This document shows positions 1 through 64,000 of a stretch of 64,000 bases of DNA, piece after piece (within the stretch, counting starts at the first letter, position 1; every line of letters starts with the position of its first letter). The notes under the pieces were generated by a model. It had not been told where the DNA came from, made no database searches, and saw nothing but the letters and a program-made list of their open reading frames with translations. The stretch is from an uncultured Candidatus Rokubacteria bacterium. GTDB taxonomy: Bacteria > Methylomirabilota > Methylomirabilia > Rokubacteriales > CSP1-6. The stretch lies in contig CAVVEU010000017.1 in assembly GCA_963747235.1 (NCBI GenBank), positions 1 to 64,000 of the forward strand, read 5' to 3'. The position numbers and the translations under genes are program-made.

Positions 1-617
1 CCACCGGCGTGTGCCTGGTCGTCCAGCGCGATCCGATCCAGACCGCCAAGGCGGTGGCGACCCTCGACCAGGTCTCGGGTGGGCGCTTCCTCTTCGGCAT
101 CGGCGCGGGCTGGAACGCGGAGGAGATGGCCGACCACGGCACCGAGTTCAAGTCGCGCTTCAAGGTGATGCAGGAGCGCGTCGAGGCCATGCGGGCCATC
201 TGGACGAAGTCGAAGCCCGAGTACACCGGCGAGTTCGTGAAGTTCCCGCCCATGATGACCTGGCCCAAGCCGGTGCAGAAGCCGCACCCGCCGGTACTGG
301 TGGGCGGCGCCTTCCCCTACGGGGCGCGCCGGGCCATCGCCTACGGCGACGGGTGGCTGCCGCACGCGCGCCGGCCCGCCTACGGCGACGTGCTCGGCAA
401 GCTGCCCGAGTTTCGCGCGATGGTCGTCGAGGCCGGGCGCGATCCGGCCACGCTGCCGATCACCGTCTTCGGCGTGGCCGAGGACCCGGACCTCATCAAG
501 CGCTACCGCGACGCGGGCGTGGCGCGGCTCATCTTCAATCTCCCATCCGCGAAGGCCGACGAGGTGCTCCCCGTGCTCGATCGCTGCGTAGATCTCATGC
601 GGCAGGTGCAATCCTGA
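1..617 (+). CDS. LLM class F420-dependent oxidoreductase (5' truncated by window edge)
   Basis: AKAVATLDQVSGGRFLFGIGAGW and PKPVQKPHPPVLVGG motifs of the luciferase-like family. Confidence 0.9.
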   Translation, partial: TGVCLVVQRDPIQTAKAVATLDQVSGGRFLFGIGAGWNAEEMADHGTEFKSRFKVMQERVEAMRAIWTKSKPEYTGEFVKFPPMMTWPKPVQKPHPPVLVGGAFPYGARRAIAYGDGWLPHARRPAYGDVLGKLPEFRAMVVEAGRDPATLPITVFGVAEDPDLIKRYRDAGVARLIFNLPSAKADEVLPVLDRCVDLMRQVQS

Positions 618-1555
618 TGGCCACCCACAAGCCCGCGTTCAAGCAGATCGCCTCGGGGCTGCGGTTTCCCGAGGGCCCGGTGGCCATGCCGGACGGCTCC
701 GTCATCCTGGTGGAGATCGAGCGCCGCACGCTCTCGCGCGTGACGCCGGACGGCAAGATCCGCGTGGTCGCCACCCTGGGCGGCGGCCCGAACGGCGCCG
801 CGATGGGCCCGGGCGGCAAGATGTACGTGACCAACAACGGCGGCCTCAAGTTCGTGGATCGCCCGGGCAAGCTCTTCCCGGTGGCCCAGGCCGACGACTA
901 CGTATCCGGCAGCATCCAGGTGGTGGATCCGGAGACGGGCAAGTTCGACACGCTCTACGACCGCTGCGACGGCCAACGCCTGCGCGGGCCGAACGACCTG
1001 GTGTTCGACGGGGCGGGCGGGTTCTGGTTCACCGACCTGGGCAAGACGCGCGAGCGCGACAGCGACCGGGGCGTCGTCTACTACGCGAAGGCGGACGGCT
1101 CCTCGATCAAGGAAGCCATCTTCCCGCTGGAGCGCCCCAACGGCATCGGGCTCTCGCCGGACGAGAAGACGCTCTACGTGGTCGAGACTCCGACCGCGCG
1201 CTGCTGGGCTTTCAAGCTCTCCGGGCCCGGCCAGATCGAGTCGGCGAACGGCCCGTACCGCGGCGAGAAGGGCACCGTGATCGCCGGGCTCGGCGGCTAC
1301 CAGATGTTCGATTCGCTCGCGGTGGATGGCGAGGGGCACGTCTGCGTGGCCACGCTGATCACCGGCGCGGTCAGCGACATCTGGCCCGACGGCAGCCGGG
1401 TGGACCAGTTCATGCTGCCGGACATGATGGTCACCAACGTGTGCTTCGGCGGCAAGGATCTCCGCACCGCGTACGCCACGCTCTCCATGGGCGGCACCCT
1501 CGTCTCCTTCGAGTGGCCGCGCGCGGGGCAGCCGCTGCGCTACCTGAACCGGTGA
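617..1555 (+). CDS. SMP-30/gluconolactonase/LRE family protein
   Basis: ATG at 617 overlaps upstream TGA; FPEGP, GPNG, PNDL, PNGIGLSPD motifs. Confidence 0.9.
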   Translation: MATHKPAFKQIASGLRFPEGPVAMPDGSVILVEIERRTLSRVTPDGKIRVVATLGGGPNGAAMGPGGKMYVTNNGGLKFVDRPGKLFPVAQADDYVSGSIQVVDPETGKFDTLYDRCDGQRLRGPNDLVFDGAGGFWFTDLGKTRERDSDRGVVYYAKADGSSIKEAIFPLERPNGIGLSPDEKTLYVVETPTARCWAFKLSGPGQIESANGPYRGEKGTVIAGLGGYQMFDSLAVDGEGHVCVATLITGAVSDIWPDGSRVDQFMLPDMMVTNVCFGGKDLRTAYATLSMGGTLVSFEWPRAGQPLRYLNR

Positions 1556-2454
1556 TGCAGGTCGGGGTCTGGATCCCGAACTGCCGTCACCTCGCCACCC
1601 CGGACATCATCCGCCACACCGCGGTGCGGGCCGAGCAGCTCGGCTACGACTCGGTGTGGGTGAGCGACCACGTGGTGGTGCCCGACGCCAACGTGGACCG
1701 GATCGGCGCCGGCATCTTCGATCCGCTGGTGACGCTCGCGGTGGCGGCGGGCGCGACGAGCCGCGTGCGCCTCGGCACCACCGTGCTCATCGTGCCCTAC
1801 CGCAACCCGGTGGTGACCGCCAAGATGGTCTCCTCGCTCGACGCGCTCTCCGGCGGGCGCGTGGTCCTGGGCGTCGGCGCGGGGTGGCTGGCGGAGGAGA
1901 GTGCGGCGCTCGGCGTGCCCTTCGCGGAGCGCGGCCCGATGACCGACGAGTACCTGGCCGCGATGCGGGAGCTCTGGACCAGCCCCGCGCCGACCTTCGC
2001 GGGCAAGTACACGCAGTTCAGCGGCCTCAAGTTCGAGCCCAAGCCGGTGCAGAAGCCGCACCCGCCGATCTGGGTCGGCGGCCACGGCCGCGCCTCGCTG
2101 CGCCGGGCGGCCGAGATCGGCGCGGCCTGGCACCCGATCAATCGCTCCGCCGAGGAGCTGCGCGCCGGCCGGGCGGAGCTGGCGCGGCTCTGCCAGGCCC
2201 GCGGCCGTGCCGTGCCGCCGCCGATCGCGCTACGCAATGACCTCTGCGTGCTCCGGCCCGGCCGGCCCGCCGGGACCTCCGTGCGCGGCGGGAGCGTGCT
2301 GGTGGGCGAGCCGTCGGCCCTGGTCGAGCGCATCAGCGAGCTCCGCGAGGTGGGCGTCGAGCATCTCGTCATCGAGTTCCTGGCCGCCGACGGGCCCGAG
2401 CTCGACGAGCAGATGGCGCTCTTCGCCGAGCGCATCCGACCCAAGCTCGCGTGA
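1555..2454 (+). CDS. LLM class F420-dependent oxidoreductase
   Basis: GYDSVWVSDHV, LGTTVLIVPYRNP, PKPVQKPHPPIWVGG; ATG overlaps upstream stop. Confidence 0.9.
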   Translation: MQVGVWIPNCRHLATPDIIRHTAVRAEQLGYDSVWVSDHVVVPDANVDRIGAGIFDPLVTLAVAAGATSRVRLGTTVLIVPYRNPVVTAKMVSSLDALSGGRVVLGVGAGWLAEESAALGVPFAERGPMTDEYLAAMRELWTSPAPTFAGKYTQFSGLKFEPKPVQKPHPPIWVGGHGRASLRRAAEIGAAWHPINRSAEELRAGRAELARLCQARGRAVPPPIALRNDLCVLRPGRPAGTSVRGGSVLVGEPSALVERISELREVGVEHLVIEFLAADGPELDEQMALFAERIRPKLA

Positions 2455-3272
2455 CCTCGCCCCGGTTGGCGGTCCGCCGGCTCGGCCACGGGCCGGACCT
2501 CGTGCTCTTCCACGGCGGCATGGGCTCGTGGAAGCACTGGATCCGCAACGTGGAGCCGCTCGCGGAGCATTTCACGGTGCACGCGCTCGATCACCCCTCC
2601 TACGGGGAATCGGCGCCGGTGCCGCGCGAGACCACCGGCCCGCAGTACCTCGACCTGGTCCATGAGCTGCTCCTCGAGGCGCTGCCGGGCGTGGCCCCAT
2701 TGCGGTTCGCCGGCTTCTCCTTCGGCGCGGCGATCGCGGCCAACATGGCCCGGCGCCTCGGCCCGCGGGTGAGCCATGTGGGCCTGATCTCGCCGGGCGG
2801 CTTCCCGCTGCGGAAGTTCGGCGAGCGACCGATCCGCAGCTACAAGGAGGCGGCCGGCGACGAGCGGCTCTTCCGTGAGGTCTGCCGTCACAACCTGCTC
2901 GTGAACATGCTGAGCGATCCCGCGAGCGTCTCCGAGGAGACGGTGGACATCCAGGTGGGCCTGGTGCGGCAGACCCGCTTCGATAGTCGAAAGGTCAGCG
3001 GCGGCGGCACGCTACTGGGAGATCTCGCGGAAGTGGCGCGGCGGGGCGGCCGGATCCGCCTGCTGTGGGGGGAGCGCGACGACTCCGCGTTCCGGCCCGC
3101 CACGCTGCTCATCGGCGAGATCCAGGAGGCCGTCCCCGGCCTCGACGTGCATCGCGTCCCGGAGGCCGGCCACTGGTCGGCCTACGAGAACGCGCCCGAG
3201 GTCAACCGGCTGCTGCTGGCGTTCTTCCGCGGCGGCCCAGAAGACAATTCGAAGAAGGAGGATTCGCCATGA
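2451..3272 (+). CDS. alpha/beta fold hydrolase
   Basis: LFHGGMG, GFSFG nucleophile elbow, AGHW. Confidence 0.85.
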   Translation: MTSPRLAVRRLGHGPDLVLFHGGMGSWKHWIRNVEPLAEHFTVHALDHPSYGESAPVPRETTGPQYLDLVHELLLEALPGVAPLRFAGFSFGAAIAANMARRLGPRVSHVGLISPGGFPLRKFGERPIRSYKEAAGDERLFREVCRHNLLVNMLSDPASVSEETVDIQVGLVRQTRFDSRKVSGGGTLLGDLAEVARRGGRIRLLWGERDDSAFRPATLLIGEIQEAVPGLDVHRVPEAGHWSAYENAPEVNRLLLAFFRGGPEDNSKKEDSP

Positions 3273-4111
3273 GCCCGAATCGTCAACCGGTCGCCGTCGT
3301 GGTGGGTGCGACCTCCAAGTGGCAGGCCGATGGCCGCAACACCAAGCTGGCCCACGGCAAGGCGCTCGACGACCGCGATCTGCCCGTCGGGGTGCGCTGG
3401 GGCGTCGGCGGCGCCATCGCCCAGAAGTTCGCCAGGGAAGGCTTCTTCGTGGTGCTGACGACCCGGAAGGCCGCCAATGCGGCGGGGCTCGATCAGGCCA
3501 TCCGGGAGCAGGGCGGCGCGAGCACGATCGTCGAGATGGACCTCGTGTCGGACGCGTCCATCGCGAAGGCGTTCGCGACCATTCGAGAGAAGCAGGGTGA
3601 TCCCGAGGTCCTGGTCTACAACGCGGGCTACCTCGAGGGACGCGACCTGCCGCCCGACAAGGAGCTGCTGGAGCACGTCCCGCTCGAGATCCTCGAGACC
3701 GCGCAGCACATCGCGATCCGCGGCCCGTTCCTGGTCGCCAAGGAGGTGCTGCCCGCCATGCGCAAGCGCGGCGCCGGCTCGTTCCTCATCTCGAACAACT
3801 CGTCGTCCCTGCGCGGCCGCAAGCGGCTCACCGGGCAATCGCTCTACTATCCGCGCGTCATGATGCGCACGCTGGCGCAGGTGCTGACGGAGGAATATTC
3901 CGAGCACGGCGTGCACGTGGCCAACGTGGTGATCGACGGCCTCATCGACTCGCCGGGAACCCGGGCCCTGCCGCGGGCGCAGAAGCAGCCGGAGATCGTC
4001 ATGAATCCCGTGAAGATCGCGGACGCGTTCTACTACCTCCATACCCAGGACCGGTCGTGCTGGACGCACGAGCTCCAGTTGACGCCGTTTTCGACGAAGC
4101 CGAGTTTCTAG
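3269..4111 (+). CDS. SDR family oxidoreductase
   Basis: GVGGAIAQKF, LVYNAG, GVHVANVVIDGLID, WTHEL; AAGGAGG RBS before ATG 3269. Confidence 0.85.
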   Translation: MSPNRQPVAVVVGATSKWQADGRNTKLAHGKALDDRDLPVGVRWGVGGAIAQKFAREGFFVVLTTRKAANAAGLDQAIREQGGASTIVEMDLVSDASIAKAFATIREKQGDPEVLVYNAGYLEGRDLPPDKELLEHVPLEILETAQHIAIRGPFLVAKEVLPAMRKRGAGSFLISNNSSSLRGRKRLTGQSLYYPRVMMRTLAQVLTEEYSEHGVHVANVVIDGLIDSPGTRALPRAQKQPEIVMNPVKIADAFYYLHTQDRSCWTHELQLTPFSTKPSF

Positions 4112-4133
4112 GCTGGGCTATAGTCGAGAGGTC

Positions 4134-8269
<4,136 letters not shown>

Positions 8270-8299
8270 GGGGTGCCTCCCCGCGATCATAGCTCATCC

Positions 8300-8696
8300 C
8301 CTGGGACGCCCACCGGTGTTGCGCGGCGTACGCCCGCCACGGGACCGCCAGCGCTCGGCGCGCGCCAGCAGCGCGGCCGGGCTCGGCCGGCGTCCCTTCC
8401 GGTCCGCCATCGCGCGCATCAGCCCGCCATCGGCGGCGGGAAAACGCGTCGAGCTCGCGCATCTCCCGCATCGCGATGTACTGCGCGGTCCACTCGGTGC
8501 TTGGCCAGGAGCACGCGACGGGTCTGCGCGAGCCGACGTCGGCGCCGTCGAGCCCGCCCTTCTCGACCAGCGCGAGCGCGCGCGACACCGTGCTCGAGGT
8601 GCCGCGCCAGACCCCGAGAACGAGGGCGCTCTCCGCCCGGCAGCGCAGGCACGGGCGAAAGCCCGCTTCCTGCGCGGCGGCGGCCGAGGGGGTAGA
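8300..8696 (-). pseudogene. alkA: Ada metal-binding/AlkA DNA-3-methyladenine glycosylase remnant, internally deleted and frameshifted
   Basis: YPSAAAAQEAGFRPCLRCR...TVSRALAL joined to EWTAQYIAMRE..DAF/PAADGGLMRAM...LLARAERW/PWRAYAAQH across frames. Confidence 0.8.
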
Positions 8697-8737
8697 TCCC
8701 GCCAGCAGGCCCTGTCCCGGTCTGCGATGATCTTGCC

Positions 8738-9310
8738 ATGGCCACGATCGATGTGCTCTGGGCGGCGTGGGAGGGGCGCGGGTTCGAGCATCTTGCGCTG
8801 CGGCAGGAGGCGGCCGCGGTGCGCGCGGACAGCCTGATCATCGCGGTGGACGACGACGGCCGCCCGTACCGAGCCCGCTACGTGGTGGAGTGCGACGCGG
8901 GCTGGAAAGTCACGCGCGCGCGGGTCGAGGTGATCGAGCAGCCGGCGCGGGTCCTCGACGTCCGCGTTGACGGTCGAGGCCGCTGGACGGACGAGGCGAC
9001 CGGCGCGGTCCTGGCCCTCGACGGGTGCGTGGACATCGACATCTACCCCTCGCCCTTCACCAATACGCTGCCGATGCGGCGGCTGACCGATGCGGTGGTC
9101 GGACGGCCGGTCGCGATGGACGTGGCGTGGGTGGTGCTGCCTGGGCTGACCATCCAGCCGGCGCGCCAGGAGTACACGCTGCTCGAGCGCGCGGACGCCG
9201 GGGCGCGGTGGCGATTCCGGGGGCTCGATTCGGATTTCGTGGCGGAGATCGCCGTGGACCGAAACGGGGTCGTGCTGGACTATCCGGGGATCTCGCGGCG
9301 AGTGCTCTAG
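8738..9310 (+). CDS. putative glycolipid-binding domain protein
   Basis: LDGCVDIDIYPSPFTNTLPMRRL and VLDYPG motifs. Confidence 0.8.
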   Translation: MATIDVLWAAWEGRGFEHLALRQEAAAVRADSLIIAVDDDGRPYRARYVVECDAGWKVTRARVEVIEQPARVLDVRVDGRGRWTDEATGAVLALDGCVDIDIYPSPFTNTLPMRRLTDAVVGRPVAMDVAWVVLPGLTIQPARQEYTLLERADAGARWRFRGLDSDFVAEIAVDRNGVVLDYPGISRRVL

Positions 9311-9316
9311 CGCCCC

Positions 9317-10408
9317 TCACGCAGTAGCCAGGGGCGGGAGCGCCATCTCCTTCGTGCACTCGGCGAACCACTCGATCACTTCCTTGTGGAGCGGGATCCC
9401 GTGGGCGCGCCGCTGGGCCAGCTCCTCGGCCTCGGAGAGCCCCGGGTAGAGCACGCGCTCCTGGCCCGGCGCGGGCGCGGCGGTGCGCAGGGTGCGAAGC
9501 ATGTCGTCCATGGTGTCCTTGAACCGTTCGAGGTCGGTGAAGGCCTTGATGTCGTAGGCGGCGAACTGGTTCTTCGAGCCGCTCCCGGGCGCCAGCATGG
9601 TGGGCAGCGCGCCGGCCAGCATCGTGGACAGGACCTCCGCCATCAGCGCGAAGCCGTAGCCCTTGTGCGAGCCCTGCTCGCGCGTGCCGCCGAGCGGGGC
9701 CTGGTAGACGTCGTCGCGATCGAAGATCGGCTTCTCCTCCATGATCGGGGTGCCGTCCTTGTCGGTCACCCAGCCCGCGAGCAACGGCGACCCGATCCGC
9801 ATCGCCAGCCGGATCTTGTTGCCCGCGATGGCGGAGGTGGCGGCGTCGAAGAGCAGCGGCGCCTCGCGGCGCGCGGGGGCTGCGAGCGCGATCGGGTTGG
9901 TGCCGAGCAGGGGCTTGGCCCCGAAGGTGGGCACCACGTGGAGACCCGCGGCGGTGAAGCAGGTGCCCACCATGTCGGCAGCCGCGGCCTGCATCGCGAA
10001 GTGGCCGATCGCGCCGAAGTGCCCCGCGTTGTGGACGGTGACGATGCCCACGCCTACCCGACGAGCCTTGTCCATGGCCAGCCGCATCGCCTTCGGCCCG
10101 ACGATGATGCCGAGGCGCTTGCCCGCGTCGATCACCGCGGTGCCGGGCGCCTCGCGCTCGATCGTCCAGCCCGGTTGCGGGTCGAGCTTGCCGGCCCGGT
10201 AGTCGCGGACATAGGCGCGCAGCATGTTCGACACGCCGTGCGTCTCGACCCCGCGCAGGTCGGTCATGGTCAGCACGTCCGCGGCCTCGGCGGCGTCCTC
10301 CGGGCTCACGCCGAGCTTCTCGAAGATCTGCGTGGTGGTCCGGCGCAGCGCGGCCTCGGAGACCAGCACCTGGTCCTGCAGGGGAACCTTGAAGCGCTCG
10401 AGGATCAT
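9317..10408 (-). CDS. Ldh_2 family NAD(P)-dependent oxidoreductase
   Basis: DLRGVETHGV, NAGHFGA, GTNPIA, GSHKGYG. Confidence 0.9.
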   Translation of the reverse strand: MILERFKVPLQDQVLVSEAALRRTTTQIFEKLGVSPEDAAEAADVLTMTDLRGVETHGVSNMLRAYVRDYRAGKLDPQPGWTIEREAPGTAVIDAGKRLGIIVGPKAMRLAMDKARRVGVGIVTVHNAGHFGAIGHFAMQAAAADMVGTCFTAAGLHVVPTFGAKPLLGTNPIALAAPARREAPLLFDAATSAIAGNKIRLAMRIGSPLLAGWVTDKDGTPIMEEKPIFDRDDVYQAPLGGTREQGSHKGYGFALMAEVLSTMLAGALPTMLAPGSGSKNQFAAYDIKAFTDLERFKDTMDDMLRTLRTAAPAPGQERVLYPGLSEAEELAQRRAHGIPLHKEVIEWFAECTKEMALPPLATA

Positions 10409-10448
10409 TGGATGGCTTCCTCCCGGGAGGCATCCTAGCCGACTTTAT

Positions 10449-10479
10449 TCTTGACCGACCGTTCAAGATTGGCTATGGT
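10449..10479 (+). promoter_or_regulatory. sigma70-type promoter TTGACC-17-TATGGT overlapped by operator palindrome TCTTGACCGACCGTTCAAGA
   Basis: -35 at 10451-10456, -10 at 10474-10479, inverted repeat 10449-10468 directly upstream of TetR. Confidence 0.7.
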
Positions 10480-10487
10480 CGCCCGCG

Positions 10488-11102
10488 ATGCCCCGCCAGA
10501 AGGAGTTCGACCGGGACGTGGCGCTGGACCGCGCGATGGGCGCCTTCTGGGCCAAGGGCTACGCGGCCACCTCCGTGGAGGACCTGGTCACCCGCATGGG
10601 GATCCAGCGGGGGAGCCTCTATGCCACCTTCGGCGACAAGCGATCGCTGTTCCTCAGCGCGCTCGACCGCTATCAGCGCGTCGTCACGCGGGAGCTCTTC
10701 GAGGCGCTCGAGGCGCCCGGCTCCGGTCTCGAGGCGATCCGGCGCTTCTTTCGCCTGCGGGTGGAGCGGTCGCTCGACCGGAGCCGGCCCGCGGGCTGCC
10801 TGGTCACGAACTCGGCGGTCGAGCTGTCGCGGCGAGATCGTGGCGCCGCGACCAAGGTGGGCAGGTCGCTGGCCGGGCTCGAGGCGGCCTTCCTCCGGAC
10901 CCTCGAGCGGGCGGCGGCACAGGGCGAGCTGGCCGCCACCCGGGACCGGCGGGGTCTCGCCCGGTTCCTGACCAGCAGCGCCCAGGGTCTCTCGGTGATG
11001 GCCAAGGCCTTCCCGGAGCGGGCGGTGCTCGAGGACGTGGTGAAGGTGGTCCTGGCCGCCCTCGAGGCGGATCCCGGTCGGAGGCCGCGGCGGAAGCGCT
11101 AG
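10488..11102 (+). CDS. TetR/AcrR family regulator, NemR/ComR-like
   Basis: FWAKGYAATSVEDLV..MGIQRGSLYATFGDK HTH; GCLVTNS in the C-terminal domain. Confidence 0.9.
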   Translation: MPRQKEFDRDVALDRAMGAFWAKGYAATSVEDLVTRMGIQRGSLYATFGDKRSLFLSALDRYQRVVTRELFEALEAPGSGLEAIRRFFRLRVERSLDRSRPAGCLVTNSAVELSRRDRGAATKVGRSLAGLEAAFLRTLERAAAQGELAATRDRRGLARFLTSSAQGLSVMAKAFPERAVLEDVVKVVLAALEADPGRRPRRKR

Positions 11103-11123
11103 CGACAAACGCAAGGAGACGCC

Positions 11124-11793
11124 ATGAAAGCGGTCGCGTTCGACGCCTACGGCACGCTCTTCGACGTGTTCTCGGTCACCGCGCTCGGCGAGGAGCTGTT
11201 CCCGGGCAAGGGCGACGCGCTGGCCCAGCTCTGGCGGCTCAAGCAGCTGCAGTACAGCATGCTGCGCAGCCTGATGGGCCGGCACCGCGATTTCTGGCGG
11301 CTCACCGAGGACGCCCTCGCCTACGCCACGCGGAGCCTCGGCCTGGACCTCACCCCCGACAAGCGCGCCCGCCTGCTCGAGGCCTACCTGACCCTGGCCG
11401 CGTTCCCCGACGTGAAGCCGGGGCTCGAGGCCCTGAAGCGGCGGGGGCTCCGACTCGCCATCCTGTCCAACGGCGAGCCCAAGATGCTCGAAGCGGCGGC
11501 CCGCAGCGCCGGGATCGTGGGCCTCCTCGACGCCATCCTGAGCGTCGAGGAAGTGAAGATCTTCAAGCCGAGCCCGCGCGTCTACCATCTCGCCCCCGAG
11601 CACCTGCGGGTGCGCCCGGACGAGCTCGGCTTCGTGTCCTCGAACTGCTGGGACGTGGCCGGGGCGGCCTCGGTCGGCCTCGAGACCTTCTGGATCCAGC
11701 GCCGAGCCGCCGAGCCGACGGAGGAGCTCGGCTTCGTCCGCGGACCACACGGTCCACACCATCACCGACCTTGTCCCGCTCCTGCGCGGGTAG
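11124..11793 (+). CDS. haloacid dehalogenase type II (frameshift near 11738)
   Basis: FDAYGTLFD, ILSNG, IFKPSPRVY, VSSNCWDVAGA; C-terminus ADHTVHTITDLVPLLRG-TAG(11791-11793) in the shifted frame. Confidence 0.88.
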
Positions 11794-11804
11794 AGGAGAC
11801 GCCC

Positions 11805-12458
11805 ATGTCACTCGAGGAAAAGCTCGCCACGATCCGGGAGATGGCCAAGACCCGCCAGCCACCGGAGGTGCGCGCGGTCATGCAGCAGGCGATCGAGGAC
11901 CTGCGCGCCTCCGGGATCATGGACCGTGTCGCCAAGGTCGGCACACCCGCGCCCGACTTCACGCTGCCCAACGCCGCGGGCCAGCCGGTGAGCCTGGCCG
12001 CCCTGCGGGCGCGCGGCCCGGTCGTGCTCTCGTTCTACCGCGGCCGCTGGTGACCCTACTGCAACGCAGAGCTGGACGCTCTGCAGCAGGCCCTGCCCGA
12101 GATCACCGCCGCCGGCGCCTCGCTCGTGGTGGTGTCGCCCCAGGTGGCGCGCACCACGCGCGAGACCGAGGAGCCCAAGCCCATGACCTACGAGGTGCTG
12201 CGCGACCTCGGTAATCGCGTGGCCGAGCAGTACGGGCTGGTCTTCACGCTGCCCGAGGCGCTGCAGGCCATCTACACCAAGTTCGGCATCGACCTGCCGA
12301 AGGGCAACGGCGACGGCACCTGGCGCCTGCCCGTCCCGGCCCGCTTCGTGATCGACCGGGAAGGGATCGTCCGCGCGGTCGATGCCGACCCCGACTACAC
12401 GCGCCGCCCCGAGCCAGCGCAGACGATCGAGGTGCTGCGGCGCCTCCGGGCTCGCTGA
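11805..12458 (+). CDS. AhpC/TSA peroxiredoxin-like selenoprotein (UPYC; TGA 12051-12053 = Sec83)
   Basis: GAGGAG RBS; APDFTLP...FYRGRW-TGA-PYCNAEL continues in frame to LPVPARFVIDREG..DPDYTRRPEP; SECIS-like hairpin after the TGA. Confidence 0.88.
12059..12089 (+). promoter_or_regulatory. putative bacterial SECIS element (peroxiredoxin-like gene)
   Basis: GCAGAGC-TGGAC-GCTCTGC perfect stem 12066-12084 plus CTGC/GCAG lower stem; loop starts 19 nt after TGA. Confidence 0.7.
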
Positions 12459-12471
12459 GGAGAGGCGCGCG

Positions 12472-12990
12472 ATGACCACACCGCCGGGACTCGACCCATC
12501 GGTCCGGAGCCGCGAGATCGTCTTCGAGGCGGACGTCACGGGCGTCACGCCGTTTCTCAAGCTGGCCACCGTCAGCCTCAACGGGACCTCGCACATGACC
12601 ATCGCGTGCGACGAGGGGCCGAGCCTGGGTGGCCTGGGCTCGGCGCCCACGCCGCTCATGTACTTCAGCGCCGCGCTCGCGTTCTGACTGATGACCCAGG
12701 TGTCCCGGTACGGGCACATGCTGAAGGTGAGCGTGACGCGGATGACGATGCACGTGAAGGCGAGCTTCCGGGTGACCGGCTCGGTCCTGGACGACACGAT
12801 CGACGGCGAGATGCTCGGGGCCGAGACCACGCTCGCCCTCGAGTCGCCCGACCCTCCGGACCGGGTGGCCCGGGTCGTGCGTAACGCCGAGCGCGGCTGC
12901 TTCGTGATGCAGGCCCTGCTTCGCCCGGTGCCGATCACCGGCCGAACCCTCTTGAACGCCGAGCCCCTGGTGGTGCAAGCCCCTCGTTGA
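12472..12990 (+). CDS. OsmC-like selenoprotein (TGA 12685-12687 = Sec72)
   Basis: GAGGAG RBS; DEGPSLGGLGSAPTPLMYFSAALAF-TGA-LMTQ continues in frame to second Cys in AERGCFV. Confidence 0.82.
12700..12717 (+). promoter_or_regulatory. putative bacterial SECIS element (OsmC-like gene)
   Basis: GTG-T(bulge)-CCCG-GTA-CGGG-CAC stem beginning 12 nt after TGA. Confidence 0.65.
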
Positions 12991-13067
12991 CCCGGGGGCC
13001 CCGGCGGGGCTAGATTCGGTTCCTGGGCGCTCCGTCCCTTCCACCCCGGGGCCCCGAGGAGGCTCGC

Positions 13068-14009
13068 ATGCTCGGTCTGGGAATGGCGTCGTCACATGCC
13101 CCGATGATGTTCCAGAAGGCGCAGTACTGGCCGCGGGTGGTCGGACGGATCCCCGCCGAGGCCCGCGAGCAGCTCCCGCGGAGCGCCCGGGAGGAGATCG
13201 CGAGCCCGGCCATCATCGAGGCAAACATCCAGCGCATCGAGGCCGGCCTGGCCACCCTGCGCGAGCAGCTCCGGGCCTATCGCCCGGACGCGCTCGTGAT
13301 GATCGGCGACGACCAGGGCGATCTGTTCGACGACGCCAACAACCCCACCTTCTCGGTCTACACCGGCGAGGAGCCCCTGTGGGGCCGCAGCGCCCGCGAT
13401 AGCTACGACACGCCGCCGGCGGAGCGGACCAAGCTAGTGTTCCGGCCCCATCCCGAGCTCTCCCGCCATCTCCACCGCGGGCTGGTGAAGCGCGGCTTCG
13501 ACATGGCCAGCATCGGGCGCTTCGATCCGCGTGGCAATCCCACGCGCGGCGTCTCGCACATGGTCTCGAACCTGGTGCCCGAGGTGGATCCGGCGCTCGA
13601 GATCCCGCTGGTGTGCGTGTTCATGAACGAGTACTACCCGCCGCTCCCCGGCGCGGCCCGCTGCGCGCGCCTGGGCGAGGCCATCGCCGACGTCTTCCGC
13701 GATCGGCCGGAGCGCATCGCGATCTACGCCTCGGGCGGCCTCTCCCATTTCCCGGGCATGTACAACGCGGGCTGGATCGACCAGCCGCTCGACCGGTGGA
13801 TTCTCGAGCGGCTCGAGCGCAACGACCTGGCCGCGATGGAGCATCTCTTCACGTTCGACTCCGACGCCATGCGCTCCGGCACGGGCGAAGTCCGGGCGTG
13901 GGTCAGCACGGCCGCCGCGATGAACCGGCCCGCGAAGGTGGTGGACTACGTGCCGGCGCACTGCGCCCAGACCGGGTGCGGCTTCGTCTACTGGCCGGCA
14001 ACCGATTAA
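13068..14009 (+). CDS. class III extradiol ring-cleavage dioxygenase, LigB-like
   Basis: ASSHAP, PDALVMIGDD, ASGGLSHFP, SGTGEVRAW. Confidence 0.8.
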   Translation: MLGLGMASSHAPMMFQKAQYWPRVVGRIPAEAREQLPRSAREEIASPAIIEANIQRIEAGLATLREQLRAYRPDALVMIGDDQGDLFDDANNPTFSVYTGEEPLWGRSARDSYDTPPAERTKLVFRPHPELSRHLHRGLVKRGFDMASIGRFDPRGNPTRGVSHMVSNLVPEVDPALEIPLVCVFMNEYYPPLPGAARCARLGEAIADVFRDRPERIAIYASGGLSHFPGMYNAGWIDQPLDRWILERLERNDLAAMEHLFTFDSDAMRSGTGEVRAWVSTAAAMNRPAKVVDYVPAHCAQTGCGFVYWPATD

Positions 14010-14020
14010 CCGTCCTTCCT

Positions 14021-14100
14021 CCTCTCCCCTCGGGGGAGAGGGCAGGGTGAGGGGCCCAAAGGTGAGGGGCCCAAAGGTGAGGGCTCCGAGGTGAGGGCCC
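14021..14100. repeat. REP-like palindrome followed by tandem GGTGAGGGGCCCAAA units
   Basis: CCTCTCCCC-TCG-GGGGAGAGG-GCAGGGTGAGGGG, then 15-bp unit x2 (14046-14075) and two degenerate copies. Confidence 0.75.
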
Positions 14101-15728
14101 TGAAGGCGCGGCGGCGCCGGCTTGCCGTCGTCCTGCTCGTCCTCTCGCTCGCCCCCGCCGCGGCCACTGCCGGCGTCATCCCGCTCGACCTGCGCTTCGA
14201 CGGGCAGCCGCTCGAGCCCACCGCGCCGCCCGACTTCACGTGCTTCAGCGCCATCGCCAATGCCTGGGTGAGCTGCGGTGTGAAGCGGGGGGAGGGGCCG
14301 GGGGCGTGGATGCTCGAGGGCCTCGCGCCGGGCCGGTACCGGCTGCACGTCAGCATCGACGAGAACCCGGTCAACCCGCGTCGCTTTCCCGGCGACTACG
14401 AGGCGCAGCACCGGTTCGAGGTCACCGAGCGCGGGCCGGAGCGCCTCACGGTGGACATGGTCCGGCTCATCCATCTGACGCGCCCGGGCGACAATGCCCG
14501 CTCGCTCGAGGGCATGCTCACGAGCTGCGCGACCCAGCCCGTCTTCGAGACGCCGCGCCACTCCTGGGGTCCGACCGCGCGCATCGAGTTCGCGTGGGAC
14601 CCGATCGTCGCCGGCGCCGAGTACCGCGTGAGCGTGACCGCGGTCTCCTGCTCGCAGCCGGACCGGCAGCGGGAGGTTCTGCGCGAGATGACGGGCGCGA
14701 CCGCGGTGACGCTGGCCCTGCCGCCGAGCGTGGGCGACGAGCAGTACTTCTTCTGGATCGCGGCCTGGCGGGACGGCCGCCTCGTCGGTGACCTCTACAC
14801 CCACGACGCCGGCACGCACTCCTGGAACTACCGCTTCCAGGTCCGCAACGCGAGCCTGTCGCGCTGGGTCTACGTGGCGGGCGCCGGCTTCCTGCTGCTC
14901 CTCGTCGTCGGCGCGGTCCGGCTCCTTCCCAGGGCCGCGCCCACGCGCCGGCGGCGGCTCGCGCGCCGGGCGCTCGCGCTGATCGTCGTCGTCGCGCTCG
15001 CGGGGGCCGCCTACTACATCGTCCACGACCGGGTCCAGGAAGGTGAGCGGCGCCGCCTCGAGGAGGAGCGTGCGCAGAGCGAGGCCGAGGGCCAGGCGCG
15101 GCAGCGCGAGCTCATCGCCGCGTTCGTCTCGGCCGCGCCGCGGCCGGCCTGGTGGGCCTCGGTGCAGACCCCGTACCGGGTGGACAACGTGGGCGACCTG
15201 CTCGCGGCCTGGCAGGGCTTCCCGCGCGGGGACGACGGCCTCGGCGAGCGGCAATTCTTCAAGGCCGCCTACCGCGGGATCGTGGATCATCCCGACGACG
15301 AGCACATCGTGGCGACCGCCATCGACCTGCTCCACTGGGTCGTCGACGACTACCCGCACCGGCTGCCCCTCGCGCAATTCGGCTACGACCGCTACTTCCA
15401 GCATCGGCAGCGCGTGGACAACTGCGCCAACTGCATGGTGGGGGACCGGACGCAGGGGCTGACCCTGAACCTGAGCCGGCTCCTGATGGCGGCCGGCCGT
15501 TACGACGAGGCCATCGCGGTCTGCCGGCGGTTGATCGACGAGCGGGGCGCCGACGTGAGCCCCTACAAGCTGGCCGAGATCTGGGAGCGGATCGCGTGGG
15601 CGCACTGGGAGAAGGGCGAGCGTGAGCGGGCGCGCGAGGTCGTCCGGGAGGCGATCGCGAAGTACGGCGGGACGGTGCGCGGCGATGACCTGCGCCGCAC
15701 GCTGGCCACCTTCGAGCGCGCGGGCTGA
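14091..15728 (+). CDS. hypothetical membrane protein (signal peptide, two TM helices, C-terminal TPR-like region)
   Basis: 545-aa ORF with typical codon bias, hydrophobic N-terminus, two hydrophobic segments, GRYDEAIAVCRRL TPR-like helix. Confidence 0.65.
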   Translation: MRALKARRRRLAVVLLVLSLAPAAATAGVIPLDLRFDGQPLEPTAPPDFTCFSAIANAWVSCGVKRGEGPGAWMLEGLAPGRYRLHVSIDENPVNPRRFPGDYEAQHRFEVTERGPERLTVDMVRLIHLTRPGDNARSLEGMLTSCATQPVFETPRHSWGPTARIEFAWDPIVAGAEYRVSVTAVSCSQPDRQREVLREMTGATAVTLALPPSVGDEQYFFWIAAWRDGRLVGDLYTHDAGTHSWNYRFQVRNASLSRWVYVAGAGFLLLLVVGAVRLLPRAAPTRRRRLARRALALIVVVALAGAAYYIVHDRVQEGERRRLEEERAQSEAEGQARQRELIAAFVSAAPRPAWWASVQTPYRVDNVGDLLAAWQGFPRGDDGLGERQFFKAAYRGIVDHPDDEHIVATAIDLLHWVVDDYPHRLPLAQFGYDRYFQHRQRVDNCANCMVGDRTQGLTLNLSRLLMAAGRYDEAIAVCRRLIDERGADVSPYKLAEIWERIAWAHWEKGERERAREVVREAIAKYGGTVRGDDLRRTLATFERAG

Positions 15729-15729
15729 C

Positions 15730-17547
15730 ATGCGCGTCCGGTTCTGGGGCACGCGGGGGTCGATCGCGAAGCCCGGGCCCGGGACCGTGCGGTACGGCGG
15801 CAACACGTCGTGCGTGGAGGTGCGGACGCGCGCCGGCACGTTGCTGATCCTCGACTGCGGCACCGGCGCGCACGGGCTGGGCCATGCCCTCGAGGCCGCC
15901 CGGACCGGCCCGCTGCGCGGCCACATCCTCATCACCCACACGCACTGGGACCACATCCAGGGCGTCCCGTTCTTCCTGCCGCTCTTCGTCGCGGGCAACG
16001 AGTGGGACGTCTACGCGCCACGCGGGCTCCGGGAGTCGGTGCGCGATACCCTGGCCGGCCAGATGCAGTACACGTACTTCCCGGTGAGTCTCGACCAGTT
16101 CGCGGCGACCGTCCGCTTCCACGACCTGGTGGAGGGCATCTTCACCATCGACGACGTGCGGGTGACCGCGCGGTACCTCAATCACCCCGCGCTCACCCTC
16201 GGCTACCGGCTCGAGGCCGACGGCGTCGTGCTCGTCTACGCCACCGACCACGAGCCCCACAGCCGCGCGCTCGCCTCGGGTGACGCCTCCGCGCTGGCCG
16301 GCGAGGATCGGCGGCACGTGGAGTTCCTGGCCGGCGCCGATCTCCTGATCCACGACGCCCAGTACACCGCCGCGGAGTACCGCGAGAAGCTCGGCTGGGG
16401 GCACAGCCCGGTGGAGTCGGTGGTGGCGGCGGCCCGGGCGGCGGGCGCGCGGCGGCTCGTGCTCTTCCACCACGACCCCCTGCGTGACGACGCGGCGCTC
16501 GACCTGGTGGTGGCCGCGGCGCGCCGGCAGGCGGGAACGGACCTCGAGGTCACGGCCGCCGCCGAGGGCCAGGCGCTCGACGTGGTCCCGACCAGCATGG
16601 TGCCCGGCCCCGGGGGCGCGGCGCCGGTCGCCGCGGAGGTCGCGCCACCGCGCGAGATGCTCGCCCGGTCGGTGCTGGTGGCGCTCGACCCGGGCGCCCT
16701 CCGCGAGCAGCTCCTCGAGGCGGTGCACGCCGACGATCTCACCGCGGTGATGCCCGCGGACGCCGCCGACGTCGCCGCCCTCGCGCGCGCGACCCCGCCG
16801 TCGGTGTTGCTGCTCGGGCGCCGCATCGGCGGGCGGGACGGCCTCGAGGTGTGCCGCGCGCTGCGCGCGATCTCGGAGAAGTCGGCTGCGGCGCTGCCCA
16901 TCGTGATCGTGGCCGCCGACGAATCGGAGACCGACCGGGCCGCCGGCGGCGCGGCCGGGGTGACCGACTGGCTCGTCGCGCCGTTCTCCACGCTCTACGC
17001 GCGCACCCGGGTCCGCGCGTGGGCGCTCCGCCAGGCGTGCCGCTGGATGCGCGCGCCGCTGCCGCTCGACGAGGCGGAGCGCCTGCGGGCGCTGCGCGAC
17101 GCGGGCGTGCTCGACTCGCCCGCGGAGGAGCGCTTCGACCGGATCACCCGGCTGGCCCGGCGCGTCTTCGACGTGCCGATCGCCCTGGTGAGCCTGGTCG
17201 ACGCCGAGCGCCAGTGGTTCAAGTCGCACCAGGGGCTCGACGTGCGGGAGACGCATCGGGAGATCTCGTTCTGCGCGCACGCCATCCACGACGACCGGGT
17301 GTTCATCGTGCCCGACGCGCTCACCGACCCGCGCTTCGCGGACAACCCCGTGGTGACCGGGGAGATCCGCGCCCGCTTCTACGCGGGCCGGCCGATCCGG
17401 ATGTTCGGGCGCCGCGTGGGCACCCTCTGCCTCGTGGATCGCCGCCCGCGCGAGCTGCGCGACGACGACGTGCGGGCCCTGAACGACCTGGCGACGCTGG
17501 TCGAAGAGGAGCTGGCCGCGGGCGGGGTCAACCCGTTTCCGGCGTGA
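15730..17547 (+). CDS. MBL-fold metallo-hydrolase fused to degenerate REC and GAF domains
   Basis: RFWGTRGS, YGGNTSCV, THTHWDHIQG; DGLEVCRALR; EERFDRITRLA..SFCAHAI..RFYAG. Confidence 0.85.
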   Translation: MRVRFWGTRGSIAKPGPGTVRYGGNTSCVEVRTRAGTLLILDCGTGAHGLGHALEAARTGPLRGHILITHTHWDHIQGVPFFLPLFVAGNEWDVYAPRGLRESVRDTLAGQMQYTYFPVSLDQFAATVRFHDLVEGIFTIDDVRVTARYLNHPALTLGYRLEADGVVLVYATDHEPHSRALASGDASALAGEDRRHVEFLAGADLLIHDAQYTAAEYREKLGWGHSPVESVVAAARAAGARRLVLFHHDPLRDDAALDLVVAAARRQAGTDLEVTAAAEGQALDVVPTSMVPGPGGAAPVAAEVAPPREMLARSVLVALDPGALREQLLEAVHADDLTAVMPADAADVAALARATPPSVLLLGRRIGGRDGLEVCRALRAISEKSAAALPIVIVAADESETDRAAGGAAGVTDWLVAPFSTLYARTRVRAWALRQACRWMRAPLPLDEAERLRALRDAGVLDSPAEERFDRITRLARRVFDVPIALVSLVDAERQWFKSHQGLDVRETHREISFCAHAIHDDRVFIVPDALTDPRFADNPVVTGEIRARFYAGRPIRMFGRRVGTLCLVDRRPRELRDDDVRALNDLATLVEEELAAGGVNPFPA

Positions 17548-18730
17548 GCTGCCGCGCGGGCCGGCGCAGCCGCCAGAAGAACACGCAGCCCAGCACGTAG
17601 GACGCGATCGAGAGCTGGAAGGCCAGGCGGTAGCTGCCCGAGAGATCGAAGATCAGCCCGCTGGCCCAGGCCCCGCCCGCGGCGCCCAGTCCGGTGCCGA
17701 TGGAGATCACGCCCAGGATCGCCCCGAGGTGCGGACCCTGGAAGAGGTCCGCGGTCTTGGCGGTGATCTGCGGACCCCGTGCGCCCCAGGTGAGCCCGAA
17801 GAAGCACGCGTGCAGCCAGAGCAGGGCGTGCTGCTCGGCGCTCGTGATGAAGAGCGCGCAGATCACCCCGACGATGGAGACCAGGTAGGCCAGGATCGCC
17901 GAGACCTCGCGGCCGATGTAGTCCGAGATCGTGCCGGTGCCGATGGTGCCGACCACCGCGAGCAGGCTCCCGAGGCCGAGGACGCCGGCCGCGTACAGGG
18001 GGTCGAAGCCCACGTCCACCGCGAAGGCGAGCTGGTGGAGCGAGACCAGGAAGCTCCCGAGGCCGGTGAGCAGGTAGACCAGGAACAGCAGCCAGAAGTG
18101 CGGCGTGCCCATCGCCTCCCGCACCGTCCAGGCGTGCGCGGGCTGGGGCGCCGCGGCTCGCATGTCGGCGGGTCCGCGCTCCTCGGGGTCGGGCTCGCGG
18201 GTCGGGAAGGCGCGCACGATCGGGAACACCGCGGCCGCCATCATCACCGAGAGAGCCAGGTACGACCGCCGCCACCCGATGGCGGAGATGAGGAGCTGGG
18301 CGAGCGGAGCCGACACGGCCCGCCCGAAGCCGTTGGCCGACTGGACCACCGAGATGGCCAGGCCTCGTCGCCGCACGAACCAGCGGGACAGCAGCGGCAC
18401 CGAGACCACCAGGCCCATGCAGTTGGACCCGAGCGTCATGACCAGGCCGTAGAGCACGATCACCTGCCAGAGCGAGGTGACGGCGGCGTTCGCGGCCAGG
18501 CCCACCACGAGGAGGCCCCCGCCGACCAGGACCAGAGCGCGCGTGCCGAGCCGGTCCACCAGGGCGCCGACCAGGGGCGAGCTGGCGCCGATGATGAGCT
18601 GGGAAACCGAGTAGGCGACCGAGGTCTCGGCGCGGCCCCAGCCGAATTCCCCGAGATAGGCCACCAGGAAGACCGCGTACGAGTGCATGAACCCGGCGCT
18701 GATGGCGTAGCCGAAGAAGGCGCCCGCCAC
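17528..18730 (-). CDS. MFS transporter (true start probably slightly upstream, near 18772)
   Basis: LVDRLG, SRWFVRRRG, ISDYIGR; in-frame FYGWPVV upstream of the first GTG. Confidence 0.85.
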   Translation of the reverse strand: MAGAFFGYAISAGFMHSYAVFLVAYLGEFGWGRAETSVAYSVSQLIIGASSPLVGALVDRLGTRALVLVGGGLLVVGLAANAAVTSLWQVIVLYGLVMTLGSNCMGLVVSVPLLSRWFVRRRGLAISVVQSANGFGRAVSAPLAQLLISAIGWRRSYLALSVMMAAAVFPIVRAFPTREPDPEERGPADMRAAAPQPAHAWTVREAMGTPHFWLLFLVYLLTGLGSFLVSLHQLAFAVDVGFDPLYAAGVLGLGSLLAVVGTIGTGTISDYIGREVSAILAYLVSIVGVICALFITSAEQHALLWLHACFFGLTWGARGPQITAKTADLFQGPHLGAILGVISIGTGLGAAGGAWASGLIFDLSGSYRLAFQLSIASYVLGCVFFWRLRRPARQLTPETG

Positions 18731-18761
18731 GACGGGCCAGCCGTAGAAGACTCCGGAGGAT

Positions 18762-19409
18762 CTACGGGACGTGAGGGGGCCGGCGGAGCGTGTAGATGTT
18801 GATGATCTTGTACTGCCGGTGGGTTGGTCGCCAGGGGGGCCAGCTCACCGTCCAGCGATCCCGCGTGACCGTGAATCCACTTCTTCGGAAGGCCGCCCGC
18901 AGCTTGGCGTCGGGGACCCAGCCGGGGTCCGCGAGCAGGGCCTCGCCCCCCGGTCGTAGCGTCCGCATGAGCCCGGTGCCGAGGGCCGGCCACTCCGCGT
19001 CGTCGTAGACGACGTCGCCGCCCACCACGAGGTCATAGGTGGCCGGCGCCAGGCGGTCCCCGCCGTGGTTCCAGTCGCCGCCTATGGTTTGGGCAGGACC
19101 GAGGCCATTGCGCCAGCAGTTGCGCCGGACCGCGGCGAGGGCCTCCGCCTCCCGGTCCAGGAAGGTGACGCTCGCGCCCAGGCGGCCGCACACGATACCG
19201 ATGAGCCCGACGCCGCAGCCCAGGTCCAGGACCTCCCGGCCCCGCAGGCCGTCGGCCCCGAAGCGGTCGGTGATGTAGGCGGCCAGCCCCAGCCCCGCGG
19301 GCCAGACCCGACGCCAGTAGGTGTGGGCGGAGAGCTTGAGGAGATTCTGCGCCGACGTCTCTTCGATGGAGACGGGCCCGATCGGCTCCAGGGCGAACTC
19401 TCGTAGCAC
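18762..19409 (-). CDS. class I SAM-dependent methyltransferase (METTL21/lysine-MT-like)
   Basis: YWRRVWPAG, VLDLGCGVG, DLVVGGDVVY; start codon uncertain. Confidence 0.75.
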   Translation of the reverse strand: MLREFALEPIGPVSIEETSAQNLLKLSAHTYWRRVWPAGLGLAAYITDRFGADGLRGREVLDLGCGVGLIGIVCGRLGASVTFLDREAEALAAVRRNCWRNGLGPAQTIGGDWNHGGDRLAPATYDLVVGGDVVYDDAEWPALGTGLMRTLRPGGEALLADPGWVPDAKLRAAFRRSGFTVTRDRWTVSWPPWRPTHRQYKIINIYTLRRPPHVP

Positions 19410-19513
19410 TAGGCCGAAGTCTAACGCACGTTGATCCGTCCGTCGCGCAGGTTTATGCTCGGCGCGTCCCGGTCGATCTGCAGTGACCCGAGTCCCGCCA
19501 AAGGAGGCGCGCA

Positions 19514-20404
19514 ATGGCTCTCTCCGTAGGGTTCATCGGTGTGGGGAACATGGGCAACCCGATGGCCGGCAACGTGCTGAAGGCCGGCTTCTCGATGACG
19601 GTGTTCGACATGAACCCCAAGGCCATGGAGAACCTCATCCAGGCCGGGGCCAAGCGGGCCGCCTCCGCCAAGGAGGTGGTGGACGCCTCCGACGTCGTGT
19701 TGACCTCGCTGCCCGCCTCCCCGGACGTGGAGGCCATGTACCTCGACGAGGGCGGCCTCGTGCAGCGCGCGAAGCCGGGGACGATTCTGATCGACCTGAG
19801 CAGCGTGCTGCCCAAGACCCCTCGGATGATCGAGCCGATCGCGAAGGCCCGCGGCGTGCACTTCCTGGAGGCGCCGGTCAGCGGCGGCGTCACCGGGGCG
19901 CGCGCGGGCACGCTCGCCATCATGGTCGGCGGGGACGCGGCGGCGATGGAGAAGGCGCGCCCGGTGCTGCGCGCCATGGGGCCCAACATCTTCCACGTGG
20001 GGCCGGCGGGCGCCGGCAACACCATCAAGGCCATCAACAACATGATGGCGTGCGTGAACAGCGCCGCGATGATGGAAGGCTACATCCTGGGCGTGAAGGC
20101 GGGGCTCGACCCGATGACGATCTACGAAGTGGTCAAGGCGAGCAGCGGCGGCAGCAAGGCCATCGAGCGCATCCCGCGCGCCCTGATTCCGCGCGACTTC
20201 GAGCCGGGCTTCAAGGTGGCGCTGATGAACAAGGACCTCGAGACCTTCCACACCATCGCCAAGGAGCTCCACGTGCCGGTGACGTTCTCGAACCTGGCCC
20301 AGCACTACCAGCAGGCTGCGCTGGCCGCGGGGCTCGGGGAGCAGGACACCAGCGTGGTCTTTACGATCATCGAGCGGCTGGCCGGCATGAAGGCGCCCAA
20401 GTGA
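19514..20404 (+). CDS. NAD(P)-dependent oxidoreductase, 3-hydroxyisobutyrate dehydrogenase family
   Basis: GFIGVGNMG, EAPVSGG, KAINN, MNKDL. Confidence 0.9.
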   Translation: MALSVGFIGVGNMGNPMAGNVLKAGFSMTVFDMNPKAMENLIQAGAKRAASAKEVVDASDVVLTSLPASPDVEAMYLDEGGLVQRAKPGTILIDLSSVLPKTPRMIEPIAKARGVHFLEAPVSGGVTGARAGTLAIMVGGDAAAMEKARPVLRAMGPNIFHVGPAGAGNTIKAINNMMACVNSAAMMEGYILGVKAGLDPMTIYEVVKASSGGSKAIERIPRALIPRDFEPGFKVALMNKDLETFHTIAKELHVPVTFSNLAQHYQQAALAAGLGEQDTSVVFTIIERLAGMKAPK

Positions 20405-20793
20405 CCGCGCGCCGTCCGCCCGCGAAGCCGGGCAAGCCCGCGCGCAACAGCAAGAACCCCTACGGCTACGCCTTCTGGGAGTGGGTCGCCCAGGAGGACC
20501 CGGAGTACTTCCGGGCGCGCCAGCCGCTGAGCGCGCTCTCGATCGGCGAGGGCAAGGAGCTCTCGGTGAAATACCGGGAGATGGTCATCATCGGGATCCT
20601 CGCCTTCCGTGGCCGCAAGGAAGGCGTGGTCGCCCACATGCGCCGGGCCATCGAGCACGGTGCCACCAAGCGGGAGCTGCTGGAGGCGATCCAGTCTGCC
20701 GCGGTGCCGGGCGGCGGCCCGTGTTTCAGCACCGGCGCGCAGGCCTTGATGGAGCTGGACCGCCAGGGCGCGTTCGCGAGCGGGCGCCGATAA
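20401..20793 (+). CDS. carboxymuconolactone decarboxylase (CMD/AhpD-like) family protein
   Basis: GTGA overlap; LSVKYREMVII...HMRRAIEHGATKRELLEAI...GGGP. Confidence 0.8.
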   Translation: MTARRPPAKPGKPARNSKNPYGYAFWEWVAQEDPEYFRARQPLSALSIGEGKELSVKYREMVIIGILAFRGRKEGVVAHMRRAIEHGATKRELLEAIQSAAVPGGGPCFSTGAQALMELDRQGAFASGRR

Positions 20794-20797
20794 AGGC

Positions 20798-20887
20798 CCG
20801 GCTGCTTCGTTGGCGCCCTCGGTCGGGGCGCTCAACGTACAAGGAGTACGCCTCGCGTCCGACCTTCGGGCGCCGCCTCGCATCCGG
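20798..20887. repeat. long intergenic stem-loop (REP/MITE-like) between convergent genes
   Basis: nested arms GGCGCCC/GGGCGCC, GGTCGGGGCGC/GCGTCCGACC, CGTAC/GTACG. Confidence 0.55.
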
Positions 20888-20928
20888 ACTCTTCGGCGCC
20901 CGCCGGCGGGTGACCGGCCGCCGCCCGC

Positions 20929-22251
20929 CTAGAAGAGCAGGCGGACGGCCCAGAGGGAGAGGGCCGGGAAGGCGATCAGCAGCGTGACGCGCACCGCGTC
21001 CGAGGCGAGAAAGGGCAGCACCCCGCGATAGGTCTCGGCCATCGGCACGTCGCGGGCGAGGCTGTTGACGACGTAGACGTTCAGACCCACCGGCGGCGCG
21101 ATGAGGCCGATCTCCACCACCGACAGCACCAGGATGCCGAACCAGATGATCTTCTCGGTGGAGGTGAGGTCGTAGAGGGGAAGCGCCGTGATCACCGGGA
21201 GCAGCACCGGCACGGTCAGGATGACCATCGAGAGCTCGTCCATCACGCTGCAGAGGATGATGTAGAAGAGGAGGATGCCCGCCACCACCGCGACCGGCGG
21301 CAGGCTCAGGGCCGCGACCGACTGGGCGAGCTGGGCCGGCATCTGCGAGAGCGCCAGCGCGGAGTTCAGCATGTCGGCGCCCAGGAAGATCAGGAAGACC
21401 ATGCCGGTGGTCTCGGCGGTGCCCAGGAAGGCGCGCTGGAGGGCGGCGAGCCCGAGCTCGCGCCTGGCCACCGCGGTGATGAACGTGCCCGCGGCACCGA
21501 TCCCGGCGGCCTCGGTGGGCGTGAAGAGCCCGCCGTAGATGCCGCCGAACACCAGCAGGAAGATCACGCCGATCGGCCACACGTCGAGCAGCGCGGCGCG
21601 CCGCTCGGCCGCGCTCACCCGCGGGACCTCGGGCGCGTGCCCGGGTACCAGGCGCACGTAGACCGCGATCGCGGTGAGATACCCGGCGGCCGCGATCACG
21701 CCAGGGACGATCGCGGCCGCGAAGAGCTTGGCGATGTTCTGCTCGGTGAGGATCGCGTAGACGACGAGCACCACCGAGGGCGGGATCAGGATGCCGAGGG
21801 TCCCGCCGGTCGCCAGAGTCGCGGTGGCGAGGCGGCCGGAGTAGTGGTGGCGCCGCATCTCGGGCAGGGCCACCTGGGTGACGGTGGCGGCGGTGGCGAC
21901 CGACGAGCCGCAGACGGTGCCGAACGCGGCGCACGCCAGGATGGCGGCCATCGCCATGCCCCCGCGCCGGTGGCCGATCAGCGAGTTGGCGAAGCGGAAG
22001 AGCGCGCGCGACAGCCCGCCCTGGGTGGCGAACTGGCCCATCAGGAGGAAGAGCGGGATGACCGACAGGTCGTAGAGGGACAGGCGCGCCCAGGCGACGC
22101 CCTTGAGCTGGTTGAGGAGGGCGGGGACGCTCGCGAGCAGCGCGTAACCCACCGCGCCCGGGATGAACATGGCGATGGCGATCGGCACGCGCAGCGCCAT
22201 CAGCGCGAGCATCCCCGCGAACAGCGCCAGCCCGGTCTCGACGGCGCTCAG
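20929..22251 (-). CDS. dctM: TRAP transporter large permease
   Basis: IPLFLLMG, GGTLGILIPPS, FTPTEAA, IAPPVGLN; start inferred at CTG overlapping the dctQ stop. Confidence 0.88.
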   Translation of the reverse strand: MSAVETGLALFAGMLALMALRVPIAIAMFIPGAVGYALLASVPALLNQLKGVAWARLSLYDLSVIPLFLLMGQFATQGGLSRALFRFANSLIGHRRGGMAMAAILACAAFGTVCGSSVATAATVTQVALPEMRRHHYSGRLATATLATGGTLGILIPPSVVLVVYAILTEQNIAKLFAAAIVPGVIAAAGYLTAIAVYVRLVPGHAPEVPRVSAAERRAALLDVWPIGVIFLLVFGGIYGGLFTPTEAAGIGAAGTFITAVARRELGLAALQRAFLGTAETTGMVFLIFLGADMLNSALALSQMPAQLAQSVAALSLPPVAVVAGILLFYIILCSVMDELSMVILTVPVLLPVITALPLYDLTSTEKIIWFGILVLSVVEIGLIAPPVGLNVYVVNSLARDVPMAETYRGVLPFLASDAVRVTLLIAFPALSLWAVRLLF

Positions 22252-22724
22252 GCGCGGGCCGCCTTCCAGCTTTCCCGGGCGGTGTGGAGCGCGACCACCG
22301 CGGCCAGCGCGAGGGACGGCACGATGGCCGCGTAGCCGATCCACATCGGGAAGCCGACGATCATGGACACCTCGCCCCCGGCGCGGACCGCCACCGCGCC
22401 GACCGCGGTGCGCCAGGCGAGGGCGGCCATGACGAGGGCGAGGAGGACCGCGCCCAAGGCGTCGAGCCGGCCCTGCACGCGCCGGCCCGCCCGCACCGTG
22501 AAGAAGTCCACGATGATGTTGCCGCGCCGGAGCTGGCAGTAGGGCAGGAACGCGGCGATGGCGACGCCGCAGCCGACCTGCACGAGCTCGAAGTCGCCCG
22601 GCACCGGGCGGCCGAGCAGGGCCCGCCCGGTGATGGAGGCGACCGACATGCCGGTGATCGCGACCAGCACCGCGCCGCCGCCGAAGGCGAAGGCGCGGGC
22701 GAGGCCGTCGAGGACGCGCGTCAT
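22248..22724 (-). CDS. dctQ: TRAP transporter small permease
   Basis: PVPGDFELVQ, FLPYCQ..RGNIIVDFF; lies between dctP and dctM. Confidence 0.85.
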   Translation of the reverse strand: MTRVLDGLARAFAFGGGAVLVAITGMSVASITGRALLGRPVPGDFELVQVGCGVAIAAFLPYCQLRRGNIIVDFFTVRAGRRVQGRLDALGAVLLALVMAALAWRTAVGAVAVRAGGEVSMIVGFPMWIGYAAIVPSLALAAVVALHTARESWKAARA

Positions 22725-22725
22725 G

Positions 22726-22801
22726 ATCCGCTCGGCTCGCGTTCGGCTGCGCCTCGCTCGCGTCACTGTATCCGCTCGGCTCGCGTTCGGCTGCGCCTCG
22801 C
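22726..22801. repeat. 32-bp exact direct repeat x2
   Basis: ATCCGCTCGGCTCGCGTTCGGCTGCGCCTCGC at 22726-22757 and 22770-22801. Confidence 0.85.
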
Positions 22802-22808
22802 CCTGCAA

Positions 22809-23828
22809 CTACTTCGTGTACTTCTTGACCAGCGCCTGGGCCTCCGTGTAGAGCGCGCTGGCGTCGAAGCCGGCGCCCGACAGCTCCTTCAGGAACTTGT
22901 CGATCTCGGGCTTGACCGCCGCGCGGACGCGCTCGACCTCGGCCAGCGGCATCACCGGGAAGTTGTTCCCCGCCTTCTGGGCCGCCTCCTTGCCCGGCTT
23001 CTCGATGTTGTCCCAGTTCTGCCCCGCCATCTCGGCGATGTTCCGGCGCGAGTTGGCGTCGATCACCTTCTTGAGGTCGGCGGGCAGGCTCTCGTAGCGC
23101 TTCTTGTTCATGCCGAAGAGGAACACGGTGGTGCCGATGCGCGGCTGCGGCCCCGCGAACTCGGAGTGGTACTTCACCAGCTCGTGGACCTTGAGCGGGT
23201 TGGCGATCTCGTAGGGCAGCAGGGCGCCGTCCACGACGCCCTTCGAGAGCATCTGGGGCACCTCGGGCACCGGCGCGCCCACCGCGTTGGCCCCGACGGC
23301 GCGCAGGAAGACGCTCCCGCCCCGGTTCGGGGTGCGGATCTTCAGGCCCTTGTAGTCCTCGAGCTTCACGATGGGCTTGCCCGCGTGGACCAGCGCGCCC
23401 CCGTGCACGTGCAGCAGCAGCACGTGGTAGTCCTTGTACTCGTCCTGGAGGTGCTTCTCGAAGTAGTCCTGCAGCGCGAGCGTCGTGCCGAGCGCGTTGG
23501 TGTGCAGGAACGGCATCTCCATGACCTCGGTCTTCGGGAAGCGCCCGGCGGTGTAGCCGACCACCGTCCACCCGATGTCTACCACCCCGTCCTTGATCTG
23601 GTCGACGAGCTGCGGCGGCGTGCCCCCGAGCTGCATCGACGGGTAGATCTGGACCTTGATCCGCCCGCCGGACTCCTTCTCGACCTTGGCGGCCCACGGA
23701 GCGAGGAAGGTCGCGTGCGGGGGCGCGACGGGCGGCACGAAGTGGCTGAGCTTGAGCGTGATCTCCTGGGCCGCCGCGGGCGCACCGGCGAGCGCGACGA
23801 GAAGAGCTGCGATGAGCAGGCGCATCAT
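22809..23828 (-). CDS. dctP: TRAP transporter substrate-binding protein
   Basis: signal peptide, SGGRIKVQIYPSMQLGG, KGLKIR; AAGGAGG RBS. Confidence 0.9.
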   Translation of the reverse strand: MMRLLIAALLVALAGAPAAAQEITLKLSHFVPPVAPPHATFLAPWAAKVEKESGGRIKVQIYPSMQLGGTPPQLVDQIKDGVVDIGWTVVGYTAGRFPKTEVMEMPFLHTNALGTTLALQDYFEKHLQDEYKDYHVLLLHVHGGALVHAGKPIVKLEDYKGLKIRTPNRGGSVFLRAVGANAVGAPVPEVPQMLSKGVVDGALLPYEIANPLKVHELVKYHSEFAGPQPRIGTTVFLFGMNKKRYESLPADLKKVIDANSRRNIAEMAGQNWDNIEKPGKEAAQKAGNNFPVMPLAEVERVRAAVKPEIDKFLKELSGAGFDASALYTEAQALVKKYTK

Positions 23829-23878
23829 GTTCGCCTCCTTGCGAGTTTGGACGACCTTGGTAACCGGCTTCCGGGCGG

Positions 23879-24898
23879 TCAAGTTCCGGCGGGACGGCCC
23901 AGCGTCAGCAGGCCTTCGAGATTGCGCCACAGAATGCGCTCCTTCTCCTCCGCGCTCAAGCTGGCGAGGCCCTGCACCCAGGTCACCGGCGAGGGGTGCC
24001 ACGGCACGAAGGGCCAGTCGCTGCCGAGGACGACGCGGTCGATGCCGACCTGGTCGATCGTGAAGCGGAGCGCGGCCTCGCTGCCCACCACGGTGTCGTA
24101 GTATAGCTGCTTCTGGTAGCTGCTCGGCGGGCGCGGGATGCTCTGGCGCGCATCGGCATTGCCGTGCCACCCGCGGTCGAGGCGGCCCATCGCGTAGCAG
24201 GCCGGCCCGCCCCCGTGGGCGATGCACACCTTGAGGTTCGGGCACGCCTCGAGCACGCCGCCCAGGATCAGGATGGCGACCACGATGGCGTCCTCCACGA
24301 TCACGCCCAGGCTGTTGAACAGCCCGTAGCGCGTGGTGCGCTCGGTCAGGAAGTTATGCTGCGGCTGGGGGTGGTAGAAGAGCACCGCGCCCATCGCCTC
24401 GGCGGCCTTGAAGAAGGGGAGGAAGCGCGGCGCGTCCCAGTTCTCCCCGTTCACGATCGTGTCGAGCTCCGCGCCCTTGAGCCCGAGGCCGGTCACCGCC
24501 CGCTCCAGCTCCGCGATCGCCGGCTTCGTGTCCTGCATGGGCAGGGTGGCGAGGCCCGCGAAGCGGGTGGGCCACTGCCGCGTCATCGCGGCGATCTCGT
24601 CGTTGACCTCGCGCGCCAGCGCCGTACCCTGCGCCGCGTCCAGGTGGTAGCCGAAGAACGGGGTGTGGATGGAGAGCACCTGCACGTCCACGCCCTGCGC
24701 GTCCATGTCGGCCAGGCGCTCCTCCGGCGTGAACCGCACCTTGGGCGAGGTGAAGCCGGTGCGCTTGCCGTTGCCGCCCAGGAAGACGCCGAGGCCGTCG
24801 CCGCCCTGGTGGCGGAAGCCGTACCAGTCGCGGCCGGCCTCCGCGGCCTGCCAGACCGCCCGGGGCACCACGTGCGCGTGGATGTCGATGGATCGCAT
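23879..24898 (-). CDS. amidohydrolase family protein (ACMSD-like)
   Basis: IDIHAH, FYHP, AHGGG, VLGSDWPF. Confidence 0.88.
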   Translation of the reverse strand: MRSIDIHAHVVPRAVWQAAEAGRDWYGFRHQGGDGLGVFLGGNGKRTGFTSPKVRFTPEERLADMDAQGVDVQVLSIHTPFFGYHLDAAQGTALAREVNDEIAAMTRQWPTRFAGLATLPMQDTKPAIAELERAVTGLGLKGAELDTIVNGENWDAPRFLPFFKAAEAMGAVLFYHPQPQHNFLTERTTRYGLFNSLGVIVEDAIVVAILILGGVLEACPNLKVCIAHGGGPACYAMGRLDRGWHGNADARQSIPRPPSSYQKQLYYDTVVGSEAALRFTIDQVGIDRVVLGSDWPFVPWHPSPVTWVQGLASLSAEEKERILWRNLEGLLTLGRPAGT

Positions 24899-24926
24899 GG
24901 CTCGTCCTTTCACGGGAAAATAGACC

Positions 24927-24960
24927 TTGAAGTGTTTACACTGTAAATGTACGGTGTCCA
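24927..24960 (+). promoter_or_regulatory. promoter TTGAAG-17-TACGGT containing palindrome TTTACA-C-TGTAAA (likely TetR operator)
   Basis: perfect inverted repeat 24935-24947 between -35 and -10, upstream of the Rieske-TetR operon. Confidence 0.65.
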
Positions 24961-24975
24961 TCCAAGGAGGCCGAC

Positions 24976-25917
24976 ATGACCCTCACCCTGGAGCGGCGGC
25001 AGCAGGACGACACGGCGGCGGGCTTTCACCAGTCCTGGTTCCCCCTGGCCCTGGCCCGCGACGTGCAGCCCGGCCGGGTCATCGGCCAGGACTTCCTCGG
25101 CACCCGCGTGATCCTCTACCGCGACGCGGCCGGCCGCGCGGTGGTGCAGGGCGCCTTCTGTCCCCACCTGGGCGCGGACCTCTCGGTGGGCCAGGTGGTA
25201 GAGGGGCAGATCCGCTGCGCCTATCACCACTGGACGTTCGACTGCGCGGGCACGTGCGTGGACATCCCGGCCGGCGACAAGATCCCGCCCGGCGCCCGTA
25301 TCCCGACCTATCCGAGCGCGGAGGCGTGGGGGCTGATCTGGGCGTTCAACGGCGAGACCCCGACCTTCGCGGTGCCGGGCATTCCCGGCGCGGAGGAGGG
25401 TGAGCTGATCTTCGAGACGCATTTCCGCGGTACGCGCGCCACCGATCCCTGGGTCTCCACGTCGAACGGAGTCGATTTTCAGCATCTGCGCGCCCTGCAC
25501 GGCCTGCCCGTGGTCGATCCGGACGCCGTGACCGTGGGGGAGCATAGCATCGAGTACCGGATCGAATCGTCCGCGTTCGCTCACGAGGGTCGCATCACCG
25601 GGGTCAACACCTTCTCGCAGCATCTGGCCATGGGTGACCAGGATCTGTTCATGCTCTTCAGCGGCGCGCCTCCCGCCCACGGCCACACCTTCGGTTTCTA
25701 CGTGTACGGGGTGCGCGATACCGGGCAGGGGCGCGACGGCGCCGCGGAGCAGCTCGGCGAGCTGGGCGCCTTCGTGCGGCAGCTTCTCGCGGAGGACGCG
25801 CCGGTGCTCGACACGATCCGCTTCCGCCCGCGCGTGCTGGTGGCCTCGGATCGCCATCTCGCCCGGTTCTTCAAGTACGTGCGCGAGTTCCCGCGGGCGC
25901 TGCCGCCGGACGCCTGA
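24976..25917 (+). CDS. Rieske (2Fe-2S) oxygenase
   Basis: CPHLGADL...CAYHHW; DFQHLRALHG mononuclear-iron motif. Confidence 0.88.
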   Translation: MTLTLERRQQDDTAAGFHQSWFPLALARDVQPGRVIGQDFLGTRVILYRDAAGRAVVQGAFCPHLGADLSVGQVVEGQIRCAYHHWTFDCAGTCVDIPAGDKIPPGARIPTYPSAEAWGLIWAFNGETPTFAVPGIPGAEEGELIFETHFRGTRATDPWVSTSNGVDFQHLRALHGLPVVDPDAVTVGEHSIEYRIESSAFAHEGRITGVNTFSQHLAMGDQDLFMLFSGAPPAHGHTFGFYVYGVRDTGQGRDGAAEQLGELGAFVRQLLAEDAPVLDTIRFRPRVLVASDRHLARFFKYVREFPRALPPDA

Positions 25918-25923
25918 GGACCC

Positions 25924-26577
25924 ATGCCCAGGAACCTCTCCCGCGAGGAGGTGGACGCGTTCCGCGCGCGTCTCTGCGCGGTGGCGCAGAAGCGCTTCGC
26001 CAGGGACGGCGTCGAGGGCGTCAGCATGCGGCAGCTCGCGGAGGCGCTGGACTGCAGCCCCATGACGCCCTATCGCTACTTCCGCAACAAGGAGGAGATC
26101 CTCGCCGCGGTGCGCGCGGCCGCGTTCGACCGGTTCGCCGCCGCGCTCGAGGACGCGGCCCGGAAGGCGCGGGGCGATCTGCGCGCGGGCGGCCAGGCGA
26201 TGGGCGAGGCGTACATCCGGTTCGCCCTGGCCGAGCCCGACGCCTATCGCATGATGTTCGATCTCTCCCAGCCCCACCCGGATCGCTACCCGGAGCTGGT
26301 CCGCGCCAGCGCCCGGGCGCGCCACATGATGAGCGCGGCGCTCGAGGCCCTCGTCAAGGCCGGCATCTTCGTGGGCGACGCGCAGCTCCTGGGCTATGTC
26401 TTCTGGGCCACCATGCACGGGCTGGTGGTGCTGCACCTGGCCGGCAAGCTCCCCAAGGATCCGGACTTCCGGACCATCCAGCGGGAGGCGATGCGGCTGC
26501 TCGTGGCGGGCGCGCGATCTGGCGCCGCCCCCGCGCCCTCGCCGCCACGCGCCACCCGCCGAAAGGCCCCGTCATGA
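25924..26577 (+). CDS. TetR/AcrR family regulator (WHG-type C-terminus)
   Basis: SMRQLAEAL..SPMTPYRYF; WATMHG. Confidence 0.88.
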   Translation: MPRNLSREEVDAFRARLCAVAQKRFARDGVEGVSMRQLAEALDCSPMTPYRYFRNKEEILAAVRAAAFDRFAAALEDAARKARGDLRAGGQAMGEAYIRFALAEPDAYRMMFDLSQPHPDRYPELVRASARARHMMSAALEALVKAGIFVGDAQLLGYVFWATMHGLVVLHLAGKLPKDPDFRTIQREAMRLLVAGARSGAAPAPSPPRATRRKAPS

Positions 26578-27131
26578 GCATCGTGCTGAGCCTCTCGCCC
26601 TTCCTGGTCTTCTTCGTGCTGATGCGCCTGCGCTCGCCGCTGGCCGGGCTCATGGGCGCCGTCGTCGTCTCGCTGCTGCTGTGTCTCCGCATGATCCGCC
26701 GCGGCGAGTCGCTCAAGATCCTCGAGGCCGGCAGCCTCGTGGTGTTCGGCGTGCTCACCACGTACACGCTGCTGGCCGCGCCGGCCTGGTCGGTGGCGAC
26801 GGTGCGGCTCGCGGTGGACCTGGGCCTGCTCGCGATCGCGGTGACCTCGCTCGTCATCGGCCGGCCCTTCACGCTGCAGTACGCGCGCGAGCGGGTGCCC
26901 GAGCCGATCTGGGCCCTGCCGGTCTTCTACACGACCAATCGGCTCATCACCACGGTATGGGCGGGAGCCTTCGCGGTGCTGGTAGCGGCGGACGCCCTGG
27001 CGGAGTACGTGGCGGCCGTCCCGATCTGGGTGGACGTCGTGGGCTCGGTCGCCGCGTTCACGGCCGCGGTCTGGTTCAGCCGCTGGTACCCGGCCGCGGT
27101 GCAGCGGCGATTCGCTAGCGTCGCTCCGTGA
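26574..27131 (+). CDS. hypothetical membrane protein
   Basis: multiple TM segments, GRPFTLQYARE; ATGA overlap. Confidence 0.75.
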   Translation: MSIVLSLSPFLVFFVLMRLRSPLAGLMGAVVVSLLLCLRMIRRGESLKILEAGSLVVFGVLTTYTLLAAPAWSVATVRLAVDLGLLAIAVTSLVIGRPFTLQYARERVPEPIWALPVFYTTNRLITTVWAGAFAVLVAADALAEYVAAVPIWVDVVGSVAAFTAAVWFSRWYPAAVQRRFASVAP

Positions 27132-29421
27132 GCGCGGCGCGCAGGCGCTCGGGGGTGAGCGGCATGTCGAGGTGGCCGACGCCGAGCGGGGCGAGCGCGT
27201 CCACCGCCGCGTTCACGATCGCGGGCGGCATCGCGATGCAGCCGGCCTCGCCCAGGCCCTTGGCCCCGAGCGGGTTGCGCGGCGACGCGGTGTGCATCTT
27301 CTCGATGAGCACGGCGGGCATGTCGGTGGCGCGCGGGATCGCGTAGTCCATCAGCGTCGTGCTGAGGCACTGGCCGTCGGCGTCGTAGACGATGGTCTCC
27401 ATCAGGGCCTGACCCAGGCCCTGGGCCAGCGCGCCATGGAGCTGTCCTTCCGCCAGGAGCGGATTGATGATGGTGCCCGCGTCGTCGATCCAGACGAGCG
27501 TCTCGAGGCGGAGCACTCCCGTCTCCGGCTCGATCGAGAGTCCGCAGACCACCGCGCCGGAGCTCCAGACCTCGCCGTCCGGCTGGAAGTAGGTGGTGGC
27601 CTCGAGCCCGGGCGTGTCGCCCGGGGGCAGCGCCTGGCCCCCCGCGTAGGCCGCGGTGGCCACGTCCTTCCACGCCACGCGCTTCTGCGGCACGCCCGCC
27701 ACCTGGAAGCCGCCTCGCACGGGCACGATGTCCTCGGGCGCGGCCTCCAGCAGCCGGGCCGCGATGCGCCGGCCCTTGTCGCGCACCTCCACCGAGGTGC
27801 GCACGAGCGCGCCGCCGCCCAGCGCCACGCTCCGGCTGCCGAACGTGCCGAAGCCCTCGGGGCCGGAGCGCGTATCGCCGTGCAGCACCGTGACCTCGTC
27901 GGGCGTGACGCCCAGGTGATCGGCCACCACCTGCGCGAACGTGGTCTCGTGCCCCTGGCCGTGGGCGCTCGAGCCGGTGATGGCGGTGACCTTCCCCGAC
28001 CGTTCCACGCGAATCGACCCGCTCTCCCAGCCAAGCGCGCAGGGCTCCACGTAGGAGGCGAGCCCCACCCCGACGATCTCGCCCTTCGCGCGCCGCGCCG
28101 CCTGTCGGCGCCGCAGCCCGTCATAGTCGGCGGCCTTCAGCGCGCGGTCCAGCGCCTGAGGGTAGTCGCCCGAGTCGTAGACCTGGCCGGTGATGGTCTT
28201 GAACGGGAAACGATTCGCGGGAATGAAGTTGCGCCGCCGGATCTCCGCGGGATCGAGGCCGATCGCCCGGGCCGCGGTGTCCATCAGCCGCTCGATGAAG
28301 AAGCAGGCCTCCGGCCGGCCTGCGCCGCGATAGGCCGAGACCGGCGCGGTGGTGGTGAGGGCGCCGTTGACCGTGATGTCGCAGCTCGGGACCACGTAGG
28401 CCCCGGGCAGGCACCGCGCGTGGTTCCACGGCGAGCCCGCGGCCGCGTTCATGAGCTGGGCGCCCATCGGGGCGGTGATCGTGCCGCGGAGCCCGGTGAT
28501 GCGCCCGCCCGCGTCCAGTGCCAGCTCGCCCTCGCAGACCGAGCCGCGCGCCTGATTCGTCGTGACCTGGTCCTCACGACGCGTGGCGACCCACTTGATC
28601 GGGCGGCCGAGCTGCCGCGCTAGCCACGCCAGCAGCACGTCTTCACGATAGGGGCCGGTCTTCACCCCGAACCCGCCGCCCACGTCGGGGGCGATCACAC
28701 GCACGCGGCTCTCCGGAAGGTCGAGCAGGCGCGCGACCTCGCCGCGGATGCGGAACGGAGCCTGGCAGGACACCCACATGGTCAGCTCGTCCGTGAAGCG
28801 GTCGAAGGTGGCCAGGACCGAGCGCGGCTCCATCGCCACCGCCGACAACCGGTTCTGCGCCACGCGCAGCGGCACGACGTGGGCCGCGGCCGAGAAGGCG
28901 CGATCAGCGTCACCTTCTCGAATGATCCGCGTGAGCACGCGATTGCCGTCGATGCCGGAGAAGAGAAGCGGGGCGCCGGGCGCCAGCGCCGCCTCCGGCT
29001 CGGCCAGGCCGGGCAGGGGCTCGTAGTCCACGCCGATGAGATCGAGCACGTCGTAGGCCGCGTAGATGTCCCTGGCCACGACCGCGGCGACCGGCATGCC
29101 GACTGCGTGGACCTGGCCGTCGGCCAAGATCGGATGCGGCGGCACGCGCATGTCGGGCACCAGCCGGTTCACCGGCATGGGCGCGAGATGCGCCACGTCC
29201 TTGCCGGTGACGACCAGCAGGGTGCGCGGATCGCGGCGCGCCACCTCCACGTCGAGGTTGGCGATGCGCGCGTGCGCGTGCGGGGAGCGGAGCAGGGCCA
29301 CGTGCAGGCACCCCGGCGGCGTCATGTCGTCCACGAAGGCGCCCGCGCCGATCAGGAGGCGGTGGTCCTCGCGCCGCTTGAGCGGCCGGCCGATCCAGCC
29401 GTCGCCCTGCCGCTCGCTCAT
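27115..29421 (-). CDS. xanthine dehydrogenase/CoxL-family molybdopterin-binding large subunit
   Basis: RREDHRL, RSPHAHA, DVGGGFG, AYRGAGRPE, GQGHETT, GAKGLGEAG. Confidence 0.92.
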   Translation of the reverse strand: MSERQGDGWIGRPLKRREDHRLLIGAGAFVDDMTPPGCLHVALLRSPHAHARIANLDVEVARRDPRTLLVVTGKDVAHLAPMPVNRLVPDMRVPPHPILADGQVHAVGMPVAAVVARDIYAAYDVLDLIGVDYEPLPGLAEPEAALAPGAPLLFSGIDGNRVLTRIIREGDADRAFSAAAHVVPLRVAQNRLSAVAMEPRSVLATFDRFTDELTMWVSCQAPFRIRGEVARLLDLPESRVRVIAPDVGGGFGVKTGPYREDVLLAWLARQLGRPIKWVATRREDQVTTNQARGSVCEGELALDAGGRITGLRGTITAPMGAQLMNAAAGSPWNHARCLPGAYVVPSCDITVNGALTTTAPVSAYRGAGRPEACFFIERLMDTAARAIGLDPAEIRRRNFIPANRFPFKTITGQVYDSGDYPQALDRALKAADYDGLRRRQAARRAKGEIVGVGLASYVEPCALGWESGSIRVERSGKVTAITGSSAHGQGHETTFAQVVADHLGVTPDEVTVLHGDTRSGPEGFGTFGSRSVALGGGALVRTSVEVRDKGRRIAARLLEAAPEDIVPVRGGFQVAGVPQKRVAWKDVATAAYAGGQALPPGDTPGLEATTYFQPDGEVWSSGAVVCGLSIEPETGVLRLETLVWIDDAGTIINPLLAEGQLHGALAQGLGQALMETIVYDADGQCLSTTLMDYAIPRATDMPAVLIEKMHTASPRNPLGAKGLGEAGCIAMPPAIVNAAVDALAPLGVGHLDMPLTPERLRAALTERR

Positions 29422-30200
29422 GCGAGGAACCGGAAGACCGCGCCGACGAAGGCGGCGGGCTGCTCGTACGGCAGCATGTGGCCGGCGTCGGGGACGATCT
29501 CGACGGTCGCGCCCGGGATGAGCCGGCGCCACCGCTCCGCATAGGCCGGCACGATCAGCTTGTCCGCGCCGCCCCAGAGGACCAGGGTCTTCGCGACCAC
29601 GCGGTAGAGGCGCTTCGACACGCGGCGGTTCGGGATCGGGAAGAGGATCTTGCCCGCCATCGCCAGTCGCCGCTGCTGGCCCAGGTAGAACTCCTTGAAG
29701 ACCTCCATGTCCGAGAAGTCCGCGCCGCCGGTGAGCAGAGTCTGGCCGCGCACCGGATCCTCGAAGAGCAGCTCGATGAGCTGGCCGGGGAGCAGCGCGA
29801 AGATGTCGGGGATCGGGTGCTCATCCATCCAGAGGCCCGCCGAGGCCACCAGCACCAGCTTGTCGAGATCGCCGGGCGCGATCGCGGCCATCTCGGCGGC
29901 GATCATGCCGCCCATCGAGTGGCCGACCAGGTGCGGCTTGGTGAGGCCGAGCGCGGCGACCACGTCCCAGCCGTGAAGCGTGAAGTCGAGCATGTCCTCC
30001 AGCAGCTCCTCGCCGGTGGACTCGCCGTACCCAGGTAGCTCGGGAGCGAAGACGTGGTAGCGCGCCGCGAGCTGGTCCAGGAACGGGTTGTCGGCCAGCA
30101 GGCCGCCCGCGCCGTGGAAGAACACGAGCGGCATGCCGCTGCCCGCCTCGAGCACGCGGCAGCGAGCGCCGCGCTTCGTTTCGATCGTTTGCGCTTTCAT
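29418..30200 (-). CDS. alpha/beta fold hydrolase
   Basis: FHGAGG, GHSMGG, AGHML. Confidence 0.88.
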   Translation of the reverse strand: MKAQTIETKRGARCRVLEAGSGMPLVFFHGAGGLLADNPFLDQLAARYHVFAPELPGYGESTGEELLEDMLDFTLHGWDVVAALGLTKPHLVGHSMGGMIAAEMAAIAPGDLDKLVLVASAGLWMDEHPIPDIFALLPGQLIELLFEDPVRGQTLLTGGADFSDMEVFKEFYLGQQRRLAMAGKILFPIPNRRVSKRLYRVVAKTLVLWGGADKLIVPAYAERWRRLIPGATVEIVPDAGHMLPYEQPAAFVGAVFRFLA

Positions 30201-31462
30201 GAGGGCCACACCTGACCGGGCTTCTCGGCGCCCGGCTGCATCTCTTCCGGATGGAGACGGTCCTCCATCGGGTGGATCCACCAGCGATCGTCGTCTTTCC
30301 ACTCCGGCCAGAGGTTCCGCAGGTGCGGCATGACCTTCTCCGCGAAGAGCTTGGTGGAGTGGCGCGTCTTCCAGTCCGGCATGTTGCCGGTATGGAGCAG
30401 GCAGAAGAGGTGGCCGATGCGCAGGCCCTTGATGCACTCCTCGAGCTGCTGGCGCACCGTCTCCGGGCTGCCCGCGATGATGAAGCGCTCGTCCACGAGC
30501 TGCTTCCAGGTGAGGTTGGCCATCAGCTTCTGCGCCTCGAGGCGGAGCTGCGAGAGCGCGCCGTACTTGATGGTGTTCACGGTGCGGTAGCCCGGCGGGT
30601 CCGCGAAGGGCGGGAAGACGTGCAGGCACCGGTTGAAGAAGTAGAGGCAGTGCTCGGCGTAGAGCTCCTCGGCCTCCGCGTCGGTGTCGGCCACGCAGAT
30701 GATCTGGGCGAAGGCGGCGCGGTAGGGCGAGTTGTCCTTGCCGCGCTTGGCCACGCGATCCCAGTAGCCCTCGAGCAGCGACTTGCCGCGCACGTAGCCG
30801 TAGAACGACAGGTACGAGTAGTTGTAGTCGTGGTCGAGGCAGAAGTCCCACGTCTCGATCGAGCCGCCGCCCGGGATGTAGATGGGCGGGTGCGGCTTCT
30901 GGATCGGCTTGGGCCAGCAGTTCACCCAGCGGAGCTGGTTGTACTTGCCGTCGAAGGCGAAGGGCTCGTCCTCCGCCCACGCCTTCATGATCATGTCGTG
31001 GGCTTCCTGGTACTTGTCGCGGGTCAGGGCGGGGATCTGGCCGTAGCAGAAGTTGGTGTCCATCGGCGTGCCGACCGGGAAGCCGGCCACGAGGCGCCCG
31101 CCCGAGATCACGTCGAGCATGGCGAACTCCTCGGCTACCCGTATCGGCGGATTGTAGCCCGCGATGGAGTTGCCGATCACGCAGATGGCGGCGCGCGAGG
31201 TCCGCCGGGCGAGGCCGGCCGCGATCAGGTTCGGCGAGGGCATGAGCCCGTAGCCGTTCTGGTGGTGCTCGTTGCAGCCGATGCCGTCGAAGCCGAGCGT
31301 CTCCGCGTACTCGAGCTGGTCCATGTACTGGTGGTAGACGAAGTGGCCCTTCTTCGGATCGTAGAGCTTGCTCGGAATGTCCACCCACACCGAGCGGTTC
31401 TTCTCGCGGAAGTCGTCGGGCAGGTACGGCCAGGGCATCAGGTTGAACCAGGTGAATTTCAT
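30197..31462 (-). CDS. LLM class flavin-dependent oxidoreductase
   Basis: GFDGIGCNEHH, RVAEEFAMLDVISGGR, PKPIQKPHPPI. Confidence 0.9.
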   Translation of the reverse strand: MKFTWFNLMPWPYLPDDFREKNRSVWVDIPSKLYDPKKGHFVYHQYMDQLEYAETLGFDGIGCNEHHQNGYGLMPSPNLIAAGLARRTSRAAICVIGNSIAGYNPPIRVAEEFAMLDVISGGRLVAGFPVGTPMDTNFCYGQIPALTRDKYQEAHDMIMKAWAEDEPFAFDGKYNQLRWVNCWPKPIQKPHPPIYIPGGGSIETWDFCLDHDYNYSYLSFYGYVRGKSLLEGYWDRVAKRGKDNSPYRAAFAQIICVADTDAEAEELYAEHCLYFFNRCLHVFPPFADPPGYRTVNTIKYGALSQLRLEAQKLMANLTWKQLVDERFIIAGSPETVRQQLEECIKGLRIGHLFCLLHTGNMPDWKTRHSTKLFAEKVMPHLRNLWPEWKDDDRWWIHPMEDRLHPEEMQPGAEKPGQVWPS

Positions 31463-31555
31463 GAGTCCCTCCCCCTCAGTCCCTCCCCGCGCTGGGTTAC
31501 CGGTGCGCCGAAGTGTATAACATAGCGGCCGCGAGGCTGGAATTGATCTGTCGGC

Positions 31556-31841
31556 TCAGGCATTTCGCCGGCTCGCCGGGATCCGCCGAGGGGTTGGCTG
31601 CGGGAACTCGGCGGGGCGGGCGGCGAGCATGCGGGGCGTCGCGTCGATCGCGCGCTCCTGCCGGAAGTGCGAGTATCGCTGCACCATCACCAAGCTCCTC
31701 CAGCCGCCGAGCTGTTGGAGGAGGACCGGGTCGGCGCCTCGATCATGCGGCTCGCCCGGTATGTCTCAGGCTGTGGACCCGAAACGCTTTCAGCGTCGCG
31801 TGCTCGATCTCGATGGCCTCGAGCGCGTTGAGTCCTTCCAT
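31556..31841 (-). pseudogene. tyrosine recombinase/integrase C-terminal remnant
   Basis: FRVHSLRHTG / ASRMIE / GADPVLLQQLGGWRSLVMVQRYSH across two frameshifts (HxLRH, GW, catalytic Y). Confidence 0.8.
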
Positions 31842-32070
31842 GCCGCGACGACGGGAGGGGGTGAGCGGCCACCGCGCATGACAGGATCACCTCCCACTCG
31901 AACCTGGAGATGTCCATCGGGTCCGGGACCGCATCGCGGTACACGTCGGCCAGGACGTCCTTCAGCTTACCCGCGTCGTGGGCGTGGAGCTTGCCGAGGA
32001 TGAACGTCCCTTTCGCCGTGAAGGAGAGGGCATCGCCCATCACTTCCCCTTCGGCCCATGCTCGGAGAGA

Positions 32071-33090
32071 CTACTCGATCACCTGATCCGCCCGCTGCAG
32101 GAGCGACGGCGGGATCGTGAGGCCGAGCGCCTTGGCGGTCTTGAGGTTGATGACCAGATCAAACCTTGTGGATTGTTCCACAGGGAGCTCGCCCGGCCTT
32201 GCCCCTCTCAGAATCTTGTCCACGAAGGTAGCTGCCCGGTGCCACAGCTCGCTACGGTTCGGGCCGTAGGCCATCAGGCCACCGGCCTCCGCAAAAGTTG
32301 GCAATCCGAAGATCGCCGGCAGACGGTGTTTCACTGCAACATCCGCGATCTGAGCTGAACAGACGTTGATCATCGCATCCTCGAGCACCACAAGGCCCCA
32401 CCGGCCTTGGCTGATGCGCACCAAAGCATCGCCGACGTCTGGGGGCGCTTGGATCTTGATGTGCTGGACATCGATCCCTAACGTCTTGGCGGTTGTTTCG
32501 ATCCGTTTGACGGCAGGCCCGTGGACGGCATTGCTTGGGTTCCAGACAGTAGCAACACGGGTGAGCGTCGGAATCGCCTCCTTGAGAAGTTGGAGACGCT
32601 TTGCACCGAGCTCGGGGAGAAAGAAGGACGCCCCCGTGAGGTTGCCGCCGGGGTGGGCGAGATTAGTAACAAGGCCGGCTGCCACCGGATCGCCAGTGAC
32701 CGTCATGACGATCGGTATCGTTGTGGTCGCTTGTGTCGCCGCTCGAGTCGGCGGTGTACCTTCTGTGACGACAATGTCCACCTTGAGCCGGACTAGGTCG
32801 GCTGCGAGCGCTCGCAGTCGGTCGTAATGCCCGTCCGCATATCTTAACTCGATGGTAATGTTCCGTCCCTCGACGTAACCGAGATCGCGTAGCGCTTGCC
32901 GGAAGATCTCGATGTAAGGCGAGGCAAAGGCTTCCGAGGCCCCGATCAGGAGGCCGATCCGGTAGATTTTCGTGGATTGCTGCGCCTCAGCGGCATGGGG
33001 CGCGGCGAGGAGGCTGCCAGTGATGACCGCCATGAAGGCGCGTCGCGGCATCTCCGGCGAGCAGATAGAGGCCATCGGGTCCCTCGTCAT
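32071..33090 (-). CDS. ABC transporter substrate-binding protein (ABC_sub_bind type)
   Basis: LGYVEGRNITIE, DPVAAGLV..LAHPGGNLTG, VINLKTAKALGLTIPPSLL; many A/T-ending codons; start may be MPRRAF near 33051. Confidence 0.9.
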   Translation of the reverse strand: MTRDPMASICSPEMPRRAFMAVITGSLLAAPHAAEAQQSTKIYRIGLLIGASEAFASPYIEIFRQALRDLGYVEGRNITIELRYADGHYDRLRALAADLVRLKVDIVVTEGTPPTRAATQATTTIPIVMTVTGDPVAAGLVTNLAHPGGNLTGASFFLPELGAKRLQLLKEAIPTLTRVATVWNPSNAVHGPAVKRIETTAKTLGIDVQHIKIQAPPDVGDALVRISQGRWGLVVLEDAMINVCSAQIADVAVKHRLPAIFGLPTFAEAGGLMAYGPNRSELWHRAATFVDKILRGARPGELPVEQSTRFDLVINLKTAKALGLTIPPSLLQRADQVIE

Positions 33091-33307
33091 GGTCTGGCCG
33101 TGAGTCTACCAGCGTCGGCGGGCGTGGGCCGCGGGAGGTGTGCCTACTGCGTCGCCAGGACCGGGGCGAAGGGCGGGAAGACGCTGTGCGCGCCGAGATC
33201 ACTGGGCGCGGCGGAAGCGCCTGAGTGTCCGGAGTTCGCCGAGAATCCGCGCGTGTGCGGCGCCAAGCGCGCGCCACGGTGCGCTGCGAGGTATAACATA
33301 GTGCCGC

Positions 33308-34270
33308 ATGCACGGAGCCCAGGGACTCGATGCCCGGTTGGGCCGGCAGCTCGTCCTGGACGAGCTGTTCGATCTCACGCTCTACCAGTCCCTGCTGCGG
33401 ATGGCGCCCGCCGGCCTCCGACCGATTCTCGAGCAGCTCATTCCGATCGAGACGCGCCACTACGGGTTCTGGCAGGAATTCTTCGGTCTGAAGATCGCGA
33501 CGCTCGATCTTCCGCGGCGGGCGAAGCTCGCGCTCCTGGTGGGCCTCGCGCGGCTGCTCGGGGCGCCGGGCATTCATCTGATCCTGGAGGCCATCGAGGT
33601 CTACGGGGTCCGCAAGTACCTCGCGGTGTGGCGGCAGTACGAGGGGGGACCGCTGGGCGTGGCGGTGCGGGGCATCCTGGAGGACGAGTTCAAGCACGAG
33701 GACGCGGTGGTCATGGCGGACTCCGAGCGCCAGATGAATCCCCAGCGGGTGCGCGACATCTTCCTCGGGCTGAACGACGGCCTCGTGGAGATCCTGGGGG
33801 CGGTCAGCGGCTTCTTCGGGGCGTTCGCCAACACGACGACCGTGCTGATCGCCGGGATGATGGTGGGCGTCGCGGGCGCGCTGTCCATGGGGGCGGGCGC
33901 CTATCTCGCGGGGAGCTCCGAGGCGGAGGTCCGCGATACCGAGGACCGGCGGCGCCGGTTCCTCGGGGAGGCGGAGGCCACGGTGGAATCCGCCGACACG
34001 CCGCTGGCCTCCGGCGTGCGGGTCGGGGTCAGCTACGTGATCGGCGCGGTCGTGCCGATCCTGCCGGTGCTGTTCGGCGCCCGGACGTTGCTGCCCTCGC
34101 TGGTGGTGGCCGGCGGCGTGATCGTCCTCGTCTCCACGATCCTCGCGTTCCTCTCCGGCATGAACGTCAAGCGGCGCATCCTGCTGAACCTGGCCATCAT
34201 GGCCGCGGCGGTGGCGATCAGCTACCTCATCGGGCTGGTGGCCCAGTCGGTATGGGGCATCACCGTCTGA
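33308..34270 (+). CDS. ferritin-like/rubrerythrin domain fused to VIT1/CCC1 transporter
   Basis: ETRH and EFKH ExxH motifs; RDIFLGLNDGLVE, AGALSMGAGAYL. Confidence 0.85.
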   Translation: MHGAQGLDARLGRQLVLDELFDLTLYQSLLRMAPAGLRPILEQLIPIETRHYGFWQEFFGLKIATLDLPRRAKLALLVGLARLLGAPGIHLILEAIEVYGVRKYLAVWRQYEGGPLGVAVRGILEDEFKHEDAVVMADSERQMNPQRVRDIFLGLNDGLVEILGAVSGFFGAFANTTTVLIAGMMVGVAGALSMGAGAYLAGSSEAEVRDTEDRRRRFLGEAEATVESADTPLASGVRVGVSYVIGAVVPILPVLFGARTLLPSLVVAGGVIVLVSTILAFLSGMNVKRRILLNLAIMAAAVAISYLIGLVAQSVWGITV

Positions 34271-34276
34271 GCGGCC

Positions 34277-35530
34277 TCACGCCGTGACCGCGCGGGCGCG
34301 CCCCCACATGGCCGCGCGCCACCGGAGGGCGATGAGCGCGGTCAGGACGATCCCGGCCGCGGCCATCGCGGTGATGGTGAGCGGGTACCCGATCCGCTCG
34401 ATCAGCGCGCCGGACGCGATCAGCCCGATCGGGAGGCCGTAGACGCAGAGGGAGCGCACGCCCATGACCCGCGCGCGGAAGCCCGGGCCCGAGGCGGTGA
34501 GGAGCGTCGCGGTCATCGAGATCATCGCGACGCTCTGCACGAAGCCGGTGGCCAGCAGCACGAGCAATCCGGGCCCCAGCGTCGGCACGTGCGCGAAGAC
34601 GAGCAGCAGCCCGTACCAGAGCAGGGTGTGCACGAGCGTGTAGCGCTCCGGATGGCGTGGCCCGCCGGTGACCACCATCGCGATCGAGGCCAGCAGCGCC
34701 CCGAACGAGAACGCGGCGGCCAGCCAGCCCAGCCCCGTCGCGTCCACCTGGTACACGCGCTGCGCGATGTAGGGCAGGAGGCCGCCCGAGGCCGGGTACG
34801 CGGTGAGGTTGATCAGGAACGCGAGCCACATCGGCGCCAGGAGCTGCGGCCGGCTCAGGATGTGCGCGACCCCGTCCTTCAGCTCGCCCCATCCCCAATC
34901 CCTCTCCCCCGAGAGGGGGAGCGGGTAGGGTGAGGGGGCGCCCGGATCCGGCACCGGCCGCGCCCGCGCGACCCCGAACGTGAGCGCCAGGCTCGCCAGG
35001 TAGAAGCACGTCACGAACACGTAGGTGAGGCCGATCCCCAGGATGGTGGACAGCCCGGCGCCCGCCAGCGCGCCGCCCACGCGGGCGGAATCCATGGTGG
35101 CGCGCGACATGCCGAGCGCGCCCATCAGGTGGTCGGGCGGGATCGTCTCGCCGATCAGCGCGTTGCGCATCACGAGGTCGTTGGGGCGCACGATGCCGTT
35201 GAGCGCGGCCAGCACGATGGCCCAGGCCGGCGTCAGCCAGCCGGTGAAGGCCAGGACCATCACGGTCACCGCGAGCGTGGCGTAGATCGCGCGCATCGCG
35301 CAGAGCATGAGGCGGCCGCCCACCCGGTCGCCCAGCACGCCGAACATGGGCGCGGCGAGCGTGCCGAGGAACTGCGCGGAGCCGAAGAGGGTGAGCAGCA
35401 GCACCGAGCCGGTCTGCACCATCACGTACCAGCCCAGGATGAGCGTCTCCATCTCGAACGCCCAGGAGGTGAGGAGGTCGGCGGGCCACTGGAAGCGGAA
35501 GCTGCGGACGCGGAAGGCGGCGAGGATCAA
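34277..35530 (-). CDS. MFS transporter
   Basis: TTG start overlaps LLM stop; GVLGDRVG, FRARVMG; hydrophobic multi-pass profile. Confidence 0.85.
   Translation of the reverse strand: MILAAFRVRSFRFQWPADLLTSWAFEMETLILGWYVMVQTGSVLLLTLFGSAQFLGTLAAPMFGVLGDRVGGRLMLCAMRAIYATLAVTVMVLAFTGWLTPAWAIVLAALNGIVRPNDLVMRNALIGETIPPDHLMGALGMSRATMDSARVGGALAGAGLSTILGIGLTYVFVTCFYLASLALTFGVARARPVPDPGAPSPYPLPLSGERDWGWGELKDGVAHILSRPQLLAPMWLAFLINLTAYPASGGLLPYIAQRVYQVDATGLGWLAAAFSFGALLASIAMVVTGGPRHPERYTLVHTLLWYGLLLVFAHVPTLGPGLLVLLATGFVQSVAMISMTATLLTASGPGFRARVMGVRSLCVYGLPIGLIASGALIERIGYPLTITAMAAAGIVLTALIALRWRAAMWGRARAVTA
34900..34938. repeat. REP-like element inside MFS coding sequence
   Basis: CCCTCTCCCCCGAGAGGGGGAGCGGGTAGGGTGAGGGGG, matching 14021-14054. 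Confidence 0.7.
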
Positions 35531-36540
35531 AGAGCGCCGGCGACCTCCTTCATCCACCGGCGCATGAAGGCGCGCGGATCCGGCACGAAGCCGGTGATCA
35601 TGAACTGGCGCGCGCCCGCCCCCATCGCGCGCCGGAGCTGGGCCACGCAGTCGGCGGGCGTGCCCGCGACCGCGAAGCGGTCGGCCAGGAACTCGGTGAG
35701 GTCCCAGCGGTCGGGCAGGCTCGCGTTGGCGGCGCCCGCGATCTCGTGGTGGTGCGCGTTGTACTCGCGCTGGAGCGCGCGGATCTTCTCGTGCAGGTCG
35801 GCCGGCACGCCCTTGCCCTCGAGCGTGAAGCGGAAGGCGTGGTTGGCGCTCGCGGCCAGCGCCATCTTGATCGGCTCGATCGCGGCGGCGCGGCTGTCGG
35901 CCAGGCTGGTCTTGGCGAACCACCAGACGTCCACGTCGTCGAGCGTGCGCCCCGCCGCGCGCGCGCCGCGCTCGATCGCGGCGAGCGACAGCGCGATCAC
36001 GTCCGGCGTCAGGCCGAGGCCGCAGATCACCCCGTCGGCGACGCGGCCGGCCAGCTCGAGCGTGCGCGGGCCCTCGGCGGCCAGGTAGATCGGCACGCGG
36101 CGCGTCGAGCGGTGCACGCGCCACGGCCGGCCGCCGCGGTCCACCGCCTCGCCCGTGGTCAGCCGGCCGAGCGTCGCGATCGCGTCCTCGAGCCCGGCCA
36201 CCGTGGCGGGCGGGGCGCCGATCGTGTAGATCGCGCTGTCGCCCGAGCCCAGGCCGAGCACGGCGCGCCCGCCCGCGAGCTCGTCCACGCTGGCGATGGC
36301 GCTCGCGGTGACCACCAGGTGCCGTGTCTGCGGATTGGTGACGAGGGGGCCGAGCTTCACGCGGCGCGTATTGAGCGCGGCGAGCGTGAGGGCGACGTAG
36401 AGCTCGCGGAAGACCGACTGCGAGTCGGCCACGCCGAGCCAGTCGAAGCCGGCCGCCTCCGTCTCGCGGCAGAGCTCGCCGAACTCGGTGAGCGACTCCG
36501 GGAGGAGCACGATGCCGAACCGCGCCGTTGCGGCGGTCAT
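35527..36540 (-). CDS. LLM class oxidoreductase (Mer-like)
   Basis: GFDWLGVADSQ, VTNPQTRH, GLGSGDS, IYLAAEGPRTL. Confidence 0.88.
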   Translation of the reverse strand: MTAATARFGIVLLPESLTEFGELCRETEAAGFDWLGVADSQSVFRELYVALTLAALNTRRVKLGPLVTNPQTRHLVVTASAIASVDELAGGRAVLGLGSGDSAIYTIGAPPATVAGLEDAIATLGRLTTGEAVDRGGRPWRVHRSTRRVPIYLAAEGPRTLELAGRVADGVICGLGLTPDVIALSLAAIERGARAAGRTLDDVDVWWFAKTSLADSRAAAIEPIKMALAASANHAFRFTLEGKGVPADLHEKIRALQREYNAHHHEIAGAANASLPDRWDLTEFLADRFAVAGTPADCVAQLRRAMGAGARQFMITGFVPDPRAFMRRWMKEVAGAL

Positions 36541-36669
36541 GATCGGCCACACCCTAGCACCGACCGCGGCTTGACGTCTCCGGAATTGGGGCGCAGACTT
36601 CGCGGGTGCCGCCGTCGTGGCGGTGATTCCGAGCGCGTCCCAGCACAGCCCAGCATAGGAGGGTCGGCG

Positions 36670-37287
36670 ATGATCTACGAGTTCCGGACCTATACCCTGA
36701 AGCCCCGCAGCCTGGCCGAGGTGGAGAAGCGCTACGCCGAGGCCTACGAGTACCGGAAGAAGTACTCGCCGCTCACCGCCTTCTGGCACACCGAGATCGG
36801 CCCGCTCAACGAGATCATCCACGTGTGGGGCTACAAGGACCTGGCCGAGCGCGCCCGCATCCGGGCCGAGGCGTCCAAGGACGCGAACTGGCCGCCCAAG
36901 ATCCGCGACTTCGTCATCGATCAGGACGTGGAGATCCTGACCCCGTTCTCCTTCGTCCCCGACATCACGCCGGGCACGCTGGGCCCGATCTTCGAGATCC
37001 GGCGCTACAGCCTCATGGCGGGCTCGCTGCCCGGCGTCGCGAAGCGCTGGGAGGGCGCCATCGGCGAGCGGATCAAGCTCTCGCCGCTGGTGCTGGCCGC
37101 CGGGGTGGAGTTCGGCGCCGCGAACCGGTTCGTGCACATCTGGGGGTACAAGAGCATGGACCAGCGGCTGGCCGTCCGGGAGCAGGCGCGCAAGGCGGGC
37201 ATCTGGCCGCCGGCGGGCGGCGGCGACGAGCTGATCGCGCAGTCGAGCAAGATCGTCATGCCGTCGGCGTTCTCGCCGCTGCAGTAG
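36670..37287 (+). CDS. NIPSNAP family protein (two domains)
   Basis: MIYEFRTYTL, EIGPLNEIIHVWGY, duplicated domain, PSAFSPLQ. Confidence 0.9.
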   Translation: MIYEFRTYTLKPRSLAEVEKRYAEAYEYRKKYSPLTAFWHTEIGPLNEIIHVWGYKDLAERARIRAEASKDANWPPKIRDFVIDQDVEILTPFSFVPDITPGTLGPIFEIRRYSLMAGSLPGVAKRWEGAIGERIKLSPLVLAAGVEFGAANRFVHIWGYKSMDQRLAVREQARKAGIWPPAGGGDELIAQSSKIVMPSAFSPLQ

Positions 37288-37297
37288 GAGCGACGCG

Positions 37298-37840
37298 ATG
37301 CCTCCGACCAAGCTCGCCCATCTCGTGTTCCAGACCAATCGCCTGCCCGCGATGCGGGACTGGTACTGCACCGTGCTCGACGGGCGCGTGATCTAGGAGA
37401 ACGACCACCTCTCCTTCGTGACCTACGACGACGAGCACCACCGCGTGGCCTTCATCGACTTCGGCCCGCTCGCCTCCCGGGACCTGGCGGGAGGCGACCT
37501 CCGGTACCGGCCCACCGACCAGCCCGGCCTGCATCACGTCGCGTTCACGTTCGCCTCGATGGGCGAGCTGCTCGGCAACTACGAGCGGCTCGCCGCGCGG
37601 GGCATTCGCCCGTTCCGCTCCATCAACCACGGCCCGACGACGTCCATGTACTACGTCGACCCCGACGGCAACCGGGTGGAGCTGCAGATCGACAACTTCG
37701 CCACCGCCGAGGAAGGGCAGGCCTGGATGCTCTCGCCCGCCTTCGACCGCAACCCGATCGGCGTCGAGTTCGACCCCGACGACCTGGTCCGCCGCTTCCA
37801 CGCCGGCGTCCCGGTCGCCGAGCTCGTCATCCGCGACTAG
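37298..37840 (+). CDS. VOC/glyoxalase family protein with in-frame TAG at 37394-37396
   Basis: KLAHLVFQT..MRDWY..VI-TAG-ENDHLSFVTYDDEHHR; NHGPTTSMYYVDPDGNRVELQ. Confidence 0.8.
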
Positions 37841-37842
37841 CC

Positions 37843-37868
37843 GGGGTCAGGTCTTGCATTTCGACATT
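37843..37868 (+). repeat. dispersed intergenic repeat GGGGTCAGGTCTTGCAT-N3-GACATT, copy 1
   Basis: 23 of 26 nt identical to 51442-51467. Confidence 0.7.
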
Positions 37869-37882
37869 TCTGGCCGCGCCAC

Positions 37883-38408
37883 ATGACTTCCAAGCCACTG
37901 AAGCCGCCAGTCGTCGCCGCGTTGCTGCAGTCCGCGGCCGCGACGATCCATGCGGAGCTGGCCGCGTTGCCCGCTCCGGTGCTCGAGTTCCACCCGGCCG
38001 AGGGCGAGTGGTGCGCCAAGGAAGTGCTCGGCCACCTCATCGAGTGCGAGCAGCGCGGCTTCTCGGGCCGGATCCGCATCATCCTGAAGAGCGACGGCAG
38101 CCCGCGCGCTCGAGGGCTGGGACCAGGACGCGGTCGCGCGCGCCCGGAAGGACTGCGCGCGCGACTGGCCGACGCTCTATCACGAGTTCCTCCAGCTCCG
38201 GAGCGCCAGCGTCACGCAGGTGGCCGGGCTCGCGCCGGCGGACCTGGCGCGCGGCGGCCGACATCCCAAGGTCGGCGTTCTCACCGTGGCCGACCTGCTC
38301 CACGAGTGGGTGCACCACGACCGCAACCACATCCGCCAGATGCTGGCCAACGTGCAGGCCTACGCCTGGCCGCACATGGGTAACGCGCAGCGCTTCTCCC
38401 TGCCCTAG
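37883..38408 (+). CDS. DinB family protein (frameshift near 38108)
   Basis: EWCAKEVLGHL; HDRNHIRQM in the shifted frame. Confidence 0.8.
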
Positions 38409-39655
38409 GCGCGCGCCCCGCCGATCGCGCGGCCCGCCTGCGCGACCGCGGCGTCGTCGATCGCGCCCGCGCCGGAGATCACCGGGACCGGCCCGTCCAT
38501 CAGGTGCGGGTAGCGCAGGCCGGTGGCGGTGTTGAAGACCACCACCCGCGACGTCGGGCCCAGCTGTCCCTCGCGGACCATGCGGCGCACCGCCGCGACG
38601 GTCGCCGCGCCTTCCGGCGAGAGGAAGAGTCCCTCGTGCCGGTTCACCCAGCGCATCATCTCGAGGCTCTCCGCGTCGGGCACGCCCACCGCCCAGCCCT
38701 TGGTGGCGCGCAGGGCGCGCAGGGCCACGTGATCGGAGAAGGGCTTCACCACCATGATGCCGGGCGCGATGGTCTCCACGTGCTGGGCGCCCAGGCACTC
38801 CTCCGCTCCCTCGTGGAACGCCTTCACCAGCGCGCCGCCCTCGACCTGCACCGAGACCAGGCGCGGCCGCTCGCTGCCGATCCAGCCGAGCTCCTGCAGC
38901 TCGTCGAAGACCTTCCACATCCCGATGATCCCGACCCCGCCGCCGGTGGGATACAGGATGGCGTCCGGGGTCTGCCAGCCGAGCTGCTCGGCGATCTCGA
39001 TGCCCATCGTTTTCTTGCCCTCGAAGCGGTACGGCTCGCGGCCCGCGCCGGCCAGCAGCCAGCCGTGGCGCGCGGCCGCCTCGCCCATCATCCGGAAGAC
39101 GTCGCCGATCGTGCCGTCCACGCGGTAGACGTGCGCGCCGTTCTGCAGGCTGCCCTTCCAGCCGAGTTCCGGGCACGACACCGGGAGCGCGGTGTGGATC
39201 TCCACCCCCGCGCGCGCCCCGTACGCGGCCCACGCGTGGCCGCCGCTGCCCACGGTGGGCTGGGCGAAGCGGGTGATCCCCAGCTCCTTCCACCGGGAGA
39301 TGGACGCGGACGCGCCGCGGGCCTTGAAGGTGCCGGTCGGGTTGACGCCCTCGTCCTTCACCCACAGCTCGCCGACCCCGGTCTCGCGCGCCGCCTTCGG
39401 CACCGGGATCATCGGGGTGAAGCCCTCGCCCATGGTCACGATCGACGCCTCGTCGCGGACCGGGAGCAGCTCGCGATAGCGCCACATGGTGGGCGGGCGC
39501 CGCGCGATGTCGTCCGGGGTGACCGCCTTGCGGATGCCGGCCAGGTCGTAGCGGGCCAGCAGCGTGCTCCCGCAGTCGCAGAGCGCGCGCGCGGTGTCGC
39601 CGGGATAGTAGGCGGAGCAGCGGGTGCATTCGAGGCCGGCCAGGAAACCCGTCAT
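38405..39655 (-). CDS. threonine synthase-like PLP enzyme
   Basis: CTRC..CDCG Zn ribbon, MGEGFTP, NPTGTFKARG, YPTGGG. Confidence 0.85.
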   Translation of the reverse strand: MTGFLAGLECTRCSAYYPGDTARALCDCGSTLLARYDLAGIRKAVTPDDIARRPPTMWRYRELLPVRDEASIVTMGEGFTPMIPVPKAARETGVGELWVKDEGVNPTGTFKARGASASISRWKELGITRFAQPTVGSGGHAWAAYGARAGVEIHTALPVSCPELGWKGSLQNGAHVYRVDGTIGDVFRMMGEAAARHGWLLAGAGREPYRFEGKKTMGIEIAEQLGWQTPDAILYPTGGGVGIIGMWKVFDELQELGWIGSERPRLVSVQVEGGALVKAFHEGAEECLGAQHVETIAPGIMVVKPFSDHVALRALRATKGWAVGVPDAESLEMMRWVNRHEGLFLSPEGAATVAAVRRMVREGQLGPTSRVVVFNTATGLRYPHLMDGPVPVISGAGAIDDAAVAQAGRAIGGARA

Positions 39656-39694
39656 CGTCTCTCTCCCTCCGGAGATCTCGTCTCGCGGCGCGGC

Positions 39695-40537
39695 TCAGCC
39701 GCGGCGGCCCCGGCCGCGCAGCCGCGGCTCGAGGAGGTCGCGGGCGCCGTCGCCCAGGACGTTCATGGATAGCACGATCACCATGATGGCGAGCCCGGGA
39801 AACGTGGCCAGCCACCAGCCCCGGATCAGGTACTCCTTGCCGTCGGCCAGGGCCAGGCCCCAGCTCGGCGTCGGGGGCGGCACGCCCAGCCCCAGGAAGC
39901 TCAGCGTGGATTCCAGCACGATCAGGCGGCCGATCTCGGTGGTCATGATCACGAGCGCGTACGACACCACGTTCGGCAGCACGTGGCGCAGCAGGATCCG
40001 CCAGGCCGGGCAGCCGAGGCCGCGGGCGGCCTGGATGAAGTCGGTCTCGCGCAGGCTCAGGGTCTGGCCGCGCACCACCCGCGCGTAGGTCACCCAGCCG
40101 CTCAGGGCGAGGATGACGAGGAGGTTCGGCAGGCTCGGGCCGAGGACCGCGATCACGGTGATGGCGAAGAGCAGGAACGGGAAGGCGAGCTGGATGTCGA
40201 TCAGCTTGGCGATCACCGAGTCGGCGCGGCCGCGGAAGTAGCCGCCGAGCATGCCCAGCGCGAGGCCCACGGTTCCGCCGATCAGCGAGGAGACCACCCC
40301 GACCAGCAGCGACACGCGAGCGCCGTAGATGATCCGGCTCAGGATGTCCCGCCCGAGCTGGTCGGTTCCGAGCAGGTGCCGGGATCGCCCCGCCTCGGTC
40401 CAGGCCGGCGGCTGCAGCCGCGCGGAGAGATCGCCCCGCGTCGGGTCGTAGGGGGCGAGCTGGGGCGCCAGCGCCGCGCACACGAGCGCGGCGATCACCG
40501 GCAGCGCGGCCAGGATCACGGGCCACCGGAGGCGCAT
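39695..40537 (-). CDS. peptide/nickel ABC permease (DppC-like)
   Basis: LGTDQLGRD, RHVLPN, LSFLGLG..PSWG. Confidence 0.9.
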   Translation of the reverse strand: MRLRWPVILAALPVIAALVCAALAPQLAPYDPTRGDLSARLQPPAWTEAGRSRHLLGTDQLGRDILSRIIYGARVSLLVGVVSSLIGGTVGLALGMLGGYFRGRADSVIAKLIDIQLAFPFLLFAITVIAVLGPSLPNLLVILALSGWVTYARVVRGQTLSLRETDFIQAARGLGCPAWRILLRHVLPNVVSYALVIMTTEIGRLIVLESTLSFLGLGVPPPTPSWGLALADGKEYLIRGWWLATFPGLAIMVIVLSMNVLGDGARDLLEPRLRGRGRRG

Positions 40538-41457
40538 CAGGCTTCGAGCTTGACGCGCGGGTCGAGCCACGCGTAGCAGAGGTCCACCAGGACATTGCCC
40601 AGGATGAAGATCATCGCCATCACGAAGACCGCGGCTTCCACGAGCGGGAAGTCGCGGTTGTAGATCGCGAAGATCATGAGCCGCCCCACCCCCGGCCACG
40701 AGAAGATCATCTCGCACACGATCGCGCCGCCCAGCAGCAGCCCGAACTGGAGGCCGATCACGGTGACGATGGGCAGGGCCGCGTTCCGGAGCGTGTGCTT
40801 CCACACGATCTGGCGCTCGGGCAGCCCCTTGGCCCGCGCGGTGCGCACGTAGTCGGCGTCGAGCACCTCGAGCATGCCCGACCGCACGAGGCGGGCGATG
40901 GACGCCATCGGGTAGCTGGCCAGCGTCAGGGCGGGCAGGATCAGGTGCCGCCAGGTGCCGTAGCCCGACGTGGGGAAGAGCTGGAGGATCACCGCCCCGA
41001 CCAGCATCAGCATCAGTCCGGTCCAGAAGATCGGCGCGGACTGGCCGAGCGCCGCGAGCGCCACCGCGAGGTGATCGAGGACGCTGCCGCGCCGCGACGC
41101 CGCGAAGATGCCCAGCGGCAGGGCCACGACCAGGGCGAGCGCGAGCGCGCTCGCGGCCAGGAGCATCGAGGCGGGCAGGCGCTCGACCACGAGGGCCATC
41201 GCGGGCTGCTGATGCTGGAGCGAGTCGCCGAAGTCGCCCCGCGCGACCCGGCCGAGGAACCGGCCGTACTGGACGATCACCGGCTGGTCGAGCCCGAGCG
41301 TCCTGGTGAGCGCCTCGATCTCGTCGCGGCCCGCGTTCGGGGGCAGGAGCATCATCACCGGGTCGCCGGTGAGGTGCAGCACCACGAACACGAGCGAGAG
41401 GACGCAGAACACCACGATCACGGTGTGCCACAGCTTCTGGATCAGGAAGTCGCGCAC
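40537..41457 (-). CDS. peptide/nickel ABC permease (DppB-like)
   Basis: GDFGDS, YVRTARAKGL, FSWPGVG. Confidence 0.9.
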   Translation of the reverse strand: MRDFLIQKLWHTVIVVFCVLSLVFVVLHLTGDPVMMLLPPNAGRDEIEALTRTLGLDQPVIVQYGRFLGRVARGDFGDSLQHQQPAMALVVERLPASMLLAASALALALVVALPLGIFAASRRGSVLDHLAVALAALGQSAPIFWTGLMLMLVGAVILQLFPTSGYGTWRHLILPALTLASYPMASIARLVRSGMLEVLDADYVRTARAKGLPERQIVWKHTLRNAALPIVTVIGLQFGLLLGGAIVCEMIFSWPGVGRLMIFAIYNRDFPLVEAAVFVMAMIFILGNVLVDLCYAWLDPRVKLEA

Positions 41458-41520
41458 GAGGTGATCGGGGCCGGCGCCGGGCGCGGGGGCGCGGGCCCCC
41501 GGCGTCCGGCGCCGGCCGGG

Positions 41521-43047
41521 TCAACGGTAGGAGATGTCGTACAGGATGATGCGCTGATCGCCGCGGGCCTGGTACTTCACCTCGTTCCGGACTCCGTCGA
41601 TCATCTCGCCCTGGAAGAGGAAGAGCTCGGGGGCCTCGTCGTGCCAGATCTGCGCCGCCTCCTGGTAGTTCCGCAGGCGCTTCGGCACGTCCAGCGTCAC
41701 CCGCGCCTCCTCCATCAGCCTGTAGAACGGCGTGCCTTCGTAATTGCCGGGCCAGCTCTGGTGGAGGATGCCGCCGGGGCCGCGCAGCCGCCAGAGCACG
41801 CCGTCCGCGTCGTACGTCGTGCTGGCCGGATCGGCGAGCAGCAGGCCGGGGAACGTGTTGGTCCGCAGGAGCTGGCTCCGCTGCGAGGGCTCGAGGACGC
41901 CGACCTTGGCGCGGATCCCCGCGTCCTGGAGCATGAGGGCCACCGCCTCGCTGAGCTGGCGATCGTTCAGATGGATGCCGTTGCCGCTCTGGATCTCGAT
42001 GTCCACTCCGTTCGGAAAGCCGGCCTCGGCGAGGAGCTGCTTGGCCCGGGCCGGATCGTACGGGTACGGCTTGATCTTGGCGTTGTAGCCGAAGTCGGTG
42101 TTGGGGATGCCGCTCCCGATCGGGATCGCGTAGCCGCGGTAGAGCTCCTTGATGATCTTGTCCTTGTCCACCGCGTAGTTCAGCGCCTGCCGGACCTTGG
42201 TGATGGCGAGCGGTCCCTTCTGCGCGTTGACGAGGTACACCGTGACCAGGTTGGTGAGCGTGTGCTCGACCCGGCAGCACCCCTTCTCGATCTGCGCGAC
42301 CTGGTCCGGGACGACCTTGGTGATGATCTGGGCCTCGCCGCGGGTGAGCGCGGCGACCCGCGCGAAGTTGTCCGGGATGGGCCGCCAGATCACCTTCTTG
42401 ATCTTGGGGGCGCCGCGCCAGTAGGCGGGATTGGCCTCCAGCACCACCCGGTCGTCCTTGACCCACTCCACGAACTTGTAGGGACCGGTGCCGACCGGCT
42501 TGATGCCGAAGGTCTTCCAGTCCACCTGCTTGAGGTACTGGGGCGGCAGCATCTGCCCGCCGTAGCCCGCGAAGCGCTTCACCAGGATCGGGTCCGGCTT
42601 GCTGGTCACGATATTGACCGTGTTGGCGTCGACCACGTCGGCCCGCTCGATGGTGCTGAAGCCACCGTAGACCTGGTGCACGCCCTTGGTGATCAGCCGG
42701 TCCACCGTGAACTTCACCGACTCCGCGTTGAACGGCTCGCCGTTGTGGAACTTCACGCCCTGGCGGAGCTTGAACTGCCAGGTGAGCGGGTCGACGCTGC
42801 GCCAGGAGACGGCCAGCTCGGGCACGAGCTTGCCGATGTCCTTCGGGTCCCACGTCACCAGCGCGTCGTAGATGTTGTAGAAGAGGTTCAGGTTGTGGAT
42901 CTGGGTGGCCTGGGTCGGATCGAGGGTCGTGATGTCGGCACCCTGGGCGATCACCAGATCCTGAGCGACGGCGGGACCGGCGGGGAGCGCGACCGCGAGC
43001 AGGGTCAGGCCGAGACCGAGTGTGACGGCGAGAACGGTGCGTTGCAT
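41521..43047 (-). CDS. ABC substrate-binding protein family 5
   Basis: signal peptide, LRQGVKFHNG, GTGPYK, VRQALNYAVD. Confidence 0.9.
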   Translation of the reverse strand: MQRTVLAVTLGLGLTLLAVALPAGPAVAQDLVIAQGADITTLDPTQATQIHNLNLFYNIYDALVTWDPKDIGKLVPELAVSWRSVDPLTWQFKLRQGVKFHNGEPFNAESVKFTVDRLITKGVHQVYGGFSTIERADVVDANTVNIVTSKPDPILVKRFAGYGGQMLPPQYLKQVDWKTFGIKPVGTGPYKFVEWVKDDRVVLEANPAYWRGAPKIKKVIWRPIPDNFARVAALTRGEAQIITKVVPDQVAQIEKGCCRVEHTLTNLVTVYLVNAQKGPLAITKVRQALNYAVDKDKIIKELYRGYAIPIGSGIPNTDFGYNAKIKPYPYDPARAKQLLAEAGFPNGVDIEIQSGNGIHLNDRQLSEAVALMLQDAGIRAKVGVLEPSQRSQLLRTNTFPGLLLADPASTTYDADGVLWRLRGPGGILHQSWPGNYEGTPFYRLMEEARVTLDVPKRLRNYQEAAQIWHDEAPELFLFQGEMIDGVRNEVKYQARGDQRIILYDISYR

Positions 43048-43084
43048 CAGGGTGACCTCCTTGGAATGAGCACGGGGGTGACGA

Positions 43085-44263
43085 TCAGAACGGCCAGCTG
43101 CCATAGCGGCCCTGGAGCATCGGCGGGCGCCCGAAGCGCTCCGACGAGAATGGCTCGGCGTCGACCACCGACACGCGGCCGTCCACCACCAGCTCCGCGA
43201 CCATCTCGCCGATCACCGGCGAGTGCTTGAACCCGTGCCCGCTGAAGCCGAGCGCGTGGACGAGCCCGGGGACCTTTGGGCTGCGCTCGATGACGAAGTG
43301 CAGGTCGGGCGTCAGGTCGTAGACCGAGGCGTAGCCGCCCACCGCCTCCGCGTCGGCGAATCCCGGGAAGCGGCGCGCCGCCGCCTCCGCGGTCCACGCC
43401 ACGCGGTCCGCGTCCACCCGCTCGGAGAACGCGTCGGGATCGACGGGAGCGCTGACCCCGGCGCGATTGCGCGTCCCGACCAGCACGAGGCCGCCCGTCT
43501 CCGGCCGGTAGTAGACGCGGTCCACCATGTCCACGAGGACGGGGCGCGGGGCCGCCGCGTCGGCCCGGGGCCGCAGGATCACGAGCTGCTGCCGGCTCGC
43601 TACGATCGGCAGGTCCACCCCGACCGCGCGCGAGAGCGCCGCGCCCCAGGGCCCGGCCGCGTTCACCACGGTGGCCGTCTCCAGCGGGCCGGCGGAGGTG
43701 CGGACACCCGAGATCCGCCCGCCGGTCACCGTGAAGCCCGAGACGTGGCAGTCCTGGCGGATCTCCACGCCGAGCTCGCGGGCGCGCGCGGCGTAGGCCT
43801 GACTGACGCCGGCCGGATCGCCATAGCCGGTGTCGGTCTCCCAGGCCGCGCCGCCCAGGCCGTCGACCGCGAGTCCGGGCACCACGCGCACGAGATCGCG
43901 CGGGGTCAGCTCTTCCACCTTGACCCCGAGCCGCTGCATCATCGCGATCGTGTCGCGCATGGCCGGCACGTCTTCCGGCGCGAGCGCCATCACGAGCCCG
44001 CAGCGGGTGATCTCGGCCGGGCGGCCGGTCAGCTCCTCGAAGTTGTTGTAGGCCTCGAACGAGCGCGCGGCCATCCGGGCGTAGAGCTCGATCGAGTAGT
44101 GGCGGCGCAGCAGCGCGCTCGATCGTCCGGTGGGGCCGGAGGCCACATGGTGCTTCTCGAGCAGCACGATCCGGCCGGCCCGCCGGCGGGCGAGCTGCAG
44201 CGCGATGGAGGTGCCCATCACGCCCCCGCCCACGATGACGACGTCAGCGGTCGCGGCGGCCAT
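43085..44263 (-). CDS. FAD-dependent oxidoreductase (DAO/sarcosine oxidase beta-like)
   Basis: VGGGVMG, NAAGPW, TPD, GFSGHGFK. Confidence 0.88.
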   Translation of the reverse strand: MAAATADVVIVGGGVMGTSIALQLARRRAGRIVLLEKHHVASGPTGRSSALLRRHYSIELYARMAARSFEAYNNFEELTGRPAEITRCGLVMALAPEDVPAMRDTIAMMQRLGVKVEELTPRDLVRVVPGLAVDGLGGAAWETDTGYGDPAGVSQAYAARARELGVEIRQDCHVSGFTVTGGRISGVRTSAGPLETATVVNAAGPWGAALSRAVGVDLPIVASRQQLVILRPRADAAAPRPVLVDMVDRVYYRPETGGLVLVGTRNRAGVSAPVDPDAFSERVDADRVAWTAEAAARRFPGFADAEAVGGYASVYDLTPDLHFVIERSPKVPGLVHALGFSGHGFKHSPVIGEMVAELVVDGRVSVVDAEPFSSERFGRPPMLQGRYGSWPF

Positions 44264-44269
44264 GAGCGA

Positions 44270-45205
44270 TCAGCCGTAGACCGGGATGCGCCACTCCGGG
44301 TGAGGCGCCGAGCCGTCGCGCACCACGCGGAAGTACGCGTCGCGGACCTTGGCGGTGAGCGGCCCCATGGCGCCCTCGCCGACCGGGCGCCGGTCCACCG
44401 ACAGGATCGGCGTGACCTCGGCGGCGGTGCCCGCGAAGAAGGCCTCGTCGGCGACGTAGAGCTCGGTGCGGTCGATCTCGCGCTGCTCGACCGAGACGCC
44501 CAGCGACTCCGGGAACAGGGTGAGCAGGGTGGAGCGGGTGACCCCTTCCAGGATATTGCTCGTCACCGACGGGGTCATCGGCTGCTCGTCGCGGACGAGG
44601 AAGAGCGTGTAACCGGGACCCTCCGCCACGCTGCCGTCCTGGTTGAGCATGATCGCGTCGTCGTAGCCGTCGGTCTTGGCCTGGAGCAGGGCGAGCCGGC
44701 TGTTCTGGTAGTTGGCGGCCGCCTTCACGCGGGCCGGGATCGCGTTGTCCGCGGTGCGGTGCCACGAGCTCACCCCCACGTGGAGGCCGGCGGTCTCGAA
44801 GTAGCGCGTGGTGGGGATGGGCGCGATCACGTAGCCGACCGGTTCCCGCGAGGCGAGCCCGCCGTCGTCGGTGTCCACGAAGACGATCAGGCGCACGTGC
44901 AGGTCCTCGTGCAGCTCGTTGGCCCGGATGATCTCGAGCGTCTCGCGCTCGAGCCGGGCCGCGTCGGCGGGCAGGGGGATGCGGGCGATCTTGGCCGATC
45001 GCTCGAGGCGCCGCAGGTGCTCGCGCGGGCGGAACACGTAGAGCTGCTGGTCCACGTCGCTCCAGTAGGCGCGCATGGCCTCGTAGACGCTGGCCGCGTA
45101 CTTCATCGCGGTGGAGAGCACGTGGACGCGCGCGTCCTCGTAGGGGACGATCTTGCCGGACATGTTCAGGAGGCGGGGCTTGGCCATGGTCGTGGGCGGG
45201 CTCAT
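44270..45205 (-). CDS. ilvE: branched-chain amino acid transaminase (class IV)
   Basis: KAAANYQNS, GYDDAIMLN, ILEGVTR, GTAAEVTP; start may be 45187. Confidence 0.8.
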   Translation of the reverse strand: MSPPTTMAKPRLLNMSGKIVPYEDARVHVLSTAMKYAASVYEAMRAYWSDVDQQLYVFRPREHLRRLERSAKIARIPLPADAARLERETLEIIRANELHEDLHVRLIVFVDTDDGGLASREPVGYVIAPIPTTRYFETAGLHVGVSSWHRTADNAIPARVKAAANYQNSRLALLQAKTDGYDDAIMLNQDGSVAEGPGYTLFLVRDEQPMTPSVTSNILEGVTRSTLLTLFPESLGVSVEQREIDRTELYVADEAFFAGTAAEVTPILSVDRRPVGEGAMGPLTAKVRDAYFRVVRDGSAPHPEWRIPVYG

Positions 45206-45253
45206 GTATACCAGCAATGGGTAGCGTTGCCAATCGCGCGGTCCGCCGTCGCC

Positions 45254-45282
45254 TTGACAGGAGCCGGAGCCGAGCCTAGTCT
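45254..45282 (+). promoter_or_regulatory. sigma70-type promoter TTGACA-17-TAGTCT
   Basis: consensus -35 and spacing upstream of the class III aminotransferase. Confidence 0.55.
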
Positions 45283-45335
45283 TCTCTCGTTCCCGACGCG
45301 GGTTCCCGTAACTCTCACCGAGACGAGGTTCCGCC

Positions 45336-46656
45336 ATGGCCGACACCGATCAAGACCCGCTCCGCCGAAGAGACCAAGCTGCTCGAGCGCGCGCGCCAGC
45401 GCCTGCCCGGCGGCGTGCTGGGCACCTCCCGCTACGCCGATGACGTGGGCTTCGTGGTCAAGCACGGCAAGGGCTCGAAGATCTACGACGTGAGCGGGCG
45501 CGAGTACATCGACTACGTGATGGCCTCCGGCCCGCTGGTGCTGGGCCACGCCCATCCCGCGGTGGTGGCCGCGGTGCGCGCGCAGCTCGAGGCCGGCACG
45601 ACGTACTTCATGGTGACCGAGCCGATCATCGAGCTGGCCGAGGAGATCTGCCGCGCGGTGCCGTGCGCCGAGCAGGTGCGCTTCACCTCGACGGGCTCCG
45701 AGGCGACCTTCTTCGCGCTGCGCGTGGCCCGCACCGCGCGGCAGCGCGACAAGATCCTCAAGTTCGAGGGCGGCTACCACGGCGCCCACGACTACTCGAT
45801 GATGAGCTCGACCCCGCGCTCGCCCAAGGCCTTCCCCGCGCCGGTCCCGGACTCCTCCGGCATCCCGCACTCGCTGGAGGCCGAGGTGCTGATCGCGCCC
45901 TTCAACGACCTGGCGACGGTCGAGGGCATCGTGGCCACCCACGCCGACGAGCTGGCCGCGGTGATCGTCGAGCCGTTCCAGCGGCTGATCCCGCCCCAGC
46001 CCGGGTTCCTGCAGGGCCTGCGCGACATCACGCGGCGCCACGGCATCCTGCTGGTCTTCGACGAGGTCGTCACCGGCTTCCGCCTGGCCTACGGCGGCGC
46101 GCAGCAGTACTACGGCGTGGTCCCGGACATCGCCTGCGTCGGCAAGATCGTGGGCGGCGGCTTCCCGCTCGCCGCGGTCTGCGCCTCCGCCGACCTGATG
46201 CAGCCCTTCGATCCGGGGCAGGACGGCAAGGGCGACTTCATCTCGCAATCCGGCACGCTCAACGGCAATCCCATCGCGGCCGTCGCGGGCCTGGCGACCC
46301 TGGCCGAGCTGCGCAAGCCCGGCGCGTACGAGCGGTTTCACGGCACCGGCAGCCGCCTGATGGCCGGCCTCGCCGAGCTGGCCCGGAAGTCGGGCCTCCC
46401 GGCCCAGGTGGTGGGCGAGCCCGTGCTCTTCGACATCCTCTTCACCAGCGAGCCCGTCATCGACTACCGGTCGCTGCAGAAGGCCGACGGCGCCCTGGCC
46501 CGCGCCTTCACCACCGAGCTGATCAAGCGCGGCGTGGTGAAGAACACCCAGAAGATGTACATGTCCCTGGCCCATACCGACGCCGACGTGGCCACGACGC
46601 TCCAAGCCTGCGAAGACGCTCTCAAGACGCTGCCGAGGAAAAAGACGCGATCCTGA
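45336..46656 (+). CDS. class III aminotransferase, glutamate-1-semialdehyde aminomutase-like (frameshift near 45348)
   Basis: LGHAHP, STGSEAT, FEGGYHG, FDEVVTGFR, GKIVGGGFP. Confidence 0.85.
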
Positions 46657-46687
46657 CCGGCACCAGGCGCGCGGGCGGGGCAGGGCC

Positions 46688-47515
46688 GTGATCCGCCTGG
46701 CCGAGTGCACGTATCGCGGGGTGGCGCGCCTGGCCCGCGACCCGCGGATCCTCGTGATCCTGCCGCTCGGCGCCATCGAGCAGCACGGCCCGCACCTGCC
46801 GCTGCTGGTGGACTGGCTGGGCGCGGAGGAGCTCGCGCGCCACGTGGCCCCGCATCTCGAGCGCGCAGGGTACAAGGTGGTTCTGGCCCCGTCGATGCCG
46901 TACGGCGCGAGCCCGCTCGCGGAGACCTGGCCCGGCACCGTCTCGCTCTCGCGCACGACGTTGAAGCGCGTCATCGTGGAGGTGATCGGCAGCCTCGCGC
47001 GCCACGGCTTCCGGCGCTTCGTGCTCGCGAACTACCAGGCCGATCCGGCCCACGTGCGGGCCATGGCCGAGGCGAAGCGGGCGCTCACGCGAGGCGATCG
47101 ACGGCTCCGCATCCTCTTCGCGGGCTTCAGCCCGGAGGCGCGGAGCATGGCGGTGATGCTCGACCCGCGAGTCCTCAGGCTGTCGCGCAGCCCGAGCCCG
47201 ACGGGGGAGTGGCACGCCGGCGAGCTCGAGACCGCGCTGGTGCTGGCGCGGCGGCCGGACCTGGTGCGCCGGGCGGTGGCCCGCCGGCTGCCGCCGGTGT
47301 GGGTGGACTTCCGGGCCGCGCTCCGCCAGGGGGCGCGGCGGTTCGAGCAGATCGCGCCGGGAGGAGCCGGCTACTTCGGCTGGCCGGCCGCGGCCCGGGC
47401 GGTGACGGCGAAGCGCGCGCTCGCGCTGCGGGGCAGGCTCATGGCGAGGGAGATCATCCGCGCGCTCGGCCCCGCCGCCCGGACGCCGTCGGCCAGAGGC
47501 CGGGCCCGCCGCTGA
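46688..47515 (+). CDS. creatininase family protein
   Basis: PLGAIEQHGPHLP..D, HAGELETA. Confidence 0.85.
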   Translation: MIRLAECTYRGVARLARDPRILVILPLGAIEQHGPHLPLLVDWLGAEELARHVAPHLERAGYKVVLAPSMPYGASPLAETWPGTVSLSRTTLKRVIVEVIGSLARHGFRRFVLANYQADPAHVRAMAEAKRALTRGDRRLRILFAGFSPEARSMAVMLDPRVLRLSRSPSPTGEWHAGELETALVLARRPDLVRRAVARRLPPVWVDFRAALRQGARRFEQIAPGGAGYFGWPAAARAVTAKRALALRGRLMAREIIRALGPAARTPSARGRARR

Positions 47516-47716
47516 TCAGGGCGCGAGGGAAGCCGACTGGAACTCGCAGAAGCCCGCGATCAGCTCGCCGCGCCACCAGCCGCCCCGGCGCTCGCAGATC
47601 GCCCGGAGCTCGGCGTCGGTGTAGGTCGGCCCCTGCGGCATGGTGCTGCAGGCGCTGAACAGGCCGGCCGCCGCGGCGGCCAGCAGCACTCCGAGTAGAA
47701 TCTTCCGGGTCTTCAT
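47516..47716 (-). CDS. small putative lipoprotein
   Basis: MKTRKILLGVLLAAAAAGLFSAC lipobox-like; GGAG RBS. Confidence 0.65.
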   Translation of the reverse strand: MKTRKILLGVLLAAAAAGLFSACSTMPQGPTYTDAELRAICERRGGWWRGELIAGFCEFQSASLAP

Positions 47717-47784
47717 TCTCCACCCTCCCCACACACAACTATGATGCGGCAGGGAGGGTTCCGGATTCGCGCGCCGGGAGGTCC

Positions 47785-48766
47785 TTACGTGGCGAGCGCG
47801 TAGGCCTGGTCGATGAGCCGCACCGCGCGCAGGCAGTCGTGCACGCTGATCGGGGGCGTCGCGCCCCGCTGCCACGACTCGAGGATGTCGCGGATCGCCC
47901 CGAAGTAGCGCGCGTCGCTGTCCGGGCACGGCGTGGTCTCGTCGCCCTGGGCGGTGGCCAGCTTCAGCTCGCCGTCCTTCAGGGTGAGGATGGCGTCGCG
48001 CCCGGCGAGCTTCCACTCCCCGTCGGTGCCCACGCGCGGGAAGCCGTTGCCGACCTCGACGGTGCCCAGGATGCCGGTGGCGGAGCGCAGCAGCACCGAG
48101 GCGTAGTCCTCCACGCGCTGGCCGTGGGCGCGCGTGCTGATCTGGGCGCCGGTCACCTGCGCGTCCTCGCCGGTCAGGTACAGGAACATGTCGAGGCCGT
48201 GCGAGCCCAGGTTGCGGAGGCAGCCGCCGCCCGCCTCGGCCGGGTCGAGCATCCACGCCGAGTCCCACGCCGGGTAGCGCGCGGGCGCGGGGCGGTTGAT
48301 GCGCACGTAGAGGTGGGAGACGGGGCCGAAGCGCCCCTCGGCCAGGAGCTGGCGGGCGCGCACCGCGAAGGGCTGGTAGCGCTGGAAGAGCGGCACCGCG
48401 GCGTAGCCCTTCAGGCGCGTGGCCTTCTCCGCGATGGACTGCACCTCCGCGGCGCTGATGCCCATCGGCTTCTCCATCATGAAGGGCAGGCCACGGTCGA
48501 GCAGATCGTGGGCGATCTTCGCCATCTGCCGGTGGCGCCCCAGGCCCAGCACGAAGTCGGGCTTGGTCTCCGCCAGCATCCGCGGGTAGTCGGTGAAGGT
48601 CGGGCGGACCGCCCACCGCGTCCGCACGCTTCTTCGCGAGCGCGGCGTCGCTGTCCTGCACGCCGACCAGGGCCACGTCGGGCATCGCGGAGAGATGGCG
48701 GAGATACGCGGCGTCGTGCACGGCGTGCCAGTGCCCGACCTCGATGGCGGCGATGCGGATCGTCAT
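47785..48766 (-). CDS. Gfo/Idh/MocA family oxidoreductase (frameshifted near 48610)
   Basis: MEKPMG, GGGCLRNLGSHGLD; N-terminus in another frame. Confidence 0.85.
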
Positions 48767-48929
48767 GAAATCCTCCGGAGGGGACGCAAGATGTGGGGCC
48801 GCACGGGGTGATCATATAGATGTACGGGGGCGGAGGGCATCGCGAACACCATACATGGTACGTCGCGCGCGCGCGACCAGATGTATGGGGAATTGACGCC
48901 GAGACGCGGCCGGCCCGATGCTCGCGCCC

Positions 48930-49303
48930 ATGATGACCACCAGACGATCTGCACGCGTTCTTCGAGCGAGGCTGGAACCGTCACGACGTGGACCTGCTGA
49001 TGACCTTCATGGCCGAGGACTGTGTCTTCGAATCCACCGCGGGCCCCGAGGCCTGCGGCGCGCGCCACGCCGGGCGGGAGGCGCGTGCGCCAGGCGTTCG
49101 CGCGGGTGTTCGAGGTGTTCCCGGACGCGCGGTTCGGGGAGGCGCGCCACTTCGTCGCGGGCGACCGCGGCGTCTCGGAGTGGCGCTTCACCGGGACCAC
49201 CGCGGAGGGCAAGACCGTCGAGGTGGACGGCTGCGATCTCTTCACCTTCGCGGGCGACAAGATCGCGCGCAAGAGCGCGTATTTCAAGACCCGCACGGCC
49301 TGA
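48930..49303 (+). CDS. SnoaL/NTF2-like protein (two frameshifts)
   Basis: WNRHDVDLLMTFMAEDCVF; GVSEWRFTGT..GCDLFTF..KI. Confidence 0.75.
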
Positions 49304-49403
49304 GCGGCTACCGCGTAAACGCCCCGGGACTTAATTCCGTCTGACGGACAATAGCTGCCAGGGCCGGTCCCGGCCCCACCCCGTCACGAGGAGGAACAGT
49401 CCC

Positions 49404-49718
49404 ATGCACGTTGCGAAAATTGCCATGATCGGGATCGTCACGCTCGCGGTCGCCACGCCCGCCTTCGCGCAGGAGACGCGCGTGGATCGCCGGCAGGAGC
49501 GCCAGGAGCAGCGGATCGACCAGGGCGTCAAGTCCGGCGCCCTGACTCCCCGCGAGACCCGGAAGCTCGAGCGGGGCCAGCGGCACGTCGAGAAGCTCGA
49601 GACGAAGGCCCAGGCCGACGGCAAGGTCACGGCCAGGGAGAAGGCCCGGCTCGAGCACGCGCAGGACGTGCAGAGCAAGCGCATCTACAAGCAGAAGCAC
49701 GACGCCCAGACCCGTTAA
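49404..49718 (+). CDS. secreted hypothetical protein
   Basis: signal peptide (PAFA), RQERQEQRIDQGVKSGALTPRE; GAGGAGG RBS. Confidence 0.75.
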   Translation: MHVAKIAMIGIVTLAVATPAFAQETRVDRRQERQEQRIDQGVKSGALTPRETRKLERGQRHVEKLETKAQADGKVTAREKARLEHAQDVQSKRIYKQKHDAQTR

Positions 49719-50386
49719 CGCGGCAGGGCGCGGGCGGCGGTGAGGATCTCCTCCTCCGAGGGGAACTTGCCGACGCCCGCGAGGCCCTCGGCGCCGCACT
49801 CGATATTGGCCCAGCGGACGATGCCGTCGCGATCGATCATGAACTGGCCCTTGAGCTGGGGCCACTGGCGAGTCAGGTCGCCCTTGTCGGTGTCGGTCTC
49901 GGTGTAACCGTCCTGCTTCGCCGTGGCCATCGCGGCCTCCGTGATGGGCAGCGGCGCCGGGAACTCGCCATGGGGATTGATCCGTACCGTCTCCAGGTCC
50001 TTCAGGAACTCCGGGGTCGGCGTCGGCCTCGGCAGACGGTACGCGCGGTGGGTGGACATCTCCGGATCGGAGGCCAGGCGCATGCGGGCCGGCCGGTACT
50101 TGAAGTAGAGCCGGGCGTTCTCGGGGGCGGTGGCCACGATCCCCAGGGTCTCCACGCCGAGCGCCTTGAGCTTGCTCTCGACCTTGCCCATCTGCGCGAT
50201 CGATCGCCGGCAGAACGGGCACCAGAGCCCGACGAACAGGGCGAGGAAGACGGGGCTGCGGCCCCGGTACTCGGCCAGTGAGACGGTTTCCGGCCGGTCC
50301 ACGGCCGGGAGGCTGAAGTCGGGCGCGGGCTCACCCGGCGCGACCGGCGGACGGGATTCAGTCGTCATGTCGGACTCCTTCGTCAT
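49715..50386 (-). CDS. AhpC/TSA peroxiredoxin-like protein (Cys form, WCPFC)
   Basis: APDFSLP, GLWCPFC, FMIDRDGIVRW; start may be 50368. Confidence 0.85.
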   Translation of the reverse strand: MTKESDMTTESRPPVAPGEPAPDFSLPAVDRPETVSLAEYRGRSPVFLALFVGLWCPFCRRSIAQMGKVESKLKALGVETLGIVATAPENARLYFKYRPARMRLASDPEMSTHRAYRLPRPTPTPEFLKDLETVRINPHGEFPAPLPITEAAMATAKQDGYTETDTDKGDLTRQWPQLKGQFMIDRDGIVRWANIECGAEGLAGVGKFPSEEEILTAARALPR

Positions 50387-51426
50387 CTATACGCGGCCAG
50401 GACCGCCTGGGCGAGCTCGCGCGTTCTGGCCGTGCCGCCCTGGTCCGGAGTGAGCACCTTCCCGTCGCGGTAGATGCGCCCCACCGCGGCCTCCAGGCGC
50501 TGCGCCTCCGCGATCATCCCCATGTGCTCCAGCATCAGCGCCGCCGACAGGATCGTCGCGGTGGGATTCGCGATGCCCTTGCCCGCGATGTCGGGGGCCG
50601 AGCCGTGGACGGATTCGAAGTAGGCCCAGCCGTCGCCGAAGTTGCCGGACGGGGCCAGCCCGAGGCCGCCCGCCGTCTCCGCGCCCAGGTCGGAGAGGAT
50701 GTCGCCGTAGAGGTTCATGCACAGCACCACGTCCATTGCCTTCGGGAAGCGCACGAGGCGCCGCGCGGCGTCGTCCACGTGGAAGTGCTCGAAGGGCAGC
50801 CCCGCCGCGCGCACCACGTTCGCGACGATCTCGTCGTAGAGCCCGTCGGTGCGCGGCAGCACGTTCGACTTGGTCACCAGCGTGATCTTGCCCGGCTTGC
50901 CGCGCTTCTGCCGTCGCCGCGCCAGGTCGCAGGCGAAGCGGGCGATGCGGTCGGCGCCGCGCGGGGTGACCACCTTCACCGCGAAGCGCCCCTCGGTGCC
51001 GAAGTCCTTCAAGCGCTTTCCGGTCCGGTCCGCGAGGTCCGGCAGGAGCCGCACGATCTCGGCCAGGTCGCCCTCGCGGCCCGGGTAGAGGCCCTCGCTG
51101 TTCTCGCGCAGCAGCACGTAGTCGATGCCGTCGGGATCGGCCAGCGGCGAGCGCATCCCCGGGAAGAAGCGGATCGGCCGCACGCCGGCCCACGCGGACA
51201 TCTCCCAGCGGAGCCAGGAGACCACGAGCGAGGTGGACGGCCCCGCCGCGCCGAAGAGCACGCCGTCGGCCTCGCGGGCCGCGCGCTTGGTCTCCTCGGG
51301 CAGGGGCGAGCCCTGGGGCGGCGTGAGGATCTTGAGCGGCAGGCCCGTGCCCATCAGCAGCTCGCACGTGGCGTCCACGACTTCGGGACCGATCCCTTCA
51401 CCCGGCAGCGCGACTATTGTCTTCAT
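50383..51426 (-). CDS. isocitrate/isopropylmalate dehydrogenase family protein
   Basis: [37 protein letters not shown]. Confidence 0.9.
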
Positions 51427-51441
51427 GGGCCACCTCCTCCT

Positions 51442-51467
51442 GGGGTCAGGTCTTGCATCGAGACATT
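51442..51467 (+). repeat. dispersed intergenic repeat, copy 2
   Basis: matches 37843-37868. Confidence 0.7.
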
Positions 51468-51508
51468 CGCAGCGGTCATGTGCGAATCTACCACCAAAGG
51501 AGCCTGCC

Positions 51509-52381
51509 ATGGCTGACGCGCTGTCCACGATCCTCGAGACGACCCAGGCCGAGCGCCTGGCGACGGGCTTCGTCTTCACCGAGGGGCCGCTCTGGCACCC
51601 CGACGGGTTCTACTACTTCGTGGACGTGCGCGCGAGCATGCTCTACCGGATCACCCCCGGGCGCCCGCACGAGGTGGTGCGCGAGAAGACCGGCGGCGGC
51701 AACGGCACCACGTTCGACCTGCAGGGGCGGTTGATCCTCTGCGAGGGGGACAACCGGCGCGTCGTGCGGCAGGGCGCCGACGGCCGGTTCGAGGTGCTCA
51801 TGGATCGCTTCGAGGGCAAGCGCCTGAACCGGCCCAACGACGTGGTCTGCAAGTCCGACGGGAGCATCTACTTCACGGACCCGGGCCTGCGCGTGCCGCT
51901 GGCGGAGCGAGAAGTGCCGCACGCCGGTGTCTACCGGGTCGGCCCCGACGGGGCGGTGAGCCTCGTGGCGGATTTCGAGTACCCGAACGGGCTCGCCTTC
52001 TCGCCCGACGAGCGGCTGCTCTACGTGGCCAACACCCGCTGGGCGCAGTACATCCACGTGCTCGAGCTGGACGGCGACGGCCGGATGCTGCGCCGGCGCA
52101 TCTTCGCCGACATGTCGTCCGACGAGACCGACGGCGTGCCCGACGGCATGAAGGTGGACGTCGAGGGCCGCGTCTACTGCACGGGCCCGGGCGGCACCTG
52201 GGTCTTCGCCCCCGACGGCACGCGACTCGGCATCATCCGCACGCCCGAGGTGCCGGCCAACCTGGCCTTCGGCGGCCCCGACCTGCGCACGCTCTTCTTC
52301 ACCGCGCGCACCTCCGTCTACACGCTGCGCGCGAAGGTGCCCGGGCAGCCGCACCCGTGGTACCGGCTGCGGGCCCGGTGA
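51509..52381 (+). CDS. SMP-30/gluconolactonase family protein
   Basis: FTEGPLW, NRPND, PNGLAFSPDE, PDGMKVD. Confidence 0.9.
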   Translation: MADALSTILETTQAERLATGFVFTEGPLWHPDGFYYFVDVRASMLYRITPGRPHEVVREKTGGGNGTTFDLQGRLILCEGDNRRVVRQGADGRFEVLMDRFEGKRLNRPNDVVCKSDGSIYFTDPGLRVPLAEREVPHAGVYRVGPDGAVSLVADFEYPNGLAFSPDERLLYVANTRWAQYIHVLELDGDGRMLRRRIFADMSSDETDGVPDGMKVDVEGRVYCTGPGGTWVFAPDGTRLGIIRTPEVPANLAFGGPDLRTLFFTARTSVYTLRAKVPGQPHPWYRLRAR

Positions 52382-52385
52382 CGGG

Positions 52386-52790
52386 ATGCCGATGCCGCCG
52401 CGGCGCCAGACGATTCTCGTGGTGGACGACGAGGACGACATCCGCGCGGTGGTGCGCCAGATGCTGACCGCCGACGGCTACCTCGTGCTGGACGCCGAGG
52501 ATCCCAACCAGGCGCTGCGCCTGGCCGGCCAGCAGCACGTGGACCTGCTGCTCACCGACGTGGTGATGCCGCTGATGCGGGGCACCGAGCTGGCGCAGCG
52601 CCTGCTGGCGGTGGTGCCCTCCGCGAAGGTGCTCCTCATGTCGGCGTACAAGGTGGCCGAGATCGCCGCCTCGGGGCATCCGTTCCTGGCCAAGCCCTTC
52701 ACGCCGGACGTGCTCCGGGAGCGGGTGCGCGAGATCCTGCGGGACGAGCCGTCGCCGTTCGCGCGGAAGCCTCCCGGCCGCCCGCGCTGA
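52386..52790 (+). CDS. single-domain response regulator
   Basis: ILVVDDE, LLTDVVMP, LAKPF. Confidence 0.88.
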   Translation: MPMPPRRQTILVVDDEDDIRAVVRQMLTADGYLVLDAEDPNQALRLAGQQHVDLLLTDVVMPLMRGTELAQRLLAVVPSAKVLLMSAYKVAEIAASGHPFLAKPFTPDVLRERVREILRDEPSPFARKPPGRPR

Positions 52791-52796
52791 GCGCGC

Positions 52797-53612
52797 TCAG
52801 CCCTTCACGCCGCCCGCTCCCCAGCCCTGCACGAGGTAGCGCTGCACCGCGACGAAGAAGCCGACGGTGGGCACCGTGATCATCACGCCCGCCGCCATGA
52901 TCATCCCCCAGTCCACGATCGTCGCGTTGAAGAGGTCGTTGACGCCCACCGGCAGCGTCTTCAGCTCCTCGGAGGTGATCAGCACCAGCGCGAAGAGGAA
53001 ATCGTTCCAGGCCAGGATGAAGGTGAAGATCGCCGCCGCGATCAACCCGGGCAGGGCCAGCGGGAGCACCACGTACCACACGGTCCGGCCCCGGCCCGCG
53101 CCGTCCACCAGCGCGGCCTCTTCCAGCTCGAGGGGGATCGACTGGAAGAACGCGCGGAGCACCCACAGGCAGAAGGGCAGGCAGAACGTGGTGTAGGAGA
53201 GCACGAGCGCCAGCCGCGTGTTCACGATCCCGAGCTGCCGGACCAGGACGTAGAAGGGGATGATGATCATGATCGGCGCGAACATGTAGGTCAGGAGGAT
53301 CAGGCCGGCCACGCTCTCGCGCCCGCGAAAGCGATAGCGGGTGAGGCCGTAGGCGCCGAGGGCGGACACGGTCAGCGTCAGGAGCACGGTGGCGCCAGCC
53401 ACCATCACGCTGTTGCGAAAGAACGCCAGGAAGCTCGTATCGGCGAAGAGGCGCCAGAAGTTCTCCAGGGTGGGATGGAGCGGCACCAGGCGCGGGGTGG
53501 CGAAGATCTCGCCCGACGGCTTGAGCGCGGTCGAGAGCATCCAGAGGAACGGGAAGGCGGCCCCGATCAGCAGCACCGTGCCGGCCCCGTAGAGGCCGAT
53601 CGCGCGCCTCAC
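52797..53612 (-). CDS. carbohydrate ABC permease
   Basis: LEEAALVDGA, AWNDF; GTG start overlaps upstream stop. Confidence 0.9.
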   Translation of the reverse strand: MRRAIGLYGAGTVLLIGAAFPFLWMLSTALKPSGEIFATPRLVPLHPTLENFWRLFADTSFLAFFRNSVMVAGATVLLTLTVSALGAYGLTRYRFRGRESVAGLILLTYMFAPIMIIIPFYVLVRQLGIVNTRLALVLSYTTFCLPFCLWVLRAFFQSIPLELEEAALVDGAGRGRTVWYVVLPLALPGLIAAAIFTFILAWNDFLFALVLITSEELKTLPVGVNDLFNATIVDWGMIMAAGVMITVPTVGFFVAVQRYLVQGWGAGGVKG

Positions 53613-54484
53613 GAGAAGACCTCGTCGCGGCGGAACATCCGGAAGTACACCGCGGTCGCGGCCACCAGCATCGCGAACATGATCACCGCGAGCGCCGCGC
53701 CCATCCCGGCCTGGAGATAGGTGAAGCTGCGCGCGTAGGCGTAGACCGGCAGGGTGCGGATGTAGCGGCTCACCCCGCTGTCGCCCGCCATCAGCCACAC
53801 CGTGTCGAACTTGGTGAACATCCAGATGCTGCGCAGCAGCACGATCACGAAGAGCACGCTCGCGGTCTGGGGCAGGGTGACGTGCACGAACCGGCGCCAC
53901 GCGGAGGCGCCGTCCACGGTGGCCGCCTCGTAGAGCTCGGGCGGGATCGTCTGCAGCCGCGCCAGGTAGGTCACCACCACGAAGGGGAAGAACTGCCAGA
54001 CGCTGGTGACGATGAGCGAGGCCATGATGTAGTCGGGCCCCAGCCAGGCCACCGGCGCCCGCACCAGGCCCGCGCTCATGAGGAGGTGGTTGACGAGGCC
54101 GTAGGAATCGTTGAGCAGCCACTTCCACAGGATCACCGCCACGATGGTGGGGATCATGTAGGGGAAGAGCACGACGCCGCGCAGGAGGTTGCGCCCGCGG
54201 AAGCCCTCGTTCAGGAGCAGGGCGGCGGGCACGCCGACGCCGAGCTGCAGCACCATGGTCACGCCTGCGTAGACGCTGCCGTAGTAGAAGCTGGTCCAGA
54301 ACTCCGGATCACTCGCGAAGTAGCGGTAGTGCCGCAGGCCGACGAAGGCCTGCACCGGCATGAAGGCGTGCTTGTCGAAGAGGCTGAGCCAGACGTTGTA
54401 GAGGACCGGGAAGACGACGAGCCCGCCCAGCAGGACGAGCGACGGGGCGAGGAGGAGCCAGCCGACGAGCGCGCTCTTCCTCAC
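53609..54484 (-). CDS. carbohydrate ABC permease
   Basis: LYEAATVDGASAWRRF..VTLP. Confidence 0.9.
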   Translation of the reverse strand: MRKSALVGWLLLAPSLVLLGGLVVFPVLYNVWLSLFDKHAFMPVQAFVGLRHYRYFASDPEFWTSFYYGSVYAGVTMVLQLGVGVPAALLLNEGFRGRNLLRGVVLFPYMIPTIVAVILWKWLLNDSYGLVNHLLMSAGLVRAPVAWLGPDYIMASLIVTSVWQFFPFVVVTYLARLQTIPPELYEAATVDGASAWRRFVHVTLPQTASVLFVIVLLRSIWMFTKFDTVWLMAGDSGVSRYIRTLPVYAYARSFTYLQAGMGAALAVIMFAMLVAATAVYFRMFRRDEVFS

Positions 54485-54506
54485 TCGCCCCGCCCGCGAT
54501 CCGGGC

Positions 54507-55884
54507 CTACGACCAGCGCTTGTGACCGAGCTGGGTGAGGAGCTCCTCGGCGCGCTTCTGCGCCCGATCGGCCTCCGCCTTCGGGTTCTTGCCGCCCACC
54601 ATGACCTCCACGATCATGTCGGCCACGATGCTCGAGCCGTCGAGCTCGGCCAGGAACGGCAGGAGGTTGTCCTCGGGCTTGGTGAAGCCCAGCGGCAGGA
54701 AGCGGTTGCCGCGCAGCCCGGTCATCAGCACGTCGTGCCACGCCTTCCACTTCTTGATGCGCTCGTTGGCCAGGTAGGCCGGGTCGTTCAGCATCGACGT
54801 GAAGATCGGCGTCAGGTGGATCGGCACCGAGTGGCAGTACTGCAGGTAGTGCTCCTTCTTGTAGAAGAGCCGCAGGAACTCGAAGGCCTCGTTCGGGTAC
54901 TTGGACTGGCTGAACACGGCCCAGTTCTCGCCGTCGAGCGCGGAGATGCCGACCTTGCCGGAGGGCCCGTGCGGCCGGAGCATCGGCATGAAGTGCTCGG
55001 GGTCCCGCATGCCCTCCGGCGCGTACTTCTCGATGTAGCCGATCGCGCGCGCGCCCGAGAGGTAGCTCATCGCGATCTTGCCGGTGGCCAGGGCGGCCTG
55101 GGTGTCGAGGTACTTCTGGCCGGACCAGCCCTGCGACTGGAACTTGTTCAGCTTCTGCAGATAGTCGAGCGTCTCCAGCATCGACTTGCTGTTGAGCTGG
55201 GGCCGCCACGTCTTGGCGTCCACCCATCCGCCGCCGTTGCCGGCCATCCACTCCGCCGGATGCACGAAGCCCATGTAGAGCTTCTCGCCCGCCATCTGGA
55301 ACGCGTAGCGGCCGTCCTCGGTCAGCGCGGCGGCCAGCTTGAGCATGTCGTCGTAGGTGACCGGCGTCTTGAAGCCCTTCTTCTCCCGCAGGTCGCGGCG
55401 CTCGCAGAAGTAGGTGGCGCCCATCGCGTGGGTGACCCCGTAGTACTTGCCGTCGAAGTACTGGAGCTTCCGCGTCGCCTCGTGGATGTCGTTCTCGCCG
55501 ATCGAGCGGATCAGCTCGTCCATCGGGCGCAGCAGGTTCTTGGTGTAGAGCGACGCGGTCATGAACGGATTGAGGTGCGTGAGGTCGGGCGGGCTGCCCG
55601 CGGACAGCGAGGCGAGGAGCTTGGTGTTGAGATCGCCCCAGCCGAGCGCCTGCTGGCGCACCTTGAAGCCGGGGAACTTCCGCTCGAACTCGGCGATGCG
55701 ACGTGTCCTGGATGGTCTTGACGGTCTGGGGCTCGACCTCGGTGTGCCAGACCGTGAGCTCGCGCACCTGCTGGCCGATGACCGCGGGGGCGCGCCCGAA
55801 CGTGGCGGCGCCGACGGCGGCGGCGGTGCCGGCGAGGAAACGACGACGGGAGACGCGAGATCCGAGGGCGGGTGGCTGGGGCAT
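54507..55884 (-). CDS. carbohydrate ABC substrate-binding protein with Tat-like signal (frameshift near 55703)
   Basis: SRRRFLAG; AGSPPDL, DGKYYG in the shifted frame. Confidence 0.85.
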
Positions 55885-56096
55885 CGGTGCCGCTCCTTCC
55901 GTGGTGCCTTCGTTGGCCTTCCGAGAGTGCCGGGACGCGCCGCGAACGCTGCCGAGTCTACTCGGCCCGCGTCGGGTGTCAAGAGAATGACCGGGACCGC
56001 CTGCCGTCTTGACAATCCCGAGGCGTCGGGCGCAGTCTTGGGCCCGCCGACCGACCGGCGCGCTCCCGCGGGAGACGCGCAGAGAGAGAGGATGCG

Positions 56097-57377
56097 ATGA
56101 AGCAGCCCTGGAGACAGTCGATCCTGGCCTGGATCCTGATCGGAGCCGTCACCGGAGTCATCGTGCTCGCGGGGGCCGGGGCCTTCGTCGCGCGGGCGGC
56201 CGACCCGATCAAGATCGGCTTCGGCATGGCCCTCACCGGCGGGCTCTCCGCCAACGGCAAGCCGGCCTTGCTCGCGCTGCAGATCTGGAAGGACGACGTC
56301 AACAAGAAGGGCGGCCTGCTCGGCCGGCCGGTGGAGCTGGTCTTCTACGACGACCAGACCAACCCGGCCACCGTGCCGGGCATCTACTCGAAGCTGCTCG
56401 ATGTGGACAAGGTGGACCTCGTGACCTCGGGCTACGGCACCAATCTCATCGCGCCGCTCATGCCGATCGCGATGGAGCGCAAGCTCCTGATCATGGGGAT
56501 CTTCGGGCTCGCCAACAACGAGAAGTACAAGTACCCGAACTACTTCCAGATCTCGCCGAACGGGCCCGAGCCGGAGACGAGCACCGCGCTCGGCTTCTTC
56601 GAGCTGGCCGCCCGGCAGAATCCGAAGCCGCAGACGGTGGCGATCGTGGGCGCCGACGCCGAGTACCCGCAGAACGCGCTCGTCGGCGCGCGCGAGCTGA
56701 TCAAGAAGTTCGGCTTCAAGACGGTCTACGACCGCACCTATCCGCCGAGCACCACCGACTACACCCCGATCGTGCGGGCGATCAAGGCCACCAATCCCGA
56801 CATCGTGTTCATCGCCTCCTACCCGCCGGACTCGGTGGGCATGCTGCGGGCGGCGCACGAGGTGGGGCTCTCACCCAAGATCATGGGCGGGGGCATGGTG
56901 GGACTGATGTTCACCACCATCATGACCAGCATGGGCCCCATGCTGAACGGCATCGTGAACTACGACTTCTGGGCGCCCGAGCCGACGTTCCTCGCGATCG
57001 CCGGCGTCAAGGAGTTCCTGAAGGAGTACCAGGCGCGCGCCGAGAAGGCGGGAGTCGATCCGCTCGGCTACTACCTGCCGCCCTACTCGTACGCGACCGG
57101 GCAGGTGCTGGCCCAGGCCATCGAGGCCACCAAGGGCCTCGACCAGCAGAAGCTGGCCGACTACATCCGCGCCACCGAGTTCAACACCATCGTGGGCAAG
57201 GTGAAGTTCGGGAAGAACGGCGAGTGGGCCAAGGGCCGCACCCTGATGGTCCAGTTCCAGAAGATCCAGGGGACGGGGATCGACCAGTTCCGCGGGCCGG
57301 GCAAGAAGGTCGTGCTCTATCCCGACGAGTTCAAGTCCGGCAACATCATCTATCCGTACTCGGCGGCGAAGAACTAG
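56097..57377 (+). CDS. branched-chain amino acid ABC substrate-binding protein
   Basis: PIKIG, GGLLGRPVELVFYDDQ. Confidence 0.9.
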   Translation: MKQPWRQSILAWILIGAVTGVIVLAGAGAFVARAADPIKIGFGMALTGGLSANGKPALLALQIWKDDVNKKGGLLGRPVELVFYDDQTNPATVPGIYSKLLDVDKVDLVTSGYGTNLIAPLMPIAMERKLLIMGIFGLANNEKYKYPNYFQISPNGPEPETSTALGFFELAARQNPKPQTVAIVGADAEYPQNALVGARELIKKFGFKTVYDRTYPPSTTDYTPIVRAIKATNPDIVFIASYPPDSVGMLRAAHEVGLSPKIMGGGMVGLMFTTIMTSMGPMLNGIVNYDFWAPEPTFLAIAGVKEFLKEYQARAEKAGVDPLGYYLPPYSYATGQVLAQAIEATKGLDQQKLADYIRATEFNTIVGKVKFGKNGEWAKGRTLMVQFQKIQGTGIDQFRGPGKKVVLYPDEFKSGNIIYPYSAAKN

Positions 57378-57390
57378 CGGCGAGCGCTCC

Positions 57391-58263
57391 CTGTTCTCCT
57401 GGGACCTGCTGGCGAACGCGCTGGTCGCCGGACTCCTGCTCGGGGGCTTCTATGCCGCGGTGAGCCTCGGCATCTCGCTCATCTTCGGCCTGCTCGACAT
57501 CGCCAACATCGCGCAGCCCGCGTTCCTGATCCTGGGCTCCTACGCGGCCTACGTGATGAACACCGCGTTCGGGCTCGACCCCATCCTCGCCGGGGTGCTC
57601 TTCACGCCCGTGTTCTACGGCCTGGGCGTCGTGGTGTATCGCGTCTACTACGAGAGCTTCGAGCGACGCGGGGAGGAGTCGCTGCGGGGCCTCGTCTTCT
57701 TCTTCGGCCTCCTCTTCATCATCGAGGTGAGCCTCAGCCTCAAGTACGGCGTCGACTACCGGCTGGTGCAGGCGGACTACATCGGCAAGTCGCTCGATCT
57801 GGGCGGCGTCGGGATCGCGTACCGCCTCCTGGTGCCCTGCCTCGTCGGGCTCGCGATGACCCTGGCCCTCTACCTCTTCCTGGGCCGGAGCTTCTACGGC
57901 CGGGCGATCATGGCGGTGTCGCAGGACGCGGGCGCCCTGCGCCTGATGGGCGCCAATCCGGTCCAGATCAAGACCATCGCCTTCGGGGTCGGGATCGCGG
58001 CGGCCGGCCTGGCCGGGGCGCTGCTGATCACGATCGCGCCGGTGGTGCCGTCGTCGGACCGCGACTACATCGGCCGCATGTTCGCGATCACGGTCCTGGG
58101 CGGCATGGGCAGCATCGGCGGGACCCTCGTGGCCGCCATCATCCTGGGCGTGGTCGAGAGCCTGATGGGCACCTTCTTCGGCCCCTCCTGGTCGCTCGCG
58201 GTGTCATTCGGCATCCTGCTGGTCGCGCTCGCGGTGCGCCCGGCCGGGCTCTTCGGGCGCTAG
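57391..58263 (+). CDS. branched-chain amino acid ABC permease (LivH-like)
   Basis: GLLLGGFYAAVSLGISLIFG, VLGGMGS; start inferred at CTG 57391. Confidence 0.88.
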   Translation: MFSWDLLANALVAGLLLGGFYAAVSLGISLIFGLLDIANIAQPAFLILGSYAAYVMNTAFGLDPILAGVLFTPVFYGLGVVVYRVYYESFERRGEESLRGLVFFFGLLFIIEVSLSLKYGVDYRLVQADYIGKSLDLGGVGIAYRLLVPCLVGLAMTLALYLFLGRSFYGRAIMAVSQDAGALRLMGANPVQIKTIAFGVGIAAAGLAGALLITIAPVVPSSDRDYIGRMFAITVLGGMGSIGGTLVAAIILGVVESLMGTFFGPSWSLAVSFGILLVALAVRPAGLFGR

Positions 58264-59199
58264 ATGCGACGGACGAGCACGGTCCTGCTGGTGGGCCTGG
58301 CGCTGGTGGGGGCCGGGATCCTGGTGGCCTCCCTGCGCGTCAATCCGTATTTCTACTTCGCGGCCTACGTGATCCTCCAGTACATCGTGATCGCCACCGC
58401 GTGGAACATCCTGGGCGGGTACGCGGGCTACGTGAACTTCGGCACCCCCGCCTTCTTCGCGCTCGGGGCGTACACCGCGGTGTTCCTGATCCAGTCGGTG
58501 CGGGCGCCGCTGCCGGTCCTGATCCTGGCCGGCGGCCTGGTCTCGGCGCTGCTCGGCCTCGGCATCGGCTATCTCACCCTGCGCCTGCGCGGCGTCTTCT
58601 TCTCGATCGCGACGCTGGCCCTGTCCATCGTGCTCCAGACCGTGATCATCAACTGGGAGTTCGTGGGCGGCTCCCGCGGCCTCAGCGTCATCCGCCCGAG
58701 CGGCCCGCCCTTCGGCAACTACGTGACGTTCCTCTTCACGGTCATGGTCTTCCTCGCGGTCGTCGCGGTGATCACCGCCCGCTTCATCGAGCGCTCCTGG
58801 ATCGGTCGCGGGCTCGCCGCGCTGCGGGACAACGAGGAGGCGGCCGAGTGCATGGGGGTGCCGACCCTGCGGCTGAAGCTCTTCGCCACCACGATCAGCG
58901 GCTTCCTGCTGGGGGTCGCGGGCGCCCCGTTTCCGTACTACGTGACCTTCGTGGATCCCAACTCCGCCTTCAGCCTCGACTACGCGGTGAACGCGCTCGC
59001 GATGCCGATGATCGGGGGGACCACGAGCTGGGCGGGGCCGATCATCGGGGCGGTGCTGCTCGGCAGCGCCCAGCAGCTCGCCACCGTGACCATCTCCTCG
59101 GAGATGAACCTGTTCATCGTGGGCGTGGTGCTGGTCGCCTTCGTGGTCCTCGCCCCCGAGGGCATCCTCGGGCTGGTCCGGCGCCTGCGCGGCCGCTGA
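58264..59199 (+). CDS. branched-chain amino acid ABC permease (LivM-like)
   Basis: WNILGGYAGYVNFG, LRLRGVFF, PEGILG. Confidence 0.9.
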   Translation: MRRTSTVLLVGLALVGAGILVASLRVNPYFYFAAYVILQYIVIATAWNILGGYAGYVNFGTPAFFALGAYTAVFLIQSVRAPLPVLILAGGLVSALLGLGIGYLTLRLRGVFFSIATLALSIVLQTVIINWEFVGGSRGLSVIRPSGPPFGNYVTFLFTVMVFLAVVAVITARFIERSWIGRGLAALRDNEEAAECMGVPTLRLKLFATTISGFLLGVAGAPFPYYVTFVDPNSAFSLDYAVNALAMPMIGGTTSWAGPIIGAVLLGSAQQLATVTISSEMNLFIVGVVLVAFVVLAPEGILGLVRRLRGR

Positions 59200-59202
59200 G
59201 CG

Positions 59203-59908
59203 ATGAACGCCATCCTGGAGATCGACGGGCTCTCCAAGCGCTTCGGCGGCTTCCTCGCCCTGAACCGGCTGAGCCTGCACGTGAAGCCGGGCGAGCGGTT
59301 CGGGCTGATCGGGCCCAACGGGTCGGGCAAGACCACCCTCATCAACTGCGTGTCCGGCTCGCTCCCCGCGGACGGCGGCCGGATCCTCTTCGAGGGCCGG
59401 GAGATCACGACCCTGCCCGCCCACCGGCGGACCCGGCTCGGCATCGTGCGGAGCTTTCAGATCCCGAAGCCGTTCAGCAGCATGACCGTCCAGGAGAACC
59501 TCGACATCCCGCTCGAGTACGCGGCGCACCGCCGCTCCCGCGAGGCCGACGCCGACGCGGCGGAGATCTTGCGAGAGATCGGGCTCGAGTCGAAGGCGCA
59601 CCTGCGGCCCGCCGGGCTCACCCAGATCGAGATGCGCAAGCTCGAGCTGGCCCGGGCGATGGCGGCGCGGCCCAAGCTGCTCATCTCCGACGAGGCGATG
59701 GCCGGGCTGTCGAGCGCGGAGGTGGACGACATCCTGGCCATCCTCTTCCGCCTGAGCGCGCAGGGCATCACGATCATCATGATCGAGCACATCATGCGGG
59801 CGGTGATGCGCTTCTCCGAGCGCATCGTCGTGCTCGACGCGGGCGAGCGGATCGCCGAGGGCACGCCCGACGAGATCGTCCGGGACCCGGCGGTCGAGAA
59901 GGCCTACC

Positions 59909-59919
<11 letters not shown>
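59203..59919 (+). CDS. ABC ATP-binding protein (LivG-like)
   Basis: GPNGSGKTT, RSFQ, IEHIM. Confidence 0.9.
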
Positions 59920-60641
<722 letters not shown>

Positions 60642-60659
60642 GAGCCGGCGAGGACGGGC

Positions 60660-62088
60660 CTAGCCGGCCAGGAACGCCCGGGTGTGCTCGAGGAACTGGC
60701 CGAAGGCCGGCTCGGACTCGAGGAACACGTGGTTGCGCCCCGGCAGCGCCACGAACCGGGCGCCCGGGATGCCGGCCGCCATGCGGCGCCCGGCTTCGAA
60801 CGGGACGCGGGCGTCGTCGCGCGCGTGCAGCACGAGCGTCGGCACGCTCACCCGCGGAAGCAGCGCGGTCACATCGGTCTCGCCGGTGGCCGTGACGATC
60901 CGGGCGGCGGTGTCCCCCGAGACCGTGATGCGCTGCAGCTCGTTGAACCAGTCGGCCTGCTCCTTGGTCGCGCCGGGGATGAACTGCGAGGTGAACACCT
61001 GACGGAAGGCCGGATTCTCCTTGCCCCAGCCCACGCGCATCAGCGTCAGCATGGCGTCGTCCTCTTCCTTCTCGGCCGCGCTGCGGGCGCGCTTGTTCCG
61101 GCCCAGCGCGTAGCCGCCGTAGAGGATCGAGGTGCGACACCCGCTCGGGATGGCGGACCGCGTACGCGATCGAGACCGCGCAGCCCTGGGAGATCCCGAG
61201 CAGCGCGAACCGGTCGATCCCCGCCGCGTCCACCACCGCCTCCAGGTCGCTCACGAAGGCGTCGAAGGAGATCTCGTCGACGGTGCGGTCCGACAGCCCG
61301 TTGCCGCGGGCGTCGTAGCGGATGAGGGTGTGGTCCGCCGCCAGCTCCCGATAGAGGGGCCGCCAGATCGGGCTCTCGAGGTCGAACTCGAGATGGGTCA
61401 TCCAGTTGCCCGTCTTCATCAGCGGGGGACCCTGGCCGATCATCGAGTAGGCGAGCTGGACGCCGTCGGGCGCGGTGCAGAAGCGGATCTCCTGCCGGAG
61501 GTCGACGGCATTGGCGCCGGTCACGCCGGGCCCGGCGCCGCGGTCCGCGGGGGCGATCGCGAAGACGTCCACCGGCCGCGCGATGTTCTTGAAGGTGCGC
61601 GGGCCGAGCGCCTGGAAATCCGCCTTGAGCGCGCGGCTCACCTGGTCGAACACCTGGCGGGAGATGCAGATGCCGCCGGGCTCCGCGATGCCCTCGAGCC
61701 GCGACGCGACGTTGATGCCGTCGCCGTAGATCCGGGTCTCGTCGTGGATGACGTCGCCCAGGTTGATGCCGATGCGGAACCGCATGCGGCGCGACTCCGG
61801 CACCGCCTCGTTGCGCGTCGCCATGATGGTCTGCATCTCGACCGCGCACTCGGTGGCGTTGATCACGCTGGGGAACTCGGCCAGGATGCCGTCGCCCGCG
61901 GTGTCGATGATGCGGCCGCCGTAGCGGCCCACCAGCGGGAGGATCACCGCCTGGTGCCCCTTGAGGTCGCGGACCGTCGCGGCCTCGTCCTCGCCCATGA
62001 GCCGGCTGTAGCCGGCGATGTCGGCGGCCAGGATGGCGGCGAGCCGGCGCTTGATCGAGGGCGAGCGGGTGTCGTCCGTGTCTGTCAC
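60660..62088 (-). CDS. class III adenylate/guanylate cyclase fused to alpha/beta hydrolase (frameshift near 61130)
   Basis: AILAADIAGYS, AGDG, RIGINLGDV, GDGINVASRL; RYDARGNG, GISQG, GRNH. Confidence 0.88.
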
Positions 62089-62158
62089 CTGGTTCTCCGG
62101 GCGTGCGTGGCCGGATTGTGGCACATCGCGCCCACGACCGCGAGCGACGCCCCGGCGG

Positions 62159-63103
62159 CTAGGCGGCCGGGGGCGTTTGCCTCGCGGTCGGGCTGGTCTC
62201 GAACGTGTAGAGGAAGTTCGTGAAGCCGAGCATCGTAGTCGGAGACGCCGGCCTGCCCGGTCATCCGCATGCGCGTGTCGTAGACCTGCCGCATCCCGGC
62301 TTCGACCGTCCGCCCGACCGCGGTCGAGGGTGGTCCGCAGCTCGGCGAGCACTCGTCCCCAGCTCGGGACGAAGCGCCGCAGCCGCGGCGAGTCGTTCGA
62401 ACTCCCCGTGTTGCTTCCCCGCCAGCACGCACAGGTGACGATAGAAGCGCTCGAGCCGCGCGGCCTGCCTGAGGGCGGGCTCCCCGGAGGTGACCAGCGC
62501 GAGATAGGCGAGAACCTGCGCGTGCAGCTCCTTCCAGTAGCCCTTGCGGTGGCTGAACTCGTGCGCGAGGACGTGCGGCTCGAGCGGCCCCGTGTCCTTG
62601 AAGATCGCGACGTCACCCGACAGCGCGTCGCAGGCCCCGAGCGCGAACGGGAACGCGAGCTTCGAGAGGGCGAAGCCGCGCACCTCGGCGCTCGTTCGGA
62701 CGCGCTGCCCGGTGATGCTCGCGATGTAGCGCGTGAGGTGCCGGTCGACCTCGACCGCCAGCTCCCGGCGGGGGCGGCGCTGAGGAATGAACTCGTCGTT
62801 CAGGCGCTCGGCCAGGATTCGGACCTCGGCCTCACGGACTTCGCGGGGCATCGGCACCAGGTGGTGCAGGTCCGCGCCGAACTCCCGGCGGAAGTCGATC
62901 TTCCGGATCCCGCGGCGGTTGTGCCAGTCCCGGACCGCGTTGGCGAGGTACGCGCCGAGCACCGCGCCCTGCACCACGCGCCCGAGCGGCGTGACCCCGA
63001 GCAGGGCGCGGACCACCAGGGGCGCGCCGACCACGAGGTCGATCGGCGCCACGGGCCAGTACGTCGCCCGGTTGGCGATCCAGATCTCGTCCGGCGTGCT
63101 CAT
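62159..63103 (-). CDS. DUF3810-like HExxH zinc-binding protein (C-terminal frameshifts)
   Basis: AHEFSHRKGYWKE; C-terminus YDTRMRMTGQAGVSDY/GFTNFLYTFE in other frames. Confidence 0.6.
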
Positions 63104-63210
63104 CGGCGGCTAGTGTCGCACGTACCGCCGGGGAATCGGGGCGACCAAGGTCCAATAGCGTTCAAGGGGCAACCGCGCACAATGTGCTCGTACCTAAGAG
63201 GAGGGTTCCC

Positions 63211-63285
63211 ATGAGCAACGTGTTCTACATCATCGGCGTCGTGGTGGTTGTGCTGTTCGTTCTGGGGTATCTCGGCTTCCGTTGA
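63211..63285 (+). CDS. 24-aa single-TM microprotein MSNVFYIIGVVVVVLFVLGYLGFR
   Basis: GAGGAGG RBS and fully hydrophobic helix; below the ORF-track cutoff. Confidence 0.7.
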   Translation: MSNVFYIIGVVVVVLFVLGYLGFR

Positions 63286-63288
63286 GAC

Positions 63289-63310
63289 GTATTGGACCAA
63301 GGTCCAATAC
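63289..63310. promoter_or_regulatory. perfect palindrome GTATTGGACC-AA-GGTCCAATAC
   Basis: 10-bp arms; 15-bp core repeated at 63143-63157. Confidence 0.55.
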
Positions 63311-63342
63311 GGAGTTGGCCGCGCGAGCCCTAGAGTGGGAGG

Positions 63343-63507
63343 ATGCTCACGCACAAGTGCGAAACGTGTCAGAAGGACCTGATCGCGGATGTGCAGCGGT
63401 TCTGCGGTGACGATTGCCGGGTGCGTTTCGTGGAGGGCCTGAGAAAGGGCACCACGAGCCACACCGGCCGAACGGTCGCGCGGAGGCGTCGCCGCCGGGG
63501 ACGCTGA
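63343..63507 (+). CDS. 54-aa Zn-ribbon-like microprotein (CETC...FCGDDC, Arg-rich tail)
   Basis: GGGAGG before ATG; CxxC-x11-CxxxC spacing. Confidence 0.5.
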   Translation: MLTHKCETCQKDLIADVQRFCGDDCRVRFVEGLRKGTTSHTGRTVARRRRRRGR

Positions 63508-63693
63508 ATGGCGCTCCTCGCCATGAGCTTCGCCTGCAAGAGCGACGGACGCTGCGAGCATCCCCTGAGCGACTGCTCCACCGTGACGGGGGAGTACTGC
63601 CTCGGCTGCCATCACACCTCGACGCTGCCGGCGCCCGCGCGCCGATCCACGCCGCTGGGGCCGAGGGAAGCGCGTCCGGGGTCACCGCACTCC

Positions 63694-64000
63694 TCATAGC
63701 CGTCGCCGGTCCGCGCAGACCGCCCCGCCCTTGTAGACCAGCTCGACGCGCGCCGGGATCCAGCAGCACGCTGATGTCGTCGAGCGGGTTGCCGTCGACC
63801 ACCACCAGGTCGGCCAGGCGTCCCTTCTCGATCGTGCCGACCTCGCGCTCGAGCCCCAGGCACCGGGCCGCCCACTGCGTGGCCGCGCGCAGCGCCTGCA
63901 TCGGCGACAGGCCCGCCTCGACCAGGTACTTGAGCTCGAGCGCGTTCTTCGGATGCCCGTGCCCGCCCGCGTCGGTGCCCGCCGCGATCGGCACGCCCAG
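63694..64000 (-). CDS. amidohydrolase family protein, C-terminal part (frameshift near 63755)
   Basis: AGTDAG, AGLSPMQALRAAT, GTIEKGRLADLVVVDGNPL. Confidence 0.85.
   Translation of the reverse strand, partial: WACRSRRAPTRAGTGIRRTRSSSSTWSRRACRRCRRCARPRSGRPGAWGSSARSARSRRDAWPTWWWSTATRSTTSACCWIPARVELVYKGGAVCADRRRL

Follow-up and report, generated by a model that had tools for sequence, protein, structure and literature searches.

A conserved pair of Prx-like and OsmC-like selenoprotein genes with a putative TetR-type regulator in Candidatus Rokubacteria

Here, we describe two neighbouring genes of an uncultured soil Candidatus Rokubacteria bacterium (Methylomirabilota) that, with hardly any doubt, are real selenoprotein genes of the Prx-like and OsmC-like families. 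Together with a TetR-family gene and an operator they probably constitute one regulated unit, judging from gene order and conservation, and this unit is likely to be a stress-inducible, selenium-dependent redox-defence unit. The window (that is, the whole stretch of DNA analysed) is 64,000 nucleotides long and contains the following features:

10449-10468, no strand assigned: operator-like palindrome, TCTTGACCG..CGTTCAAGA, overlapping the -35 box
10451-10479, + strand: sigma-70-like promoter (TTGACC, 17 nt, TATGGT; 9/12 matches)
10488-11102, + strand: TetR-family repressor gene (204 aa; TetR_N and TetR_C_13 domains)
11124-11793, + strand: type II (L-2-) haloacid dehalogenase (HAD) gene, matching TIGR01428, frameshifted
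11805-12458, + strand: Prx-like thiol:disulfide oxidoreductase selenoprotein gene (217 aa; AhpC-TSA, 1.4e-29; U83-P-Y-C86)
12051-12053, + strand: Sec codon (UGA) of the Prx-like gene, kept in orthologues and replaced by Cys in paralogues
12066-12084, + strand: SECIS hairpin after the Prx-like UGA (stem of 7-8 bp, loop with GG)
12472-12990, + strand: OsmC-like selenoprotein gene (172 aa; NF041052; U72-L-M-T, second Cys143)
12685-12687, + strand: Sec codon (UGA) of the OsmC-like gene, kept in relatives and replaced by Cys in Cys homologues
12700-12717, + strand: SECIS hairpin after the OsmC-like UGA (bulged U in the stem, loop GUA)
12987-13016, + strand: next promoter-like site, after the OsmC stop and before the LigB-like gene
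13068-14009, strand not given: LigB-like gene, downstream of the second promoter-like site

As proposed in an earlier note on this DNA, four closely packed genes on the same strand were found behind one promoter and operator, with intergenic gaps of 21 nt (TetR/HAD), 11 nt (HAD/Prx-like) and 13 nt (Prx-like/OsmC-like). A search within the four-gene unit revealed no internal terminator, and the same strand, short gaps and single promoter are those of a single transcription unit. Two promoter-like sites were present in the region 10300-13200, compared with 0.0 expected from shuffled sequences, and the position of the second one after the OsmC stop marks the end of the unit. The TetR start codon (ATG) lies only 9 nt past the -10 box, which makes a leaderless mRNA probable. 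The palindrome has arms of 9 nt that are 89% complementary, and visual inspection showed the same motif of about 20 bp in each of 16 stretches located upstream of or between the genes (from the window, from two loci with a co-directional and 11 with a divergent TetR/Prx arrangement, and from two loci lacking TetR).

When the whole window was scanned for TGAs with coding-like sequence on either side, six sites were identified; judging from the flanking residues, four of them seem to be normal gene ends with another gene behind them. Apart from these, exactly one in-frame TGA was found in each of the Prx-like gene (residue 83, in the context W-U-P-Y-C) and the OsmC-like gene (residue 72, A-F-U-L-M-T). 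Both positions are occupied by Cys in Cys-form homologues, confirming the predicted pairing of TGA with Cys. All 17 Prx-like matches that span residue 83 at 40% identity or more have one TGA. Its position was verified in 13 of them, where it lines up with the first Cys of a CxxC motif in Cys-containing paralogues and homologues. Among the OsmC-like loci, which come from several phyla, 79 of 80 have TGA and the remaining one has TGC.

The earlier note had also described a hairpin with an apical GG 20-22 nt downstream of each TGA. A hairpin could indeed be identified after each TGA, and the apical G residues lie 22-24 nt past the U of UGA, consistent with that distance. The Prx-like hairpin consists of a 7-bp stem and the loop UGGAC (-18.1 kcal/mol, z -1.99; equalled by 6 of 200 shuffles), and an alignment of 25 distinct sequences of this element showed an 8-bp helix with 97.5% of cells paired and one compensatory pair. 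The OsmC-like hairpin has the stem GUG[U]CCCG/CGGGCAC and the loop GUA. By energy alone it was not significant (z -0.22; 74 of 200 shuffles as good); across relatives, however, it is strongly supported. A single cross-phylum consensus structure for the OsmC SECIS was dropped because the register varies with loop length and a bulge, and each distinct core was folded separately. In this way, 27 of the 28 distinct cores of the Sec form were found to fold into a hairpin of 6-10 bp at the same place with different stems, and folding of the single Cys-form core gave no hairpin. It should be noted that an Rfam scan of 10300-13200 with E values up to 10 returned no SECIS family and four chance-level matches.

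Components of the Sec machinery were detected in the genome, including tRNA-Sec (69.3 bits against a cut-off of 47, anticodon TCA), selA, selB and selD (578, 365 and 228 bits, respectively), all of them exceeding their cut-offs. The machinery anticipated earlier is thus present, with the caveat that both selD copies are spread over two or three frames in this assembly, which reflects either indel errors of the assembly or damage to selD. A reading in which the TGAs are true stops of split genes or pseudogenes, assembly errors for TGC or TGT, or codons for some other residue has a few observations on its side: indel errors occur in or near other genes of the assembly, two database entries have W at the site, and both genes themselves end in TGA, which is therefore a normal stop in this organism. 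We consider it extremely improbable and close to refuted, since a TGA at the same codon recurs in independent assemblies of many species from several phyla, coding signal and family homology run on past both TGAs, Cys holds the site in the Cys forms, covarying hairpins occur after the TGA but not in the Cys form, and the full Sec machinery is encoded in the genome. The same conservation, Cys alignment, hairpins and machinery bear out the original proposal that both in-frame TGAs are Sec codons.

The Prx-like protein has an AhpC/TSA fold (PF00578) and a U-P-Y-C motif, and its Cys homologues (50-57% identity) carry the name 'peroxiredoxin-like family protein'. It had been taken for a Sec-peroxiredoxin, an assignment that did not hold. 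In an alignment with AhpE (F-F-P-L-A-F-T-G-I-C), the canonical peroxiredoxin motif P-x-x-x-T-x-x-C is lost: P is replaced by R and T by Sec, and only the Cys is kept. On the other hand, the combination of an AhpC/TSA fold and a thioredoxin-like U/C-x-x-C motif, with U-P-Y-C where peroxiredoxins have T-x-x-C, is that of the known Prx-like UxxC thiol:disulfide oxidoreductase family; a difference is that no specific NCBIfam model reaches its cut-off with the window protein, the best selenoprotein-related one being SelL_rel_redox (28 vs 120 bits). According to PMC1088965, both the Prx-like UxxC and the OsmC-like UxxT selenoprotein families were described in 2005. In addition, Cys86 of the Prx-like protein corresponds to the peroxidatic position of peroxiredoxins, and its orthologues have a conserved Arg in the segment P-A-R-F-V-I-D, which we take to be the site of the peroxiredoxin catalytic Arg. 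With both residues kept, the protein could itself be a peroxidase rather than a reductant. In databases, the gene is represented by C-terminal fragments (125-141 aa), by read-throughs with W or by frame-hopped versions, in agreement with the earlier expectation that standard gene callers would fragment this arrangement.

The identification of the second protein as a Sec-containing OsmC was correct. It matches NF041052 'OsmC-related (seleno)protein' with 160.6 bits (cut-off 95) and shares with the OsmC-like family described from the Sargasso Sea (2005) the U-x-x-T motif at the conserved TGA, a second conserved Cys (the invariant Cys143) and a SECIS element with apical G residues after the UGA. 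A Cys homologue has a solved structure (3cje). Nothing distinguishes the protein itself from other members of this family; what is new is its Prx-like partner and the regulator in Rokubacteria.

We then consider how far the arrangement is conserved. A Sec-containing Prx-like gene, Prx(U), lies directly upstream of the Sec-containing OsmC-like gene, OsmC(U), on the same strand in 18 of the 80 OsmC loci (gap of 6-32 nt), and about 1 kb upstream in three more. A TetR orthologue adjoins 13 of these 21 pair loci, in co-directional (two) or divergent (11) orientation; the association thus survives inversion, and the palindrome is conserved in both layouts. Neighbouring ORFs clustered noisily because of antisense ORFs in this high-GC DNA, and only clusters confirmed by Pfam were used. 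The earlier note had treated the four genes as an operon to be tested for synteny. As a layout this is valid in the window, and TetR, operator, Prx-like and OsmC-like genes do recur together in Rokubacteria; however, the four genes are not strictly co-conserved, with HAD in 4 and TetR in 13 of the 21 pair loci, and with two genomes of this genus (G001 and G005) in which the same flanking genes enclose the Prx-like gene by itself. In Rokubacteria, the core that is conserved comprises TetR, operator, Prx-like(U) and OsmC-like(U), and HAD is optional.

The HAD protein matches the equivalog model TIGR01428 with 221.8 bits (cut-off 125.4), which agrees with its earlier naming as a haloacid dehalogenase and places it in the type II family, but its reading frame is broken in this assembly. 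Compared with an intact orthologue of 222 aa (G020), it has one extra base at 11736/11737, so that frame 0 runs stop-free into the Prx-like ATG, and the final 18 codons belong to the +1 frame together with the stop codon TAG (11791-11793). A programmed frameshift was rejected, as no slippery motif was evident and the G020 orthologue is in one frame. Other frameshifts occur elsewhere in the assembly.

HAD may lie outside the function of the unit, as an accessory behind TetR in some genomes and perhaps a pseudogene here, a reading whose probability we place somewhat below even. Besides the window, it was found in only those four pair loci; the slot behind TetR holds a second OsmC-family selenoprotein in seven other loci, one genome (G013) has TetR-Prx-OsmC between the same flanks without HAD, and the window copy is frameshifted. 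Against it, HAD follows TetR in both co-directional (window and G020) and divergent (L076, L078 and L104) layouts, and the segments F-D-A-Y-G-T-L, S-N-G, K-P-S-P-x-x-Y and S-S-N-x-W-D, presumably the catalytic residues, are conserved in all five HAD copies. The frameshift, moreover, is confined to the last 18 codons, beyond the part covered by TIGR01428, in an assembly that has further frameshifts. In our view, HAD belongs to the regulon as an optional passenger, and it may serve to clear haloacids that alkylate thiols and selenols. The reactive-halogen or haloacid role suggested in the earlier note is speculative.

The regulator had been called NemR-like, which our comparison contradicts. Its closest solved relatives are 2i10 (6e-25) and, second best, CifR (5e-21), whereas NemR ranked 37th of 41 structure matches (E 4.6e-4, 23.5 bits), having the TetR_C_13 domain type in common. 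The sensor-type Cys suggested at the same time is real: Cys104, the sole Cys of the protein, lies in a Gly-Cys motif and is invariant in 13 of 13 orthologues. Similarity to CifR of Pseudomonas aeruginosa (an epoxide-sensing TetR repressor, PDB 6nsn) is nearly full length, and the Gly-Cys of helix alpha-6 is aligned. Cys107 of CifR is required for epoxide-triggered release from DNA. An equivalent Cys is present in 52% of 938 TetR sequences, and this frequency makes it weak evidence for any particular ligand. As with CifR, most relatives of the window TetR are divergently transcribed with a putative palindromic operator; CifR controls an epoxide hydrolase, whereas the putative targets here are selenoprotein genes. 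We propose that TetR would bind the conserved 20-bp palindrome over the promoter and repress itself and the downstream genes, and that modification of the buried Gly-Cys104 by an oxidant or electrophile would release it, as modelled on CifR.

With regard to function, the OsmC-like enzyme would reduce (organic) hydroperoxides via its selenol, and the selenenylsulfide then formed with Cys143 would be resolved by a thiol or selenol reductant, the obvious candidate being the Prx-like UxxC protein. A peroxide-detoxifying role of this kind has, in our estimate, close to an even chance. More tentative, and rather unlikely as a complete scheme, is the proposal that the Prx-like protein would be the dedicated reductant of the OsmC-like one, in a two-selenoprotein hydroperoxide reductase relay, made up of a selenol peroxidase and a selenol/thiol recycler and switched on by a CifR-type Cys sensor of electrophiles or oxidants via the conserved 20-bp operator. 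Under this relay, some relatives would add a second OsmC-family selenoprotein, or a HAD shielding alkylation-prone selenols. There is a precedent in clostridia for a Sec-containing reductant serving a Sec enzyme: according to Kim et al. in 2011, Sec-glutaredoxin reportedly reduces Sec-MsrA, a 'tandem use of selenocysteine'; the protein families differ, and the relay in Rokubacteria is hypothesised.

Alternatively, the two selenoproteins may have nothing but their regulator in common and work in parallel as independent detoxifying enzymes, with the Prx-like protein as a peroxidase or a general disulfide/selenenylsulfide reductase and the OsmC-like protein recycled by, for example, lipoyl proteins or thioredoxin. 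We regard both this separation and these particular activities as possible, though doubtful. Prx(U) has no OsmC(U) neighbour in seven genomes (G001, G005, G029, G024, G010, G026 and G015), and the Cys at the peroxidatic position is retained. Conversely, OsmC(U) is found without Prx(U) in 59 of the 80 loci (for the Rokubacteria type, without a Prx(U) neighbour in 23 of 44), and in other phyla it neighbours a Trx-TPR protein (nine loci) or a CMD protein (eight loci); CMD proteins were not counted as redox partners, as the one in L110 has no CxxC. However, the short same-strand gap in 18 loci, the persistence of the pair despite inversion on the TetR side and a second copy of the pair in G005 speak for a joint function.

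Methylomirabilota are known to be selenoprotein-rich and, to our knowledge, have been reported to hold the largest bacterial selenoproteome. The view of the earlier note, which did not know the arrangement as a described system, holds only in part. In the available portions of PMC2398784 and PMC13188914, Sec-encoding redox genes occurring two or more per transcription unit are already known, but the Prx-like/OsmC-like pairing is not among the operons named there; a dedicated TetR and operator are, in addition, conserved here. The pairing and its regulator were not found in the papers returned by full-text literature searches, and the BSepDB paper mentions neither OsmC, Prx-like nor operon; supplementary files of the selenoproteome papers, or of a groundwater-MAG study cited in PMC13188914 (ref. 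66), may list the pair. Both families have been published, as have selenoprotein operons as a theme; the particular pairing and its regulator alone seem undescribed, and the find is real but only modestly new.

The unit provides a well-supported example of two selenoprotein genes that are putatively co-regulated and have separate SECIS elements, of a kind that annotation loses, as the fragmentary, W-containing and frame-hopped Prx-like entries illustrate. It also offers a testable hypothesis for the function of the OsmC-like (COG1765-type) selenoprotein and its Prx-like neighbour, and the conserved operator and regulator may give a handle on the signals that induce selenoprotein expression in uncultured soil bacteria.

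The four-gene stretch that an earlier note had proposed as an operon, and its flanking genes, comprise the following features:

9317-10408, minus strand: Ldh_2-family gene, divergent left flank
10449-10468: operator-like palindrome, overlapping the -35 box
10451-10479: promoter-like site upstream of the TetR gene
10488-11102, plus strand: TetR regulator, 204 aa, domains TetR_N and TetR_C_13
11124-11793, plus strand: type II haloacid dehalogenase (HAD; TIGR01428, 221.8 bits against a cut-off of 125.4)
11805-12458, plus strand: AhpC/TSA-fold (Prx-like) protein, 217 aa, single in-frame TGA at 12051-12053
12472-12990, plus strand: OsmC-fold protein, 172 aa, single in-frame TGA at 12685-12687
12987-13016: promoter-like site downstream of the OsmC-like gene
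13068-14009: LigB-family gene, right flank

The intergenic gaps are only 21, 11 and 13 nt, and a GGAG-type ribosome-binding site precedes each of the HAD, Prx-like and OsmC-like genes. Both of the last two genes end in TGA; thus, TGA is a normal stop here unless recoded by context. On comparative sequence grounds, we assign the two in-frame TGAs as selenocysteine (Sec, U) codons. The decoding machinery, a check that the note had called for, was found in the host genome (5.57 Mb, 42 contigs, 88% complete, 4.9% contamination): on contig 14, a tRNA-Sec gene (69.3 bits, cut-off 47, anticodon TCA) adjoins selA (578 bits) and selB (365 bits); selD (228 bits) lies elsewhere. Both selD copies are interrupted at G/C-rich runs, so that they read in two and three frames (C27:46033-46945 and C8:303114-303868), which suggests assembly indel errors or, less likely, damaged selD genes. 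The genome looks selenoprotein-rich; it has a further OsmC-family gene, interrupted by a single in-frame TGA, at C13:295848-296246 on the minus strand.

The expected pairing of TGA with Cys in homologs was also observed for both genes. Exactly one TGA was present in all 17 Prx-like matches with at least 40% identity spanning residue 83 in 41 same-order genomes; the TGA column was identical in all 13 orthologs aligned, and Cys paralogs showed Cys there. Cys homologs with 50-57% identity are annotated as 'peroxiredoxin-like family protein' and carry a W-C-P-Y-C motif. Several more thioredoxin-fold matches with one TGA appeared in the same search. Among 80 loci of the OsmC-like gene from one-genome-per-species collections, the aligned codon was TGA in 79 and TGC in one; because the scan used two conserved peptide patterns beside the site as seeds, this is a biased sample of the family. 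These loci were labelled Rokubacteria, Binatia, Deltaproteobacteria, Dehalococcoidia, Pseudomonadales and others. The sole Cys form (L133:4001-4483, labelled Planctomycetaceae) wholly lacks the hairpin described below.

A hairpin follows each TGA, as had been noted, and its fold or pairing is conserved across relatives for both genes. The Prx-like hairpin (12066-12084) has a folding energy of -18.1 kcal/mol (z -1.99), and its 8-bp helix is 97.5% paired across 25 distinct orthologous sequences, where one pair shows a double change (C-G to U-A) and two pairs show a change on one side only. At this position, the stems of two distant orthologs, as read from the sequence, are very unlike; their loops are GUCU and GGA. 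The OsmC-like hairpin (12700-12717) is unremarkable by energy alone (z -0.22). A hairpin of 6-10 bp was found in 27 of 28 distinct Sec-form cores (78 loci), starting 15-16 nt past the U of UGA with the loop at +21 to +28; the loop is mostly G(G)U (exceptions, L103 and L073), and stem sequences vary widely among lineages. The single Cys-form core gave no fold (0.0 kcal/mol). No Rfam model matched either hairpin.

With regard to the identity of the two proteins, the OsmC-like protein matched NCBIfam NF041052, 'OsmC-related (seleno)protein', at 160.6 bits (cut-off 95), and carries the U-x-x-T motif described for OsmC-like selenoproteins in 2005 (PMC1088965). Its second Cys, Cys143, is invariant, and the closest solved structure is the Cys-form 3cje. 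The other protein had been called a Sec-peroxiredoxin, but a canonical peroxiredoxin was ruled out: in an alignment with AhpE, Sec83 falls on the peroxiredoxin Thr and an Arg on the Pro, and Cys86 aligns with the peroxidatic Cys. By sequence, it is assigned to the 'Prx-like' UxxC family, which was characterized as thioredoxin-like in 2005 (PMC1088965) and is listed under 'Prx-like thiol:disulfide oxidoreductase' in a 2026 review (PMC13188914). Standard gene callers do fragment such genes, as predicted: public Sec forms are fragments, have W at the site or show frame jumps. Examples are P0009-P0012, P0015, P0025, P0073 and P0127, which are C-terminal fragments of 125-141 aa, read W at the Sec site or jump frame around the TGA.

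Conservation of the unit was partial but informative. The Prx-like(U) gene lies immediately upstream of OsmC-like(U) on the same strand (gap 0-32 nt) in 18 of the 80 loci and 1.0-1.35 kb upstream in three more, and all 21 pair loci belong to the 44 Rokubacteria-type loci. A TetR ortholog was present in 13 of the 21 (divergent in 11, co-directional in the two genomes nearest the window) and HAD in only four, each time directly behind TetR. Within the genus of the window, and between the same two flanking genes, the window and relative G020 have TetR-HAD-Prx-OsmC, G013 has TetR-Prx-OsmC, and G001 and G005 have Prx-like(U) alone behind an operator remnant (L028, 1415-1503; L030, 2146-2235). The lone genes look as if TetR(-HAD) and OsmC had been cleanly deleted; at the G005 locus, a few nt from the 3' end of OsmC are left, and another Prx(U)-OsmC(U) pair is found elsewhere in that genome. 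Seven loci (L072:2135-2671(-), L080, L081, L082, L087, L089 and L114) carry, in the slot behind TetR, an additional OsmC-family gene that contains a TGA as well (A-V-A-G-U-L-T-G-N), so that three selenoprotein genes are clustered in those relatives. It lies directly behind a divergent TetR in five of the seven (L087 and L089 had no TetR match), and, by eye, a GC-rich inverted repeat whose loop reads UGGAU can be made out after its TGA. The additional host gene at C13 (L143) is 38% identical to this type, and L104:4520-5070(-) is a different second OsmC-family selenoprotein. Thus, synteny of all four genes was not general; judged from these locus variants, the stable core that recurs is TetR, operator, Prx-like(U) and OsmC-like(U), with an interchangeable fourth gene.

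Several loci showed further peculiarities. Outside Rokubacteria, among L106-L130 (labelled Binatia and Deltaproteobacteria), the recurring neighbors of OsmC-like(U) differ: 9 loci have an AI-2E family transporter upstream, and the downstream genes encode a CMD-family protein in 8 loci and a thioredoxin-TPR protein in 9. Just upstream of TetR in G020, a truncated Ldh_2 gene is abutted by a gene for a large serine recombinase (Recombinase and Zn_ribbon_recom; L064:3-1956), which may be a mobile-element insertion and is not present in the window. The Prx-like(U) gene at L079:2004-2646, matched as two overlapping pieces, probably carries a frameshift in the public MAG. Compared with the intact G020 ortholog (222 aa), HAD in the window contains a single additional base at 11736/11737; this shifts its last 18 codons and TAG stop into the +1 frame, and the TIGR01428 model is fully covered upstream. 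Because both selD copies are likewise split at G/C-rich runs in this assembly, an indel introduced by assembly is plausible. It could also be a real frameshift; frame 0 stays open through 11736-11804 and reaches the ATG of the Prx-like gene (11805), a possible fusion of HAD and Prx in one ORF.

The regulator had been described as NemR-like, but its NemR match (4.6e-4) was far weaker than those to its closest solved relatives, 2i10 (6e-25) and CifR (5e-21), an epoxide sensor. Its sole Cys, Cys104 (Gly-Cys), is invariant in all 13 orthologs and aligns with the Cys of the CifR G-C-L-V segment. According to the CifR paper, that residue (Cys107) is required for epoxide-triggered release, DNA is also released by NEM, and the G-C-L-V Cys occurs in 52% of 938 TetR sequences. 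Two promoter-like sites were observed in 10300-13200 versus 0.0 expected from shuffles, and no intrinsic terminator was found in this region. By eye, divergent loci have the same 20-bp palindrome between the TetR and Prx-like genes, and L077:2850-3339 has a second copy ahead of a small extra ORF between them. In the window (10474-10490) and the divergent loci, the TetR start codon lies 7-9 nt past the -10 box without a Shine-Dalgarno sequence; TetR is probably translated from a leaderless mRNA.

The suggestion that this was not a described system needs to be narrowed. Both selenoprotein families are in print, and adjacent selenoprotein genes or operons are a recognized theme, with an operon section in the 2026 review, which also mentions 63 selenoprotein genes predicted in one Methylomirabilota MAG (PMC13188914). 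However, neither the Prx-like/OsmC-like pair nor a TetR-controlled selenoprotein unit was named in the parts of the full-text literature covered by our search.

Two Sec-encoding redox genes with SECIS elements thus lie behind one promoter/operator, and a Cys-bearing TetR is conserved beside them. OsmC/Ohr enzymes need a thiol reductant, and a Sec-glutaredoxin reportedly serves Sec-MsrA. Because of these two points and the tight gene adjacency, we hypothesize a relay, in which the UxxC protein would reduce the OsmC-like protein, although each of the two often occurs without the other. In the proposed mechanism, TetR would repress from the palindrome, and oxidation or alkylation of Cys104 would release it. 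The OsmC-like selenol would then reduce hydroperoxides, forming a selenenylsulfide with Cys143, and the protein would be recycled by the UxxC protein or another thiol system.

Follow-up and report, generated by a model that had tools for sequence, protein, structure and literature searches.

A peroxiredoxin-like UxxC selenoprotein gene with a probable SECIS hairpin, beside an OsmC-like selenoprotein gene, in a Candidatus Rokubacteria genome

The window analysed here, a stretch of 64,000 nucleotides from an uncultured Candidatus Rokubacteria bacterium, very probably contains a selenoprotein gene of the AhpC/TSA family. Comparison of homologous sequences points to an in-frame UGA at 12051-12053 that is decoded as selenocysteine (Sec) by means of a SECIS hairpin downstream of it. 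The source genome is a metagenome-assembled genome (MAG) of 5.57 Mb, 88% complete and with 4.9% contamination. A UxxC selenoprotein with a SECIS-like hairpin had been proposed in the initial annotation, and the proposal is supported by a conserved TGA, a covarying hairpin confined to Sec forms and Sec machinery in the same genome. The peroxiredoxin-like (Prx-like) gene and its predicted Sec site comprise the following features:

11805..12458, + strand: coding sequence of the predicted Prx-like (AhpC/TSA) selenoprotein, 217 residues long, U being residue 83; alignments with orthologues run from residue 1 to 214-217
12051..12053, + strand: predicted Sec-encoding UGA, codon 83, first position of UxxC (U83-P-Y-C86)
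12060..12062, + strand: TGC codon of Cys86, second residue of UxxC, aligned with the peroxidatic Cys of 2cx3

From the ATG at 11805, the frame reads MSLEEK...VVLSFYRGRW-TGA-PYC-NAELDALQ... and ends with a terminal TGA at 12456-12458. A ribosome-binding site, GAGGAG, is present upstream of the gene at 11793-11798. The translation agrees with the earlier description of a 217-residue frame that runs through the TGA, in which U is residue 83. The in-frame codon was likewise correctly recognised, and only the position given for a read pileup, 12053, involves a small slip, being the last base of the codon at 12051-12053.

The protein matches AhpC-TSA (PF00578) in Pfam with 102.9 bits (E 1.4e-29, cut-off 26) over residues 45-191, and Redoxin with 63 bits; together the Pfam matches cover residues 44-200. 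Its assignment as AhpC/TSA-like in the initial annotation thus stands, the PF00578 match being above the gathering score. In a large protein collection, 2,726 proteins match at E<=1e-10. An alignment of 57 family members bears out the motif FYRGxWCPxC given in the initial annotation: F77, R79, G80, W82, P84 and C86 are invariant, and conservation is 90% or more at Y78, C83 and Y85. C86 is kept in all 57 members and in all 84 rows of the tree alignment, and all 28 Cys-form rows have C opposite U83. From the conservation of the motif in the 57 members it follows that the TGA stands in for the first Cys of a CxxC.

The AlphaFold2 model (pLDDT 90.1, pTM 0.89) consists of one compact thioredoxin/peroxiredoxin fold, with a two-helix N-terminal extension at residues 3-35. 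Its top structural matches in the PDB are the peroxiredoxins Bcp4, BcpB and AhpE (E 2.9e-11 to 1.3e-10). When the sequence is aligned with 2cx3, an archaeal bacterioferritin comigratory protein / thiol peroxidase, U83 falls on the Ser of SxxC and C86 on the peroxidatic Cys. With respect to the PxxxT/SxxC of canonical peroxiredoxins, the Thr/Ser position is therefore occupied by Sec, and Cys86 stands at the peroxidatic position. The best structural (TM to target 0.76-0.88) and sequence matches in the PDB are BCP/PrxQ and AhpE proteins (3hjp, 5epf, 1xvw, 2cx3); these share about 20-26% identity with the Prx-like protein, but possess neither a CxxC/UxxC nor the two-helix N-terminal extension.

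No NCBIfam model reaches its cut-off for the Prx-like protein; PrxU (NF040737) scores 26.7 bits against 270, and the SelL-related redox protein NF040769, which was also rejected, 28.3 bits against 120. PrxU (TxxU) is likewise a selenoprotein with an AhpC/TSA fold, but carries Sec at the peroxidatic Cys, whereas Sec lies three residues earlier here, at the Thr/Ser position, and the peroxidatic position is taken by Cys86. An identity with PrxU was rejected on both the score and this displacement. Arg180, putatively the catalytic Arg as read from the motif, is found in all 46 members of the gene's own Sec clade; position 180 is T in 20 of the 28 Cys forms and in all 10 members of a second Sec clade. 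A coupling of Arg180 to Sec was rejected, since this residue is common to the Cys-form sister clade (five Cys forms) and absent from the second Sec clade, a distribution across Cys and Sec clades that marks it as a clade trait.

A stem-loop follows closely upon the TGA, and an outer helix can be drawn around it in the window sequence:

12066..12084, + strand: core of the putative bacterial SECIS hairpin, with 5' arm 12066-12072, loop UGGAC 12073-12077 and 3' arm 12078-12084
12059..12089, + strand: optional outer 4-bp helix, 12059-12062 with 12086-12089, extending the hairpin in the window sequence

The hairpin begins 12 nt past the TGA and has a 7-bp stem, GCAGAGC/GCTCTGC, free of mismatches. 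The perfect stem of the initial annotation is recovered here, together with a 5-nt loop, TGGAC. The element lies within all limits of the published bSECIS model, namely a loop of 3-9 nt, an upper stem of 4-16 bp, G within the first two positions of the loop, a distance of 16-37 nt from UGA to loop and an MFE <= -7.5 kcal/mol (PMC13188914): its loop has 5 nt and its stem 7 bp, G at loop position 2 is followed by another G, the spacing from UGA to loop is 19 nt, and the hairpin alone has -11.2 kcal/mol. The outer 4-bp helix was rejected as part of the conserved element, with only 64% of its cells paired across 43 sequences. It had also been observed that the stem uses rare codons, and this holds: GCA makes up 2.7% and GCT 3.7% of the Ala codons in the 49 high-GC3 ORFs of the window (18,793 codons), and the GCA at 12066 and the GCT at 12078 are two of the three such codons of the gene.

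Folding of the single sequence is weak evidence for a SECIS. The window sequence alone has a dinucleotide-shuffle z of -0.58 for 63 nt, and 90 of 2000 synonymous-codon resamples fold as stably as the observed -18.1 kcal/mol (mean -13.0 kcal/mol). An Rfam scan of 11700-13100 (E<=10) returned chance-level matches to unrelated families only and is uninformative on SECIS elements. Comparative evidence, on the other hand, argues strongly for a hairpin of this function. Among all retrieved loci, the 65 Sec-form instances comprise 52 distinct 48-nt sequences, and in an alignment of 43 distinct Sec-form sequences 99.3% of the cells of the 7-bp helix are paired. Two pairs are changed on both sides, in 11 cells in all: pair 16-34 (alignment columns) is GC in 37, CG in 2 and UA in 2 of the 43 sequences, and pair 17-33 is CG in 35 and UA in 7. 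Neither the covariation score nor the number of doubly changed cells is reached in any of 500 shuffles or in any slid register. A change from Ala to Val in the 5' arm (GCx to GTx) is offset by a synonymous change from CTG to CTA in the partner Leu codon of the 3' arm; CTA accounts for 1.2% of the Leu codons in the window.

All seven pairs are formed in 41 of the 43 distinct Sec forms, in contrast to none of 20 Cys-form homologues, where 53% of the hairpin cells pair. The conserved peptide NAELxALQ could explain part of the conservation of the stem; yet the stem is absent from Cys forms that encode this peptide or one like it. The relatives further possess a paralogous Sec clade (FYRGYW-U-PFC) with a different hairpin, GCUCCAA-GGGC-UUGGAGC, located 5 nt further downstream.

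Conservation of the TGA itself bears directly on whether the codon could have arisen through faulty sequencing or assembly, or through a recent nonsense mutation from TGC, in what would then be a Cys-type gene or a pseudogene. Indel-type lesions occur elsewhere in the assembly, TGC and TGA differ by one base, and Cys forms at 45-55% identity are common in other phyla. Against this, each of the 28 homologous stretches from genomes of relatives that include the site has TGA at the corresponding codon (61 genomes, 24 of them with a match at E<=1e-20). A search across the phylum matched 70 of 251 genomes at E<=1e-40, and 76 of its 77 match rows hold at least one TGA, counted anywhere in the row; the sole row without TGA spans residues 115-215 only and hence does not include site 83. 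Genomes flagged as unpublished contribute one row of the relatives (G029, locus L027) and three rows of the phylum search (G029 and G243), and leaving these rows out gives 27 of 27 stretches and 73 of 74 rows. At E<=1e-40 the phylum search turned up no Cys form in its 251 genomes, and the covarying hairpin is confined to TGA forms. Because of these conservation data an error or pseudogene is excluded, with no more than a vanishing residual probability.

Several statements of the initial annotation were bound up with this question. Its view that a TGA at this Cys is unlikely to be an error is borne out by the 28 of 28 conservation in relatives. An alignment of orthologues, which it had suggested, revealed a conserved TGA and compensatory changes in two stem pairs. 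The opposite picture, orthologues that all carry Cys and share no conserved hairpin, was not found, with TGA in 28 of 28 and the stem in 41 of 43 Sec forms. Its assertion that other lesions of the window are almost all indels is partly borne out by one extra base in the HAD hydrolase gene upstream, relative to a 94%-identical relative, and by selD matches, elsewhere in the genome, that are split between frames.

That UGA might have come to stand for one of the standard amino acids, Trp or Gly as under genetic codes 4 or 25, is suggested by two database proteins (P0003 and P0004) that read RGRW-W-PYC at the site. Such a reassignment is nevertheless scarcely credible, as TGA terminates both the Prx-like gene (12456-12458) and the OsmC-like gene next to it (12988-12990), and four other in-frame TGAs of the window act as stops between distinct genes, parting aminotransferase from FAD oxidoreductase, Rieske from TetR, permease from ABC ATPase and solute-binding protein from permease. 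Moreover, the genome carries a tRNA-Sec (TCA) along with selA, selB and selD, and the site is a redox Cys position and no Trp position. In total, 14 in-frame TGAs of the window are flanked on both sides by coding-like frames; two are the predicted Sec sites, and among six further ones scanned with Pfam four fall between different genes, and the other two are in frames that Pfam does not match. A true stop at 12051-12053, which would leave an N-terminal peptide of 82 residues and perhaps a second, C-terminal product started at the GTG at 12126, would agree with the ORF of 110 aa at 12126-12458 and with database entries of 125-141 aa (P0009, P0018, P0067 and P0120) that begin just past the TGA. 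It is very improbable all the same: the break would fall inside one thioredoxin-fold domain, with a Pfam match over 45-191 and a compact model, would sever the active-site motif between W82 and P84, and would leave the conserved hairpin and the Sec machinery unexplained.

Decoding of the UGA as Sec would draw on machinery present in the same genome, comprising selA (500 bits), the SelB winged-helix domain (73.8 bits), selD (227.8 bits) and a tRNA-Sec scoring 69.3 bits, above the Rfam cut-off, with the anticodon TCA according to ARAGORN. The genes for selA, selB and tRNA-Sec lie within 5 kb of one another on contig C14. Both selD-like loci of the assembly are split between reading frames, and these splits could represent assembly indels or a damaged gene. 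Following the known bacterial mechanism, translation would pass the UGA at 12051-12053 rather than read it as a stop, and the hairpin would act as the SECIS that brings SelB-GTP-Sec-tRNA(Sec) to the ribosome, inserting Sec at position 83. The terminal UGA at 12456-12458, where such a hairpin is missing, would lead to normal termination. In the predicted protein, U83 would sit at the N-terminus of the first thioredoxin-fold helix and constitute a thioredoxin-like UxxC redox centre with C86; the attacking nucleophile would be the selenolate, and the oxidised state an Se-S bond to C86. From this redox centre we infer a biochemical role as UxxC selenol/thiol oxidoreductase, i.e. a thiol/selenol-disulfide oxidoreductase, or as peroxide reductase.

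Prx-like selenoproteins with UxxC have been known since 2005 (PMC1088965), and the Prx-like gene adds a member to a selenoprotein family that has been on record for about twenty years. Entries of the GOS study include "Prx-like 1, pfam00578, UxxC, 225 selenoproteins" and "OsmC-like, UxxT" (PMC2398784), the OsmC-like UxxT protein is also listed in Table 3 of PMC1088965, and deltaproteobacterial genomes are described as carrying Prx-like and OsmC-like selenoproteins as well (PMC1794560). A 2026 review gives "Prx-like thiol:disulfide oxidoreductase PF00578 UxxC/UxxU" and, for cd02970, a "peroxiredoxin-like family protein" with UxxS (PMC13188914). With Prx-like 1 (PMC1088965, PMC2398784) the gene of the window shares the AhpC/TSA domain PF00578, UxxC, a SECIS directly past the UGA and many Cys homologues; the likeness is one of description, and the form of about 215 aa with its two-helix extension and FYRGxW-U-PYC may differ in subfamily. 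The hosts named in these publications are marine metagenomes and Deltaproteobacteria, whereas the forms considered here belong to Rokubacteria/Methylomirabilota of soil and to some Proteobacteria. Among the homologues with a name, those nearest to the protein (50-55% identity, Cys) bear the cd02970 name "Peroxiredoxin-like family protein", a link by homologue names only, but the cd02970 selenoprotein in PMC13188914 has UxxS where UxxC is found here.

As in the Escherichia coli fdhF-type SECIS and the bSECIS model, the stem-loop lies in the coding sequence just past the UGA, with a G followed by another G in a small loop and a spacing within 16-37 nt (PMC13188914). It differs from the fdhF-type SECIS in its unrelated sequence and in the lack of a bulged U in the 7-bp stem; in the OsmC-like gene, by contrast, the hairpin shows both an unpaired U and a GGU loop. 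Modestly new are the recurrence of a TetR-linked Prx-like/OsmC-like pair in Rokubacteria, the paralogous Sec clade with a different hairpin, and the same Sec form and hairpin in proteobacterial MAGs. A literature search on both terms found no paper on selenocysteine use in Rokubacteria. The finding fits the report of very large selenoproteomes in Methylomirabilota MAGs, one of which has 63 predicted selenoprotein genes (Deng et al. 2026, as cited in PMC13188914). The gene is intact and no pseudogene; genes of this kind are truncated, frameshifted or mistranslated by ordinary gene callers, and the database entries for the homologues are fragments of 125-141 aa or carry W at the Sec site. Its well-supported SECIS, with natural compensatory changes, could help to train selenoprotein finders for high-GC soil bacteria.

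The named relatives are MAGs of Candidatus Rokubacteria, Rokuibacteriota and Methylomirabilota with 70-94% identity. Sec forms with the same hairpin and 45-54% identity are present in MAGs labelled Hyphomicrobiaceae, Reyranellaceae, Acetobacteraceae, Gammaproteobacteria and "beta proteobacterium". In a maximum-likelihood tree built quickly from 84 rows (56 Sec, 28 Cys), from which stretches of <160 residues and duplicates were left out, the Sec forms fall into two groups of 46 rows (SH-aLRT 93) and 10 rows (SH-aLRT 89). Two changes between the Sec and Cys states suffice, a value equalled by none of 500 label shuffles in a sampling that is biased by the search patterns used to gather the sequences. 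The proteobacterial Sec forms are nested in the group of 46 rows, and this nesting suggests that the gene was transferred together with its SECIS.

The Prx-like gene is embedded in a series of genes on the + strand, in the order TetR, HAD hydrolase, Prx-like, OsmC-like and LigB-family dioxygenase:

10488..11102, + strand: TetR-family regulator, recurring beside the Prx-like/OsmC-like pair in relatives, co-directional or divergent
11124 to about 11790, + strand: HAD hydrolase, upstream of the Prx-like gene
12472..12990, + strand: predicted OsmC-like selenoprotein, 172 residues, with its Sec-UGA at 12685-12687 and a candidate SECIS at 12700-12717
13068-14009, + strand: LigB-family dioxygenase, downstream of the OsmC-like gene

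The OsmC-like gene matches NCBIfam NF041052, "OsmC-related (seleno)protein", with 160.6 bits (cut-off 95). Its in-frame TGA at 12685-12687 occurs in the context AALAF-U-LMT (UxxT), and U72 and C143 of the protein are kept in 13 of 13 aligned copies. The hairpin at 12700-12717, with its unpaired U and GGU-containing loop, has a variant stem in one relative. Because the intergenic gap is 13 nt, the Prx-like and OsmC-like genes are probably co-transcribed. Among 26 loci of the Rokubacteria clade (L049-L074), the OsmC-like gene is located within 30 nt downstream in 11, lies 1.3 kb off in one and is reduced to a 26-residue remnant in another, and a TetR homologue is adjacent in 10. The flanks of 31 more distant loci (L075-L105) contain no OsmC-like homologue. 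No paper describing the Prx-like/OsmC-like pair was found in the literature searched; the section on selenoprotein operons in PMC13188914 names Prx/SelW-like and Prx-like/AhpD-like pairs, and in that section Prx-like/OsmC-like is not among them.

Judging by synteny, the two proteins may be functionally paired, and the most likely role of the Prx-like protein would be in a TetR-linked module of oxidative or electrophile stress together with the OsmC-like selenoprotein. Two adjoining selenoprotein genes with a TetR regulator offer a testable functional link between both families. A more specific and rather doubtful scheme would see the Prx-like UxxC and OsmC-like UxxT proteins of Rokubacteria as a dedicated, TetR-controlled relay for the detoxification of hydroperoxides, where the OsmC-like selenolate reduces the peroxide and the Prx-like protein serves this partner alone as selenol/thiol reductant, where both came to depend on Sec together, and where the Prx-like gene and its SECIS moved between phyla, from or to Proteobacteria. 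Apart from these genes, a promoter-like site was noticed at 12987-13016.

The AhpC/TSA selenoprotein gene (Prx-like gene, 11805-12458, +) is directly followed by a second selenoprotein gene, which encodes an OsmC-like protein. Both lie upstream of a dioxygenase gene:

12472-12990 (+), OsmC-like selenoprotein gene, recognised by its match to NF041052, with the TGA at 12685-12687 and a hairpin at 12700-12717
12987-13016 (+), sigma-70-like promoter match, just upstream of the following gene
13068-14009, LigB-family dioxygenase gene

The OsmC-like protein scores 160.6 bits against NF041052 (cut-off 95) and possesses the Sec motif UxxT, with neither U72 nor C143 varying among 13 of 13 copies. In the hairpin of this gene one U is unpaired and the loop includes GGU. 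The promoter match is the only one within 11000-13300; its position before the LigB-family dioxygenase gene would fit a transcription unit that closes there with the Prx-like / OsmC-like pair.

Upstream of the Prx-like gene, the HAD hydrolase gene possesses one extra base near its 3' end (~11733-11737) relative to the 94%-identical relative L049. The HAD frame consequently skips its stop TAG (11791-11793) and reads on to 12053, in frame with the Prx-like gene (11124-12053 in the ORF listing). A second extra base relative to L049 is located in the spacer before the Prx-like ATG (~11800-11804). This probably reflects an assembly indel.

Elsewhere in the window, the TGA codons at 25915, 41521(-), 44270(-) and 59197 each join two open, coding-like frames. 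All four are ordinary stops between adjacent, same-frame genes (Rieske / TetR; solute-binding protein / permease; aminotransferase / FAD oxidoreductase; permease / ABC ATPase), the shared frame being due to chance.

The genome from which the window derives contains the following loci of the Sec machinery:

C14:40685-45481 (-), selB, selA and tRNA-Sec, grouped within ~5 kb
C27:46033-46945, selD-like locus, from selD model matches
C8:303114-303868, selD-like locus, from selD model matches

At both selD-like loci the model matches in two or three pieces lying in different frames, which indicates assembly indels or damaged genes.

Genomes of relatives possess a paralogous AhpC/TSA Sec clade (L037, L039-L042, L044-L048; 35-39% identity in tblastn) with the motif FYRGYW-U-PFC and a SECIS hairpin, GCUCCAA-GGGC-UUGGAGC, that differs from that of the Prx-like gene. 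At E<=1e-20 the genome of the window itself yielded no member of this clade. MAGs labelled Alpha-, Beta- and Gammaproteobacteria (L075, L077-L082, L084, L085, L088, L089, L104) also possess the Sec form, and its hairpin core is that of the Prx-like gene. In the tree these forms branch from within the Sec clade of Rokubacteria, a placement that suggests transfer of the Sec form between phyla.

The records of L049, L050, L055 and L072 are labelled Limnocylindria, Deferrimicrobiaceae, Vicinamibacterales and Verrucomicrobiia. Their genes share 71-94% identity with the Rokubacteria gene and, themselves or via duplicate copies, fall among Rokubacteria rows in the tree, so that these bins may be mislabelled. 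Public gene calls of the Prx-like selenoprotein are wrong in three ways among the database proteins P0003-P0006, P0009, P0018, P0067 and P0120. W is placed at the TGA in P0003 and P0004, the sequence around the TGA is garbled in P0005 and P0006, and C-terminal fragments of 125-141 aa, starting after the TGA, also occur.
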